DNA of 63,993 nucleotides, counting the filler, from Circinaria calcarea (lineage: Eukaryota): assembly GCA_051942165.1 (NCBI GenBank). It is 7 parts of 7 records of this genome, joined end to end, with 100 filler letters (N's around TTAATTAATTAA, not from the genome) between each part and the next. Parts side by side here need not be neighbours in the genome. Positions count along the whole stretch, not along the records: positions 27,899 to 37,090 come from JAVECS010000967.1; 6 more parts are not named here. One strand, written 5' to 3'. Every line of letters begins with the position of its first letter. Position 1 is the stretch's first letter. The notes below the pieces were generated by a model. The model saw only the letters and a list, made by a program, of their open reading frames with translations, made no database searches and was not told the DNA's origin. This document shows, piece by piece, positions 1 to 63,993 of the stretch. Both the position numbers and the translations under genes were made by a program.

Positions 1-374
1 AGCCGGCAAAGTTGCATTGGAGCTGCATGAAATAGAACTTCACCCTCATCTCGCGCTCCTGCTCTGCCTTTCGGTTCATTCCGGCGCGCGACTTGTACCC
101 CGATGAATCAAACCACCAAAACAGTGCCTTTGCAAGGACAGGAAGATTGGACGATGTTCTACCCACGGTTACGCTCGCCCTCTCCCCACTTCGGAACCAA
201 AAGTACTTCGTCATGTCTGCATCCCTCTCGGCCTCTTGCACGACGGCACCCCGACTGATCAATCTTTGCACTGAAAAGAGCCATAGACGCATCTTGATAC
301 TAGAAAGACGCCCTGTCCAATCCGCTGTTCATGTTCGGTGTTGAAGCCGTAGAGACTTCGGCCCGGTTGTAGAT

Positions 375-3213
375 ATGTTCACTGCCTTCAACGGATCATG
401 CCAACCTCTCAACGTTCCCAGATTCGAAACCCGGAAGGCCTTGATCGTCTTGAACTTGCAAAATGACTCATTCGATACCAGCAAGGAGCTCGTCGTTTGT
501 GAGCCAAATGATTTCGTCGAGAAGATCAAGGCCATGGTCCCCTATTTCCGCAAAGTTGGAGATATCGTATGGGTGCGGACGGAATTTCAGGAGATCAAAC
601 CTGCTGGCCCGTCTACTGCCCACGGTGCTACGCAGCGGCCCCAGGCCGATGATTTGATTGCCAGGCAGTGCGAGCTGGCCGCTACAGATAATGAAGGGGA
701 AGACGATGGAGCCCAGCCACCTGTCGAGGCTTCTGACTATTTCCCTTCAAGCCGCAGCAAGGCAGCGATGAGACGGGCCTCCGCCAAGACAAGATCGGAT
801 CAACGCAAAGAGTTATATGAGGTATTTAATGCTAATCCGGATGATAATGTAGATGCATACGTTCACAAACCAAGGAAAGGTCAGCCTCCACAACTATATA
901 GACCGGGAACTCGTGGAGCGGCAATCACAGACGACGTTCTTCCTCTGGTGGACGAAGCTCGAGACCTAATTATAGTTAAACAACATTACTCGGCCTTGGA
1001 TGCCACTCCTCTCCTCATGTCACTCCGGATGAAACTGGTCACACACGTGTACTTATGTGGCCTCCTTACTAACGTTTCCATCCATGCGACTGCGGCAGAC
1101 GCTGCTCGACATGGGTTCGAAGTGACCGTAGTCGAGGACTGTCTAGGGTATCGGAGTGGAGCTAAACACGTTGATGCCATGCGCCAAATGGCCGATATAC
1201 TTGGTGTCTCCGGAATTGACAGCGAAGAACTTATTGACGAATCAGGCGGGCGGGAACCACCTGATGCCGAACTTGGATTTACGGGACCTGGTTACGACGG
1301 GATCCTGGGGATGCCTGGACACACAGTTATTCAAGTTTTCAACAACGCTAAGCACGGGACAGACAGTTCAGAGAAAGCTACTTCAGCCTCTCCAACGCAA
1401 AATTTCAAGAAGCTTCTGATTGGGGCGCAACCGGTGCCTATGACTACACAAGGGTCTACAATACAACTCACAGCTCGAGCAGATACTGTTCAAATTAATC
1501 GAACGGGAGAGACGGTCAAACACAATGATTCGAAAACACGGAACCCTAGAGCTTCAATTTCAGGTGACCCACCAAGTCCGCAAGACTTCAAGGCAGGTGG
1601 AAATGCCAAATTAACTTTAGGTCCGGGTGATAGTTTAGGTGATGGAGATTCCGAAATAGTATATGATGCTCTTTCCTCCCTCCTGGAAGGGACTGCTTTC
1701 TCGGCGGTCAAGACCGAGGTTGTCTGGCAGACGATGCACCACAGAAACGGCGAAGTCCCTCGAAGAGTTGCAGTGCAAGGCGAAGTGGGTAAAGATGGGA
1801 TCATCATCCCTATCTACCGACATCCAGCCGACGAGTCTCCGCCGTTGCAACCATTTACCGCTACGGTTGACAGGATACGAGCAGAGGTACAGAAACTCCT
1901 ACAACAACCTTTTAATCACGCCTTGATTCAATTATACCGTGATGGCCAAGATAACATATCAGAGCACTCCGACAAGGTCCGCTAGCCAGAGTGCTTGCCT
2001 TTGCGATCCATTGAGCTGACCGTATGAATAGACACTCGATATTGTGCGTGGAACGAGTATAGTAAATGTCAGTCTGGGGGCACAGCGCGTAATGACCTTG
2101 CGAACTAAAAAGTCAACGCAAATCGAAGAGCAAAAGGGCCCGTCAACGAATAGACAGATTCAACGCATCCCGATGCCCCACAATTCAATATTCATACTTG
2201 GACCCGGGACTAATCGGAGATGGCTCCATGGCATTCGCGCGGACAAGAGACGTCCGGTAGAACGGCTAGAGGAGGAGAAGGCTTTCGGCGGCGAACGTAT
2301 CTCAATTACGTTCCGACAAATAGGCACGTTCACAGAAACAACAACACGTAAAATCTGGGGCCAAGGTGCTCGATCCAGGACTCGGGAAAGTGCCGGAAGT
2401 ATCTCAACAAAGAGTTCGGAGATGGAGTCTATGATTATAGCATTTGGAAAGGAAAATCACCAAGCTGACTTTGACTGGGATACCGAGTACGGAGCTGGCT
2501 TCAACGTCGTGAACCTTGTAACGGGTGTCACAGAGCTCTGCCTATGCACGGACGAGATAGCCAATCTTCGTATCAAATTGGCTATTTTTGAAAGGAGGCT
2601 ACCATGCAAAATGATAAAGGGAAGCCTTACAAGACCTCGAGATCGGAGAAGTGCAAACAAACCAAAGACCATCTTCACTCTTTCCAGCAACGAAAATCCA
2701 GTTTTCCGCGACGTTGACGAAGACGCTTCCGAAGTAGCCGGCGACCTTGCTATACTATTCTACCTCGGAAAGTTTTACCCCATCATGCCAAACGACGAGG
2801 TGTCGGCCAAGCAAATCCATCGCCTCGAAGCCCTTGCGTACACCCGCATCACTCAAGCCAACGAGCTGCTCTATCTCTGGCAGGAACTGTGTAGCTCATC
2901 AACGACCGTCTCTACGCGAGAAGCTCCCACCCCCAATCACCAGAGCTCAGGACCGCCCGACGTTGCTGGTGAATCCCCGCTGAGTGATTTCGAGGCGGCC
3001 ATGGAGATATGGGAAGGTTACGCCGAGGCAGCCGAGTATGTGGGAGGAGACTTTTACACTGTCATCGACTGTGCCTTCTGGCCTGTTTTACACGACATCA
3101 CACGTAGGTGGGAGGATTGGAGCGAGGGCAGGTATCCGTATCTGACGGCATACTATCACAAGGTCGCTGCAAAGGAAAGTGTGAAGGAAGCCCTGGCAAA
3201 TCCGGTTGAATAG
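375..3213 (+). CDS. Isochorismatase-like / 2OG-Fe(II) oxygenase (AlkB-like) / GST-C-like multidomain protein; one intron 1977-2031
   Basis: N-terminal isochorismatase fold (ALIVLNLQND..VKQHYSA..LCGLLTNVSIHATA..GFEVTVVEDCLG). AlkB motifs HSD..WLHGI..RISITFR are joined across a GT..GCTGAC..TAG intron (HSDK|TLDIVRG). C-terminal GST-like segment (YVGGDFYTVIDCAFWPVL). Confidence 0.85.
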
Positions 3214-4005
3214 AAGGGAAAGGGGATTGAAGCTTCACCTCGGCAGTACATAGTATAGCCTGCACTGGTTAGCGGATGATAGATTTCCTACTATGGTAGA
3301 CATGTGGGAGCGCCGGAAAGCTGGACTCGCAGTCCCTGTCTTGCCAGTGAAGGGAGCTGGAGGGCAAGTACTGGATCTCCCAAATCCCAGAGATTTGTTG
3401 GGTCTATCAGCCTTGCAGTCACATGGTCTACCTGATTGCATGTGCATTGGGTTTCTATATCCGAGTACTACATATTACGTAGGCTGAGTGATCCGCGTGG
3501 GGCTAGCCGACCGTTACGTGGGTGTGGCGTCATAGCTTAAATTGCCGAGTTTCCGCAAATTGCATATTTCCCGGGGGGGACGCGTTAGAACATTTGCCAT
3601 GATGTGAGTGAGACGAGCCTCTGTATGAAGCCCAAGTGCTTTGTACAAGTAAACAGGGAGGCGAGGGGGAAGCAGCGTCGCCAGTCTAGAAGAACAATTG
3701 TCAAGTTTGGAAATTACGTCCTGTCTTTGTTAGATCTACACGCTGACGGGAGTGTAGAAGGGGCGGGCTCACATTCAGATTCACCACTTTTTCTCTCCTC
3801 GTGCATCCCATTGTGCAACAGTCCTTTCTCTACAGCCCTCGTGTACGCAAGTCATCATTCTTCTGCCCGACATCTTCCACAACGAACCATGTGCTCAAGC
3901 ATAACGCAATAGCTAACCGACTGCCTCGACTTCTCTGCACGACGGAGTGTTTACCATAAGCACCGCTTCGCCCTTACCACAAATCTCTAGCGGAAACACG
4001 TCGTC

Positions 4006-7000
4006 ATGGCTTCAGAAACAGCAGAGCGAGGTCCAACAAACATCCTTCCAATCCCCCCTCCGCTAGAATTTCCTTTTCCCCGTGAAGACAACACTGCCTC
4101 CGCTGCTCCGTCCACACGCAACACACACCCGTCGTCGGTGAATTTGGATGGAACTCCAACCACAAGTGCAAACGGTACAATTGCTGGAAGCCCTACTTAC
4201 GGTCCGACTACACTCAATGGAACCGTCAAGCCAGATGAGTCGCAGCACCGTCCGGTCATGGCACGCAAGAAGTTCATGACGGAAAGGCCTGTGCCGGCTC
4301 AGCGAGGGTCATTACTGCGTATGAAGAGAAGGCTGACCGGCGGTAAACCGAACACTCGGGATGTCGCTGCCTGGAACTCGGACTCCGATAGCTTGAGCTC
4401 GCCTTCTTCCTCCGAGGACGAAGAGTCCAATGGGATCACCAGAAAACCCTCCAGGACGAGCGGACGATCGACCACCAGGGCGCGGGCAGACTCGGCCAAG
4501 AAAGCCGCTGGCAACAGAGGGTCATTCTCCAAGTTCTCGCTGGGTGATGACAACTACCAAACGCGTGGAAGGGTATCAAAACGGGATGGTAGATTGAACC
4601 TCAGTATCAGAGATGCAGCCCATAAGGGTTACTTGGCCAAAGCTCTAGGTGCGACGCTGCCACATCGTGTTCTCGGCGACAAACATTCTGCTCCTGAGCA
4701 ACAGCCGCTTTCGCCGCTGAGAGAGGAGGATGCGGTACGAAGACCCGAGTTCTCGCGAGCAGGGACGGCCTCTACTACTGCCCTTTCTGTCTATGATAAG
4801 TATCCCATACCGAAACTGAACATAGTCGTCATGGTGATTGGCAGTAGAGGTGACATACAGCCTTTTCTTAAGTTGGGCAAGCTTCTTAAGGAGGAGCATG
4901 GGCATCGCGTACGGATAGCCACGCATCCTGCATTCAAGAAGTTCGTGGAGCAGGACACGGGTCTTGAGTTTTTTTCCGTTGGGGGGAATCCTGCTGAGAT
5001 CATGGCTTTCATGGTGAAGAATCCCGGCCTTATTCCCAAGGCAGAAACCATCAAGGCCGGTGAGATCGGACGTAGGCGCGATTCTATGTACGAGATGTTC
5101 CAAGGATTCTGGCGGGCATGCATCAATGCCACCGACAACGAGAGAGACCCCGGCAACGTGCAAATGATGGATGACAAACATCCATTCGTGGCGGATGTCA
5201 TAATAGCCAACCCGCCATCCTTTGCTCACGTGCATTGCGCAGAACGCTTAGGGATTCCACTGCATCTTATGTTCACCTTCCCAAACAGTCCCACCCAGCA
5301 GTTCCCTCACCCGTTGACCAACATCAAGCAAAGTGACGTCGACGCCAGCTATACCAACTTTATGTCATATCCACTGGTCGAGATGCTGTGAGTCACTCCT
5401 CGGAGCGTGGCAGAACGTGCAAATAACTTTGATAGGATATGGCAAGGCCTCGGAGACTTAGTCAATAGTTTCAGAGTCAAAACCTTAGGGCTAGAGCCTG
5501 TGTCAACACTTTGGGCACCAGGCCAGCTGTTCCGACAAAAGGTGCCATACTCCTACTTGTGGTCGCCTGGACTGGTTCCTAAGCCTGCAGATTGGGGACC
5601 AGAGATAGACGTTGTAGGTTACGTCTTCCTCGATCTGGCTTCCTATAAACCACCTGAAACACTTATGGAATTTCTTGAAGCTGGTGACCCACCTGTTTAT
5701 ATCGGGTTTGGAAGTATCGTCGTCGATGATGCTGATAAGTTCACCACTGTGATATTTGAGGCAGTTAAGAAAGCTGGGGTAAGAGCGCTTGTCAGCAAAG
5801 GCTGGGGAAACCTCGGCGACGAAGGCAACACACCAGACAACATTTACATGCTTGGTGATACGCCCCATGACTGGCTGTTCCCCCGGGTTAGTACGGTCGT
5901 GCATCATGGCGGAGCTGGGTCGACTGCTGCAGGACTGAGATGTGGTAAACCGACATTGATTGTGCCGTTCTTCGCAGATCAGCCATTTTGGGGTGCTATG
6001 GTTGCAAAATCAGGAGCAGGGTCACAACCGATTCCGTACAAGCATTTGACATCCGACAAGCTCGCCGCGGGTATCAAGTATCTCTTGAGTCCAGAAGCGA
6101 AGGCACATGCAGAAGAGATCGCTAAGAGTATTGCCGAAGAAGGTGATGGAGCAGCAAACGCAGTCAAGTCTTTTCACCGTAGTCTTCCACTCCGTGGAGA
6201 ACTTTCTATGCGTTGTGCTATCCTGCAGGATCGTGTGGCAGTTTGGACACTTAAAGGTACGAGGGTAAAGCTCTCTGCCCTTGCCGCCAGTATCTTGGTC
6301 CAAAAGAAGAAAGTCAAATGGCATGATCTGAGGCTATTACGACACTACGAGTGGAACGATTTTGCAGGAGCTGGTGAGCCACTAACTGGTGGCGGTGCCG
6401 CAATCGTCAAAACCACAGGCGGAGTCGTTAAGGGTATTGGAGGTATTCCGGTTAGATTGGCGAAAAGTATCAAGAAGCACGAGAAGCATACAAAGGAGCA
6501 AAGGAGACGCAAGAGCTTGCAGGTGGCTATAAAACGTCAGGATAATGGTAATGGACATAAGATAGACGGACATACAAACCATGGCGAGGCAAAAGACAAT
6601 ATCGGTAAGCCACCGGAGGAGGGGGCCAGCGTGGGCGGGCTAAACATCTTCCAGATACGACTGCAACAAACGGCACTGCCAAATTAGAGGCGAGCAATAG
6701 AAACAATACCTCGCATGGTGTCTCCGACGGCGTCCATGCAGGTCACGAGGGTAACGAGGACGGTGGATCCATCAGCTCTGTTAGCACAATTTGCTCCGAA
6801 GAAAACGTTGCACAAGGCCTGGTTACAGAAACGGGGCATGGTCTTGCTATGACAGGTGGGGCTATTGTAAAGGGTAGGGTGTATCCTATACTTCGTCTCA
6901 ATGGTCGAATATATGACTGACTAGATTACTTCGATAGCCCCAATGGATATTTCGCTTGCCCTTGCCCAGGGATTCCACAATGCTCCTCGGCTCTATGGTG

Positions 7001-7776
7001 ACACCACCGTCAGAAAGCCTATACGCATTAATGGTTATAAATCCGGTCTTCGTGCAGCGGGTGAAGAATTTGGCTACGGCATTTATGATGGTTGGACTGG
7101 CCTTGTAAAGCATCCATACCAAGGCGCAAAGAAGGACGGGGCCTTGGGCTTCGTCAAAGGCGTAGGGAAAGGGGTCGGTGGGTTTCTGCTCAAAGACCTC
7201 GCCGCCCTCTTCGGGCCATTTGGGTATGCCATGAAGGGCATTCATAAAGAACTTGTAAAAGACAAGCAAGCCACCGACTTCATTCGCCAAGCAAGAAGGA
7301 TTCAAGGCCAGCAGGATTTGATGGCTTTGGACGCCGGTGGAAAAGAAGAAGCTATCAGGATGGTGTGTCAAGGATGGCACATCATTATCGATGTCCGCAC
7401 CGACTTTGAAGAATTGAAACATCATGGTATCCGCGGGCGAATTGCTTTCCACAAGGAACGCAAATACTGGCGCAAGCACGGGGCATTTGAGAATGTGGAG
7501 CAGGCCAATCGGGCGTTAGAAGCTAAGAGGAATGGGGAAGATTTCGACAAGGTGTTCGGACGGCAAATGTGGGAGTTGAAGAAGGCAGAGGGGCCGCGAA
7601 AGAGTACGATGAATCGGAAGCAAAGAAAGGCTCACTCATCAACGGCGGGGGCGGGGCAAAACATCGGAGATAGCAAAATCGATGGGGTGCTAGCAGGTGG
7701 CCACACAGGTACCGATATTGGGGATAAGGCCGCCATCAGTACACAGGGAGATGACCAGGCTGGGCGGCATCATTAG
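4006..7776 (+). CDS. Sterol 3-beta-glucosyltransferase-like UDP-glycosyltransferase (GT1/Glyco_transf_28); introns 5388-5435, probable 6605-6654, and 6874-6937
   Basis: Motifs IGSRGDIQPF, RVRIATH, ANPPSFAHVHCAE, PVYIGFGS, PHDWLFP..HHGGAG and VPFFADQPFWG; C-terminal APMDISLALAQGFHNAPRLYGD domain; canonical splice signals join the ORFs. Confidence 0.88.
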
Positions 7777-8180
7777 AAGTTAGAAGATATCCTGGCAGAG
7801 CGAGCGGGGAAGGAGATTGATGACGGGGTCGAGAATGGAGCATTATCACTCTCGGTCCCCTTGTGGCCTGCATTGATCGAGGGTGAAGAGATCTGGGAGT
7901 TTAGGTATACCCCTTTGCTGGCGGCATTAGCATAGTACACCTCGTAGCCTGTGCCTTTGTCTGGAATAGCAATACCTCATCAAGTGACATATGAGCTATT
8001 GAAAAGCTTTACCTCGGGAGTACACGCACCAAGTTCCTTGCTCTCGACGTTGAAATTGGGGAGGGGACAGTGAGCCCCACTTCCGACCGCTAACTTACAG
8101 GTTGGGGTGCAAGCGCTACCTCGGGAGGCTAGGCAAGCACGGACCTTACCTTCTTCAAGCAAGGGTCCCCGCCAGGCTAA

Positions 8181-8200
8181 TGTAAATAATCGCGTCGCGC
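8181..8200. promoter_or_regulatory. Forkhead-like (GTAAATA) and MCB-like (TCGCGTCGCG) elements upstream of mrc1
   Basis: The sequence tgtaaataat cgcgtcgcgc lies about 115-130 nt upstream of the ATG of a putative S-phase checkpoint gene. Confidence 0.45.
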
Positions 8201-8313
8201 TTCAACACGTAACACGTCTTCTCGTTTAGCATATCATGCAGAATTACCGGTACAGCTGTTACACCATATATCAACCATATGGCTTGATGCCGTAAAAAAA
8301 CACGGGAAAAGCA

Positions 8314-9207
8314 ATGTCGCTCCCGTCTACTCCAGATTTTTCAATTGAGGGTTCGATCGTCTCATCACCCGGACCAGAACTCAGTAGGGTACCAATGGAT
8401 CAACTCACGCCGAGGAGTAAAGTCAAGTCCATGCTGGCTGCTTTGGACGATTCCGATTCTAACGGGGAGTCTCAAGAATCTTCAAGGGCAGTAGGAAACG
8501 CCAGAAAGAGAGTGGTCGAGTCTCTCCGGAAGGCTGAGGATACAATTGCCGAAAGAAGAGAGGGGGCGATCACGGCGATCACGGAAAGTGGTGCAGAAGA
8601 GGACATTCAGCAGGATGACATAGTTGCACCTAGAGGCAAGCTCGCTGCTCGTCTGCATGGGCAGCCTACTACCACCGCTGGGAAAGCGGAATTAGGCAAG
8701 GACCCCAGCGCCAATGCCTATGAGCGGGTCAAGCAACAATTACTACAAAAACCTCAACCATCTGTCAGAGTGACGTCTGAGGACAGTGTTACTTCTAACG
8801 GGTCGGACCAAGAGGTCCCAACAACCAGGAAACTGTTACGAGGCAAGAGACCAAAGGCAATCGCCTCGGACAGTGAGGCTTCATCTATCCTAACTCCAGA
8901 ACGACGAAAGCCATCGCCCGGACTGTTCCTTACGCCTGAAGAACCTCAACCAGCAGAGAAGCCCACGATTGTAATTGATCCTTCGGGTCTTTTTCTCACG
9001 CCTGAAGAACCTAAGCTGGCGAACAAACCCTCAAACCGAAGTGATTCCTCGGGTCTCTTTCTCACGCCTACACCGACGAAAGCATCTGCGCCTACCGAAG
9101 TACAGGATCAAAGCAATGGCTCGGACTCTGATCTCCCTCTCGAGCCACAAGCCAAATCTCGTTTCCTTGCACTTGTGGCGAGAAAGCGGGAGGAACGACA
9201 AGCAAGA
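8314..9207 (+). CDS. mrc1: Mrc1/claspin-like replication checkpoint mediator, N-terminal part (truncated by contig end)
   Basis: Motifs typical of filamentous-fungal Mrc1 N-termini: LTPRSKVKSMLAALDDSDS, PRGKLAARL, AYERVKQQL, RFLALVARKREERQ. Confidence 0.7.
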
Positions 9208-9307
9208 NNNNNNNNNNNNNNNNNNNNNNNNNNNNNNNNNNNNNNNNNNNNTTAATTAATTAANNNNNNNNNNNNNNNNNNNNNNNNNNNNNNNNNNNNN
9301 NNNNNNN
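9208..9307. other. Artificial contig linker N44-TTAATTAATTAA-N44
   Basis: All-frame stop spacer flanked by Ns; identical at six sites. Confidence 0.99.
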
Positions 9308-11661
9308 GGATTGGAGATGGGAAGGGGGGATAAAGGGGAGGGGGTCGACTGACCATTAGATGAGAGGGCTAGCATGATGGATTCGTCGTCGATGAACTTG
9401 GCGTCTTGGATAAGCCCCTCTGGCAGTTTTACCACGGCGAGTTCGTGGGATTTCGTGGAGCTGATACCGTTTGAAATTTCGAGGGTTACTTTGTGGATTT
9501 TCACTGGGGGTAACGTGTAAGGTTTATGCTGAGAGGTTCATGGAACCCAGGTGACTTACGAATATAGCGCAATTTGTGTGTGACGGTTAAGAAGTAGGTG
9601 GTGCATTCGTCTGGGTCCTAGGGTGCGTGTCAGTCAATCTCGAGAGCTGTAAACCACCCCTGAACAACTTACCTCTACCAGCATTCTCATGTCGTAGCAT
9701 CGACTAGGCAAGTTTTCTAGCCAGACAATGTTGCCGAATCTTACCTTTCTTTTTTGAGTCTCCGCAATCCTCGTGAATACGATTCGACACTGTGATTCAA
9801 GACGAGTGACTAGCATGGCCAGGCCGGGAGGTTTTCTATCTGGTAAGGACCCTTTACCAAAAGTCTTGAGATCTTTCTTGTATGCATCGTATATCGACCT
9901 TCCTTCCTTTGCTAGATTCCATGATGGACGCTCATCGCTCTCAGGCTGGATATTCAACAACTCAATCAACCGACTCTGAAGCATCGCACCTTGGACATAA
10001 TCCAGGATGCTCGCATAATCGAGCATGGCATCTTTCTCCGTAGACTCATCGGCTGAAAGTGACGACGGATCCGTGGCCTGCATTTCGATTTCATGCCGAA
10101 GCCATGCAGAGAAAGCGGAGAACTGACGAAGCTCGGATCCGGCTGAGATTAAGATGTTATGTGCAAGTAATTGCAGGCAGTTGACCGTGTCGAGTACGCC
10201 TTCAAGTTCCTGGAAAACAAGGCCAAGGGGACCGGTCGATTCTTGGAATCGGGATAGGCCCCGGAGTCGACTAACAAGGACACTTAATCGCTCCAAAGCT
10301 GGTATAAGGTTCTCGTGCACGAAGCGTCGAATGTTTTCGTAGCCACTGCTCGCTGCCTTCTCCCATCTTTTGTGTCCCTGAGGCTCGTTTTAGTTACGAA
10401 CGCGGGTGGATCCTCCGGACCAACGTACCCTCTCCCCGAGCTCGTCAACCAGCCACTCCTTCACGGAAGGGTAACATATTCCGGTGACAACAAGGTGATA
10501 CGCTGCCTGAACCCAGCTGCATTGGTTTTGTTCCTGCAGAGTTTCGTCAACGTTCCGGATGAACTTGCTTGGTAAGTCTTGGGAGGCCTTGAATTCACTG
10601 TAGATCTGAGCCTGCAATTCTTGAATGTAGCGCAATATGTTATGGAGTTGGGTTGACTTCGCAGCGAGTAGTGAGAGGTATCTCCCGGTCTCGGGGATCA
10701 ACCGCAGGTCAAGGGGTAGAAAACGTAGCTCCATAATGTTATCAAACAAGTTTGCCACAAGCAAAGCATGGGTAGACGAGTAAGGATGAGAAGTATGCTT
10801 TATTATCCTAGGATCCTGGAGATAAGCTGAAATCTGCCGTACGCTGAAAGTCCCAATTTCAAAAAAGTCGTAGATGCTCAAATGGATAGTGCCATCTTCG
10901 AAGCCTAAAAGTAGAACGTCCGTCGAATCGTTATAGTCCTTTTTGGATGCATGGAAGATGGCATCTAATGACGCCCTGGAACTGAAGAGCTCGTCCCTGG
11001 AGAGCGGTTAGCAGACGCTGGAATGTGATGTGAAGCCTCCTGACGCACTCCTTGCCTCCGGCAGGTAATGTACTCAGTCTCGGTAGGATGCCCTCAACGT
11101 CAAGGAATGCCAGCTCGGTTGGTAAGTCGAGGGGTACATTAGAAGGTTGCGCCTGCGGGCCACGGCCAAGCACCTCGTCAAGATCCACTGTAGTACCTAG
11201 ATTCACGGGCCCACTCTTGTAGGTGAAATTCAGACCCCATCCTAAACAACAGATGCTGGCCTTTGGAAAGGCCGGGGAGCGGATTCGATGGACCGGTTTA
11301 CCGGTCTGAGCACTAATCAGGGAAACCGAGGAAGTGCTGAAGGCGATTGCAAGCAGTTGTCCTGGGGAAGGTCTCAGCCAATCCTCCAGACTTAAATGTC
11401 TGCGAGACGCCGGGGCAAAGGCTGACCATCTGGTTTCCACTTCAATCCGCTTATCCTGCAATCGGGATTCTTGTTGGCAAACCCAAAAACCCGCTGACCG
11501 TTGAGTCGGAAGACATTTACTTGCTCATCGATATAAGACGAAGCCAACAAATCCATTGTAGGACAGTACGCAACATGCTGGGGCGACAACATCCGGGGAA
11601 GGATCTTTTCAGCTAGCATGTGCATGGCTCTCTCATCGTCCATATAGATGTCCTGATTCAT
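9308..11661 (-). CDS. apc4: Anaphase-promoting complex subunit 4 (Apc4/Cut20), multi-exon, 3' truncated
   Basis: LAEKIL..AYCPTMDLLA..VFRLNGQRVFG..WKPDG WD40 N-terminus; DLPSKFIRNVDETL, AAYHLVVTG..KEWLVDELGER, HENLIPALER, ELRQFSAFSAWLRHEIE. Confidence 0.9.
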
Positions 11662-12056
11662 TGCAAGTTAAATGTTCTCAAGTCCTAAAGTGTCCTGGTA
11701 GGCTGATTCGTGTGCCTAACAACTCATGCTTGTTCTTTGATTATGATTTCTGCATAGGAAGATGTGAGGTCTCTGGTGTCGATTTAGGGTTCAAAGGGCC
11801 TGGGGAGCCGTAAAGCCTACAGGGTTCAAGCCAAAACTTGTGTGGAGTATCGCTACATCTATACACAGGTCTGCTTGGAGAAATTGGACAATTTTGAATT
11901 CAGAGCAACTCTTTACCATGACATACATGAGAGAACACTTCCCCCTTTGCAGCCAACGCTTAATGGCATAGAGCGACATAAAATAGGCGCCACGTGATAT
12001 CTTCGCGAGCAATGCCATGACAACCTCTACCTGTAAAAGGGCGACGGTGATATCCC

Positions 12057-13815
12057 CTACTCTATTGTGTAAGAATCCGCCACTGATTTGATATCCTTGG
12101 TGAAGGAAATATCCTGATCCATCTCAAGCAGAGTAACCGATGAAACCTGTCAAGTTCATCCTTAGCAATTTCAACACCCAAGCTCTCATCGGCCACTTAC
12201 ATCAACATCCACCAAGGGTTTACTTTTAGAGAATTTTATCTTCATCGGGAAGAACTCGCCCTCATCTTCCGCCTGGGCTTCAAACTCGAACGCTCCGGTC
12301 GCATTTGATTGGTCTACTGGGCCAATGGTCCACTCTAAGCTATCGCCTGATACTTCGTATACGGCATCGAAGCTTGACACGGCTGGCTCGCTTGTGGCAT
12401 ATGGAATAGTAACTGCTACATCACGTAGGTTGTCCATTCCAGTCAACTCATATTCGACTGTGATTGTCCAAGACTCATCCGCCCCTTTATTCACCCAAAC
12501 AGTGAAACTGATTGGTAGAATGTCAGAAGCATCAGCTGTTGCACTTGCGCTCCACCGCAGAACGCCAACTGGATTGTTGAGCGGGAAGCCCCTGGCAGTA
12601 TCCTTTAGCTGTATTGCTTTTGAACTTGTGAATAATGACTTGTCCACCATTGGATGCGTACGAAACTGAGCACCGTAACTTGCATTGGCTAATAAATCTA
12701 ATTTGACTCTCGTGAGCGTAGGATCCGATATGCGTAGTTGTAGGTCGCCTTTGACGCTGAATGACTTGAGTGTGCCCTCTCTCGATAGTTTGGCGTTTAT
12801 GCTTTCCGCTATTGTTACATGTATAGCTTCCCGGTCTAACGATGAAGAGTTGCGCGCAGAGGGAAGCTTTTGTGGCGTGACAATAGGTTGCGCATTGGAA
12901 ATCAATGGAGCCGACTCTTCCCCTTGCGTTCCAAGATCTCCTTTCACACGTTCAAACATTTCTGTGGTCTTGGACTTCTTACCAAGCTGCATACCTTTAC
13001 CCTTTGGTGCCGTTGCCCTTTATGACGTTAGCCTAGACTTCTTTCGGCTTGAGTATAAGACCAACTTGAAAGATTTGTTTTTCTCCGCTTCATAGCTGTC
13101 ATAAGTATCTGGGACCGTAGGCGCAACGGACCGTGTGTACGCTGGATATGACGGTGTTCGGGGTGCATTACTTCGCCCACTTCGGGCCATCTCTTTACGC
13201 TGCATTTCAAGTTGCTTCGCCCTTCTCTTCCGCTCCTCGGTAGCCTCGAGTTCCTTGTTCTATAACAATTTCAGGTCAGATTTATCAATCCCCTTAACTA
13301 CAAGAGACCAACCGTACCCTAGATATAATTTCTTGTATCCTCTCTTCATGACTTTCCATCTCCAAGAAAGTCTTGATCTGCCCAATGGAAAGGTTCTCTC
13401 GGTAGCCGAGGGTTACAAGCTCATCAAAAGCACTGAGGAGTTCGTAGGCATTGCGCAGGATCTCTCGCTCGTCCAAGCTTTTGCAGATGCTTGACACCAC
13501 TTGCGCGAATAAGTGTAATGAGTCAATGTCTTGTAGAATATTGGATTGTCGGTTCGTTATGAGAACCATATATAGTTCGTCTAGCGGCTGGTAGACATAT
13601 CGAACATTGTCCTGCTCCACTGTTGTATGCTGAGTCCCCGAGTCGGCAAGTTTTGGAAACGAAGCAAGGAGTCCTTCAATCCGTGACCTGGCCATTTCAC
13701 GAAATTGTCTCGATAAGACAGCCTTGCCCCCCCTCGTACATATTGAAGCTGCGAGAACCACCTGTGATTGTTAGCAGATTTCTAAACGGACCCATATGCG
13801 ACTTCATCATACCAT
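12057..13815 (-). CDS. ret2: Coatomer subunit delta (COPI), multi-exon
   Basis: M|VVLAASICTRGGKAVLSRQF..QHTTVEQDNVRYVYQPLDELY..MESHEERIQEII; KGMQLGKK; mu-homology C-terminal domain (KGDLQLRISD..FRTHP); ends ..VADSYTIE*. Confidence 0.95.
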
Positions 13816-14315
13816 CTTCCAAAGCACCTAGCCCGTAGAGCTGCAGCACTCTTTGTGTCAGGATAATTTCAAGCTGGTCAGAGTGCAATGGCAATTTTGG
13901 TAGCTCTGCTGCCTGTCTAATATCTTGTGTACCCCAGTAAAAGGCGAAAGGTGGTCAATCACAACGCTAGGCTGTTTCCGGTTATGCCGCTAGAATTCAT
14001 CACTCTTCCGCCTCTGCCGAACTAAATATCAGCATCAACTCTGACAAACAACGCGCTCATCCAGGAGAATCATCCATCTGCGTGCATCACCAATTCTCAC
14101 CGAGTCTCTACATTACACTAGGCTGTTACCTGGAAACTATCCGACCGACCTCAGATACCCTCACATCTTACAATTACCACACCATAGGAAACCTCCGAAA
14201 TCCAAATCTACCTCCGCTGAGGGTACTAAGGTACCATCAAACCATTAGTTCAGTGGCGAGCTGCACCTAAAATGAGATATCATCTTATTGATTACCTTTG
14301 CTCCATCAATATATT

Positions 14316-16970
14316 ATGACAACCCTCCACAACATCATGAGCTCGCGCCTGGGATCAGAGGCTGAGGAGGACCCGATGGAGATTTCTTCAGAACTCGGAC
14401 AAAAGATAGCGACGGGGGAAGACATTGATATCGATCTTGACCTGGTCGACGACCGTTCAGAGAATGAAGATGACGAATATATGATAGAGGACATGGAGCC
14501 TTTAGTGGATCTGGACGGATCAGGCGACAACGAGTTGCGTTCAAGCAACGATGATGAAATGGCTGATGATGCACATACACCACTTATGGTAGAGGACGTG
14601 ACATTTTCCAATGATGAAGACTTGGTAGATGCGGAGGAAGACAATCTAGACCTTAACACCAGTGCAGATGTCATTACCACAACCGCCAATCCTGGCCAAG
14701 TTCAAACTGAAGATTCTGATCTTTATCAGCAGACTCCAGTTGCCCAAGTCACTAAGGATGTTAAAGACTACGCAGGGGATTATACACAATCCAATCTTGT
14801 CACTGCTGGCGAAGGCACCGTATTTCATCACCCCCAGATTCTTGAGCCTGAAACGAACGATGATGGGTCAAAGGAGCTGTCCTTGCCTTCTCCTACGTCC
14901 GCTGACCCCAACGACGACGTTGCGCACACAATCACAGACGAAGCTAGTTATTCCAAGGACAGTGATAACCTCAACAACAACCTATTAGGAGCACCCGGAA
15001 ATCTTCTTCTTGGTGTCCAGACACCATTAGAGCCATCAGACTCAAAGAGAATAGAAAGTAATCACGATCTGTTCTTGCAGCCATCTACCTTGGTCCATAT
15101 TCTACAGGGGGCACAAGATGATGATGCTGACAACCACCAACCAGTTGCTAAGACACCGCCTCATACTGACAATGCGCCATATGATGACACGCAATTGAAT
15201 CACACCTCCCATGTTCATTCCGTAATAGTGGTTTATCAACAAAGCCAGATCTCGCTTTTCCCTCCAATGGAGCAAAATTCGGATCAAGCAGAGACGTACT
15301 TTCTGAGTGATGCGTCACTTGCAGGGAAAAGTATCCTCGAGCTGCTGAAAGCCTGTAGGATCGTTCTTGCAGAGAGCATAAACGAAGAAGATGAGTTGGA
15401 GATCAAATTGGAGTCGCTAAACCTTGACTTTTGCGAGGTAAATTAGTCCATTGTCACGCCAATTTCCAGAGCTAACGGGCGTTTTATAGTGCACCGCGGA
15501 ATCTTCCACAACAAGTCTTTCACAGATACTTGAGCTCTATCTACAACTACAGCTTAATGATGGGGTTGATGATCCAGATCCTCTCTTTCTGACACTGACT
15601 ACTAGGGTGAAACTGGCAAATCGCTTGGAATATCTCTACGCTGCTGTTGCGGGCGGTAAAGGGTTTGCGGACGTTGCACATTTCCAAGCTTCTAGCACAA
15701 GTGAAGATGGTGAAGATGGTAATGAAATATCCGAAGTCCCAGATTATGAGGATGACATCGGCATCGACGGAGGTGAAGCTAGTCAGGCTTTTGGAGTAAC
15801 TGCAGGTTTGAGTTCTGCAGAGTTTGATGAGGAGGACGATAAGTATCCTCAATCTACAGGCAACAAGCTTGGGAGCAATGAGAAGCTCCCTACATCAAGC
15901 GGAATCACTACCGATGATGGCAGGACTGAAAGTGGGCAGACCCAAAGCAACATGAGCAATGACAAGGAAAATGAAGTTGCAGGCGGTGATGATACACGGG
16001 ACGATCTCTCAGCTTCTTATAGTACTGATCCACAAACGACTGACAAATCAGAGAAAGATCAGAATAGTAAGGATGGACAAGGAGAAGCTAACAAGGCTGA
16101 GGCCTCATATCATGAGACTGAAGAAGACGGAGATAATTCTGGAGGAAGCGACGGTCTACTGGACGGAAATGTGACTTCAAGCAGGATCTCCAACGAGATT
16201 TCCTTGTCAAATGAAGACTTCGACAATACGCATGCTAATACAGCTAATTTTGCTCAGCCTACGGCACATGCTGAAGTTGGTAAGCTAGGAGATGGAGATG
16301 AAGATTCGATAGATTACGAAGAGGACGAAAGAATTCATGGATCATCCGCTGCAACTTCCACAGTCCATGGGGACGACTCAGAAGTGCCAATCGGTAGCGA
16401 CGGTAAAGTATTGAGCGAGTTTCATAATCATCCAACAATACTCAACGACGAGGAAGGAAAGCCACGCAGTGGTAGCACTGATCATCAAGCTGCTACGTTC
16501 AATGTTGGAGTGAATGACGGGAATAATCTGAGTGACCTTTCAAATGGCGAGCATGAACATATCCATGACTTTGAGGACGATAAAGCCGACCCTAAAAATG
16601 AGGATCCCATCAAAAGTGATAACATTGAACAATCACCAACTTCAAGAGGACAACATACGAGTGGACTTCCTAGCAAGGGTAATTCAGCGTTCGACGATGA
16701 CGAAATCACTTACGATGATGACGAGGAGGAAGAAGACCAAAATGAAAGTGGTACAGATCAAACTTTGCTACACACAGACAACTTCCTTCATGAGTCGGCG
16801 GAGATCCCCGGCTCCAATAGTCCTTCTTTAAAGCGTCTTCGAACTGATCCCGATGGTGGTGATACCTCTGAAGATGGCTTACAAGGTAGGACTAGCTAAA
16901 GAGCCCCTATCTTTATAGTATTTTGCTGATCCTCTCAGTTGTAGACTTGAAACGGTTCCGTTCTTATTGA
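14316..16970 (+). CDS. Acidic conserved hypothetical protein with a DUF2420 (Rmr1-like) domain; introns at about 15438-15488 and 16887-16944
   Basis: D/E-rich disordered protein with a folded core (VIVVYQQSQISLFPP..ETYFLSD..LLKACRIVLAESINEEDEL..LYLQLQLNDG..PLFLTL); ends ..LKRFRSY*. Confidence 0.65.
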
Positions 16971-18291
16971 GGCCTCTTGTCTTGCCTGTGGTCTTTCCAC
17001 TTTGCGGATCCTTCAATCGGAATGGTTCCATGGTAGCCGCAGTTCCGTGTGGTCATAATAGCACACGGCATTTCTGTCGTCTACCTTCAGTCTTCCCAGG
17101 GTGGTCCTGCCTGCGATGGGGTCTCCGCTATGTCCAATTGCCACTTAGGCTGCTCACGAGCCAAGCTACGTCTCCAGGACTATCCGAATATAATTCAGGA
17201 ATATCACCCCGGTCTGATCAAGGTAAGTTACAACGGTAGGTTCCTGGCATGACAGGTATATCGACCCTCATTTTCCTCCTGGTTCAGTGTTGCATGATAC
17301 CCAAGGCCCCTGCTTGACTTTTCTCGTAGTGCTTGATGGCGTTTTTTGGCTTTTCACCTCTTGCTAACTAATACCTCTTCCCTCGCTTCTAACCCGAAAC
17401 TCGAATCAGAGTGCGCCGGCTGCAGGCATTCCTGTCTTCTCTTTCTTCTCTTGTAGGACGGTTCCACAGCTGCTCTGTGATTGGTGCAGGGGGGTGATAC
17501 CTAGCAAAAGTATTGCAATTCTGGGGGAGGAACGGCCTGGTTGTGCAAACATTGACAGCGGAAGAACAGTGATCTGTAGCTACTTGTCATGGCAGGAGGA
17601 ATTATAGAATCGAAGAAAAGCAGGCCTATCTCATAGGTGACATTAATGCGGCTTTGATCATGTGATGCTGTAAGCAGTCGAGATCTGTAGTCAAGACATG
17701 TTGTCAAGGTCAGTCGGCAACATATATAGATGGCGGTAAGGTAGGCCTTCAGGGGCACCCTTCTCGAAGCGGATCAGCCGATGTCTTAAGCGAAAGTGTA
17801 AGGACCAATCAAAGCTCTCGGGCTTGTGAAACATACCCAGAACGGGTACGGAGTACGAGGAGGACAATTGTCACATATACCATCAAATCGAAAGGACGTT
17901 GACAACGTAATTACGCCCTCATCCTCAAATGATCCCGTCTTCCCTCTCACGTCAAGTCATCTACACCTAAAGCCTGGCTACGTCGCCAACAGATAGCCTA
18001 CTTTAACCTTAGACTTTGGCCATCCGACCATCTGTCGCAAAAACCAAATCCCCAGTGCACGAACGCGTCCATCCCTTGCATTTCTTCCACCCATCTATCT
18101 ACCTACAAGTCCTACGCATCAGCACCAGACATTGAATGGGGCCACCGCCCACTTTGTACGATACTTTGGTTCGCCGCATGAGAAAGAGCAAAGCTGGCTT
18201 CGCAACCACCCGGACGGTCTGAGGAAATATCCACCCGACATCTCGCCGTTCTGGTCCGCCTGGCCAGGAGGGCTTTCAGTCTTTACCCGTG

Positions 18292-18504
18292 ATGATTGAA
18301 GATAAATACGTCGGCTTGCTCTTGGCCATTACTTCGTCACTCGCCATCGGAACGAGTTATGTGATCACGAAAAAAGGGTTGCAGGATGCTAGGGAACGTC
18401 ATGGCTTCGAAGGAGATGGGTATCAATACTTTAAGAATCCGACCTGGTGGGGAGGTATCATCACACTTGTCCTTGGCGAGATTGCCAATTTTGCCGCATA
18501 TGCC
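18292..18504 (+). CDS. NIPA-family (DUF803) magnesium transporter, N-terminal fragment
   Basis: MIEDKYVGLLLAITSSLAIGTSYVITKKGL..GFEGDGYQYFKNPTWWGGI..GEIANFAAYA; truncated at the linker. Confidence 0.9.
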
Positions 18505-18604
18505 NNNNNNNNNNNNNNNNNNNNNNNNNNNNNNNNNNNNNNNNNNNNTTAATTAATTAANNNNNNNNNNNNNNNNNNNNNNNNNNNNNNNNNNNNNNNN
18601 NNNN
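18505..18604. other. Artificial contig linker
   Basis: N44-TTAATTAATTAA-N44. Confidence 0.99.
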
Positions 18605-21600
18605 TATCCACTTCAATATCGGACGCCGTCGCCGCCAGCCTACGAACCGCTATCTCCTAGGGCGCACAACAGCACGACCAACGCGCTTTCTAGCAGGAGA
18701 TGGACTGGAGGCTTCACACAGAACATTGGAAGTAGCCCGGAAACAGGAGGGTTTGGCTATGGAAGATATGAAAGGGGTCCAAGTAGTGTGATGGATACGT
18801 TCGCATCCATAGCACTAGCGGCAAACTCGAGTCAAGAATCACACAAAGAGCCATTGCTTGACGGAGGTCAACATCGGGGCTTCCTCGTCCCCGCCCAGAG
18901 TTGTCTTGAACGCCCATCGAAACGGGCACGGAGTGAGAAGCTACCGTCGCCAGAATGGCGCCGTACTGTCTCTCGGCCAATGACAAGCTACATACAACCT
19001 ATCGACGAGAGAAGGGAGGATGCTGAACTATTGCTCAACTTCTTTCAAGGGGCCCGATATGCTGTTCCAAAGCTTCCGACGTATAGGCCAGTACAGTCTG
19101 AATTCCCGTATCGGCGTTCACCGTCTCAGGAGACGTTCCCGCTTTCGGCTCTGCAGTCTCCCATACAAAAGGAGCGTTTTCGTACAGACGAGTCTCCACA
19201 CAATTATGCTGCGAGGCGGCAGCCTACGAATAGACAAAAGGCTACAAATCCGGTGTCCGTTAAAGTAGACAACCAGGCGACAATTGGAGCAGGGGCAATC
19301 GAAGGTTCCTTGTTTGCATCAAAAAATTCTCTGGCAGTTGAATCACCTACGCAAGATAAGATGGTAATTATGAGCGATGCTTCTACCCAGTCTTCTTTTC
19401 AACAACACGCAAAGGAACCACCCTCACTCGAAAAACCGCCAAGTCCTCCCGAGTCTAATGCAGACGATTCATTGATGAAGGAAGTCAATCAAGACTCATC
19501 TATCATACTAGACACACTTGACGAGCAGGGTCATGTACAAGGTGGAAAGTTAGTGGGAGAGGTTGCAGCAGACACGGCCGCAGAGCACAACATAAACATA
19601 GCTCATACGAACGTTGAAGATCCCACTCCTGCGCCCAAGCTACCTTTAGAGGAGAAGAACACGGATATGAATGCTGAGGTGGGCGTGCTGGATTCCGCGG
19701 GTTCTCCCACCAGGTCACCAGTCACCTTAAACGTTATCCCCGCGCCAATGCCTGAACTACTAGAACCCCCAAAGATTCCACCGGAGCCTTCGGTACCGAA
19801 GCAGCGACAATCCTTAGTACCTTCAGTGTGTGCGGCTTGCAATTTCTCGCGAAATACCTTAACGATTGAAACTGAGAACGACGCAACCTCCTGGATCAGT
19901 TGTGATGGATGCAAGTCTTGGTTCCATTTCGCATGCGCAGGGTTCAAGAATGAGCGTGAAGTACGGAGTGTTGACAAATATCGATGCAAGAAATGCAAGC
20001 CGGTCCACGGAGCTACAACTTATGTTAGGAAGTCTACTCGTGCACACAGTGCGATTGACTATGCGGGCTTGAACGAAGGGGTACTCAAAACATCTGATGA
20101 GAACCCAGAACATCATTACATCAAGCCCATCAAGGAGGGTGTTATCAAATTTCATCCCGATAATTTTGCGAGGATGCGCCCTGAGCTCGTGACAGCAGAC
20201 TATTTTGAGAAAGGCGATGGTATGAAGGAACCAATAGTAATTCCTGCTTCTTTGAATCCAAGACCTCCTCCGATCAGCCACCCTGAGAAAGAAGTCCTAG
20301 ATGGAGATGACCATTCGTCCGAACAAACTGTGCCAGAGCATCTATTGTCGGGTGATTTTGAATGCGAGACAGTCCCAGATCACGGACAGGATGCTTTAGA
20401 TATGGTTATTCCCCAAGGTTTAACTGTAAGGCAAGTTTCCGAACTGTACGGTCCTGAGGAGAAAGTCGAGGTCATAGATGTCAAGTCTCAAAACGGGGAG
20501 GACAAGAAGTGGAATATGAGGCGGTGGGTGGACTATTACGAAAGTCAAGGCAATAAGGTAGTCCGGAATGTCATCAGTTTGGAAGTCTCTCAGAGCAAAC
20601 TTGGTCGACTCATTAGACGACCAAAGATTGTACGGGATCTCGATCTTCAGGACTCGGTCTGGCCTGCAGAACTTCAGGCTAAAGGCGACTTCCCGAAGGT
20701 ACAATTCTATTGCCTAATGTCGGTTGCTGACTGCTTCACCGACTTCCATATTGATTTTGGTGGCTCTTCAGTCTTTTACCATATCCTAAAGGGCAAAAAA
20801 ACATTCTTCTTCATCCCCCCTCACGAGAAGCATCTGAAGAAATACGAGGAATGGTGCATGTCACCAGCGCAGAACTGGACCTTTCTCGGAGACCAGACAA
20901 AAGAATGTTATCGCGTGGACCTTTCAGAAGGTGATACCATGCTAATTCCTGCTGGGTGGATACATGCTGTGTGGACGCCAGAGGACAGTCTGGTTATAGG
21001 CGGCAACTTCCTTACTCGGACGCACTACCAGATGCAGATACGTGTAGCTCAGATTGAAAAGGCCACTGGAGTTGCGCGGAAGTTCAGATACCCGCAATTT
21101 CAAAAGGTTCTATGGTACACAGCACTGAAATATCTGGAGGAAGACCCTCTTCCAGATAGCGTATCCGAATCTCTTCTTGCTGGCCAAACCTTTCATCGGG
21201 AACATCCAACGTCTGATGAGTTTTATACTTGGGGTGATTCCTCGGTTCCTGGTGCCGAAAACTATCATGCACGTTACTATTCGAAAGCTGAGCTAGACGG
21301 CCTGCCAGAACTGGCTCGTTATTTGCAGAGAACCGCACTTATAGCCATGGGCCATATCACAGAAGGTATCAGTGTAGAAACACGCAACGCAGTGAAACGG
21401 TCAATTCCGAAACTTCAGGGGGAGCCATTAGATGCTGTGAAGAAATTTGCATTGTGGTACACTTGGAAACGTGGAAACGAGCCGATACCGCACTGGGCTT
21501 ACCCGAACCATATACCCGAGGGTGGAGCACCTGAGCTGACAGAGAAGAAGTTGAGTGTCAAGGCGCTACGACGATTGGATCGCGAAGCTGCCTTGCAGGC

Positions 21601-23389
21601 TTATCGAGTCGCACCAGATCGCCAGTCTACCCGTAGAAAGCCACAACAAACAGACACAGCTACTGATCTTGGCCTTTCTGGCCAGTCTACTCCTGCGAGT
21701 TCAGGATTACCGGCTACAGAGATAAACGGGACACTCAAGAGAAAGCTTGTTGACCTAAAGGCTCTGGATGCCGCATCGGATTCTGCATCAGTTACTCCAA
21801 AGAAGCCAAGATTGACATCCACCACGGGTAGTTCGAAGCCGAGGAAGGTGGCTTGCGAGTCCTGCAGGAAAAGGCGAAGGGCCTGTAAACACCGTGAGGA
21901 AGCCGTGGTGCATCCTTCTGGAGGTGAAAACGACGCTGTGGGAAATTCGATCATAACTAGTCGGCCAATACTTGAGAAACCAGATGGTGAGCAAGCTGGA
22001 GTCTTGGATGATGGTCCGAGTCATGGTTTACAAGCAGGTGAACAAGGCCTAATCGAGTCGGCAGAGCATTCGAAGTATGCTTTGAATGAAGATTTCTCAA
22101 TGCGTCAGATGCTGCATGTAGAGATACCTCGAAACGACACAAGCCAGGGATTACTGCCTATAAGCGGCTCAGCTGCAACAAGTCGGTCAAACGTTCAGAT
22201 AGTATTACCTCCTGCTACGGGAAGCCCGTCCACAATCAAGACACTCGACTTAAGCTACATTAGCCCACTCAAGACCCCCGGCAGAAGTAAAGCCTGCAAA
22301 GACTGCCGGAAAAGCAAGGTATGTTCATTTCGGCAATTTGGAAGATCGCCGTTTGCTTACGCTGCTGTATAGCGACGGTGCGTGCATGATGAAAATGGCA
22401 ATGAAGATCCCATCAAAGTCAAAGAGTCGGCAGTCCCAAGGCCTACGACATCCAAAAAGAGAAAGGTCAGCGTAGAGGGTTCGGAATGCACAAATCTCAA
22501 GAAAGTTAGTATTACCGAAAACGAAGGGGTTGTTCGGCAGCGGCAAGAGACCGGTGCTTCTCAAAGCCCTAATGGACAAATCATTCGAAGCCGGAAACCT
22601 ATCACTGCGCCTCCGAAACCCGTTTACTATCCACGTCATGTCCATCACCCGATTCAAGTAGCAGTCATGACGAGCCAGGATCCGTTTACTATGCTACCTC
22701 CACCTAATCATTTCAACCTAGAACTGACAGAAAACCATACTACACTAGCGCATCAGGCCCTCAAGCAGATCGTACCTGACCCTGCATCACCTTGCGACAG
22801 CCGTTCCTTACTCAATTACTCCAACCCCATAACCGGTACGACATTCACCCAACCATTATCCACTCAACCTCTCGAACCCCCCGAACCCCCCGAAGAAGTT
22901 CAACTAATAGCCACCTCCCCACTCTCGCCCTTGAAACTCGAAGACGACTTCTCCCTCCTCTCTAACGAACCCGCCGCCTCCTCCCTCGTCTCACCTCCAG
23001 CTTCCCTCCACACCGATAACGAAAGCCCACCTTCGCCCGCGCCCTCAACATCCGATATCACCGGCTTCACCTCCTCGGTGAGCACGACCAGACAATCATC
23101 ACGTCACGCAAAGGCGGTCCAGAGGTATACACCGGAATCCGGGCCCGCGAGACGCGCGAGTAGTAGTTCGATGGGCGGCCGGACTACCGGCAGGCAGAGT
23201 TCGATGGGTGGCCGGACGACGGAGAGGGAGAGCGCGAGTCCGGCGGTGCAGAAGAAGGGGAGGATGGCAAGCGAGGCCACAGTGACGGCGGCACCATCAG
23301 CAGCTGTGGCAGTCACGGACGAGGAGAGCCTGGCGCTGATTCGCGAGCTGCAGGCGCAAGAGTACGGGCTGCGGCGGAGGAGGACATAG
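18605..23389 (+). CDS. jhd1: JmjC-domain histone demethylase Jhd1 (KDM2-like) with PHD finger; 5' incomplete; intron 22319-22371
   Basis: The frame is open from the contig edge (YRTPSPP..EPLSP). PHD finger CAAC..WISCDGCKSWFHFAC..YRCKKC; JmjC NVISLEVS..FTDFHIDFGGSSVFYHILKGKK..IPAGWIHAVWTP..GGNFL. Confidence 0.92.
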
Positions 23390-23999
23390 GCTGTGGTTGC
23401 TTTAAGCTGGGTTTATGAATAGTGCTTTTTGAGTTATGAATCGGGAAACTGAGGAGTTTTACTTTGATGAAAGTACTGAGCTGGGCTGGGCTAGTTCTTA
23501 TCTCATGAGGGCCCCACGAGGCAGGGCAAGCAAAAGACTTGTTAACAATGCATGTAATTTAAAAAGGCCGGGGGTGATTTTTTTTTTTTTTTTGTAAATA
23601 GAGCAAGCATCATTTGGCTGGCTCTCTGTGTCTCTCTGTTTCTCTCTCTCTCTGCCTCGGTCATGGTTTTTTCCATTGGTGCAGCAGTATGGCGCTGTAT
23701 GGCGCATCTATCTAAGAGAGAGAGAGAGAAAGACGTGGAGGCAAAGCATGTAATTTACATATTGCAGTTCCATTAGATTCCCATTCAGCAGGGGCGGGCG
23801 AGAGGTTTTTAAACTTACGGAGTACCTAACTAAGCCTATTCATCCATTCATCCAATCTGCTCGATTTTGGTTTGGTTTGGTTCGGTTGACCCTTTTTTTC
23901 CTTCCCGAATCGAATCGAATTGAAATGGGGCGAAATTCTCGAGGCCAAAGGAAAAGAAAAGGCAAATTCGTAAATGAAATCGGAACGGAAGGGATAGGA

Positions 24000-24240
24000 C
24001 AAAGTTCGAGCATATTTTACCTACTCGGTAAACTGAACAAACGTTTGTTCGAATCCATTTCCCGAGTCCTGAGTTCCCGAGTCCTCGTCGTGCCGCGAAT
24101 TTAAAAAAATTTCCCCCTGGTGAGGAAATGTGGGAATGGTACGGGGGAGTGGGAGATTTACTGTGGTAGCTTGTTTTCCCCCTGGGGATGTTAGTGTTTC
24201 TGGGGTTAGAATATTTAAAGGCCCCGGGGATGCATGAAAT
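24000..24240. repeat. Degenerate direct repeat, copy A (partner at about 27470-27785)
   Basis: Shared blocks in the same order: AACAAACGT(T/C)TGTTC, CGAATCCATTT..CCGAG, TCGT.CCGC..AAT..TAAAAAAA..TTCCCC, ATATT.AA.GGCCCC.GGGGA. Confidence 0.6.
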
Positions 24241-24599
24241 GTCGGATTTTTCTCGGTTATTTTTGTCTCAGGCAGCACTCGTGCAACCCCAGACGTACAT
24301 GGTATTTCTCCTGCAGCAGCTGAGCCATGCCATGTCGAGATGCAAGGCTCGCCAATAATAAATGGGAAGCCCAGACAACATCCTCGCGCGCACCGCCCCT
24401 GATATTGTGGCAGATTTATTATACGTGATGTACAAGTTGCAGGCAAGTTCTTTAGGCCTGGCATAAACTTTGATTCCACGAGAGTCAATCTACATTTTGC
24501 TGAAAATCAAGCTCCTTTCTCTTTATTGATCATAACGGGTTCTACTAAACCTCACTCTTCTAGAGTGTTATCGAGCCTAGAATATCCTTAATCGCCACA

Positions 24600-26448
24600 A
24601 TGCTGTATATTCCTCTGGTTTCCTACTGGGCTGTTAGCATCTGGATGAACGTGGTTGCTGAATCTGTGGCAGCAAATCTTACTTTTCCAAATGGTACCTC
24701 TCTTCCGTCATCATCAAGGACATCTACCGCGACTTCTACTGCGACTTGTTCAAGTTTAGCATGTCAACTACATATCGGTTCTGTCGATGTTTTCTATTGG
24801 GCTGTTTCGTCAACCAATACCGACTGCCTGAAGAGTATAGCCACAGAGTATCTCGGCCGCCGTGAATATAATGCAAGAGAAACGCGGCCGGCCTCCACGC
24901 TTGGAAACACTCAAAATGGCAGTATACACACATATATCAACTCTGACGGGTTCACCTAGTACTATCATCATCTTTTTTAGTACTCCCATGGCTAATAAGT
25001 AAAGCAGTACTTCTCCATAAGCCTACGCCATGTTTTCGGCCGTTAGAGGTGTCGACAATTGCGGATCTACCGTTGCCGAGTACACTTCCCTCACGTTCTC
25101 TTTTGCCCCCGGAGAATTATCTACCAGCGAACCCGCACGAGGTCCAAAAGCGGCACCGTTTAACTTTGCAGACCTCCCGTGTCCTCCAGCGTCTGTAATA
25201 GCCGCAAACTGGTACTACTATAAACCCGGCATGCGATATCTTCCCAGATTTATTCCGCCCCCGCAAATTTACCAGTTACATCCTCACTTCAACAATTGTT
25301 TCGCATACCCGGGGAGTGTTTACGACCCTCAGTTTGCTCTTACGCCACAAATAGCATTAACCCCGTTCACCACTGCGGCGGGTGCACCTGGAGGTACGAG
25401 ATCGGTAGGTCCCGCTCCGGTACCATCAATTCCGAATGCAGCTCCCCTCCAAACGTCAACAAGCCCGAGCGGTATGAACACCATCCCAGGCGTAGCAACT
25501 AGCATTCCTACAAAGGGTGTTTCAGTCCTGGTTCCCGCACCCGAAAATTATTTAGAACCAGATCCGCATACTCAAGGTCCTCCGCCAGCTAGTCAACCAT
25601 CTCAAGGACATTCGAGTCAAGACCTATCAACTCAGACTCTTCCAGGCATAATATCCTCGACTGAAAATTTATTACTCCCAAGGCCAACACCTACAGAAGT
25701 CGATCATACTACAGCTCCAATTGCTATTGAGTTAAATCCTTCAGGACCGAATATCGATCCCCTGGAACGCCCTGCTCTCTCTTCCGACAATTTGGCCCCG
25801 CCTGTGATTATATATGGGACTGTCTTCTCGCTAAACCCCTCCATACCTATAACGGGCACTACCCTCGAACTACCACATGCTCCATCATCAGTCGCCATCA
25901 CCTTGTCCGGCCAAGTCTTTACCCATGATTCCCACCCCGCCTTGCTCGGTACCAGCACTTTCGATTCCGATACCGGACAAGCTGTCACCATCTCTGGCAT
26001 CCCCACACTCTCCCCATCACAAGCCGGCCTGGTTCTCGGTAGCACAGAGATTGACGTCAACGGTCAAGCCTTCACCGTAGCCCCGACAGGGTTTGCTGTC
26101 GATAGCATGACCCTCCTACCCGGAAGCCCGGCCATTACCATCTCTGGGACCATTGTCGCTTCGCTTGATGCGGAGGGGACGGACCTGGTAATTGGGACCC
26201 GCACGATTTCTCTACCCAAGACGACGGCGTCGGTTGGACTAGGCGGCTTGATCATAAGCGGGTTTCGGCCGATTGGAGAACCTAGCTCGTCTCCAATAGC
26301 AACCACGGCGAAAAGTAATACCACCACTAACGACGGAACGATTATGCCCTTTTCCGGCAACGGAGGGAGAAGAGCCGAAATCGGATAGGGGCAACTTAGA
26401 TTCTCGGTCGTGGGAATCATGCTCGCCTCGGGGATAGAGCTACCCTGA
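24600..26448 (+). pseudogene. Secreted Ser/Thr/Pro-rich, Cys-containing cell-wall-type (probably GPI) protein gene with in-frame stops
   Basis: Hydrophobic N-terminus. Intron 24959-25007 gives GFTYTSP*AYAMFSAVRGVDNCG (TAA at 25018-20). Motif PFNFADLPCPP and an S/T/P-rich region follow. A second stop TAG at 26386-88 precedes a hydrophobic tail (GQLRFSVVGIMLASGIELP*). Confidence 0.65.
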
Positions 26449-26980
26449 TGATAATACTCGAACCCAGGCTACATAAAAGACAATGACCTTCTTGTCGTAA
26501 ACGCCCCCCGGCACCCCCCTCCCCTTCTCCGCTGGGAGGGTTATCTCATTTTGCCATTCGTTGGAATGTGAAGGAAAAGCACTGAAATATTGCAGAACGT
26601 TCTGAAAAAAAGAGAAGAAAAATACGTATTCTGTGCAGAGCATTCCCGCAGGGTTTCTTCAAAACCCTTTATTTATATATTTACTATTTTTCGTATCAAG
26701 TTAGGCAAAGATAATAGGATTATAACTATCATGATAAATAACGAATACAAAAACCCATAGATAGTATCATTCGATAGATATAGCTTCAACCCAATTTCAA
26801 ATTTTTTCCTCTTTTTCCAAATACCATACTCGGGCACAAACGAAAATATAAGGATCCTTTATGAACAATATAATAATCTTACGAATAAGGGTCGGCAAAC
26901 TATGTAATAATATGCATAATAGGTTCGCGTAAGCGTATGAATTATTGCTAAAGAATTCTGGTGTAACGCTTTCGCGAGGA

Positions 26981-27160
26981 AAACCCTTCTCGCTAAGCTT
27001 TTACCCCGTGACCTCGGTGTATAGTTCACCCGTAGGGTTCGTAGGGGTTCTCGGGTAGAGCCCTTACAGAAAACCTTTCTCGCTAAGCCAATACCTCGTG
27101 ACCTCGGTATATAATTCATTTATAGAGTTCGTAGGGGTTCTCAGGTAGAGCCCTTATAGT
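26981..27160. repeat. Two tandem 90-bp units with a RIP-like mutation pattern
   Basis: 26981-27070 vs 27071-27160: 15 mismatches, of which 11 are C>T or G>A from unit 1 to unit 2. Confidence 0.9.
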
Positions 27161-27237
27161 GACCTAGTGACCGTAGGTAATTTTTATTAAAAATGGAAAG
27201 AAAAAGATAAAGGAAAAGGAAAAAATCTGTCATTTAG

Positions 27238-27428
27238 ATCTTTTCATTTTGATTCTTTCATCTTTTCATCTTTTCATCTTTTCATCTTTTCATCTTTTCA
27301 TCTTTTCATCTTTTCATCTTTTCATCTTTCATCTTTTCATCTTTTCATCTTTTCATCTTTTCATCTTTTCATCTTTTCATCTTTTCATCTTTTCATCTTT
27401 TCATCTTTTCATCTTTTCATCTCTTCAT
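27238..27428. repeat. Octamer tandem repeat (TCTTTTCA)n, about 20 or more copies
   Basis: Directly visible repeat. Confidence 0.97.
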
Positions 27429-27469
27429 TTAACATTGAAAACGAAAACGGAAACAGAAATAGAAAAGGG

Positions 27470-27785
27470 AAAAACAGTCCCGAGCCATACCACCATACCT
27501 CCTTGGTAAATTTTTGGTAGACTAAACAAACGTCTGTTCTGAAAAAAAAAATCCCAATCTATTTCCGAATCCATTTTCCGAGCCAGTCAGTCAGTCATTC
27601 GTACCGCCGAATCTATAAAAAAAAATTCCCCTGATAAGGAGATAGATATGAACAGTTGGGAGATGTTAATTATTTTTTTCTTCTTTCTTTCTCACCCGTG
27701 GATTACATCCTAGTGAAGTGTGGCTTTTGGGATGTTGGGGGGGAGGTTAGGAACTTCGGATATTGAAGGGCCCCCGGGGAGGGGG
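27470..27785. repeat. Degenerate direct repeat, copy B (partner at about 24000-24240)
   Basis: Same blocks as copy A, with poly-A/T insertions. Confidence 0.6.
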
Positions 27786-27798
27786 TGTTAGGAGAGGA

Positions 27799-27898
27799 NN
27801 NNNNNNNNNNNNNNNNNNNNNNNNNNNNNNNNNNNNNNNNNNTTAATTAATTAANNNNNNNNNNNNNNNNNNNNNNNNNNNNNNNNNNNNNNNNNNNN
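27799..27898. other. Artificial contig linker
   Basis: N44-TTAATTAATTAA-N44. Confidence 0.99.
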
Positions 27899-28815
27899 GT
27901 GTAGTTGGGGGAGCTTCCTCTTTTGTATTCATACCTCAACCTTTCAGGTAGCTCAATACTCTGACCACAAAGTTGAGTCAGCCACGTTCCAACGACACTC
28001 TCTGCGAGATTCCTTCGCTTGTCATTGAAATCAAAATAGTGATAAGCGATGGCTGTTGAATTCCCAGTGTCGCAAACAACTTTGATTGCATCAACAATCT
28101 TGGAGAACAGCACAGTTTTGCCACAGCCAGAGGTTCCATGTAGCCAGAGTACAGTACCGGAAGTTTTTATCCAGTGAGTATAGTGAGGACTTACAAGTAG
28201 CCAGTCTCCAGTATCTGGGGCCCGCGTCTTGCGTGCGGTAATGTGGTTCGTAGATTGTGGGGCGCCTAGCCAAGCCATGACCTCCCGGAACTCGGTATTC
28301 TGCTTTTGGTGCTCCAGTTTAGTGGTCAGTGTGTTGATACTTTACCGGATGTGCCCCAGGTCCCTTGTAGACTCGCGAATCACTATTGTATTCGCTGCGT
28401 TGTCCGCTAATAGCGCGAGCTGTAGAGTTTGTTTCACCCGTCCTATGAAATCTAAGCTCTTAATAGCATCACCTTCCCTCAACGGCCACATCAGCGCCTT
28501 GCTTGCAGCTCTCCATCCTTTCTCGGGCTCAAGCCTTTTTTTAAGTGATTCAAGCTCCACGAGGCATTGAGTGAGTGGTCCGTCTGGGCCTGTTTGCTTC
28601 TCCAGCGTAGGAAGCCCTTGAGACTGTGGATCCTCAATCACAAGCTGATGAAGACGCTCGACAATACTACGGAAACTTGTAACCTCATTTTGGACACGAA
28701 GAAGATCTCGTGGAGCGTTCTTCACGGCTCCACGGTAACGATAGCAGATTGTAATAATCTTGGAGCTGATGTCGATGATGGTGATAAAGCTGGCCACGAT
28801 GCTTAAGGGATCCAT
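27899..28815 (-). pseudogene. Fungal NLR-like STAND gene (HeLo-like/SesA-type N-terminal domain + NACHT), in-frame TAA at 28342-28344, 3' truncated by the contig end
   Basis: MDPLSIVAS..VKNAPRD..EV..CLVELESLKKRL..ALMWPLRE; the same frame continues HIR*SINTL..REVMAWLGAP..TGDWLL..WLHGTSGCGKTVL (Walker A)..AYHYFDFND. Confidence 0.8.
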
Positions 28816-31422
28816 TGCTGTGCGTCAATCTATTGCACGCTGTTTTTCTGTACTATGAATCGGAGTTAGCTCTAAACACCACGCAAAGACAAAAATTACC
28901 AAAAGGGAATATTGGTGTTAGGCGTGCATAAGGTGCCATGGAAAGGGTAGTTACTAAAGACTCTAGGACAAGCCAGCCCCTCAATCCTAGTTGTATGCAG
29001 GCAGAGTCCGGTATAATGTACCTAGTCAGCCGAAGCAGTACTTGAGGGACTGTAAAACTGTTAAATTGAAGAGATGATTATATCTTTACTAAATAGGAAG
29101 TAAAAAAGTAGTGCTGGAGGACGCATCAACGCCGTGCGGCTGAGGTCAAGCTAGCAAAAGGCTTGGCATAAAATATCGCTGGTAGTATGATGATAGGCGC
29201 CTTTTCAAAAAAATTTGTTTAATTCCGCAAGGGTTAGGCGAAGGCGCTGGCTAGGATTTCATTTCCCTCATAAACCTTCTCATAGGTGATTATGAACGTA
29301 GATTTACTCGTAGCGATATAGCTGTTATGGCGCCAGCACCATAGCATGTGCTAAGCCCGGGAGGGGCTAGTGCCGGAGCATAGTAACCCCGGGACCGTGC
29401 TCAGTGGTAATGAGCATAGGTGAGCAACATGAGCAGGCGCATTATATAAAACAGGCTATTACCGCTCTTTAGAATAGCATGCTTATGGAACCATAACAAG
29501 TTCAATATACTCCTTTTATATTGAGCCTAGGGCAACAGTTCAACTACACCCTATGTAACCGTGCTATTACCAATCGGGACTTATCATATTCCTCAATAGG
29601 CCCTAAGGATTGCAGCGCCCTTACAATAGCCCCTCACGTAAAAGCGTTGTTGACCTTAAGATTTACGCTTAAAAACTCTACATAAATCTCTGATCCAGGC
29701 CCGGAATCAGCCTTTCTATAATCGAGTCATTTATATAATGCCGCCAGCCACTCACGAACCAAACGCGTTATTAATGATGTAATTAAAACCCACTCCTTCT
29801 CACTAACGACCATATAAAGGGCTTTCTAGTGTTCCATTATGGTATAAGAAAAACCGGCCAACGAAATCCGCTAGACCAGAAAGGGGCAGCGATTAAAAAC
29901 ACACATTCAACAAAAAGTTAATCCACTTCAAGGCCGTATGGTAGAACTTATTAGATCCTCTCAGCTATCAAGAGGTGCTTTGAAAAACTAAATACGCATA
30001 CACCGAACCACCGAGGATCCCAACGAGTATACCTCATCATATACCTTCCTACCTCTACATCAAGGGAGAAACAATCAGAGAGGACCCAGCTATATAGCAC
30101 CGCGCTCTCTAAAATATGCATGAGGAATCTTCTCTGAGAATTAGTGGCGGCTATTTCTTATCTGCAGTCCACTGACTTCTACCAATCAGCTTTATAAATC
30201 CCCGAGAGGGTTCCCACCGAAGCAAACCCTCCCGCCCATGCCTACGGCACTCAGTGTCAAGCTCTCCTTCTAGCCCGGTCGGGAGCGATGAAAGAGGGGT
30301 AGGATGGGACTAGGAAGAAGCGCACTGGGAAGAGCTTAGCCGTTTAGGCTTTCACGGACTAAATTTAGAGCTATGAGCTTTGCTTGGATCATCTTCTCCA
30401 GACGATCAATTATGTATTTCCAAGTCTAATCTGCTATGTCGTATACCCCAAGTAACATCTCCACTCTACCTAACCATTCCCTTTCGACATGGCTGCTTCC
30501 TATCTCATACGCAGGACCCGTCTATGTGATAATTTACCAAGCCGATAGCTAGCCAGCTAATAAAAACAGCTGAAAGCCGTAGGTATTTTCGTCGTAAGGA
30601 TTTGTAGCTCAAGAAAGCCCATAAGATAGAGCCTCCTAACGAAAGTCATTTCCTTTTTGTGGAGATCATCATCCGCTTTTTCAGCGAGTTCGACTATCAT
30701 GATAGAAGAGCCTTGTGACTGGCATGAGCAGTAATCCATGTGTCATTCACAGTTGATGAGCCGAATGAATATGGTAGGAAGTGACGCGACTATAGTAGCT
30801 CCTCTGTGATCATTAGGTATGGCGAATTTATTACAGCCATGGTGATTCTCGCGGTACACGTCTCTTAGCGAATCCAAGGCAGGTATATATGACCGCCAAC
30901 CAAAGCCCGGAAGATGAAGATGAAGCGCAAAAGCCATGGAGGTTGGTATGGCGAGATTTTGCAGACCCGAAGAATCAACACCTCTTGAAGTGGCGGCACT
31001 GTAGAACCTAAGCTCTATATCCTCGGTCATTACAGGAAGCGTGTGCGGTAATGAATGTGTGTTGACTAAGTGTTGAATATGTCCATGGCGCTGTTGGGTA
31101 GATTCACTGCTTCTTCTTGTTCTTCGCATCTTCGCCTTCGCTCCGCTACTTATCCTCGTCATCAAGATCTTCCTCCTCCATTGACAAGGCTTTAGTCCAG
31201 TAGCCATTTGTCAGATACATCCTGTCTTATTTCGTATGCATCAGCTGGTCCCTTGTATATTCAAAGCTTCTTGCCCTGTCCGAGTTCTGGGACCTCTGGT
31301 AAGTTTGGTGCCCTCACAAGGTACAACACTACCATAAGCTCACTATCTCAATACTAGTAGTTAACAGATCATCAGAGTCTTCCTTCGATCATATCTTCCA
31401 AGCACCAAAAGGACCTGTCAAT

Positions 31423-32277
31423 ATGTCAACTACTATGGAATCAGCGCCGGCTGCGTGGAGAATGACCCAAGACGTGACGAACTCTGTTGCAGAAGAACTC
31501 CATCACTTTGCAACAGGCATCGAATTTGACAGCTCCATCCTCCGAGTCATGTTCATAAAGGTCAGGCACGAACTGGCTTGCAACTGGGGCTGTGTCGAAT
31601 TAGCCTACGATACCGTGTACAAGCGCATTCTCGCCCTAGGCTCCTTTGGTGAAATCCTAAACGGGGGGATACATGAAAGGCATATGGTGCCCCAGACGTG
31701 GCGTGGAGCTGCTATGGCAGAAAGTGTCAGGGCCACTGGTATCCTTACCGATCCTCTTCTAGACATGATGGAGAGGGATATTGGGATGTGGACTGTCAAT
31801 TTCCCTTCAAGACACCCGTTCCAAGTCTTGGCCAATCAAACCTTCCGAGTCATCTTCTATGAAGCCACTAGAATATTCCAGGTGTCGGAAAACACGGCCT
31901 TGTCGAGTGACAACGTTCAGGTGACAGATGATCATACCGCAGAGTTGAGGAAAGAGAATGAGCGGCTAAAACAGGAGAACCGAGACCTGAGGAAGGAAAA
32001 CCAGGACTTTAAGGGGGAGGTCAAGAGCATAAAGAAGGAAGCAGAGGCTACAATCTGCGACTTGAATCAATCCTATGACAACAGTTGGGAGAGGCTGATG
32101 GACGATATGAATATTGAACGTGGAAATTGGAGGCGAGAAAAATGGCAGCTAGAGGATGAGAAAGAAAATCTCCAGGCCGGGGTTCGTGACCTAGAAGGCC
32201 GGCTTCGGGTCATGACAGACAAGTACCGGCGGGAGTGGTTTCTCAGGTACGCTGATGGTGGAACGTACTGGAGTTAG
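31423..32277 (+). CDS. Orphan coiled-coil protein, paralog A (novel N-domain + coiled coil + aromatic tail)
   Basis: Intact 284-aa ORF; homologous by eye to the genes at 32891 and 34552. Confidence 0.8.
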   Translation: MSTTMESAPAAWRMTQDVTNSVAEELHHFATGIEFDSSILRVMFIKVRHELACNWGCVELAYDTVYKRILALGSFGEILNGGIHERHMVPQTWRGAAMAESVRATGILTDPLLDMMERDIGMWTVNFPSRHPFQVLANQTFRVIFYEATRIFQVSENTALSSDNVQVTDDHTAELRKENERLKQENRDLRKENQDFKGEVKSIKKEAEATICDLNQSYDNSWERLMDDMNIERGNWRREKWQLEDEKENLQAGVRDLEGRLRVMTDKYRREWFLRYADGGTYWS

Positions 32278-32890
32278 CATAGGATATAAGAACCCGGTAC
32301 AGTGTCATCAAGGTCCTAATAGGTGTCGTTTCCTTGGTAGTAGTCGATATATAACCGGCAATGACTGCCATGGCGGTACAGGAGAAACAGTGGTATATAT
32401 GACTTTTCCGAGTCTCGAAATACCTTCCTTGAACTATTATGTAGTAGTTATTTCGTGAGACTGTAGCACGCCAAGTTGAAAGTCGTGACATATAGATGCT
32501 GACTGATACTCGGCCAATCGTGGGTTCGACTGACGATGGTGGAAGTCCAAATGTAAACGTAAATACACTTGATCGTACCCGAGGCTCAGCAGTCTTTATC
32601 AGAATATCCCTAGTTCTTTCGAAGGTATATATTTGCAGACATATCGCGTTGGGTTTCTTCCTCAACGCACTCTCAACACAGCTGCTCCCACAGTTCCCAG
32701 CCTAAGTGTTGGAGGAGAATCACTAACAAGTTAACCACAGTAAACAGATCTCGCAAACTTTTCTTCCTCTCGCAGCCACAAACATCGTCCACCAATAGCC
32801 AGTTTTGAGCTGGATAATTGTCTAACTGCCACTCCTCCTTCATCACAGCATATCTCTTTAGCTCCCATTCAACTAGTCTCCTGTACCAAA

Positions 32891-33843
32891 ATGGCATCAA
32901 AGTGGACGAAGTCATCCTTGTTCAAGAGCGTCTCCTTACCAAAAATCTTCAAGATGGGCGAGCGTTCGACACCTCAAGCAGAAGGTACTATCCTTGTGAG
33001 AACCCAAAAGCCTAGAAAGACAGAACTGACTCCAAATTAGAGCCTAAAGATACGCTTGCAGACCAACTTGAAGCTGCAAACACATTGCTCTCAAAGCGTT
33101 CGTCGGAGATCGCCGCGTTAAGACGCCAGGTAGTCCGCGAGAAAGCAAACAAAGCTATTATCGCACAAGAACTCTATGCCGCAATGAAGGAGTCTAATGC
33201 CCGGTCAAAAGCGGTAGATAAGATGGCAGAGGACATTGAAGTCTTGCAAGAGCAACTCGAGACCAAGGCCAATAAAGAGGCATCCCGGGCCAGGTCGTTC
33301 GAAGTCCTTAAATCCGAAGTATCGGGTTGGGAAAAGATCTTGGTAGACGATTGCGATGCCTTGAAGCAAGAAAACAACCGTGTTGAGGCAAAATACCAAG
33401 AGGCATTGCTTCAAAATGGCCAGCTACATGAGCAGATCCAAAGTCTTAAAGACGAGATATCGGACTGGGAAACCACCGATGCTCAACTCGAGGCAGACCG
33501 CGATGCTCTAAAAGCTGAGGGTATCAAGACGGCCTTGAAGTACGGACATGCAAGGCTCGAGAATTCCAATTTACGCAAGACCCTGGTGGAGGTGGTGAAC
33601 AAGGCGAACGACACACTGGATATCATGGTACACAGGCTGAAGACGTCGAATACCAGGAATGCAGAAGTGAGGGAAATATTAGGCGAACAAATCCGTGGAC
33701 TAGTGATCGAGAAGGAGGAGCTCGAGGACACCATCAGTGGCCTTGACCATAGGCTTCGGATCGCCACTGCGCATTGGTATCAGGAGAGATATAGGCGGTA
33801 TATCGATGGGGACTACCGATTTGATGGGAACTATTGGAGGTAG
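32891..33843 (+). CDS. Orphan coiled-coil protein, paralog B; intron 32985-33040
   Basis: ATG exon MASKWTKSS..QAE; GTACTA..ACTGAC..TAG intron in the correct phase; long heptad-rich region; tail RLRIATAHWYQERYRRYIDGDYRFDGNYWR*. Confidence 0.75.
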
Positions 33844-34551
33844 AATCGATGCTGCCAAATGGAGGAGGCGAAGCCGTTTTCCTGAGAGTTTATTAAAGAG
33901 GTGATGGCCTTCTCCGGTAGATTCGAGCGATAGTAGGCGCTGGGAAGTTTCTGGCTACCTTGTGATCCCGGGGGGCTAATTCTGGAACTATGCTTTAGTG
34001 GTAGAAGTCTGTATGAGAGCCGAGTAGGAAGACTGGCATTTAGAATGTAGTCGGCTGGTGTTTATATCTGTCCCTTGAGTGTTCATACCGTGCATAGGCT
34101 ATGGTTTCGGATTGACCATCTCAAGCTGCGAATTTGACTCCGGGTTACCTGCCCTGTCTGTATTATGTTTAGCGTAGACTCATCCTACCTCGCTCCGTTG
34201 TGTGTCACATAAAGAAACTCCTGTTAACTCTAAAGTTAACACACTCAAGGCGGCGCATCATTATATGAACGTATTGCAGATGGTGACATAAACTCAAAAC
34301 TTACCAGAGTGTTGATATCAGTGTCGGTTAGATCATTAATTGCGGCTCGTATCTCCTCTGTTCTGAACAGCTGAATCTTTTCAACCAACCACAACACCAT
34401 TCTTCCATCCTCAGAAATCACACACAATCGATAAGATCATTGTCACCAAGGAGCTTCCATCCAATTCATCAAGCGTCATCGATTTCGATCCTCAGGCCTG
34501 TGGACTTTGCTGCTTAGCTTATGTGGTCGCCAAAGTACCTCGTTTCTCGCA

Positions 34552-35681
34552 ATGTCAGTTTTCACAGGAGCTTCGGAGGCCTTGGCGGTGAGAGAAATAT
34601 GTCAATACCACTACCTAGCAGCCGGCTAACAGATATATAGGCGAGTAGTATTCAGCCCAGCCAGCGCCAGTTAGCTTTGGCAGGAAATGTTCCCAATAGT
34701 CCTCAACCATCTCCCAGTCCACCCGCTGCTTGGAGCAAGACCCATGCCATTATAATCTCTACGTACGGGACGGAGAAGCTACAGCAGCTCAGAGCGGGTC
34801 GCATCGACGCATCTATCCTGCAAATCGTCTTCGTCAAGCTTCGCCAAATGCTCCTACAGAAATGGCTCGATGTCCCTCTCGCCTACCATTCCATTTACAA
34901 GCGCCTGAAGATGCTTTCACTGATTTTATGGTTCTCCAATGGTTGCAAATTAGCCAGTGTTGCTCAGCAGCCGTGGCTGATCTGGCATGACGATGTTGCG
35001 ATCCGGATTGAAGCAACCGGTGAAATCACGAATCAGATGCTAGATCGAATGGAGAGCGACCTCAAGCTTTGGCTCATAGCTGCCCAGAATAAGACGCTCC
35101 AGTGCTTCCATTCCAAGGATTACCCAGCTCTCATCAGTGGATGTTTGAGAGGGATCCTCATTCATGAATCGGAGACATATCCGATGGGTAAGAAGGTCAA
35201 TGAGCATGTCAAAGATAGAAACAAGCTTCTGCTTGTTAACGACAGACTATCCAAGCTCAACGTCTCACTCGAAGAGAAGAATCGCAAACTCGGCGAGGAA
35301 AACACCGAACTCAAAGCCAAGAATGACAAGCTCGAAACCCAGAATAACAGGGTTGAGCTGAAAGTTGTATTCCTCGACATTGACCTTGAAGGGAAGAACC
35401 AACAAGTAGCAGATTTAAAGAAGGAGAAGGCCGCCATACAACAAGATAAGCTACGGAGAATCGAGGAGTTGGAAGAAGATTTTCAGCAGTTACAGGCAAA
35501 CGTTCAAGGCTTGCAGACAGCAGTTCAACACCTGCGAGCAGAAAATCAGAATCTAGAAACAGATAACGAGGATCTGGCGAGTAGGATGCGAGATTTGGAG
35601 CTCCAGCTCCGGACTTCTGAATTGGAGTTACGCCGGGAAAGATATCTGAGGGGCACGGGCAGTGATTACATGTGGACTTAG
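34552..35681 (+). CDS. Orphan coiled-coil protein, paralog C; intron 34588-34640
   Basis: Exon 1 MSVFTGASEALA, GTGAGA..GCTAAC..TAG intron, then the long ORF; shares the N-domain with paralog A and the tail with A and B. Confidence 0.8.
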
Positions 35682-36330
35682 CCTGGGTACCTGTCTAGAT
35701 ATACAACAAGTCAATGCTCATCTCCGGTGCTTGTGTCATCTCCTGTCCTCCTCACTTCATGCATCCATGGTGATTGCTGAGTTGCAGATCGGTGAACGCT
35801 GAACGGAGAAGCGGCCTGAATATGCCTCCGTTACATAGTCACTTTCCCCTCTTGTTCAATTCGAGATCCATTGGCCCATGATCAGGCTTCCATGTTCAAT
35901 TGGAAAGTAACCCCAGTCTAAGAGATCCCGGGTGGCTGATGTCCCATGGATGAATATCCACTGTTGAATTATTCGAACGCATTGGATCCTGCGTGTTCTT
36001 CATGTGTGTGATTGATAGGTTTTCGGAGTACATTAGGTACAACGTTGACAGGACTACAGCTGCAAACCTAGTTGAGATAAAAAGGTCGCCGTCAGGAATA
36101 ATTGATCAGGATGCGGCTCCCTCGGACGACATGTCGTTGGGGATCAAGCTAATCCTCGTCAGGTCTAGCTTGTTTGATTGTAACTCTTCAAGACAGCTAC
36201 GTTCAAGGCGGGATGGAAACATTATGCGCCAGAGAGGCCAGCTCATTTCGCCATCATCTCACGTTTCTGCCACTTTTAATTTTCACATCATCATCCCTTA
36301 ACACAGCCAAGCTTACGCCTTGAAGTCCCC

Positions 36331-37090
36331 CTAATACCCAGCAATGGCCTTGGGCGCATATGGTTCCTCCAACTTCTGAATCTCCTCCTCGGTAAGCTTC
36401 AACTTCACAGCCTCCACGGCCTCATCGATCCTCTGCGTACTCCCCAACCCAATGATGGGATTCACGCCTTCCTTGCTTAGGCACCAAGCTGTTGCCACAG
36501 CAGCCATAGGGACACCTCTCTTCTTGGCGATCTCTTCAACGCGGTCTACGATAGCATGATCGATGTCGTTCTCTTTGGCGCGAATGAGGCTGTGTAGAAA
36601 CCCGTCCGAGACTTCGCGGGGAGTGGATCGGGAAGACCAAGGACGGGCAAGTACGCCGCGGGCAATCGGGGACCACTAGATGAGAAAATCAGACGGAGTC
36701 CAGACGCGTGATCAGTCTTTTGCAAATCACAGCTTACCGGAATGCATCCCACCCCCGTATCCCGACAATACGGTAGCATCTCCCGCTCCTCCTCCCGATA
36801 GAGTAGGTTGTAGTAATTCTGCATACTGACAAACTGATGCCATCCATGCTCCTTGGCTATATTCTGCAAAGTCTGGAATTCCCAGGCTGCCATCTAAGTA
36901 GTCTAGGATTAGCATAGTCTCCTCCCTCTCTCGCCTGTAGACTCAGCCTACCGAACTAGCACCGATGTACCTCACCCACCCCTTCTCCACTACATCATTC
37001 AATGCCTTCATAATCTCCTCCCGATTCGTATCTCTGTCCAAACGATGGATCTGTAGCACATCGATATAAGTTCCCAGCCTCTTCACGCTC
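36331..37090 (-). CDS. Aldo-keto reductase (aryl-alcohol dehydrogenase-like), 5' truncated, two introns visible
   Basis: [76 protein letters not shown]. Confidence 0.92.
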
Positions 37091-37190
37091 NNNNNNNNNN
37101 NNNNNNNNNNNNNNNNNNNNNNNNNNNNNNNNNNTTAATTAATTAANNNNNNNNNNNNNNNNNNNNNNNNNNNNNNNNNNNNNNNNNNNN
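37091..37190. other. Artificial contig linker
   Basis: N44-TTAATTAATTAA-N44. Confidence 0.99.
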
Positions 37191-38098
37191 GTGGGGGGGT
37201 GGGGGGAAGAAAAGAAAAGAAAAGAAAAGAAATTACTCTTTGGGAAAATAAACCCTTCCCATCCCGTTTCCCCCTTCATTTCTTATCTATATTATACCAT
37301 AGCTTTACATATTGTTTTCGACAACCAAAACAAAAAACGGGAAACAAACAGGTAGCCAAGGCCAAAGCAAAAGCAGAAGCCAAGCATGGTTTAAATTCGT
37401 ATTCGTGGATTTTTTGGAAGTGCGTATCCTACCGATCATCACTTCTCACTTGGGATAGATTAAACCCGCCCCCCGTCACTTTCAACGGATGCGGGAGAGA
37501 CGACATGGAGAATAGAGCATCGCTGCTTTTTTTGTATCTTGGATTGGGCATCTCGTCGCATGCCCTACGAACCGAGCTTTCTAAACGTACCTGCATGCCA
37601 TGCCATGCCCGTGCCAACAATTCCATTCGCATTGTCGTAACCTCGAACCGGAGCAGGGAGAAAGGGGAGGATGAGAGTGCGAAACCCAAAGCAAAGGGTG
37701 CTGAACCATCATCCACCGCCATTTCATCCGTCATCTATCCTATCCCATAAACAGGGGTTTCATTCACGCTAGATAGAAAGACAGAGAGCGCCCAAATTGG
37801 TGATGTGATACCCAGATGCCGATATGCCTATCGCTCAGTTATTCCTCCTTAGAATCTCCCAGCTCCCGAAATTCGCATATTCTAAACTCCTCTTCTCCCC
37901 AATCTGTCTGTTTGTAGCGATTTCGCTACGCCCTACCCGATGCTCCAGCTTTCGTCCATAGAGGCGCCCCAAATCCTCGCCATCACCAAAAGAAGACTCG
38001 TAAGTAACGTTACCAAGCTAGCTGATTTGGAGCCAACAAGACCCAAAGAGCAGCGAGCAGTGAAGAGAGTGGCCAAATGGCATATTGAGGGTGCAGGA

Positions 38099-41000
38099 TC
38101 ACGAAGACAGGAAGACGAGCTCGGATTCCGAATCGGTCGGGAGGTCGGATCCATTGTCCCAGGTATCTAGAGAGACGTATAAGAGCCGTCCGACAAGACG
38201 TCGCTGTCGTACTCACCGGAGAGAGCATCGTCCGGAGTCGAGACTGTTAGGTTGCTTAAATGCTCCAGAACCACTATAGGGTGAGATTAGCAAAACTCTT
38301 CAAGAGGAATGGTATGATCTAGAAAGACCTACTCTCGGCCTGTTGAACGAAGAGAGCCTCCTCTTCCGCGTCTGCATTATAGAACTTTTCCAGGCAATGC
38401 TTCACCACCTTTATGATATCCTCAACAGTCTTCTCGTCGACCGTCTTTGCTGGTTTGATGATCAGGTCGTTTAGCCGCTGGAGACAGGCCTTACAGAGGT
38501 TTTTCGCCGTTGTAGTGAGCTCGTCTGCTCGTTGTTCGTCATCCATAGTGGTAATGTCGTGACCGAAAACCAAACTTTGCAGAAGCCCTATAGTATCTTG
38601 GCGAACCTGGTCGTCAGGATACATCAGCAAAGTCGGTGCCCATTGATGAACGCAGCCCAGGACCAGATTGTGAAGATACTGAGAGTACTTCCGTGCCAAG
38701 CGCTCATTTCGTATGCGACGGGCCTGAGCAAAGAAATAAAGATGTTGTTCGCCCCCAGATTGCCCAATACTCCCGACTTCTTGCGATATGTTATAGACGA
38801 GTTCCTTGATGTCTTGGGGATTCGGACAAACCTCGCACACGGCAAGTGCAGCATGAAGATACGATTCAGCCATATCAGCGGGATCAATATTGACACCCCC
38901 AAGGATAGTCTTGATGACCATGGCAGTCATGCGAAGACCATTCTCGGCGCGAACAATAGCGCGGACAATATTCCGCCCGGCATCGATATTCTGACTCTGG
39001 GCAAGAATCTTATCGAGAAAGGCGATAGCTTTTGAACGATAGGGGTCGAAGCCAATGTTCATCAGTGATTCCTCGTACTTGGCAAGTGGATATTTATGGT
39101 CGGCTAGAATACGTTCTCCGTCCAATTCGTCCACAGACACCTCGAGATTGACCCATCTCAACAGAGTGTCCACGAGACCGGCGAGATTGTACATTGAGAA
39201 CTTGCGTCCTTTCTCGGAGAGACGGAAATATTGTGCGTAATGAGGCGTTTCTGTCCTCAACTTCTTCGCATATTGGTGATCGATTACGAGTAACTCAAGG
39301 CACTGTTTGAGAATACCATCGCGAAGCATTGTATAGGCTTCCACTCTTCCGAAACCAGCAAGATTCTGCAAGAGGCCAAAGTATTCGTCCCAAGCCTTAC
39401 TGTGCGCAGGAATATACGACCACATGTCTTTGAGTCGCTCGAGGATGCCCTGGAATGCTCCGCCCGATACTTCCGGTACCTGATCTGTTGGTGGGTCGTA
39501 CTCCAGCATGTCTACATCGAATCCATAGAGGCGTGGATCGTGATCGCGAAGATATCGCAACGCTCCAACCACCAGAGTTGAGAATTTTACCCGAGCCAAC
39601 TGGTCGGGGTTCCTTAGTAGGAGGCTTCGGAGAGCAAATTCGTGTTGCGATATCCAGTCCAAGGTGGCTTTGCAGCATTCGCTACAATTTCCGGCCCGCT
39701 CAGAAATAATTCTCAGGACCGAGTCGAATTCATGGCAGTCCTTCTCCCTAGATAGAATCTGATCCAGATGTTCCAAAGACAGCCAGATCGCTTTCTTCTC
39801 TAGTGCATGATCCTCGGAGCATGTATTTTTGCTCAAGTCACGAAGCTGTTCAAGCAAGGACTTGGCAAACTTAGCATGCTCGGGGTCGAACAGGCAGAAT
39901 CTCCGGATCCACTTGGTGTTTTCAAGCGTGATCTGCTGTTGTAAGTCGCTGGGAACAGCTTCCTTAACGGGAACATCCATAGGTATCGGTGCGAATTTCT
40001 GCTGCTCGGCTTCCATGGAGCTCGCACGCTGGTAAAACAGCATATACGCGTTCCAGGGTTTATGGTATCGCATGTGAGGGAAGGTTCCCTCACTCAATCC
40101 ACCAAAGCATTGATCTGGAATGTGGCTTGGATCAAACCGATTAACGTCTGCATCGTTGAACTCTAGCCATGTGCTAGTCTGGGCAGGGTTGATAGGGCGT
40201 TCACGGATGTACGAATAGTAATGGCCCGAATCTGTAGTACCGCTGTGCACAAGGACCCCCACAAGATTAAATATATCGGGGGCGGTTGTCTGTCTCGAGT
40301 CCTTGAGATATTCGACATTGTACGGAGTCATATCGATATGCTCGGGAAACTCGAATTTGTCGTTAATCTTACTTCGCATGCCTGTTGCTACGTCGTACTC
40401 AAATCTCTTCAGGTGGAAGATAAGGTTGTCCGGGACGTCTTTGAAGCAGGCCCTGTCATCTTCAGCAAAGCCCATATCCACGATCAAACGACAGACTAAC
40501 CTCTTCATCGCATTTCTATAACTGCCGCATCCCTGGCAGGCATATTTGTTGTCTTGTCGATCTAATCAGCCAATATCAAATCATCCATTAACATTAGCGA
40601 CGAACCTCCTTCCATAGCCTCCCCTCCGACATAAGCGCTCAGGCTTTCTACCAAGGATGCCTTGCCTTGGATCTCGCATTGAATAGCCGAGAAAGGCTCG
40701 ACTCGTTCGGAAATATGACCACATGGTTCAGCGTGAATTTGTTGAACAATTTTTCCTCCGTAAAAGCGAGTAAACGCCTCCTTACCCGATTTCGACAGAA
40801 TCTGGGATTCCCACTTGGCGAACAACAAATTATAGAACTCTTCGACGTCCATCTGTATCGTGACATCTATTGGGCTGTTTTCGTAATTAATTCCGGAATC
40901 GGCGATGCCCTGCGGGTCTACCGCTCGATACCAAGTTTCCTGCATGTATGAAAACAGCTTCTTAGTCTCCGAAAGTAGTTTCTGCGATGCTTCCCCGTCC

Positions 41001-44000
41001 ACAACATCGGCTCTAAGCATAAAGCCACGAAATCCAACGTTCATGAACAGCTGGGTGAAGAGCGAATTCAGGTAACACGTGTTGGAAAGGTTTTTCATTC
41101 CCGGATACCCTGTGAATGACCTGACCATTTTCAGTCGTTCAAAGTTCCAACTCCCATCGTAACGGTGGTCTTCTGCAAAATGAGCAAAGCCCAAATCCCA
41201 CGCGTTGGATCTCTCACCTTGGGGTAGCAAGTTTGTAGTCAAATCCAAGAGCTTCTCATACCCCACAAAATCACCACTTAGCGCAAGAAGAATGGAATAT
41301 AGCTTCGACCGCGTTGGAGAATGTAGTACTGGTATGATAGGATTACTGAGCGCGGTGGAACTTATTTCACCTTGGACGTCGGGAAATAGATGGGTTTGGA
41401 ATATCTTTTCACGAAGATTTCCGCTACCGAAGTTAGCGTGGGCTCAAAATAACAAGAGGAGAACAGAGCATGTACTTGATATTCAAAGGCTTCTTGGTTG
41501 CTTTCATAAGTTGGATACACCAGTCAAGAAGGCTCGTCAAGCCGAAGAGGATCCAATCTACATGATCACGGCCAACAAACTATAAATTATTAGTAGAGTA
41601 TACATCATGTTTTACTTTTCGACGTACCTCGTTGTGCTCTCGCATTAGAAGTAGATCGCTCCAATCTTTTATATAGGTTGCAAGTGGTAAACCATTTCTC
41701 ATATCTTCATCCATAGATCTGAAGATCTCAAGAGCAATGCTGAAGAACTGTTCGGAGTTTTGACTATGCTGGAAGGTACGAGGGATCATCGCGATAATAT
41801 TCTCCCAGAAGAATACAACGAACTCCCGGCTCTTCGTTTCCGTAGGTCTACTTAAAATGGTTAGACGAAGGAAGTTCCATCAGCGGAGGCTGGGGACGAA
41901 CGTAGGTAAGGCGCCACAAACACTCTTCATAGCTGTAGCCACTCCGTCACGAATGCCTCGTATTGGATTCTCAAGTAAGAGACTTTGCAGTGTCTTGGAT
42001 GAATCCTTATGCGATTTGAAATAAGTCCACGTTGGCTTACTATGCAAAGACGCTTCGAGCATGGTTGCAAAGCTGTTTTGGATCAACAGTACAATCTCCG
42101 AGGTCGGTGTAACAGATTGTGTAACAGCAATCAGTTGGTGGAGGCGGTCAATCAGCTTTGACGGGTCTGTAAAGTAGACTGCCGATACTTCCGAAGGGAC
42201 GGGCTCTATCGTACTCAAAGTTTAGTTAAAGTATTGATAGCAGTTTGGGGAAACTGTACCTTTTAAAAAGTTCAGCAAGCAGTCGACTATTCCTGTCGCA
42301 GACGTGACCTCCATCCAAGAAAAGTCGGGTGCGTTTAGAGCTACCAATGCGGCAACAGTTGTATGGACGCCATGGAGTATCAGCTCCTGGCTAGCAGTAC
42401 CCTACAAAATGCTAGTAAGCAAATTAATTGTCTTTAAAGAAATGGGGTTGTGGGGGCGGGGGGGGTAATCTGACATCTTGTAACTGGTTTGACAGCACTG
42501 TCTTGAGTGCATAAACAGAGTAAAGGCCCTTGTAAGGTACCTCTGTTGGAAACAGCGAAGCTAGCGAGGCACTCTCGCTGCACACCATCTCGACAATGGT
42601 CTTGTGTGGTTCGAAAGTGATAAGAAAATCGAACATCTGTCTTACTGTTAGGTTGTCTGCCCTTCCAATCCACTATGTTTAATGTACTCACGTCCTTCCC
42701 GAGCTGCTCATCAATTCCAAGAAGGTCGTAAAGCTCTTGAAAATGTTCCATAACCTCAATCTCTAAAGGCCTTAGAGACTTGGTGGGGTTCGGACTCTGA
42801 ATAGACGTGGCGTCCGGGCATTTTCTGATGAGTAGAAGCCCTTTCTGATCTAGCTTCATGTCCCGCAGAGACATCTCACCGCAGGTTGCAGGATCTACCC
42901 TCTGACCTCCCGCAATTGTGCTGAACTTTGAAAACCCCGTAAGCTTAATTAGATGGTCTGTGAGATCTCTGAAGGTTTCCAGGTCACCGACTTCGATTGC
43001 TTGCTGGCCCTTGTTGGAGCCGCCGTTGAAGGGTTGGTACTTGATACATATCTTCTCGCCTTTCAGGCAATGAGATCCTCGTTGCAACAGCTTTGGCGAA
43101 GGACTAGGCAGGACAACACGAGATCGCGTCCATTTCATGATCTCCTTCAGGATAGACAAAGATCGAACAAAGTAGAGCTTCTCCTTCTGCACTTCTCCTT
43201 CAGAGGCTACAATCACCATGGAATCCTCTTCTCCGCTGGAGGTGCCATCATTCAGCTTTCTGAGTCTGGAGGCGGCCTTGTTAAGCTGGCGAATGCACTG
43301 TTCGACCATCTTTATGTGCGTATCTTCCACAACGTTCGGTGCTGCCCGTCGAACAGTAGGGCTTCCCATATACTGAGAGACGAGCTTTTGAATAGCATTC
43401 TCCCCAATCGCCGGCTGCGGAGCTGATAAAGATATGTGCCATAACAATTCACTGCCGGGGACATTGCATTCTTTATCTCCAGTAGAATCTCTGTATAACG
43501 ATGTCCGGGTCTCATAATGGATGAATTGCTCTGCGAAACGCAGCACGGCTGATGTAAGGCACTGAGGGTCTGCTTGAGGCAAATAAGTCCTGATACATTG
43601 GGTGAGAAAGCTATTGCTTGTACGGGAATTTTGAGCAACCCTCTCAAGCACGGTCCAGGCAGTGTTTTGAGTTTGCTCATTCGAGGCCGCCGCCGCAAAC
43701 ATGCTTTTCCACAAACTTTCCCCCAAATCAGGGGTAATAGAGTCAGGAATATGTCTGATGATTTGCTCCAACAAATCCAAGCGAACGGCAAAGGGGTCAT
43801 TGTAGTCATCCGAGTTGATGACGTTTGTTGGCTGCTTTCTAGTCACCGAGGCTAGGTCGCTAATCATTAACGAAGTGATATCGGAGGTCCTTGCAAGTGT
43901 CTCAATATCTTCCCGAGGAGACTTTTGAAGCAGAACATTCATCGCTGCGATGCTCCCAGTCGCCAAGGAAGATCTTGCAGATATATCCTCGATGCATTCC

Positions 44001-46347
44001 TGATAAATACTGTGTCTGTCGGTATCACCAGGCCCCACATCCAGTAAGTTTTGCAGCTCAGCGGAAGCGTACAGGTAGATCTCTCGCTTCCTATTTGATG
44101 ATAGCGAGACATCTGCCGAAGCCTGGCGGATTAGCCGGATGCATAAGTGATATGGCAACATATCAAGCTTATTCGAGAGCTGTTTACCCCAGCTATCTCG
44201 AAGGAACTTTAAAAGTGTCCCACAATATGCAGTCATCCTTCCGTCGAAAGCTCGGATCGGTAGATCGTTGAGTTGCTTGCATAGATATAGTAAGATGTGA
44301 TAGTCGGCAATGTTCAAGACGCTTTCGATCATAGTGAGAACAGCGTCGATTGCTCGTGAGTCCTGACTGGAAGCTACGGTCTTCCAGATCACGTCTGATT
44401 CCGCCTCTGTATACCTACGCGCCACAATTAGGAAGCCAACGATATTCCCGCTACGTACAATCAATTGCGGATGAGACTCAACTCCCACTAAGTAGTCGAT
44501 GAGTTTGTCTTCGAGGATATGATGAGCAAGGTACTTGACGATCGGTTGTTGCGCACCCATTGATTTATTCTGAATGTACTTTGTGAAAATCTCCACAAGC
44601 TCCACTTGCAGGCTTTCAACTCCTTGGACGCGGATTTCCATTCGCCCTTGTTTGATACACTTTTTGAGTAACTGATACTTCCACGCGACTTCGATCAAGA
44701 AAGCTCGGTCAAGCTTACTTAGACCAACGGTAGACGGGCAAGTTTCGGGATAATGGAGTGCTGCTAGCTCGTCGTCGGCGTACATGATATTGCGTATTAG
44801 CAGACTCAAATCGCCGACCAGTCCTTTGCATAACTCTAGAGATAGTGTGGAAATTTGTTTCGTAACGAATGTCTGTAGCTTTGTTTCGACAATGTCAAAT
44901 ACCCGAAACGCCTCCGACATCAACGGAATGGTGTAAGATACTAGACCTCTTGCGATTTCACTGTCCGACTCTTGTAGGTTCAGGCAGTAGTTTACCAGGA
45001 TATTGGTCAATTTGAGGGGCTGCCACACATACCCGAGAAGACCAGGTTGACTTTGAGACTGCTCTAACAAAAGCTCTATATATCGAGAAATACCACGAAG
45101 ACCATTGATGGGAGCCTCTGTGAATCGGCGAATAGCTCCCACCACCACGGGACTAGAGTCATACTTGTAGAAATCGTGTAGAGTCTTCCAAAGTGGAATT
45201 TGCTTTGTCGGTAATGGAATCCAAGAGAATTTGGACAGGTATGGCGGTGAAAGAAGGTCAGGCATAACACCGGGGTTCTCAACATGATCGTCAAGGGTCT
45301 GGCAGTCCACTTGGATCATCCTGGCAGTCAGTGCTACGAAAGCCGCCGAGAACTCAATAACGAAATGGAAGTTGGTACGATCCTGGTCGACCCCTACCAT
45401 AGCAAATGCATCGTCAAATCTGATGCTGCGACATTGAAGTCAGCCGTGTCTCTCTATAAGATCATAAAAATCTTACCTCCGCCGCAGGAAGCCCTCCATT
45501 ATCAATGGCAACTCTTCCCAAAACTCTCGGGCATCTGTAAATAGATTCCACCACTCCGAGCTGTATTGTTCTGTCTGTTCTAGGTAACTTTCAATCCAAT
45601 CGGCAAGAAGTTTCAGGAGTTCTCCGCCATGAGTATCGCCTAAACATGAAATTAGCAGAGCATCCATAGCAGCCAGAATGATGGATGTTAATAGTTACCT
45701 TTTTCAAAGGCTTGCGCCAAGTATCCAATAGCCTGACGGGGATCCTGATACCTACCAGCGAGTGGGAAACTATCCAGGAGTTCTGTCTGTAGGTCTTCCA
45801 CGGTAGATACACTAACCATTGGCTTCCACCTAGTCTGTCGGGGATCGTCGTCCATATCTTCAATCTCCGCTACCTCAATCTCGGGACTTCGGGCTGGAGA
45901 GGAGGACACTGTAACAGTCCCTGGAGGGGTGGAACCCATGTTGGTTGAGGAAGCTGGTTGGCTGGGCTGTGCCGTATCGTATGTATCTGGAATTTCGGTA
46001 GGAGCCATGCCCTGTTGTGGTGAAGAGCTGTCCACAATTCTATCACGGACATTGATGGTAACTCTGCTGGGAGTTCCGTGCAGTGAGTGGTGAGATGTGT
46101 TATCCAGGGTAGGTGCTGGCTCTTGCTCGCGTGCATCACCGCTTGTGTTAGGCAGGAGCTCCTCAAGGTTGGAGCCAGCTTGTGGCGGTAAGGCTCCATC
46201 TACAGACATACTTCTGTACGCTTGTTCTCCGCTGTCAAGACGAGGGCGCTTTCTAGTGACTGAGGAATCTGCGTCTTCCATAGAATTACGAGTGGGTGGA
46301 CAAGGTCCCTCAGACGTTGTACGATTAGGCGTCCGCGGTACTTCCAT
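38099..46347 (-). CDS. Large ubiquitin-specific protease (USP34/USP24-like, peptidase C19, DUF3517-like C-terminus), many exons
   Basis: Cys box GMKNLSNTCYLNSLFTQLFMN, QMDVEEF, LIFHLKRFEYD, His box GVLVHSGTTDSGHYYSYIRER..FND..NAYMLFYQR; GRMEIRVQG; N-terminal RKRPRLDSG. Confidence 0.9.
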
Positions 46348-46378
46348 CACATTGTACCTGCTGCATGTAGCGGGCAAA

Positions 46379-46478
46379 NNNNNNNNNNNNNNNNNNNNNN
46401 NNNNNNNNNNNNNNNNNNNNNNTTAATTAATTAANNNNNNNNNNNNNNNNNNNNNNNNNNNNNNNNNNNNNNNNNNNN
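46379..46478. other. Artificial contig linker
   Basis: N44-TTAATTAATTAA-N44. Confidence 0.99.
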
Positions 46479-46577
46479 GGGGATGGAGTAGACGTGGACG
46501 GAAGAGGCGATGAAGAGGACTCGTTGGATGGCGTCGGCGGGGAGGGGGGCGCCGGTGGAGGGGTCGACGGTTGTCAT
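46479..46577 (-). CDS. NECAP / adaptin ear-binding coat-associated protein (DUF1681), N-terminal fragment (absent from the ORF track)
   Basis: Manual translation MTTVDPSTGAPLPADAIQRVLFIASSVHVYSIP matches the fungal NECAP N-terminus pattern. Confidence 0.75.
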
Positions 46578-46942
46578 TGTGGAGGATGGCGTGAGGAGGG
46601 GATGGCAAGGGTATCACCAGCGAGGCTCACGCGTGGATTTTTAGTTTTAAAGTTGCCATTATTGGGAAACTGTTTCCTCATCATTGATGATTCGTATTGA
46701 AACGACGCGGATCCCCTTGTCAATGATACCCCACGCTTATGGTAGGGCTGACGGGAGATCTACGAGTCCTCTCTGACTCTGGGAAATTTAGCATGTGACT
46801 CTGCTTTAATGGACATTTATTTAAAATTAGCATTACATATTGATAAAAAAGCAACCCCCGTGTTCACAAAACGCTAAACAAACTCTACGATCTTAGGTGC
46901 AATTGATCTAGAGGCAAGTGGTAGCTCTTAGGTGCCGCTAAG

Positions 46943-48439
46943 ATGGCAGGATCAATACCATCCCGTAAGTCCACGCTGCCTACTCCGTATGATACCTCAA
47001 GGAACTGACCCTCCCTCACAGCACCAAATTCTCCCTCCCCACCCCCAATACTATCTCAACTCAATTCCTACCAGCCTCTACTGCCTACTGAAGATATTCT
47101 ATCCATGGCCCACGTCGCGGACGTTAGTGATATACCGAAAAGCAATGGCAAGGCGCCCTTTGAGTACTGCCCCTCGCCGACTCAATCCCACCCCTTGTAA
47201 ACCATTTCCAACGCAAGGACTCCAGCTAACTTCCTTCTTTCCATCCACAGTATCGTCTCAACCTACCACTCCCTCCTCGCCGCCGACCCCGACCTCACCA
47301 TGCCCGTCGCCGCAATCGAAGCCCTCGTCCTCCTCCTCTCGCACTCCTCCTCCACCACTATCTCCGAAACCCTCGACCTCCTCGCCACCTCGACCGCCCA
47401 CCTGAAACGCTCCGTCCGCAATCCCATCTCACTCTCCGCCGGCACCGATCTCTTCCAACGCTACCTCATCACCACTCTCCAACGGCCCAGTAACCTTGGT
47501 CTCGGTGCCGGAGGCGGAGACTTCAAAGCCATACGCCAGCATCTCCTGAGTAACGGTCGCTTGTTCGTCAAGCGCGCCAAGGAAGCCAGGAGGACAATCG
47601 CCGAATACGGCCGTCGATTCATCCGCGACGGCAGCGTCGTCCTCACAAATGGTGGCTCTCGCGTCGTCGGTGCCATCCTCCGTGCTGCAGCCGAAGCTCG
47701 CTCAAATAGCGTCCGCTTCCAAGTCATCTATGTGCAATCTCCCTCCTCCGTCTCATCTTCTTCCCCTCCCTCCTCTTCCTCTTCTGCACCCGCATCCACC
47801 ACAGAAGGCCACCCCATCATCCAAACCCTGCGCGCCCTCCAAGTCCCCGTCGCCGTCATTCCGGACTCGGCAGTTGCATACAGCATGGGCAAAGTGAGCC
47901 TAGTCCTCGTGGGCGCCGAGGGCGTCGTCGAAAACGGCGGCGTCATCTCCCGCCTCGGCACCTATCAGATGGGCATCCTCGCCAAGAGCGCCGGGAAACC
48001 GTTTTACGTCGTCACCGAGAGCCATAAGTTTGTCCGGCTGTATCCGCTCGGCCAGTACGATTTGCCGATTGAGCAAAAGGTGCTGGATTTTCGGATCGAG
48101 GAGGAGCCGGCTGAGGCTAGGGGGAAAAGGGGAAAGGAGAGTCGACAGGAAAAAGAGAGGATGGAGAAGATCCCGGAGGAGTGGGCCGGACAGACGCCGG
48201 CAGTAAAGAAGGAGAGGCGAGAGTATTTTAACGAGAAGGAGGAGGAGGAGGATGATAAGCCGCCGTCGAAAAGGGCGCCGAGGAGGAACGACGAGGCAAG
48301 AAGGATAAGAGACGAGGGGCAGGGACCCAAAGACGCAGTCGACTACACGCCGCCCGACCTCATCACCGCGCTCATTACGGAATCGGGCGTGCACACGCCG
48401 AGCGCCGTCAGCGAGGAGTTGATTAAGATTTGGTATTGA
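46943..48439 (+). CDS. gcn3: Translation initiation factor eIF2B alpha subunit; two 5' introns
   Basis: PFD|IVSTY..PDLTMPVAAIEAL..ISLSAGTDLF..VLVGAEGVVENGG..TESHKFVRLYPLGQYDL..VDYTPPDLITALITE..PSAVSEELIKIWY*. Confidence 0.95.
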
Positions 48440-48535
48440 TGGGTTTTTGGTTCGTTTAGCCCTAACTAGCAACCCAATAGTGGTGATAGTAGTAGTAGTG
48501 ACTAGCAAAAAATTAAAGATCCAGGGGGAGTGAGG

Positions 48536-48830
48536 GGATGTGATGTGATGTGATGTGATGTGAGAATTTTTTTTAAAAAAAAACCCCTTTAGGATCCCCT
48601 TTAGGATTCCGTATTCAGGATCTCTTCAGGAATCCCCTTCAAGATATCTTCCAGGATGCAGGAAAAAAGGAAAGAAGGAAAGAAACAAGAAACAAAGAAA
48701 AAAGGAAAGAAACAAGAAAGGAAGGAAGGAAGGAGAGAGGATTCTTCTCTTCTCTCCTCTCCTCTCTGGCTACCTATTCTATTCTATTCCTATTCTATCC
48801 TTTCCTATTCTATCCTTTCCAATTCCTCTG
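48536..48830. repeat. Low-complexity intergenic tract: (GATGT)n, purine-rich and (TATTC/TATCC)n runs
   Basis: Directly visible between the convergent gcn3 and sreA 3' ends. Confidence 0.7.
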
Positions 48831-49095
48831 CTGTGCGGTTCTCTACTCTACGTAGGAGGCCTCCGATTCGACCCCCCCATGTTTGATACAGTGATACAGT
48901 GATATAGGTATAGTGAGTGATAGAGGGTTAGGGGTATATTTTTTCACTGCTGCTGCTGCCGCCGGGTTTCCCCCGCTCTAGGCGCGGACTAGCAGTGGAT
49001 TTTCGGGTATGGAGGTAGTACACCGCCCGTGGTATAAATATGTACATCCCCCGGCCTTTCCCTTGCTTTTTCCATTCTCATCCAAATCTAATATC

Positions 49096-51121
49096 TTACA
49101 CCACTCCATCCGTATTCCCAATGCCATCCCGATTATCATCCGCATCCTCATACCCATCATCCAGCTCCTCCAACTCCCTCTCCTTGGCCCGTAACCTCTC
49201 CCGCATCTCTTCCGCCTCCATCCGCAGCCGCTCTTTCCTCTTTTCCTTTTCCCTATCCCTGTTCCATTCCGTCCCCGTCCCGGTAACGGTAACGGTTCCT
49301 CCACCCGGGTCTTCATATCCCCGGCGCGTCGATTGATGGTCCGGTGTCGGTGGGAGTGAGGATTTAGAGTTCGCTTGCGCCTGCGGGACCGAAACGGGTC
49401 GAGCATGTAAAGGTTTCGCGGCTGTAAGATTGGGATCAATGAGGGGGTCTTCGTGGACGGGTGTTTGGGACGTTGGGTTGAGGATGGAAGAAATGGAGCT
49501 AAGCCGGTTAGGGTGGTGGCGTAGATCATCGGGTAGGAGGTCAGGAGTGCGGGTGAGGGTGCCTTCGGCTCTGGAAAAGCTGCGTTTGCGGCGGTTGTCT
49601 TGGGAGTGAAGCTGTGGGGAGTGTTGATTTTGGACTGGGGGCGGATATAACATGGGTGGGTGGAAGAGGCTTCGGGGGTGGAGATCTAGCTCCGAGTGAT
49701 GGAGTTGGTGGTTGGTTTGGCGAGGGGATGGCGGTGGGCGGGTGATGTGATAACCGGTGAAATCGATGGGAGGTGGTTCGTAGAGAGGAGATTCGTCGGG
49801 AGGCTCCCGTGTTCGGAGACCCAGGTTGATGGAATTGTCAAAAAGATGGGTTGAAGGGTATTCTGGATGGAACCCCATGTCCATGGTGGCAACGGATGAC
49901 GGCTCTGGCGATACAGATGTATTGTAAGATGGTTGGCTTGGTGGGTCGGGATAGTGGTCTTGATTTGCCGGCACAACTCTCTTTCTCCGCTTGATTGTGG
50001 ATTTTTTCATCGTTACCGGCCTCGTTATCCCATGAAGTTTATGATACAGGCCTGGGAGCCCTGTCAGTACAGCCACCAAGAATTTCCGAACAAGCAACTC
50101 ACCGCAAGCATTGCAAATCGTGTGACCGGCTTCATCCCGCCGCCATAGAGGTGTAACGGTAGTTCCGCAGTTTTTGCAAGAAATCTCACCGCCTCCATGG
50201 GCTGGTAGGACAGCAGCCTGATCATTCGGGAGTAACAAAGGGCTATTCTCGTCGTGTGAAACGTGCCCGCTGGTGTCGTTGCTGTCATCCAAGTTATCCG
50301 ATCTTGCCGATTTAGCTGGATATACCTTCTTCGATATTCGATTATTGTATGCGGGACAGCCATTGCATCCATCAGCGCCACCAGTACCATTACAGCGTCC
50401 CCCGCCTGGGCAAGAACCTGTAAATACTTGCAATGCGCCCGTGTCTGCGGTTTCGAGACTTGGCATGGCGCCGCTGGCAGTAGCGGGCAGGATACTTATA
50501 TGGTGGTTGGAGTTCTCAGCTTCGGTGTTCGAAGATAGGGCACTCGCTGAAGGAGGACGTTTAAGGTTCATCGGTCGAGCAGTGTTTCGGGCTTTGAGAT
50601 ACAGTCCGCAAGCGTTGCATATCGTTGACCCAGACGGTGATCTTCGCCAAAGGGGCGTCTTCGATGTTCCGCAATTGCTGTAATATGTGGTCAGCATCTT
50701 CCCAGGCCCAAACGCCTACTCCTACCATGCAGTATATAAAAGATGTCTGGGCTACAAACCTGCATATCTGCCCTAGAGCTGGAGGGTTACTGATTGGACC
50801 ATATTGCGTATCCAATATCCGTTCTTGCGAGGTTGCCCGAGGGCTTGTTTGACGTTGCTGATGTGAAGTGTAGTCCAGCGGGCCCAGTCCATTGTCCTCT
50901 GTACCAATGGAAAGCTCGTAGTCCTCAGGAAGCCGGTCTCTGCTCCTATCCGAGTATTCGGCCTCGGTATTGTGCCGCGCTCGCTGAGAGGGTTGAACCA
51001 GCTGTTCGGCCACAGTGTAGTCGGTTTCTGATGACTGCTGCGATGGAAGATGTGATGGCGGCATCAGAGTAGGTGCTTGGGGTGGTCTTTGTAGCGGTTC
51101 AGCGAGCCGCGGACTTCTCAT
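49096..51121 (-). CDS. sreA: GATA-type iron/siderophore repressor SreA (Sre1/Fep1 family); two introns
   Basis: Two GATA fingers ([22 protein letters not shown] and [28 protein letters not shown]) flank the Cys-rich [20 protein letters not shown] iron-sensing segment; C-terminal coiled coil ([28 protein letters not shown]). Confidence 0.95.
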
Positions 51122-51620
51122 ATCTGCATGTCTGAGGTTGCACCCCGCCACGAGATAACTTGACTGCAGAGGCTCTCAAACACCGGGAGAAAGTGGTGTT
51201 TCAGGGAAAAGATGGGATTCGAGATAAGGAACAAGAGATACGCTCGAGGTCCGGGTAAGACGGGACGCATCTAGGCAATGGACTTTCAGACATGGATTTT
51301 AAGAGATCGGCAGACAGACTCGCCCAGAACTCGACGCATCGAGGTGAATGCCGAGGGCTCTTCGGGGGGATCAATGCAAGGGCTATCAGGGAAAGAGTCA
51401 GGGTTGCTTGTGCGAATCACCAGCGTCGCCACCTTTCTCCGGTCTTCACTACGTCGTCGTTCTTGCAGAAGACGATCCGTCCTTCAACAGGTACAAAAGC
51501 GCAGCAGGACGAAGTTACGTCGTGGTGATGTCCGCTCGCGGGACATAGCCCTCGTTTCATTACCAATTTTACGCTCACATACGGATACGGAGTAAAATTT
51601 GGGGAAGATGCTGACCAAGT

Positions 51621-51643
51621 CCAATCTCTCCCCCTGTGATTGG
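51621..51643. promoter_or_regulatory. Overlapping inverted CCAAT-N12-GAT (CBC:HapX-type bipartite) sites upstream of sreA
   Basis: ccaatctctccccctgtgattgg reads CCAAT-N12-GAT on both strands, about 500 nt upstream of the sreA ATG. Confidence 0.75.
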
Positions 51644-52149
51644 CCTAAAGCTTATTTTACCCATTTTTCCGCTTTACCAAGACTGTCATCTATCGGATAG
51701 AAGTCGTGCATGACGGCCCCTAGCAATATCTACATGAAGCATACGTACTACTTCCATTCTGCCTGCTGATTCAATCTGACGTATAATCCCTAGTACGTTG
51801 ATAAGAGACGAAATTGGACAGGAACTGTTTGCTAAACACTTGAACAAGCCTCTTGGTCAATGCTTGAAGTCCGTTGCAATAAACAAAGTCTCGTCACCGC
51901 CTTTGTCAAAACCACAAATTGTATCAGCAAACAAGTATAGTACATATACCCAGAACTGTTGTACAGCCCGTGCCTTGCCTGAGCCCATTTTTAGTCCTTT
52001 CCCCCTTGCGGCACCATTCATATTACAAGCACGGATTTCAGTGCTACCTTATCAACTCTCTAAACCGCTAGAGCTCATACTATTCCTGGTAGACGATCAT
52101 ATGAGCCCTCGCACCTTCCCTCCGTGCCCCGTGTATGTAACGCCATCCC

Positions 52150-52814
52150 CTAGACCTGTTCGGCACCCCACCCCTGATCTGCTTCTCTCATGTTCGACGG
52201 CGGCTCGATTGATGGAATGAATTCGAGGACGACGTATGCGACGCCAGTCACACCTACGATTGCTCCCGCAAGGTAATTGTACCAGCCCGTGTTTAGGATG
52301 ATAGATCCAACGAAAATATAGACTAAGAGTCCATTAGTCTCTAATCCATGCCTCCCGTCCTCGGATCTGGTTTTCGACACTTACATATACCACGTCCGAG
52401 GAAGCTGAAGAAGAAGGAAGCGTATCGTCCAACATAAGGTGGTATCTGATATTCAAGTCCCGCAGTCGCTGAAAGCAGCAGGGGTGGTCAGCGCGGTGTG
52501 AGATCCGGGAGGAGTAAACTGTGTACCTAAGCCAAATAGCATGATATAACACCCGACAATAACGTTGCTGCTGTTATGGGGTCAAGATCGTATCGAGAGA
52601 CAAAGGGCGAGGAATTACCGACAAGTAAACATGAGGGAAGAATTTTGCTATCCCGCCTAGGACCATCACAACGCCCACCACTAGATTGACAATTCGGCTG
52701 TTGAGGTAGCAAGGTCAGCCAATGATGTACTCGAGATGACTATAGGCATAGAAGGCGCACTGCGCGCAGATTGAGCGACAAAAGGGAGACTGACAAGCCA
52801 TTAGATAAATCCAT
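52150..52814 (-). CDS. tvp15: COPI-associated Golgi membrane protein (Tvp15-like), several small exons
   Basis: MDLSN..RIVNLVVGVVMVLGGI..RYASFFFSFLGRG..YIFVGSIIL..YVVLEFIPSIEPPSNMREADQGWGAEQV*. Confidence 0.85.
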
Positions 52815-53577
52815 TGCGGCGAAGTCTTCAGTTCGGAAAAAAGCCGACTGTATTATCTCAGCAATCGGAGGCGAATAAAGGCAAAGTTGAAACGGTGCTC
52901 TTGCGCGCAACTTGGAATCGAGTTTGTGTAGAAGAATATAGTTTGTTGGTCGTGAAGCTTGCGTAGCGATATCAATGTTGGAACTTCAAAGTTGGGAATC
53001 ATGATTGACCGATCCGCCGCTAAGCCTATTGTAGTCGCAGACCCAATAGATGTTAGCGTGGTTTTTGACCAATCCGGTATACCCAGCAAAGGCTGTATAA
53101 ATTCTTAGAAAAGGAGGTGTAGGATGGAGGGTATTCTCCGGTGTATATTCCAGCTTTCTGTATGAAATCAAATTGTTGTTTGGCCTTCTATGATAATTGG
53201 AAGAGAACCACGCTAATATTCATTATGCCCGCGACCACTGTAGTACACCAAGCCAAATCGAAGTTTTTCTCAGACCACTCCCCAAGATCTCCATCTTTTT
53301 CCGCGCTTTGACATATATTATTTCTCCCATGAGCTTACAATACGATAGCTAAGTCTATCGGATTATTCTGATTGGATTTCTGTTTGTTACAACTCAACGG
53401 GCCTTTTATTATACAAGTCCTAGAATCTTCATGCTCTACACGTCTTGTCAAGATGGTAATAAGGTCAGCGCTATGTTCACCAAATCGTCACAGACGACTG
53501 TTTCGAGCCTAGAGTGATCGCTTAAGCAATCTAAACATTACAATTGGCTACCAACGTTATGTAGCAAATGGTCAGCA

Positions 53578-55665
53578 TTATTCAACTAACTTGTCACCCT
53601 CCTGTGCTGTATCACTGTCACTCTCTTCCTCAGAATCCTCTTCCTCGCTTTCTCCTTCCTCGTCGTCCTCGGACATGTCTTCGCTCTCCTCGCTTTCCTC
53701 GCTCTCTCCACTTTCGGACTCTCCTTCAGCCAACCAGTCTTCAAACGATTTGCCCTTGATACTCGGCTCAACCCCGTTTGCAGGCCTGATGCCGTCCTTC
53801 TCTTTCAGTGCCTTATCCAGAAGCTCTCCGGCCGGCACATTCCGTTTCTCGCCATACACTGCCTTGGTTCCCGTTTCGTCCCTCAGCTTAGGATCCGGCT
53901 CTTCCCCTGCTTTCACCCATTCTGGTAGACTTTCATAGCCGGAAAGCCTAGTCAGTCCCGCCTCTTCCCCAACAATTAGACTAGAGGAACCCAGCAACAG
54001 ATCTTTACGACCTGCCGAGGGGCTCGGTGTGTGGGGAACGGGTTTCGGAGCGAGAAGAACTAGGCTTGCCAGTTGAGTGGATGCTGGATCTGCGAGAAGC
54101 ACTTTGTAGAAACGAGTCCGATCACGGAGATCATATGAAGTGTCGTATCTCGCCAGGAGAAGAACATACTCCCACAGAATAGCTATTGGATGCTCGGGTT
54201 TCGATGCAAGGTCTGACTGCGGAACTGGCTCCTCACGAAATCCGTTTTCTTCGACCTCAGGAGTAAAGGTTGTATCAACGTTTTCTACCGGGTAACCTTT
54301 ACCTCCTGACTCAGTGGCACTTCGTGTACGGTTCAGATGATGCACGTAAACTTTGGCTGCCAGCAGGACAATCTGGAGCTTGACCGGCTCCGACTCCTCA
54401 GCGAACCCTTTTGCCAATATGCGAAGCACGTCAGGGGCAATGTTATCCTCATCGTCGACTCCGCTGAATTCCCCTACAAGCCATATAATGTTTGCTCGTG
54501 CATATGGATTTGTCACCGAATCTAGGTTTTTGGCTAGCCTGATAACGGTTTTGGTATGCGACGAAGGATCTTGCTGGATCAGATGTCGAATGACTGTGAG
54601 TGACTCTGCCACCAAATTGCCGTCGCTGCTAGATATCTGCTTTAGCAGCAGATTGAGACATCGCGACGACGCTCTTCCGTCGTTTTGTGCGCACCGACCG
54701 ATAGCCTGAACACTTTCACGCACCAAATCCGAGTCTGAAGCCTTTGAGAAGTGCTCGAGCTCACTTAGGATGAGGCCTTTGTGTAGGGATTCGCAATGAG
54801 GGAAAATAAGAGTTAATATCTCCATTTTGAGACGCCATATGTAAGGAGGATCCGTGGCTCGAATGAAGAAGTGACTAGTGTATCTTACAAATAATTCGGG
54901 GCGAAGGAGACATAGGGAGACAACGTTGTGTAATGCTATCTGCTGTATATCCCGTGGACTTCGAAGTAGAGCGATAAGAGGACCAACGGCTGAATCGAGA
55001 TGATCAGGCGTACCGAGATACAAGAAACAACGGACCACGGCAACGACTACCGCAGAATTACGGCTGTGCAATAGTGGTTTGCAAGCTTTGAGTAGTAGCA
55101 CAAGGTCAGGATCCAGCACTTGGATCTCTTCACATGTAGCATCTTCTCCGTGCTCGCTAGCCTCATCCTTGTAGAACCCCTTAGTTTGGCTCTTCGTGGC
55201 TTGCGCCGTCCGCCGCGGGAAGCATTTTCTAGAGTAGATAGTAAGCAAATTCAATGTAGCTAACTGACCCCATTCATCCATGTCGACCAGCTTCCTCACA
55301 AGAGCACGATAGTGCTTATGTATGAGGTCAATCCGTTCCGGACATACCTCGAGGAAAGCTGTAACTGCCGAGCCAACCACGTAATACTGCTTATCACCGA
55401 GAAGGATAGACAAGTATTCCAGCAGCTGAGGGAGCGTACTCGGAGATAACCGGTAGCATTTGGGAATAGCCAGAGCCGCTGCTTTGCGTACATGGGGGCT
55501 CATATCGCCGGCTCCCTTCTTGATACCGAGGGAAACGATCTGACTTATCACAGGCACCCGGATACCAGACATTACACGAAGCGCCATCGCACGCACTTGG
55601 GGGTTTTGGTCGGAGAGCGATTTCTGGATGGTGTTGATGGAAAGAAGAGCCAGGTCGGGCTCTGA
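53578..55665 (-). CDS. apl6: AP-3 adaptor complex beta subunit, 5' truncated
   Basis: PDLALLSINTIQKSLSD..VRAMALRVMSGIRVP..DMSPHVRKAAALAIPKCY..DEWGQ..LARYDTSYDLRDR; acidic tail. Confidence 0.93.
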   Translation of the reverse strand, partial: SEPDLALLSINTIQKSLSDQNPQVRAMALRVMSGIRVPVISQIVSLGIKKGAGDMSPHVRKAAALAIPKCYRLSPSTLPQLLEYLSILLGDKQYYVVGSAVTAFLEVCPERIDLIHKHYRALVRKLVDMDEWGQLATLNLLTIYSRKCFPRRTAQATKSQTKGFYKDEASEHGEDATCEEIQVLDPDLVLLLKACKPLLHSRNSAVVVAVVRCFLYLGTPDHLDSAVGPLIALLRSPRDIQQIALHNVVSLCLLRPELFVRYTSHFFIRATDPPYIWRLKMEILTLIFPHCESLHKGLILSELEHFSKASDSDLVRESVQAIGRCAQNDGRASSRCLNLLLKQISSSDGNLVAESLTVIRHLIQQDPSSHTKTVIRLAKNLDSVTNPYARANIIWLVGEFSGVDDEDNIAPDVLRILAKGFAEESEPVKLQIVLLAAKVYVHHLNRTRSATESGGKGYPVENVDTTFTPEVEENGFREEPVPQSDLASKPEHPIAILWEYVLLLARYDTSYDLRDRTRFYKVLLADPASTQLASLVLLAPKPVPHTPSPSAGRKDLLLGSSSLIVGEEAGLTRLSGYESLPEWVKAGEEPDPKLRDETGTKAVYGEKRNVPAGELLDKALKEKDGIRPANGVEPSIKGKSFEDWLAEGESESGESEESEESEDMSEDDEEGESEEEDSEEESDSDTAQEGDKLVE

Positions 55666-55765
55666 NNNNNNNNNNNNNNNNNNNNNNNNNNNNNNNNNNN
55701 NNNNNNNNNTTAATTAATTAANNNNNNNNNNNNNNNNNNNNNNNNNNNNNNNNNNNNNNNNNNNN
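55666..55765. other. Artificial contig linker
   Basis: N44-TTAATTAATTAA-N44. Confidence 0.99.
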
Positions 55766-56325
55766 AAGTGGCCCTTGTAGCGGAAATTATGGTTTCCGTC
55801 GGATGGCGTGTAACGAAGGGGCTTCAGTCTATCCGAATTCATCAACTCGGTCCAGTACTTTTCGAAGTCCTCGCTGAGACCCGTTTCGACACTGTCATCT
55901 ATCATGGCCTCATCGTCGCTGTCATCTGAAGTATACACCAATTCGCTGTTGGTCCTCGTGCCTGCGACAAACCGATTGGTTTTCCGGGCGAAATTCTGTT
56001 TTGACACCCAGAACATGACATGATTATAAACCTCGTCTTCTAGCCGGATCTCCGCTGTCGAGATGAAGTGTTCTCCGATAAGGCCCCAGACGAAAGTCCT
56101 GCAGTAGTTAACTGACACGGTAAGAGCAGCTAAGAGGAGAATCGTTGAGAAGTAGGAGGTAATGTCAACGTTGACGTAAGATGCTAGCAAGTTGGATGCC
56201 AAAGAAAGTCCCGGGATCAGTGTCTCCAGTAAGGGCAAGAAGGGCAGCGTGGTAGCCTTCTGCCCAGATGTGACTGTCGCATTGTGTATGTCCATGGTGA
56301 TTGCCGAGTATGACGTTGTAGACAT
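55766..56325 (-). CDS. BCS1-like AAA ATPase, N-terminal (BCS1_N) fragment
   Basis: LLETLIPG..TM segment..FISTAEIRLEDEVYNHVMFWV..LRYTPSDGNHNFRYKGH, typical of fungal BCS1 paralogs. Confidence 0.8.
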
Positions 56326-56769
56326 GCAAGGAAGCTAAAGACGCGGCTCTACTAATTGTTAAGTAGAAAATGTTGTTCACTCACCAAGCTTCATATACAA
56401 ATATATTGTGCGGATAGCTCTGTGACTCATACGCAAGGCACACAACATACTGTTTACGTGACTCCACTTCGACCTGTAAGCTAACATAAATTTTTACATC
56501 GAAAGCGCCTAGAGTCTTATGCCTTAAAGTGTTACTCTACCGTGCACGCTACACTAGTAGGGGGTTTTAGTTCCCCCGCACAAATTACTACGTAAATGGG
56601 CATTTCTTCTCCCCTGATTGGCCAGAATTAAAAATTCTATTAGTGCCCGAAAACCCCGGTCTGCCAGGGCAACACTGTAAGGGACAAGGTGGGTGGATCG
56701 TCCCAATAGGCGCATCAAGAGAAAGCTTCGTGGTCCGACAAGACGGCTGCCTCAACTATTGAAGGCCTT

Positions 56770-57630
56770 ATCATAAGCCCCCTCTCGACCCTATATCAAA
56801 CTGCTCAGCAGCATCCAACTCCCCGATTTTCAAATCCCTCGATATCCAAATCTCCGTCATCGAACTTCTAGAGATGATCGAATTCTTCGTCACTTGACTT
56901 GTCCGACAGTATATCTTTATGGATAAGGTATTCTCGTAGCGCTGCCTATAAATTTATTTCTTTTAAGGGTATCCGTCTTGCTTGAAGCTTTTCCTACCTG
57001 GCTTAGGGCCTTCTGAATGGTATTGATAAATAGATTCTGCGTCTGCCCTAACCGCCTAAGTAAGATTGATGTAGATGCGTATTTCTATCCTGCGTTTAAT
57101 AAGACCCTAGATTGTTGAACATACCCGCTGATTCGAAATCTGTAATGTGACTTATGCGAGCCATAGATGTATGTCTTGAGGGCGTCGTGCGTCCTATCGC
57201 GATCGTCTTGACTTAATGTATTTTAGAGAGGATGGCTATAAAGATCTATAAAATATCTTGAGAGCCTTTTGTATGATGTGTTACGGACTTTCTTTAGGTC
57301 CGTCTCGGTCTAAGAGGATATTAACCCACGTTTTGTGATTTTGACGGACTAATGTATATTATGTAACGTTTCACGCTTTATTGCTTCTCTCGCTGGAACA
57401 ATTGTTATGAATCCCTCATATTTTGCTGCCTTCTCGGTCTTGAGAGACTTTAGAAGATTATACTCGATAATCGACCTGATATGTTTTCCCCACCATCTTT
57501 TTCAACCTTGTTCTTCCAGTCTTGGAGTTTTTCTTTCGTCGATTTACCACGTGGGCTCTGAGGCTTGCGGCTTTTCTTAATATTCCAAGACCCATTCATT
57601 GCAGTGGTCTTTTCCTTCTTAGGAGGTATT
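56770..57630 (-). pseudogene. Degraded, stop-riddled gene or TE remnant (TA-rich, RIP-like)
   Basis: The minus strand reads (ATA)PPKKEKTT..KKSRKPQSPRGKSTKEKLQDWKNKVEK at the 5' end and acidic SDKSSDEEFDHL*KFDDGDLDIEGFEN at the 3' end, with no long ORF. Confidence 0.4.
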
Positions 57631-58533
57631 ATGAGTCTTCCATTGATCTTCAGAGACGCTGTAGCGATTTAAAGTAAGGCCTTAATGGATGATTGCTACA
57701 GGTGGAAGTGAGATTAGCATCAAGTCCGTTTGAGAAAGTACAAGCCAGACGTACTGATCGATGTGAAATGGTCTCAGATAACTATTAAGAAATAAATTAG
57801 CATGAGGTTATTTTAATACTGTTATAAGCAGCGCTTACCAGTCCGGTGAGACGATTAATGAGCTATATAAGGTCAAGAATTGAAATTACTAGTGGGGCGA
57901 AGAGAAGTTCCAGGTGCGGTGAAGCGAAGAGGATTTAGATGTGTTGTTACTTGGAGAGAAGCTGATCAAGTTCAGCTGATATTTCAACTTGGGATAGGAT
58001 GGAGGAAGCAATTACTCCTATTTAGAGAATTAGCTGATGGGAGAAAGACTTTTCTCATTCAGAGAGTCAGCGGTATGAGATGGCCTTCTCCGTCTGGGAT
58101 ATTCAGCCAGTGTTTGACTTACATATAATGTCCGAGAAAACAGAGTCAAGGGTAAATCGTCATTAGGTCAGTTACCCCTGAAGTAACAAATGGTATGTTC
58201 GGGGGGTAATTCGCCGTACTAAATAGGTATCTGCCTGCATGAGAGGTGCATCATATATACTACCCGTGTATATATGGTGAAAGTTTGTTACAGGGGAGCT
58301 TAAAAGTAAATCTAAGACAATGTTTCCACTCGACAAGTGACAAAAAGGGGGGGGGGGCGACCAGGAGGGAGACATCAAACAGGAAGGAAGCCAAAGTGTC
58401 CACACTTTAACTATCTGTCGCTGGGGTTTCTGGTTGGCTAACATACAAGCAAATTTCAGCGGTATGAGCGAATCTGCAGATCTGCACGATCTGGACTTGC
58501 CCGCAAGGTTTGGAATTATACTCATCAACATAC

Positions 58534-59845
58534 TCAATTACGTCTATAGACCCCCACCCCCCACGCCGCTCTCAGAACGGCCAAACCCCACGCCATGCCC
58601 AGACTATCCCAGACCACATTCAACTTACTACCTTTGACTTCCTTCCACCCGACCGGAACCTCTGCGACAGGAATATGTGCCGATTCGGCCAGCATAAGCA
58701 TCTCGACGTCGAAGATCCAGCCTTCGGAGTGCATGTAGGGGATTATGTAGGGGAGGGAGGCGCGAGAGAAGAGCTTGAAGCCGCATTGGGTATCGCGGAT
58801 AGAAGCGGTGGCAGGCGGGGTGAGAATGCGGAGGAGGAGGTGGAAGGAGTGCATCAGGAGATTTCGGAGGAACGAGCGCTTTTGTGGGGGAAATAGTTTA
58901 GTAGAGTAGAGGAAACGATATGTAGAAATCTTTGATCTCAAAGGGCATACCTTAACTACGGCTTCACTGCCCACCAGATGAGCCCGCGAGCCAATCGCAA
59001 CCCCCCTTTTCTCAGCATCTTCAATCTCCTGACATGCCTGGACTAACTTGCCTAGATCTGCAAATTTGCTGGCACCGTCGGCATCGGCGAAGACGGTGTA
59101 TTTGCCCCTGACGTGGCGCATGCCGTGTGTCACTGCTCCTCCTTTTCCGCGGTTCGCGGTTAGGGCTACCACCCTGATTGAGCCGGATGCGGGATCGCCG
59201 AGGTTTCTTGCGAACTTTAATGCCGTTTCTAGGGTCTTGTCTGTCGAGCCATCTGAAATGATGAGGATTTCCCATCCTGTAGATGATTGAGGTGGTGATG
59301 GATGTAAAATATAGCCGTTGGCTGCTCCGGCTTTACCATTCATGACTTTACTTGCAGAACCATTCTGGGTATTAGAGGCTTTCGTAGATCCATATTCTTT
59401 CTCCAGGTATTCCACTGCCTCGGTCAGCATCAGACCGAGTCGATCCTCCTCATTGTATGCCGGTACGACCAGGGACATGAATATTTCCGCATTCTCGACC
59501 TCGAGCCCCTTATTTGAGAAATCCCCCTTCCTCTGCGCCGCTTGTCGCTGCGCGATATATGTATCCTGCCAGCAGGGTAGTTGCTTCGCTGTACTGATCT
59601 TCCCATCTTTCTCTATGTGTCGGAAGGTTCGCTCGGTTCTGGTCGGTGATCGGGGGGTGGGCGCTGCGATGAAGAGGGCGAGGTAAAACTGTAAGGGTTT
59701 AGATTTACTACCAAGCCCCGATGGAAAATGAGGGAATGGGATTTACTAGAACTGCAACACCAACGGCGGTGCTGGCTATAAACAGAAGGAGCAAGGGTAC
59801 TGGTACTGTCTGAACCACATTTACGGTCTGGCGAAGGCAATCCAT
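58534..59845 (-). CDS. alg5: Dolichyl-phosphate beta-glucosyltransferase; two introns
   Basis: N-terminal TM; MSLVVPAYNEEDRL..EILIISDGSTDKT..NRGKGGAVTHGM..FADADGASKF..GSRAHLV..DTQCGFKLFSR..WIFDVEML. Confidence 0.95.
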
Positions 59846-60818
59846 TGCAGTCAAGGCGGGTTAGGGTAGGGTATTGCGGTGGTCCTAGCCTGGCGGCGTG
59901 GGAAAACTGGGGAGAGGAGCGGGAGATGAACATTCAACCGTAGACATCTGACCCGTTACCATTTGGTAGGAAGTCTGGCAGTGTGAGCATGGATTGATAT
60001 AACTGCTCAGGCACTGCCGAGATGTTTCACGCTGATGTTACAGTAAGAGGGGATATTGGAGACCGGGCGCGGTAGGATTAGGAACAGTCAGATTTTGTTG
60101 CCGTTCCCACTCTGATCCTGTCACTCCTGTCCCATCCTCCTCCGTCCGACTATCGAACTGCCTCATGGCCATAGCGATTACCGTGCCTTAGACTTCGTGA
60201 TTGAAGTAAGTTCGGCAGGATGTGCAAAATCATCGGTCTATTAGGATTGGTCCATCTAGAGTTCTGTTTAGATATCTCTCGATTGTCCGTCCTCAGCTTG
60301 CTCTATTGTCTCTTGATATCATCCACTTGATTCCATTTGTCTCATCAGTATCATGGATGAGTGTGGTATACCCTACAAACTCTCAAAGAGGGTCGGCTAT
60401 TTATTCAGACTTTGTTCTTCATTCGTAGCTATTCTATCTTGGTTTACCGTGCTTTGGTTTGAACCGCGATGATGATGTGCTCTTCTAAGAGCCTTTCCTT
60501 CGATTCATCTATGGCGTACCTATTAATGTGCTTTTCTATGCGTGGGAGTACCGAAACTGTCTCAGAATACCCCGGGTACCCCATCAAAAAGGATGGCCAT
60601 CCCACGGAACTTGCAACAGTAGGATCGCGAGAGGCACTGCCACACTGCGGATGGATTACGGCAATGCCGGGCAAAGCCTGCCAAGATTCTTCAAGATGAC
60701 CTATCCAAATGGTGCCGCATACTTGGGTACAAGAGTACAAAGAACATCAAATGTTCATTCATGAGTTACTTTTCTGCTTCTATACCTCTGGAATTACTGC
60801 TTAACATTTCCTTTAACT

Positions 60819-61880
60819 ATGCAGAAGAACATGTTTCTCGTCATACTTGGCAGTCTGTTGCTGATTGGCCACTCCGCTGCCCGTGTTGGTATCCAACCAT
60901 CATCCATACCACGCCTGACCAAAGTTGCTAACTATACCCTCAACTCCTTTTGTCAAAAACTGCATAATCCGGATCCATACTTCAATGAGAGGGTTAGTGA
61001 GCTTTATGCCATGAGATTAACAGCATCGCTGATTCACCCCTGTCACACGTCAGGAGGCATATGAAATCATGCGTGGTTTCATCACAGATTTAAACATGTA
61101 CATGTCTGGGTATGGACCAGACACCGCAACAGATTCGAACGACAATGCAGAACCTCTTCAAAATGTTCTTTCTGGTAAACATGAGCAAAGCCGAGTTTTA
61201 GCAGCACGGAGACGTGAACCAGGGCCGTTATCTCCGGCAATGACCGAGTCCAAGGACAAGCTTAACTGCACTCTCTTCGAAGCGGACCTGAGAGTTGTAT
61301 GTCATTACTATCTGTGGCTTACCCGATGATATACGGCTGGATATGTTTAGCTAATGACTACTAGTTCTCAGATGTCTTCCAGGTATCTCTAAGCGATCGG
61401 TTCTCATACAATATATATACTAATGCTATGGATCTGACAGAACATGGCCTACGCACTTTCAGAAAGAGTATGAGTACTGACTTTGTATTGGTACGGGTAT
61501 TTGCTAAATCCTGATATAGTGCTATCGTCAATGCGCAACCAATGGCTATGCCCAATTTGCAGCATCAAACCTACAACGCAGTATTGAACAGCCTACTGGT
61601 TACCGCGTGCTAGTGAGTTTTCGGCCTTGCCTTACTATGGTTATCGGAGCTAATAGTGTCGCAGCCGTTCTACACTCAGATGAGGGAGATTGAAGCCGAG
61701 ACTGGCTGTCGCTTCAACGACACCTTTCTGATCGAAATCGAGAGGGCTGCGGACTATGCGAAGATATGGATACAGACGTATCAAAGCCTTCGGAACCCGT
61801 GCGCCGACATGGGAATAAATGGTACCTCGGAGCGTGTAGAGGGTAAGAAGGACGAGGCAAGGGAGCTGCGCCAAGGATAA
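60819..61880 (+). CDS. Orphan secreted protein of about 255 aa, six exons
   Basis: Signal-peptide-like MQKNMFLVILGSLLLIGHSAA. Five canonical introns (60993-61053, 61297-61364, 61383-61440, ~61468-61518, ~61613-61663) splice into one open frame with several Cys residues. Confidence 0.65.
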
Positions 61881-62378
61881 AGTTGGGGAATTAATTACAT
61901 GGCAACTCGCGGTCATCTACGGGGAATGACGTTTCCGGAAGGTTCGACAGTGAGGGTACTGGTTGGATGGTTATCAAAGCGTCTTCGATTTACCAGAAAG
62001 TCTTTTGGAAATCCATGCTGTCCTCAGGGATACCTAGAAATGATTGTTAAGTTGAAACCTCTAGATAACAATTGTTAAATTTTTCTCTACCCTTAGTTAC
62101 CTACAATCTCTAGTTAGGATGATGTTCCAACATGTCCAGCGACACTTGTAGACTGACTGGATTTCAGTGTCACGAGTGTCAAAGTACATGTAGTCGGTAG
62201 TCAGGCAGCTCTCCTAGTGTCTTGGCGTTTCTTTATCCACTATCTTCAACCCCCCCCCTTCTCTTCGCACTCATAGCTCAATATACCAATCTACACATAC
62301 AGTCTCACTCCTTCTGCATCTCTTGTCGCATATCGTCCGGTTTATTCAGGACAAGCATCTGTTTCACTTTGCCATATC

Positions 62379-63583
62379 ATGAATGTCCTCCACTCCACTC
62401 TCTCTACCCTGCGGGACCGTTGGGCTCCAATAACGCACACCTCTACCTTTCGCACAACCGGTCAAATCACCCCGGAGGAGTTCGTCCTCGCTGGAGATTA
62501 CCTCGTCTACAAGTTCCCCACTTGGTCCTGGGCATCCGCTTCCTCCCCGTCAAAAACCGTTGCCTACCTCCCCGCTGACAAACAATACCTAGTCACGCGC
62601 GGGGTACCATGTCATCGACGACTCGATGAGAATTTCGCGGGGGAGGCGGGAGAAGGAGAAGCGATGGTCCGAGATGGGTTCATGGGTGGAGAAGGCGACG
62701 ATGAAGGGTGGTTACGGACTGGAGGGATGGCCGAGAGTGGGGAGGCTAGACTCCGAGATGTTCGGACATTAGGGGAAGGCGGCGAGCGAGAGGAAGAGGA
62801 AGAGGAGGAAGAGGAGATTCCAGATATGGAGGATGAAGATGATGACGAGGAAGCTATTATTCGGGATCCCAAAGGCAAATCTACAACCGCGTATGTTACC
62901 TTTCCTGTGCTTCCTCCCTTCCAGTGATATTAACTCTCTATACCATCTAGTCCCCCACGTACCTATACACTCTCAATAACCTATACTCCCTACTACCGCA
63001 CACCGCGTCTCTACCTCTCTGGCTACGCCTCGCCGTCCGTCCCTCTTCCTCCGCACCAGATGCTCGAAGACATAGTGGGCGACTACAAGGAAAAAACGGT
63101 TACGCTCGAGGACTTTCCCTTTTTCGACTCCGCTGTGAAAATGGCCAGCGTGCATCCTTGCAAACACGCTTCGGTCATGAAAGTTCTCCTCGATCGCGCG
63201 GATGCGGCCCTCAAGCTGCGTAAGGCGAAACTAAAGCGTGGTGAGGGGAATAGAGGGAAAGGGGGTGGAGTGGAGAGTGGCATGGAGGGTTTGGTGGATG
63301 AGATGGGGAGTGCAAGCCTGGATGGAGTTGGGAGAGCGAAGGGAGAAGGGTTTAAGAGTGGTGTCGCGGCCGCAGGGGGAGCTGGAGGAGATGAGTGGGA
63401 GGTTTTGGAAGAGGGGGCGGAGGACGATGAGGTGGCGATACGGGTTGATCAGTATCTGATTGTGTTTCTGAAGGTGAGGAATAGACTCCATCCCTATACA
63501 ACTGATGGTGCTAACTTTGATTGCATTAGTTTATGGCTTCCGTTACACCAGGCATTGAACATGATTTCACGATGGGTATTTAG
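62379..63583 (+). CDS. atg3: Autophagy E2-like enzyme Atg3; introns at about 62891-62950 and 63474-63528
   Basis: [58 protein letters not shown] (catalytic Cys)..[27 protein letters not shown]. Confidence 0.97.
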
Positions 63584-63993
63584 GAACTTATGAAACCGGA
63601 CGGGTAGGGGGAATGGGGGGGAAGCGATAGGAGTAGAGGTCACGGTTTTCCATGCTGTTGATATGCTATTCTGGCGTTTGGAGGCATCATTGCGCGCCCC
63701 TATTTTTCTTCTCTGTCCATGGCACCCGGCGTTTTCTCCCACGTGAAATCCGACTCTCCTAGGCGGAGCCTACAGCGCGCAGCGGTGATGCGATTTCATC
63801 CGGCTCTCTTTGTTTCTTGAATGAATGCATCTCCTCCACCCCACCAGGCAAGCAGGCAAGATTCTGGATTTGCAACTCTGCTCTTCTCTCTACAGTATGC
63901 TAATGCCAATGCTGAATCTTCAGTATCCAGGTCAGCTTTGTTTTCTTTTTCTCACCATCAGACCCCCTCCGTTCTTCCCCTGCCTCCTTCTCC

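Follow-up and report, generated by a model that had tools for sequence, protein, structure and literature searches.

Three tandem coiled-coil genes of Circinaria calcarea, candidate members of a lineage-restricted fungal head-stalk-tail family

Gene models and contig layout

The window, a stretch of 63,993 nucleotides from Circinaria calcarea (GCA_051942165.1), consists of separate contigs of about 9.2 kb each, joined end to end with spacers between them (segment lengths, in descending order, of 9207, 9197, 9194, 9192, 9188, and 9187 nt). Spacers of the form N44-TTAATTAATTAA-N44 flank the contig described here at 27799-27898 and 37091-37190 and recur about every 9.3 kb; the longest-contig value reported for protein A, 9192, agrees with this segment. 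Because the contigs joined in the window are unrelated, arguments from a shared contig are valid only within 27899-37090. This contig carries three genes, A, B, and C (Table 1), whose only true neighbors on it are parts of an NLR gene and of an aldo-keto reductase gene. The original prediction of three intact, co-oriented genes was borne out: all three lie where it had placed them, on the plus strand, with open frames.

Table 1. Features of the trio contig, in window coordinates
Feature	Position	Strand	Description
Contig with the trio	27899..37090	.	9192 nt; remainder of the window is other contigs
NLR gene, 5' part	27899..28824	-	truncated by contig end; divergent from A, 2.6 kb off
Gene A	31423-32277	+	single exon, 284 aa; head, stalk, and tail
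Head of A	31495..31872	+	about aa 25-150; all-helical (AF2)
Coiled-coil stalk of A	31933..32250	+	aa 171-276; single AF2 helix, pLDDT 81-90
Tail of A	32143..32274	+	aa 241-284; ends Y-W-S, TAG
Gene B, whole	32891-33843	+	one intron, 298 aa; coiled coil throughout, headless
Gene B exon 1	32891-32984	+	31 codons plus 1 base
Gene B intron	32985-33040	+	56 nt; GTACTA...CTGAC branch site...TTAG; splicing restores frame
Gene B exon 2	33041-33843	+	in frame with exon 1
Tail of B	33709..33840	+	5-residue insert ahead of Y-W-R, TAG
Gene C, whole	34552-35681	+	one intron, 358 aa; head, longer stalk, and tail
Gene C exon 1	34552-34587	+	12 codons
Gene C intron	34588-34640	+	53 nt; GTGAGA...GCTAAC...ATAG
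Gene C exon 2	34641-35681	+	in frame with exon 1
Head of C	34773..35165	+	BLASTP to A head; AF2
Tail of C	35547..35678	+	ends M-W-T, TAG
Aldo/keto reductase gene, 3' part, with introns	36331..37090	-	truncated by contig end; convergent with C

No in-frame ATG lies upstream of the start of gene A, and its orthologues P0004 and P0005 begin at the same methionine. The open reading frame (ORF) first assigned to gene B is real but covered only exon 2, exon 1 and the intron having been missed. The peptide encoded by exon 1 is basic, with 6 K/R against 1 D/E in its first 30 residues, and is kept in the orthologue P0009. The short introns with their CTRAC branch sites, together with the type of NLR, suggest an ascomycete-like fungus.

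In the reading frames of the trio, the codon-usage log-likelihood ratio (LLR) was 0.15 to 0.23 per codon, whereas intergenic DNA and the remaining sense frames scored about 0; gene A had 0.149 per codon in frame, and -0.058 and 0.025 in its two alternative sense frames. The reverse complement of A in frame 1 likewise scored 0.149, and since the antisense frame-1 LLR equals that of the sense frame for both A and C, the measure discriminates frame and not strand. The in-frame codon bias of the trio resembles that of the neighboring reductase gene, which, together with three open frames of 284 to 358 codons with start codons and canonical introns and with conservation by domain among the orthologues of several assemblies, argues against the view that the trio are ORFs open by chance or pseudogenes decaying in a variable region. 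We consider that explanation barely credible, even though no source supplied a family name or annotation for the trio (the literature being covered by topic, not by sequence) and an in-frame stop interrupts the adjacent NLR.

The NLR fragment matched the Pfam models NPHP3_N (E 5e-23) and NACHT (E 3e-4), and its N-terminal 160 aa matched PigL_N weakly (E 0.0076, below cut-off). It begins straight with this weak PigL_N-like domain of its own, an all-in-one architecture without an N-terminal signaling motif. An NLR had been reported on the same contig as the trio; its 5' part does lie on 27899-37090, but the window as a whole is a concatenation and not a single contig. Visual inspection for an intron that would account for the in-frame stop in this NLR gave candidates of 34 and 46 nt following GTAAAG, which break the frame. 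At the other end of the contig, Aldo_ket_red matches fell on three ORF pieces of the reductase gene.

Head, stalk, and tail

A and C share an N-terminal domain of about 130 aa, the head, as had been proposed. The match is significant outside the coiled coil: BLASTP of the heads only gave 63.5 bits and an E value of 4e-18, with 42/123 residues identical (34%), and the full-length proteins matched at E 5e-21. Across seven family members, 20 head columns are invariant. The predicted absence of this domain from B was likewise upheld, as the heads matched only each other when A and C were searched through the window with tblastn. B is thus a headless member, consisting of stalk and tail, with its short basic N-terminal peptide in the place of the head.

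The AF2 model of the A head consists of helices (pLDDT 50-69), and that of the C head has five helices (pLDDT 62, pTM 0.53); both models are of low confidence (pLDDT 50-70), so that they predict the fold of the head only tentatively. In fold searches, the top match of the A head model was a DinB-like four-helix bundle (8f5v_B; Z 9.4, rmsd 2.8, 114 residues aligned), followed by 3cex_B and 3dka_B at Z 8.0 each. The C head model gave a different top match, myosin VI at Z 8.4, with 8f5v_B ranked 31st at Z 6.1. The noise level for helical models in this search is a Z of about 13, and the top Z of both heads lies below it. DinB-like bundles are the best structural match of the A head model (pLDDT 50-69), with only 4-10% identity to it and a Z below helical noise, and the fold searches returned only generic helical bundles and long helices for these models. 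No MLKL or HeLo chain was among the best 50 matches of either head model (pLDDT 50-70), and Foldseek against the PDB gave no match at E ≤ 0.001 (best E 3.3). Searching the PDB with the head profile yielded no match at E ≤ 10, and ESM Atlas returned no usable match to A 1-165. The lone Pfam match on the head, SLT_3, was below threshold, scoring 16 bits (E 0.011-0.017) where 27 are required. As far as profile and model comparisons can detect, the head of A and C, about 130 residues long, is without a relative outside the family.

A helical stalk of 100-250 residues with a heptad pattern is present in all three proteins; the hydrophobic fraction in the stalks is 0.5-0.88 at positions a/d compared with 0.05-0.30 at other positions. 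By the long helix predicted for A and the a/d periodicity of the stalks, A, B, and C belong to the coiled-coil structural class, which is a class and not a homology family. The first stalk heptads gave weak bZIP_1 and HALZ matches (A, E 0.06 and 0.018; P0004, E 0.0023; C, E 0.099), as would be expected if the trio encoded leucine-zipper transcription regulators with the start of the stalk as dimerizing zipper and the head as regulatory domain. These matches reach 13.2-18.4 bits against a curated cut-off of 27.6 and cover the zipper half only, and dozens of other, generic coiled-coil matches are just as weak. The residues ahead of the zipper are acidic or neutral rather than a basic DNA-binding region, and the length of the stalk far exceeds that of a zipper; we regard such a function as highly improbable.

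At their C termini, A, B, and C have in common a tail of about 40 residues, predicted to be mostly helical and ending aromatic-W-x; the genes end TGG AGT TAG (A), TGG AGG TAG (B), and TGG ACT TAG (C). BLASTP aligned the tails of A and B at the extreme C termini (E 8e-6, 17/43 identical), while B against C directly was not significant (E 0.073). We also ran profile tests in which each target was shuffled 400 times to provide decoys. The B-clade tail HMM matched the A tail at E 8.5e-5, above 2000/2000 decoys, and the A-clade tail HMM matched three of three B-clade proteins as well as C, always C-terminally and above 2400/2400 decoys, with the A-tail profile reaching E 0.0054 against the C tail, above all decoys. 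The direct B-to-C profile match did not beat shuffled decoys. Based on the BLASTP and shuffled-decoy tests, tail homology thus holds for A-B and A-C, and for B-C transitively through A. Of the earlier claim that all three genes end in a coiled coil plus a related tail with W-x-TAG, the endings and the two relationships of A therefore stand, while that between B and C holds only by way of A. Searching the PDB with the tail profile returned 10 matches at E ≤ 10, none of them significant (best E 0.55, MIEF1 upstream-ORF microprotein), and in ESM Atlas the B tail scored at best 0.89, under the 0.9 line, to unnamed clusters of 44-48 aa.

Orthologues, constraint, and distribution

Each paralogue has its own orthologues at 56-88% identity, with matching lengths and ends, in several assemblies. 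For A, these are P0004 (71%, equal length) and P0005 (81%, fragment); for B, P0008/P0014 (87-88%), P0009 (62%), and P0010 (56%); and for C, P0006 (65%) and P0007 (68%, fragment). A and C, by comparison, are 25-34% identical to each other. Between A and P0004, the tail is the most alike, with 90% identity, followed by the head (77%), the linker (60%), and the stalk (59%); the C head is 81-82% identical to its orthologues compared with 52% in the linker, and the B tail is 73-86% identical among B orthologues. Judged from these alignments, head and tail are the best-conserved parts, linker and stalk are less so, and the patterns of A, B, and C are similar.

P0004 (A), P0009 (B), and P0007 (C) are each reported on a contig of 6687 nt, and P0010 (B) and P0006 (C) are each reported on a contig of 18278 nt, for which the word-based homologue search found no A orthologue. 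These equal contig sizes, the only basis for the statement, suggest that the orthologues are linked in relatives too. Given separate orthologues at 56-88% identity and this suggested linkage, the duplication is old and the genes have been kept. The original prediction of an old duplication therefore agrees with orthologue identities well above that between A and C, with the retention of the copies, and with the conservation of head and tail.

A fourth, distant member, P0011 (261 aa), has the head (E 2.7e-13) and a helical C-terminal half and ends F-W-L; in the profile test against decoys, its tail had no detectable relation to those of the trio. HMMER, run exhaustively over 1.84 billion representatives with a two-sequence head profile, gave five matches in all at E ≤ 0.001 and placed the head in only three real clusters; P0012 and P0013, matched in five to six short stretches, were rejected as tandem-repeat artifacts. 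The word-based homologue search, which excluded the "longer" and "shorter" length classes and from which fused or split forms could escape, yielded 2 of 289 candidates for A, 3 of 1083 for B, and 2 of 3271 for C. In scans of JGI metagenomes for relatives, none of 379 pattern matches (A3) and none of 593 (A5) was confirmed. No Pfam model reached its cut-off in hmmscan of A, B, C, P0004, P0006, P0009, P0011, and two isolated heads, and apart from SLT_3 on the head the trio gave only sub-threshold coiled-coil noise. With Pfam matches below cut-offs, no significant PDB sequence match, and three clusters in 1.84 billion representatives, the trio belongs to no recognized family, as originally stated.

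A patchy, very narrow distribution, tandem and fast-diverging paralogues, and a relative in which B and C but not A orthologues were found could also point to a selfish element, either a toxin-antidote or spore-killer drive locus or the cargo of a mobile element. The trio contig has no terminal inverted, long direct, or flanking repeats, its only repeat matches being of chance size (14-23 nt), nor did its ORFs give any sign of a transposase, recombinase, or reverse transcriptase; a tblastn search with the three proteins found no further copies elsewhere in the window. In addition, the trio has no transmembrane or known killer domain, and its orthologues retain length and architecture at 56-88% identity, like ordinary vertically inherited genes. 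A selfish origin is accordingly very improbable in our judgment.

Possible co-assembly and the neighboring NLR

We tentatively favor, with somewhat less than even confidence, the reading that the trio consists of genuine and intact genes, which arose by ancient duplication and belong to a lineage-restricted fungal head-stalk-tail family whose products may co-assemble. The proteins would form coiled-coil dimers or higher oligomers, and the conserved stalk end and tail would serve as a common assembly or docking element through which A, B, and C could come together. The heads might bind a lineage-specific partner, and headless B, as adaptor or competitor, would alter the valency of the assembly or its composition.

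The predicted complex of A with B 130-266 reached an ipSAE of 0.43 (runs 0.42-0.44) compared with 0.00 for the best of three controls, a verdict of "weak support" in a range, at or below 0.60, where most passes are false unless binding was already likely. The runs had a partner pLDDT of at least 69 and agreed on at least 70% of contacts; the interface was not reported. The pass mark of this test is reached by 51/78 solved complexes and 2/108 mismatched pairs, and passes scoring ≤ 0.60 comprise only 5 of the 78 solved complexes and all 4 passing mismatches. On the favored reading, B may co-assemble with A and C, and the "hetero-oligomerizing module" of the original prediction is weakly supported for the one pair of A with B 130-266 only. 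As a general observation, structure predictors tend to lay coiled-coil segments side by side.

The GRIP-domain golgins and proteins of the Hook/BicD type are examples of tethers and adaptors built on a long coiled coil, in which a small conserved domain at the C terminus provides targeting. The trio is like them in its head-stalk-tail layout, in which both ends are the most conserved parts and the stalk evolves fast. It is unlike them in having no GRIP, Hook, or similar Pfam match, only sub-threshold generic coiled-coil matches, in being much shorter (284-358 aa), and in belonging to a family found in a handful of assemblies.

An NLR-linked cell-death or allorecognition module is an unlikely alternative reading, under which the A and C heads would be membrane-attacking executioners (HeLo/HELL/MLKL 4HB-like) that the NLR triggers by way of the tails, and B would be a regulator. 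The divergent NLR fragment 2.6 kb away on the same contig, the very narrow distribution of the family, and the predicted up-down helical bundles of the heads (for A, best a four-helix DinB-like bundle at Z 9.4) would fit such a module. The bundle Z-scores, however, lie under the helical noise level of about 13 and the top matches of the two head models differ, and no match to the Pfam models HeLo, HeLo-like, HET, SesA, or Goodbye appeared even at E up to 1; HeLo, HeLo-like, and PigL_N were absent from the trio proteins within that limit, and from P0004, P0006, P0009, P0011, and the isolated heads within a limit of E 0.1. Neither tails nor heads of the trio resembled the N-terminal 160 aa of the NLR (tblastn; hhalign probability 0.2% and 0.1%), and no effector-tail motif is repeated at the NLR N terminus (tblastn nil in 27899-28824; hhalign probability with the tail profile 0.1%), where the NLR has its own weak PigL_N-like domain in an all-in-one architecture. 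The trio tail, predicted helical and rich in R, E, and aromatics, is also unlike amyloid signaling motifs, which are G/N/Q-rich. NLR adjacency, observed on one contig only, is the sole link of the trio to the idea of cell death, allorecognition, or drive, and the original suggestion of such a locus was not upheld, as neither a HeLo/HELL/HET match nor a motif common to the trio and the NLR N terminus was found.

The known fungal NLR-clustered executioners HET-S/NWD2 and HELLP/PNT1 are described in a review as HeLo/HELL helical-bundle proteins with a C-terminal signaling motif (PMC12881547). Set against that description, A and C are similar in being small and in carrying a helical domain at the N terminus and a short conserved element at the C terminus, and the trio is similar in lying beside an NLR in a small, lineage-variable cluster. 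It differs in lacking a HeLo/HELL sequence match, in the long coiled coil between head and tail, in a helical tail without a counterpart at the N terminus of an NLR that has its own N-terminal domain, and in comprising three paralogues, one of them headless. A self-contained head-to-tail system, in which W-terminated tails dock in helical heads, A and C polymerize or switch between closed and open forms, B is a tail-only cap or decoy, and the divergent NLR guards or triggers the system, is a still slimmer prospect. If true, it would be a new non-amyloid coupling of NLR and effector in fungi, which the review does not describe (PMC12881547), and for that reason conserved NLR adjacency would raise the importance of the trio much. 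Nothing found here points to such conserved adjacency.

If the favored reading, that of a lineage-restricted head-stalk-tail family, is true, the trio would add a further taxonomically restricted fungal family with an undescribed head and a conserved tail, constrained since before the sampled relatives diverged. Its three genes, one of them headless, would make a small, clean test case for co-assembly among orphan coiled-coil paralogues, and its head would be a domain absent from current libraries.

Gene models and contig neighbourhood of the trio

The window contains six spacers, each a pair of 44-N runs around a six-frame stop string (N44-TTAATTAATTAA-N44), and the segments between them shrink in order (9207, 9197, 9194, 9192, 9188 and 9187 nt). 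It is thus a size-sorted list of contigs of about 9.2 kb with spacers between them, and open reading frames or "synteny" across the spacer points are artefacts. The three genes A, B and C sit in the segment 27899-37090 (9192 nt), and the longest contig reported for protein A is likewise 9192 nt. Housekeeping genes for JmjC/PHD, UCH, eIF2B, APC4, adaptin and Atg3 proteins lie on other contigs of the window and are not neighbours of the trio.

Features of the trio contig and spacers of the window
Feature	Position	Strand	Description
NLR, 5' part	27899-28824	minus	cut by contig end; left of trio
Gene A	31423-32277	plus	single exon, 284 codons
Gene B, exon 1	32891-32984	plus	beyond the originally predicted model
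Gene B, intron		plus	56 nt between exons 1 and 2; GT...CTGAC...AG
Gene B, exon 2	33041-33843	plus	spliced B 298 aa, in frame
Gene C, exon 1	34552-34587	plus	12 codons
Gene C, intron		plus	53 nt; GTGAGA...GCTAAC...ATAG
Gene C, exon 2	34641-35681	plus	spliced C 358 aa
Aldo/keto reductase gene, 3' part, with introns	36331-37090		right of trio, convergent with gene C
Spacers	9208-9307, 18505-18604, 27799-27898, 37091-37190, 46379-46478, 55666-55765		N44 runs and stop string

The original prediction of three intact, co-oriented genes held with corrected models, in which B and C each have one intron and B is longer than proposed; the W-x-TAG ending ascribed to all three was likewise found in each. 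The peptide encoded by exon 1 of gene B is kept in the B orthologue P0009. Codon-usage scores per codon were 0.15 to 0.23 for A, B and C in their own frames (reductase, 0.20; NLR, 0.11), and intergenic DNA and the remaining sense frames scored close to 0; the score was also high in the antisense frame of A and C, and the test therefore shows frame, not strand.

The NLR gene originally noted on the contig of the trio is a fragment. It encodes, in order, a PigL_N-like N-terminus (weak, E = 0.0076, below the cut-off), NPHP3_N (E = 5e-23) and NACHT (E = 3e-4), and diverges from gene A across a 2.6-kb gap whose open reading frames had no noteworthy Pfam match. An in-frame stop lies between the N-terminal domain and the NACHT/NPHP3_N part (minus strand, 28342-28344), immediately followed by a GTAAAG donor, and the visible acceptors, 34 or 46 nt on, break the frame; the stop may mean that the gene is a pseudogene, that it has an unusual intron here or that the sequence contains an error. 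Two features lie elsewhere in the window, off the contig of the trio. One is an AT-rich tandem repeat (27177-27520), unrelated to the trio, which translates as SSFHLFIF... in several frames and sits in a region of roughly 40% GC. The other is a 455-codon open frame (25021-26388), rich in Pro, Ser and Thr and with no Pfam match, whose product is possibly secreted or part of the cell wall.

Paralogy and taxonomic range

Proteins A and C aligned over their full length at E = 5e-21, and their N-terminal helical domains (heads) alone gave 63.5 bits (E = 4e-18, 42/123 identical), bearing out a shared domain outside the coiled coil. A (31441-31458), C (34719-34736) and both A orthologues carry a short motif, S-P-P-A-A-W, ahead of the head; in P0011, a distant fourth family member that also has a head, a proline-rich stretch takes its place.

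The C-terminal tails of A and B were related pairwise (E = 8e-6, 17/43), and B and C alone were not significantly similar (E = 0.073). We then searched clade-specific tail profiles against the real proteins and 400 shuffles of each. The B-tail profile retrieved the A tail at E = 8.5e-5, outranking all 2000 decoys, and the A-tail profile retrieved all three B-clade proteins and C, outranking all 2400 decoys and matching at the C-terminus every time. The C-tail profile retrieved both A-clade proteins, and its best B match was outranked by one decoy. Together, the profile and pairwise results argue for direct tail homology between A and B and between A and C, and between B and C by transitivity only, so that the proposed tail common to all three stands for the first two pairs and lacks a direct B-C match. 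An alignment of eight tails had eight invariant columns, including an L-R pair, an E, an R and the penultimate W. No additional copy of A, B or C was found across the window.

A word-indexed search of 5.8 billion clusters returned orthologues of A (P0004, 71% identity, 284 aa; P0005, 81%, a fragment), B (P0008/P0014, 87 to 88%; P0009, 62%; P0010, 56%) and C (P0006, 65%; P0007, 68%, a fragment). Every one is a singleton or pair from ENA/Logan assemblies, and none carries a protein name. A 6687-nt contig is reported for each of P0004 (A), P0009 (B) and P0007 (C), and an 18278-nt contig for both P0006 (C) and P0010 (B); these matching sizes suggest that the cluster is conserved in relatives. The contigs reported for the B orthologue P0008 and for P0011 measure 4961 and 42891 nt, respectively. 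Identity between paralogues (25 to 34%) lies well below that between orthologues (56 to 88%), which agrees with the old duplication originally proposed and argues that the duplications predate the split of the sampled lineages.

Conservation was uneven along the proteins. For A and P0004, identity was 77% across the head, 60% across the linker, 59% across the coiled-coil stalk and 90% across the tail; the same four parts of C and P0006 gave 82, 52, 70 and 66%; and B and P0009 shared 58 to 61% of stalk residues and 73% of tail residues. Judged from these alignments, such a pattern would be expected of functional ends.

When 1.84 billion representatives were scanned exhaustively by HMMER with a profile of the A and C heads, five matches reached E ≤ 0.001: the clusters of A and of C, two artefacts due to tandem repeats, and the 261-aa protein P0011 (E = 2.7e-13). 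The P0011 head matched A at E = 4e-16 and C at E = 1e-13, and its C-terminal half is helical and ends in F-W-L; relatedness to the A, B or C tail was undetectable by the clade-profile and shuffle test. Two JGI metagenome scans found no relatives.

Predicted architecture, and possible co-assembly of A and B

The AlphaFold2 model of A (6-sequence alignment, mean pLDDT 65) comprised six or seven helices in residues 11-155 at pLDDT 50-69. A disordered linker spans residues 150-169, and a single helix covers 171-276 at pLDDT 81-90; the C head alone (7 sequences) gave five helices (pLDDT 62, pTM 0.53). Heptad periodicity was present in the stalks and, in B, extended nearly throughout. The middle of the B stalk (about 33433-33520, residues 131-159) is nearly invariant across all five B-clade sequences. 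Its conservation equals that of the tail, which makes it a further candidate site of interaction. The N-terminal peptide of B is basic and nearly acid-free, with six K/R and one D/E in its first 30 residues. It resembles an amphipathic peptide that would serve in targeting or membrane binding, and may be a mitochondrial presequence.

The absence of a recognised family was upheld. No Pfam model reached its cut-off on any family member, PDB sequence searches gave no match for the head and none significant for the tail, Atlas look-ups were empty or below the tool's line, and Foldseek found no PDB match at E ≤ 0.001. In the fold search the A head best matched DinB-like four-helix bundles (8f5v_B: Z 9.4, rmsd 2.8, 114 aligned) and the C head a myosin VI segment (Z 8.4; 8f5v_B at Z 6.1), all below the tool's noise figure of about 13 for helical models. 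Given these generic matches, the head is a predicted helical bundle without a recognised family.

The original prediction had proposed a hetero-oligomerising module involving B. Complex prediction for full-length A with B residues 130-266 scored 0.43 (best control, 0.00; tool verdict, "weak support"), and the output named no interface. Passing scores of 0.60 or below were obtained for only 5 of the 78 solved complexes and for every one of the 4 mismatched pairs that passed; such a pass is therefore wrong more often than right unless binding is likely beforehand. Because A and B are neighbouring paralogues with coiled coils and related tails, their binding is moderately likely a priori, and we would take the modelled score as a small push towards binding; the module is thus plausible, and its support weak.

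The neighbouring NLR and the nature of the family

The review PMC12881547 describes two- and three-gene fungal clusters in which a helical-bundle executioner of the HeLo/HELL type is activated by an NLR; the signal passes through a short amyloid motif that the N-terminus of the NLR shares with the C-terminus of the effector. The trio might work in the same way, and the one feature pointing to this is that the NLR adjoins it on the same contig. However, the A and C heads had no HeLo/HELL match in Pfam, and the N-terminal 160 residues of the NLR resembled neither heads nor tails (no tblastn match; hhalign probabilities of 0.2% and 0.1%). Unlike in those amyloid-signalling clusters, the NLR here opens with its own domain rather than a shared motif, and the tail is predicted to be helical in the model of A. 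On the features compared, the trio thus appears to lie outside the NLR-HeLo/HELL clusters. Pfam matches of open reading frames and a repeat search showed no sign of a mobile element on the contig, and the proposed cell-death, allorecognition or drive locus was not supported.

The original interpretation is therefore supported in part. A, B and C would represent a lineage-restricted head-stalk-tail coiled-coil family with one headless member. Fungi commonly carry orphan families of such a kind, which makes the interest of the trio modest; it would climb sharply only with conserved NLR adjacency or demonstrated head-tail docking.
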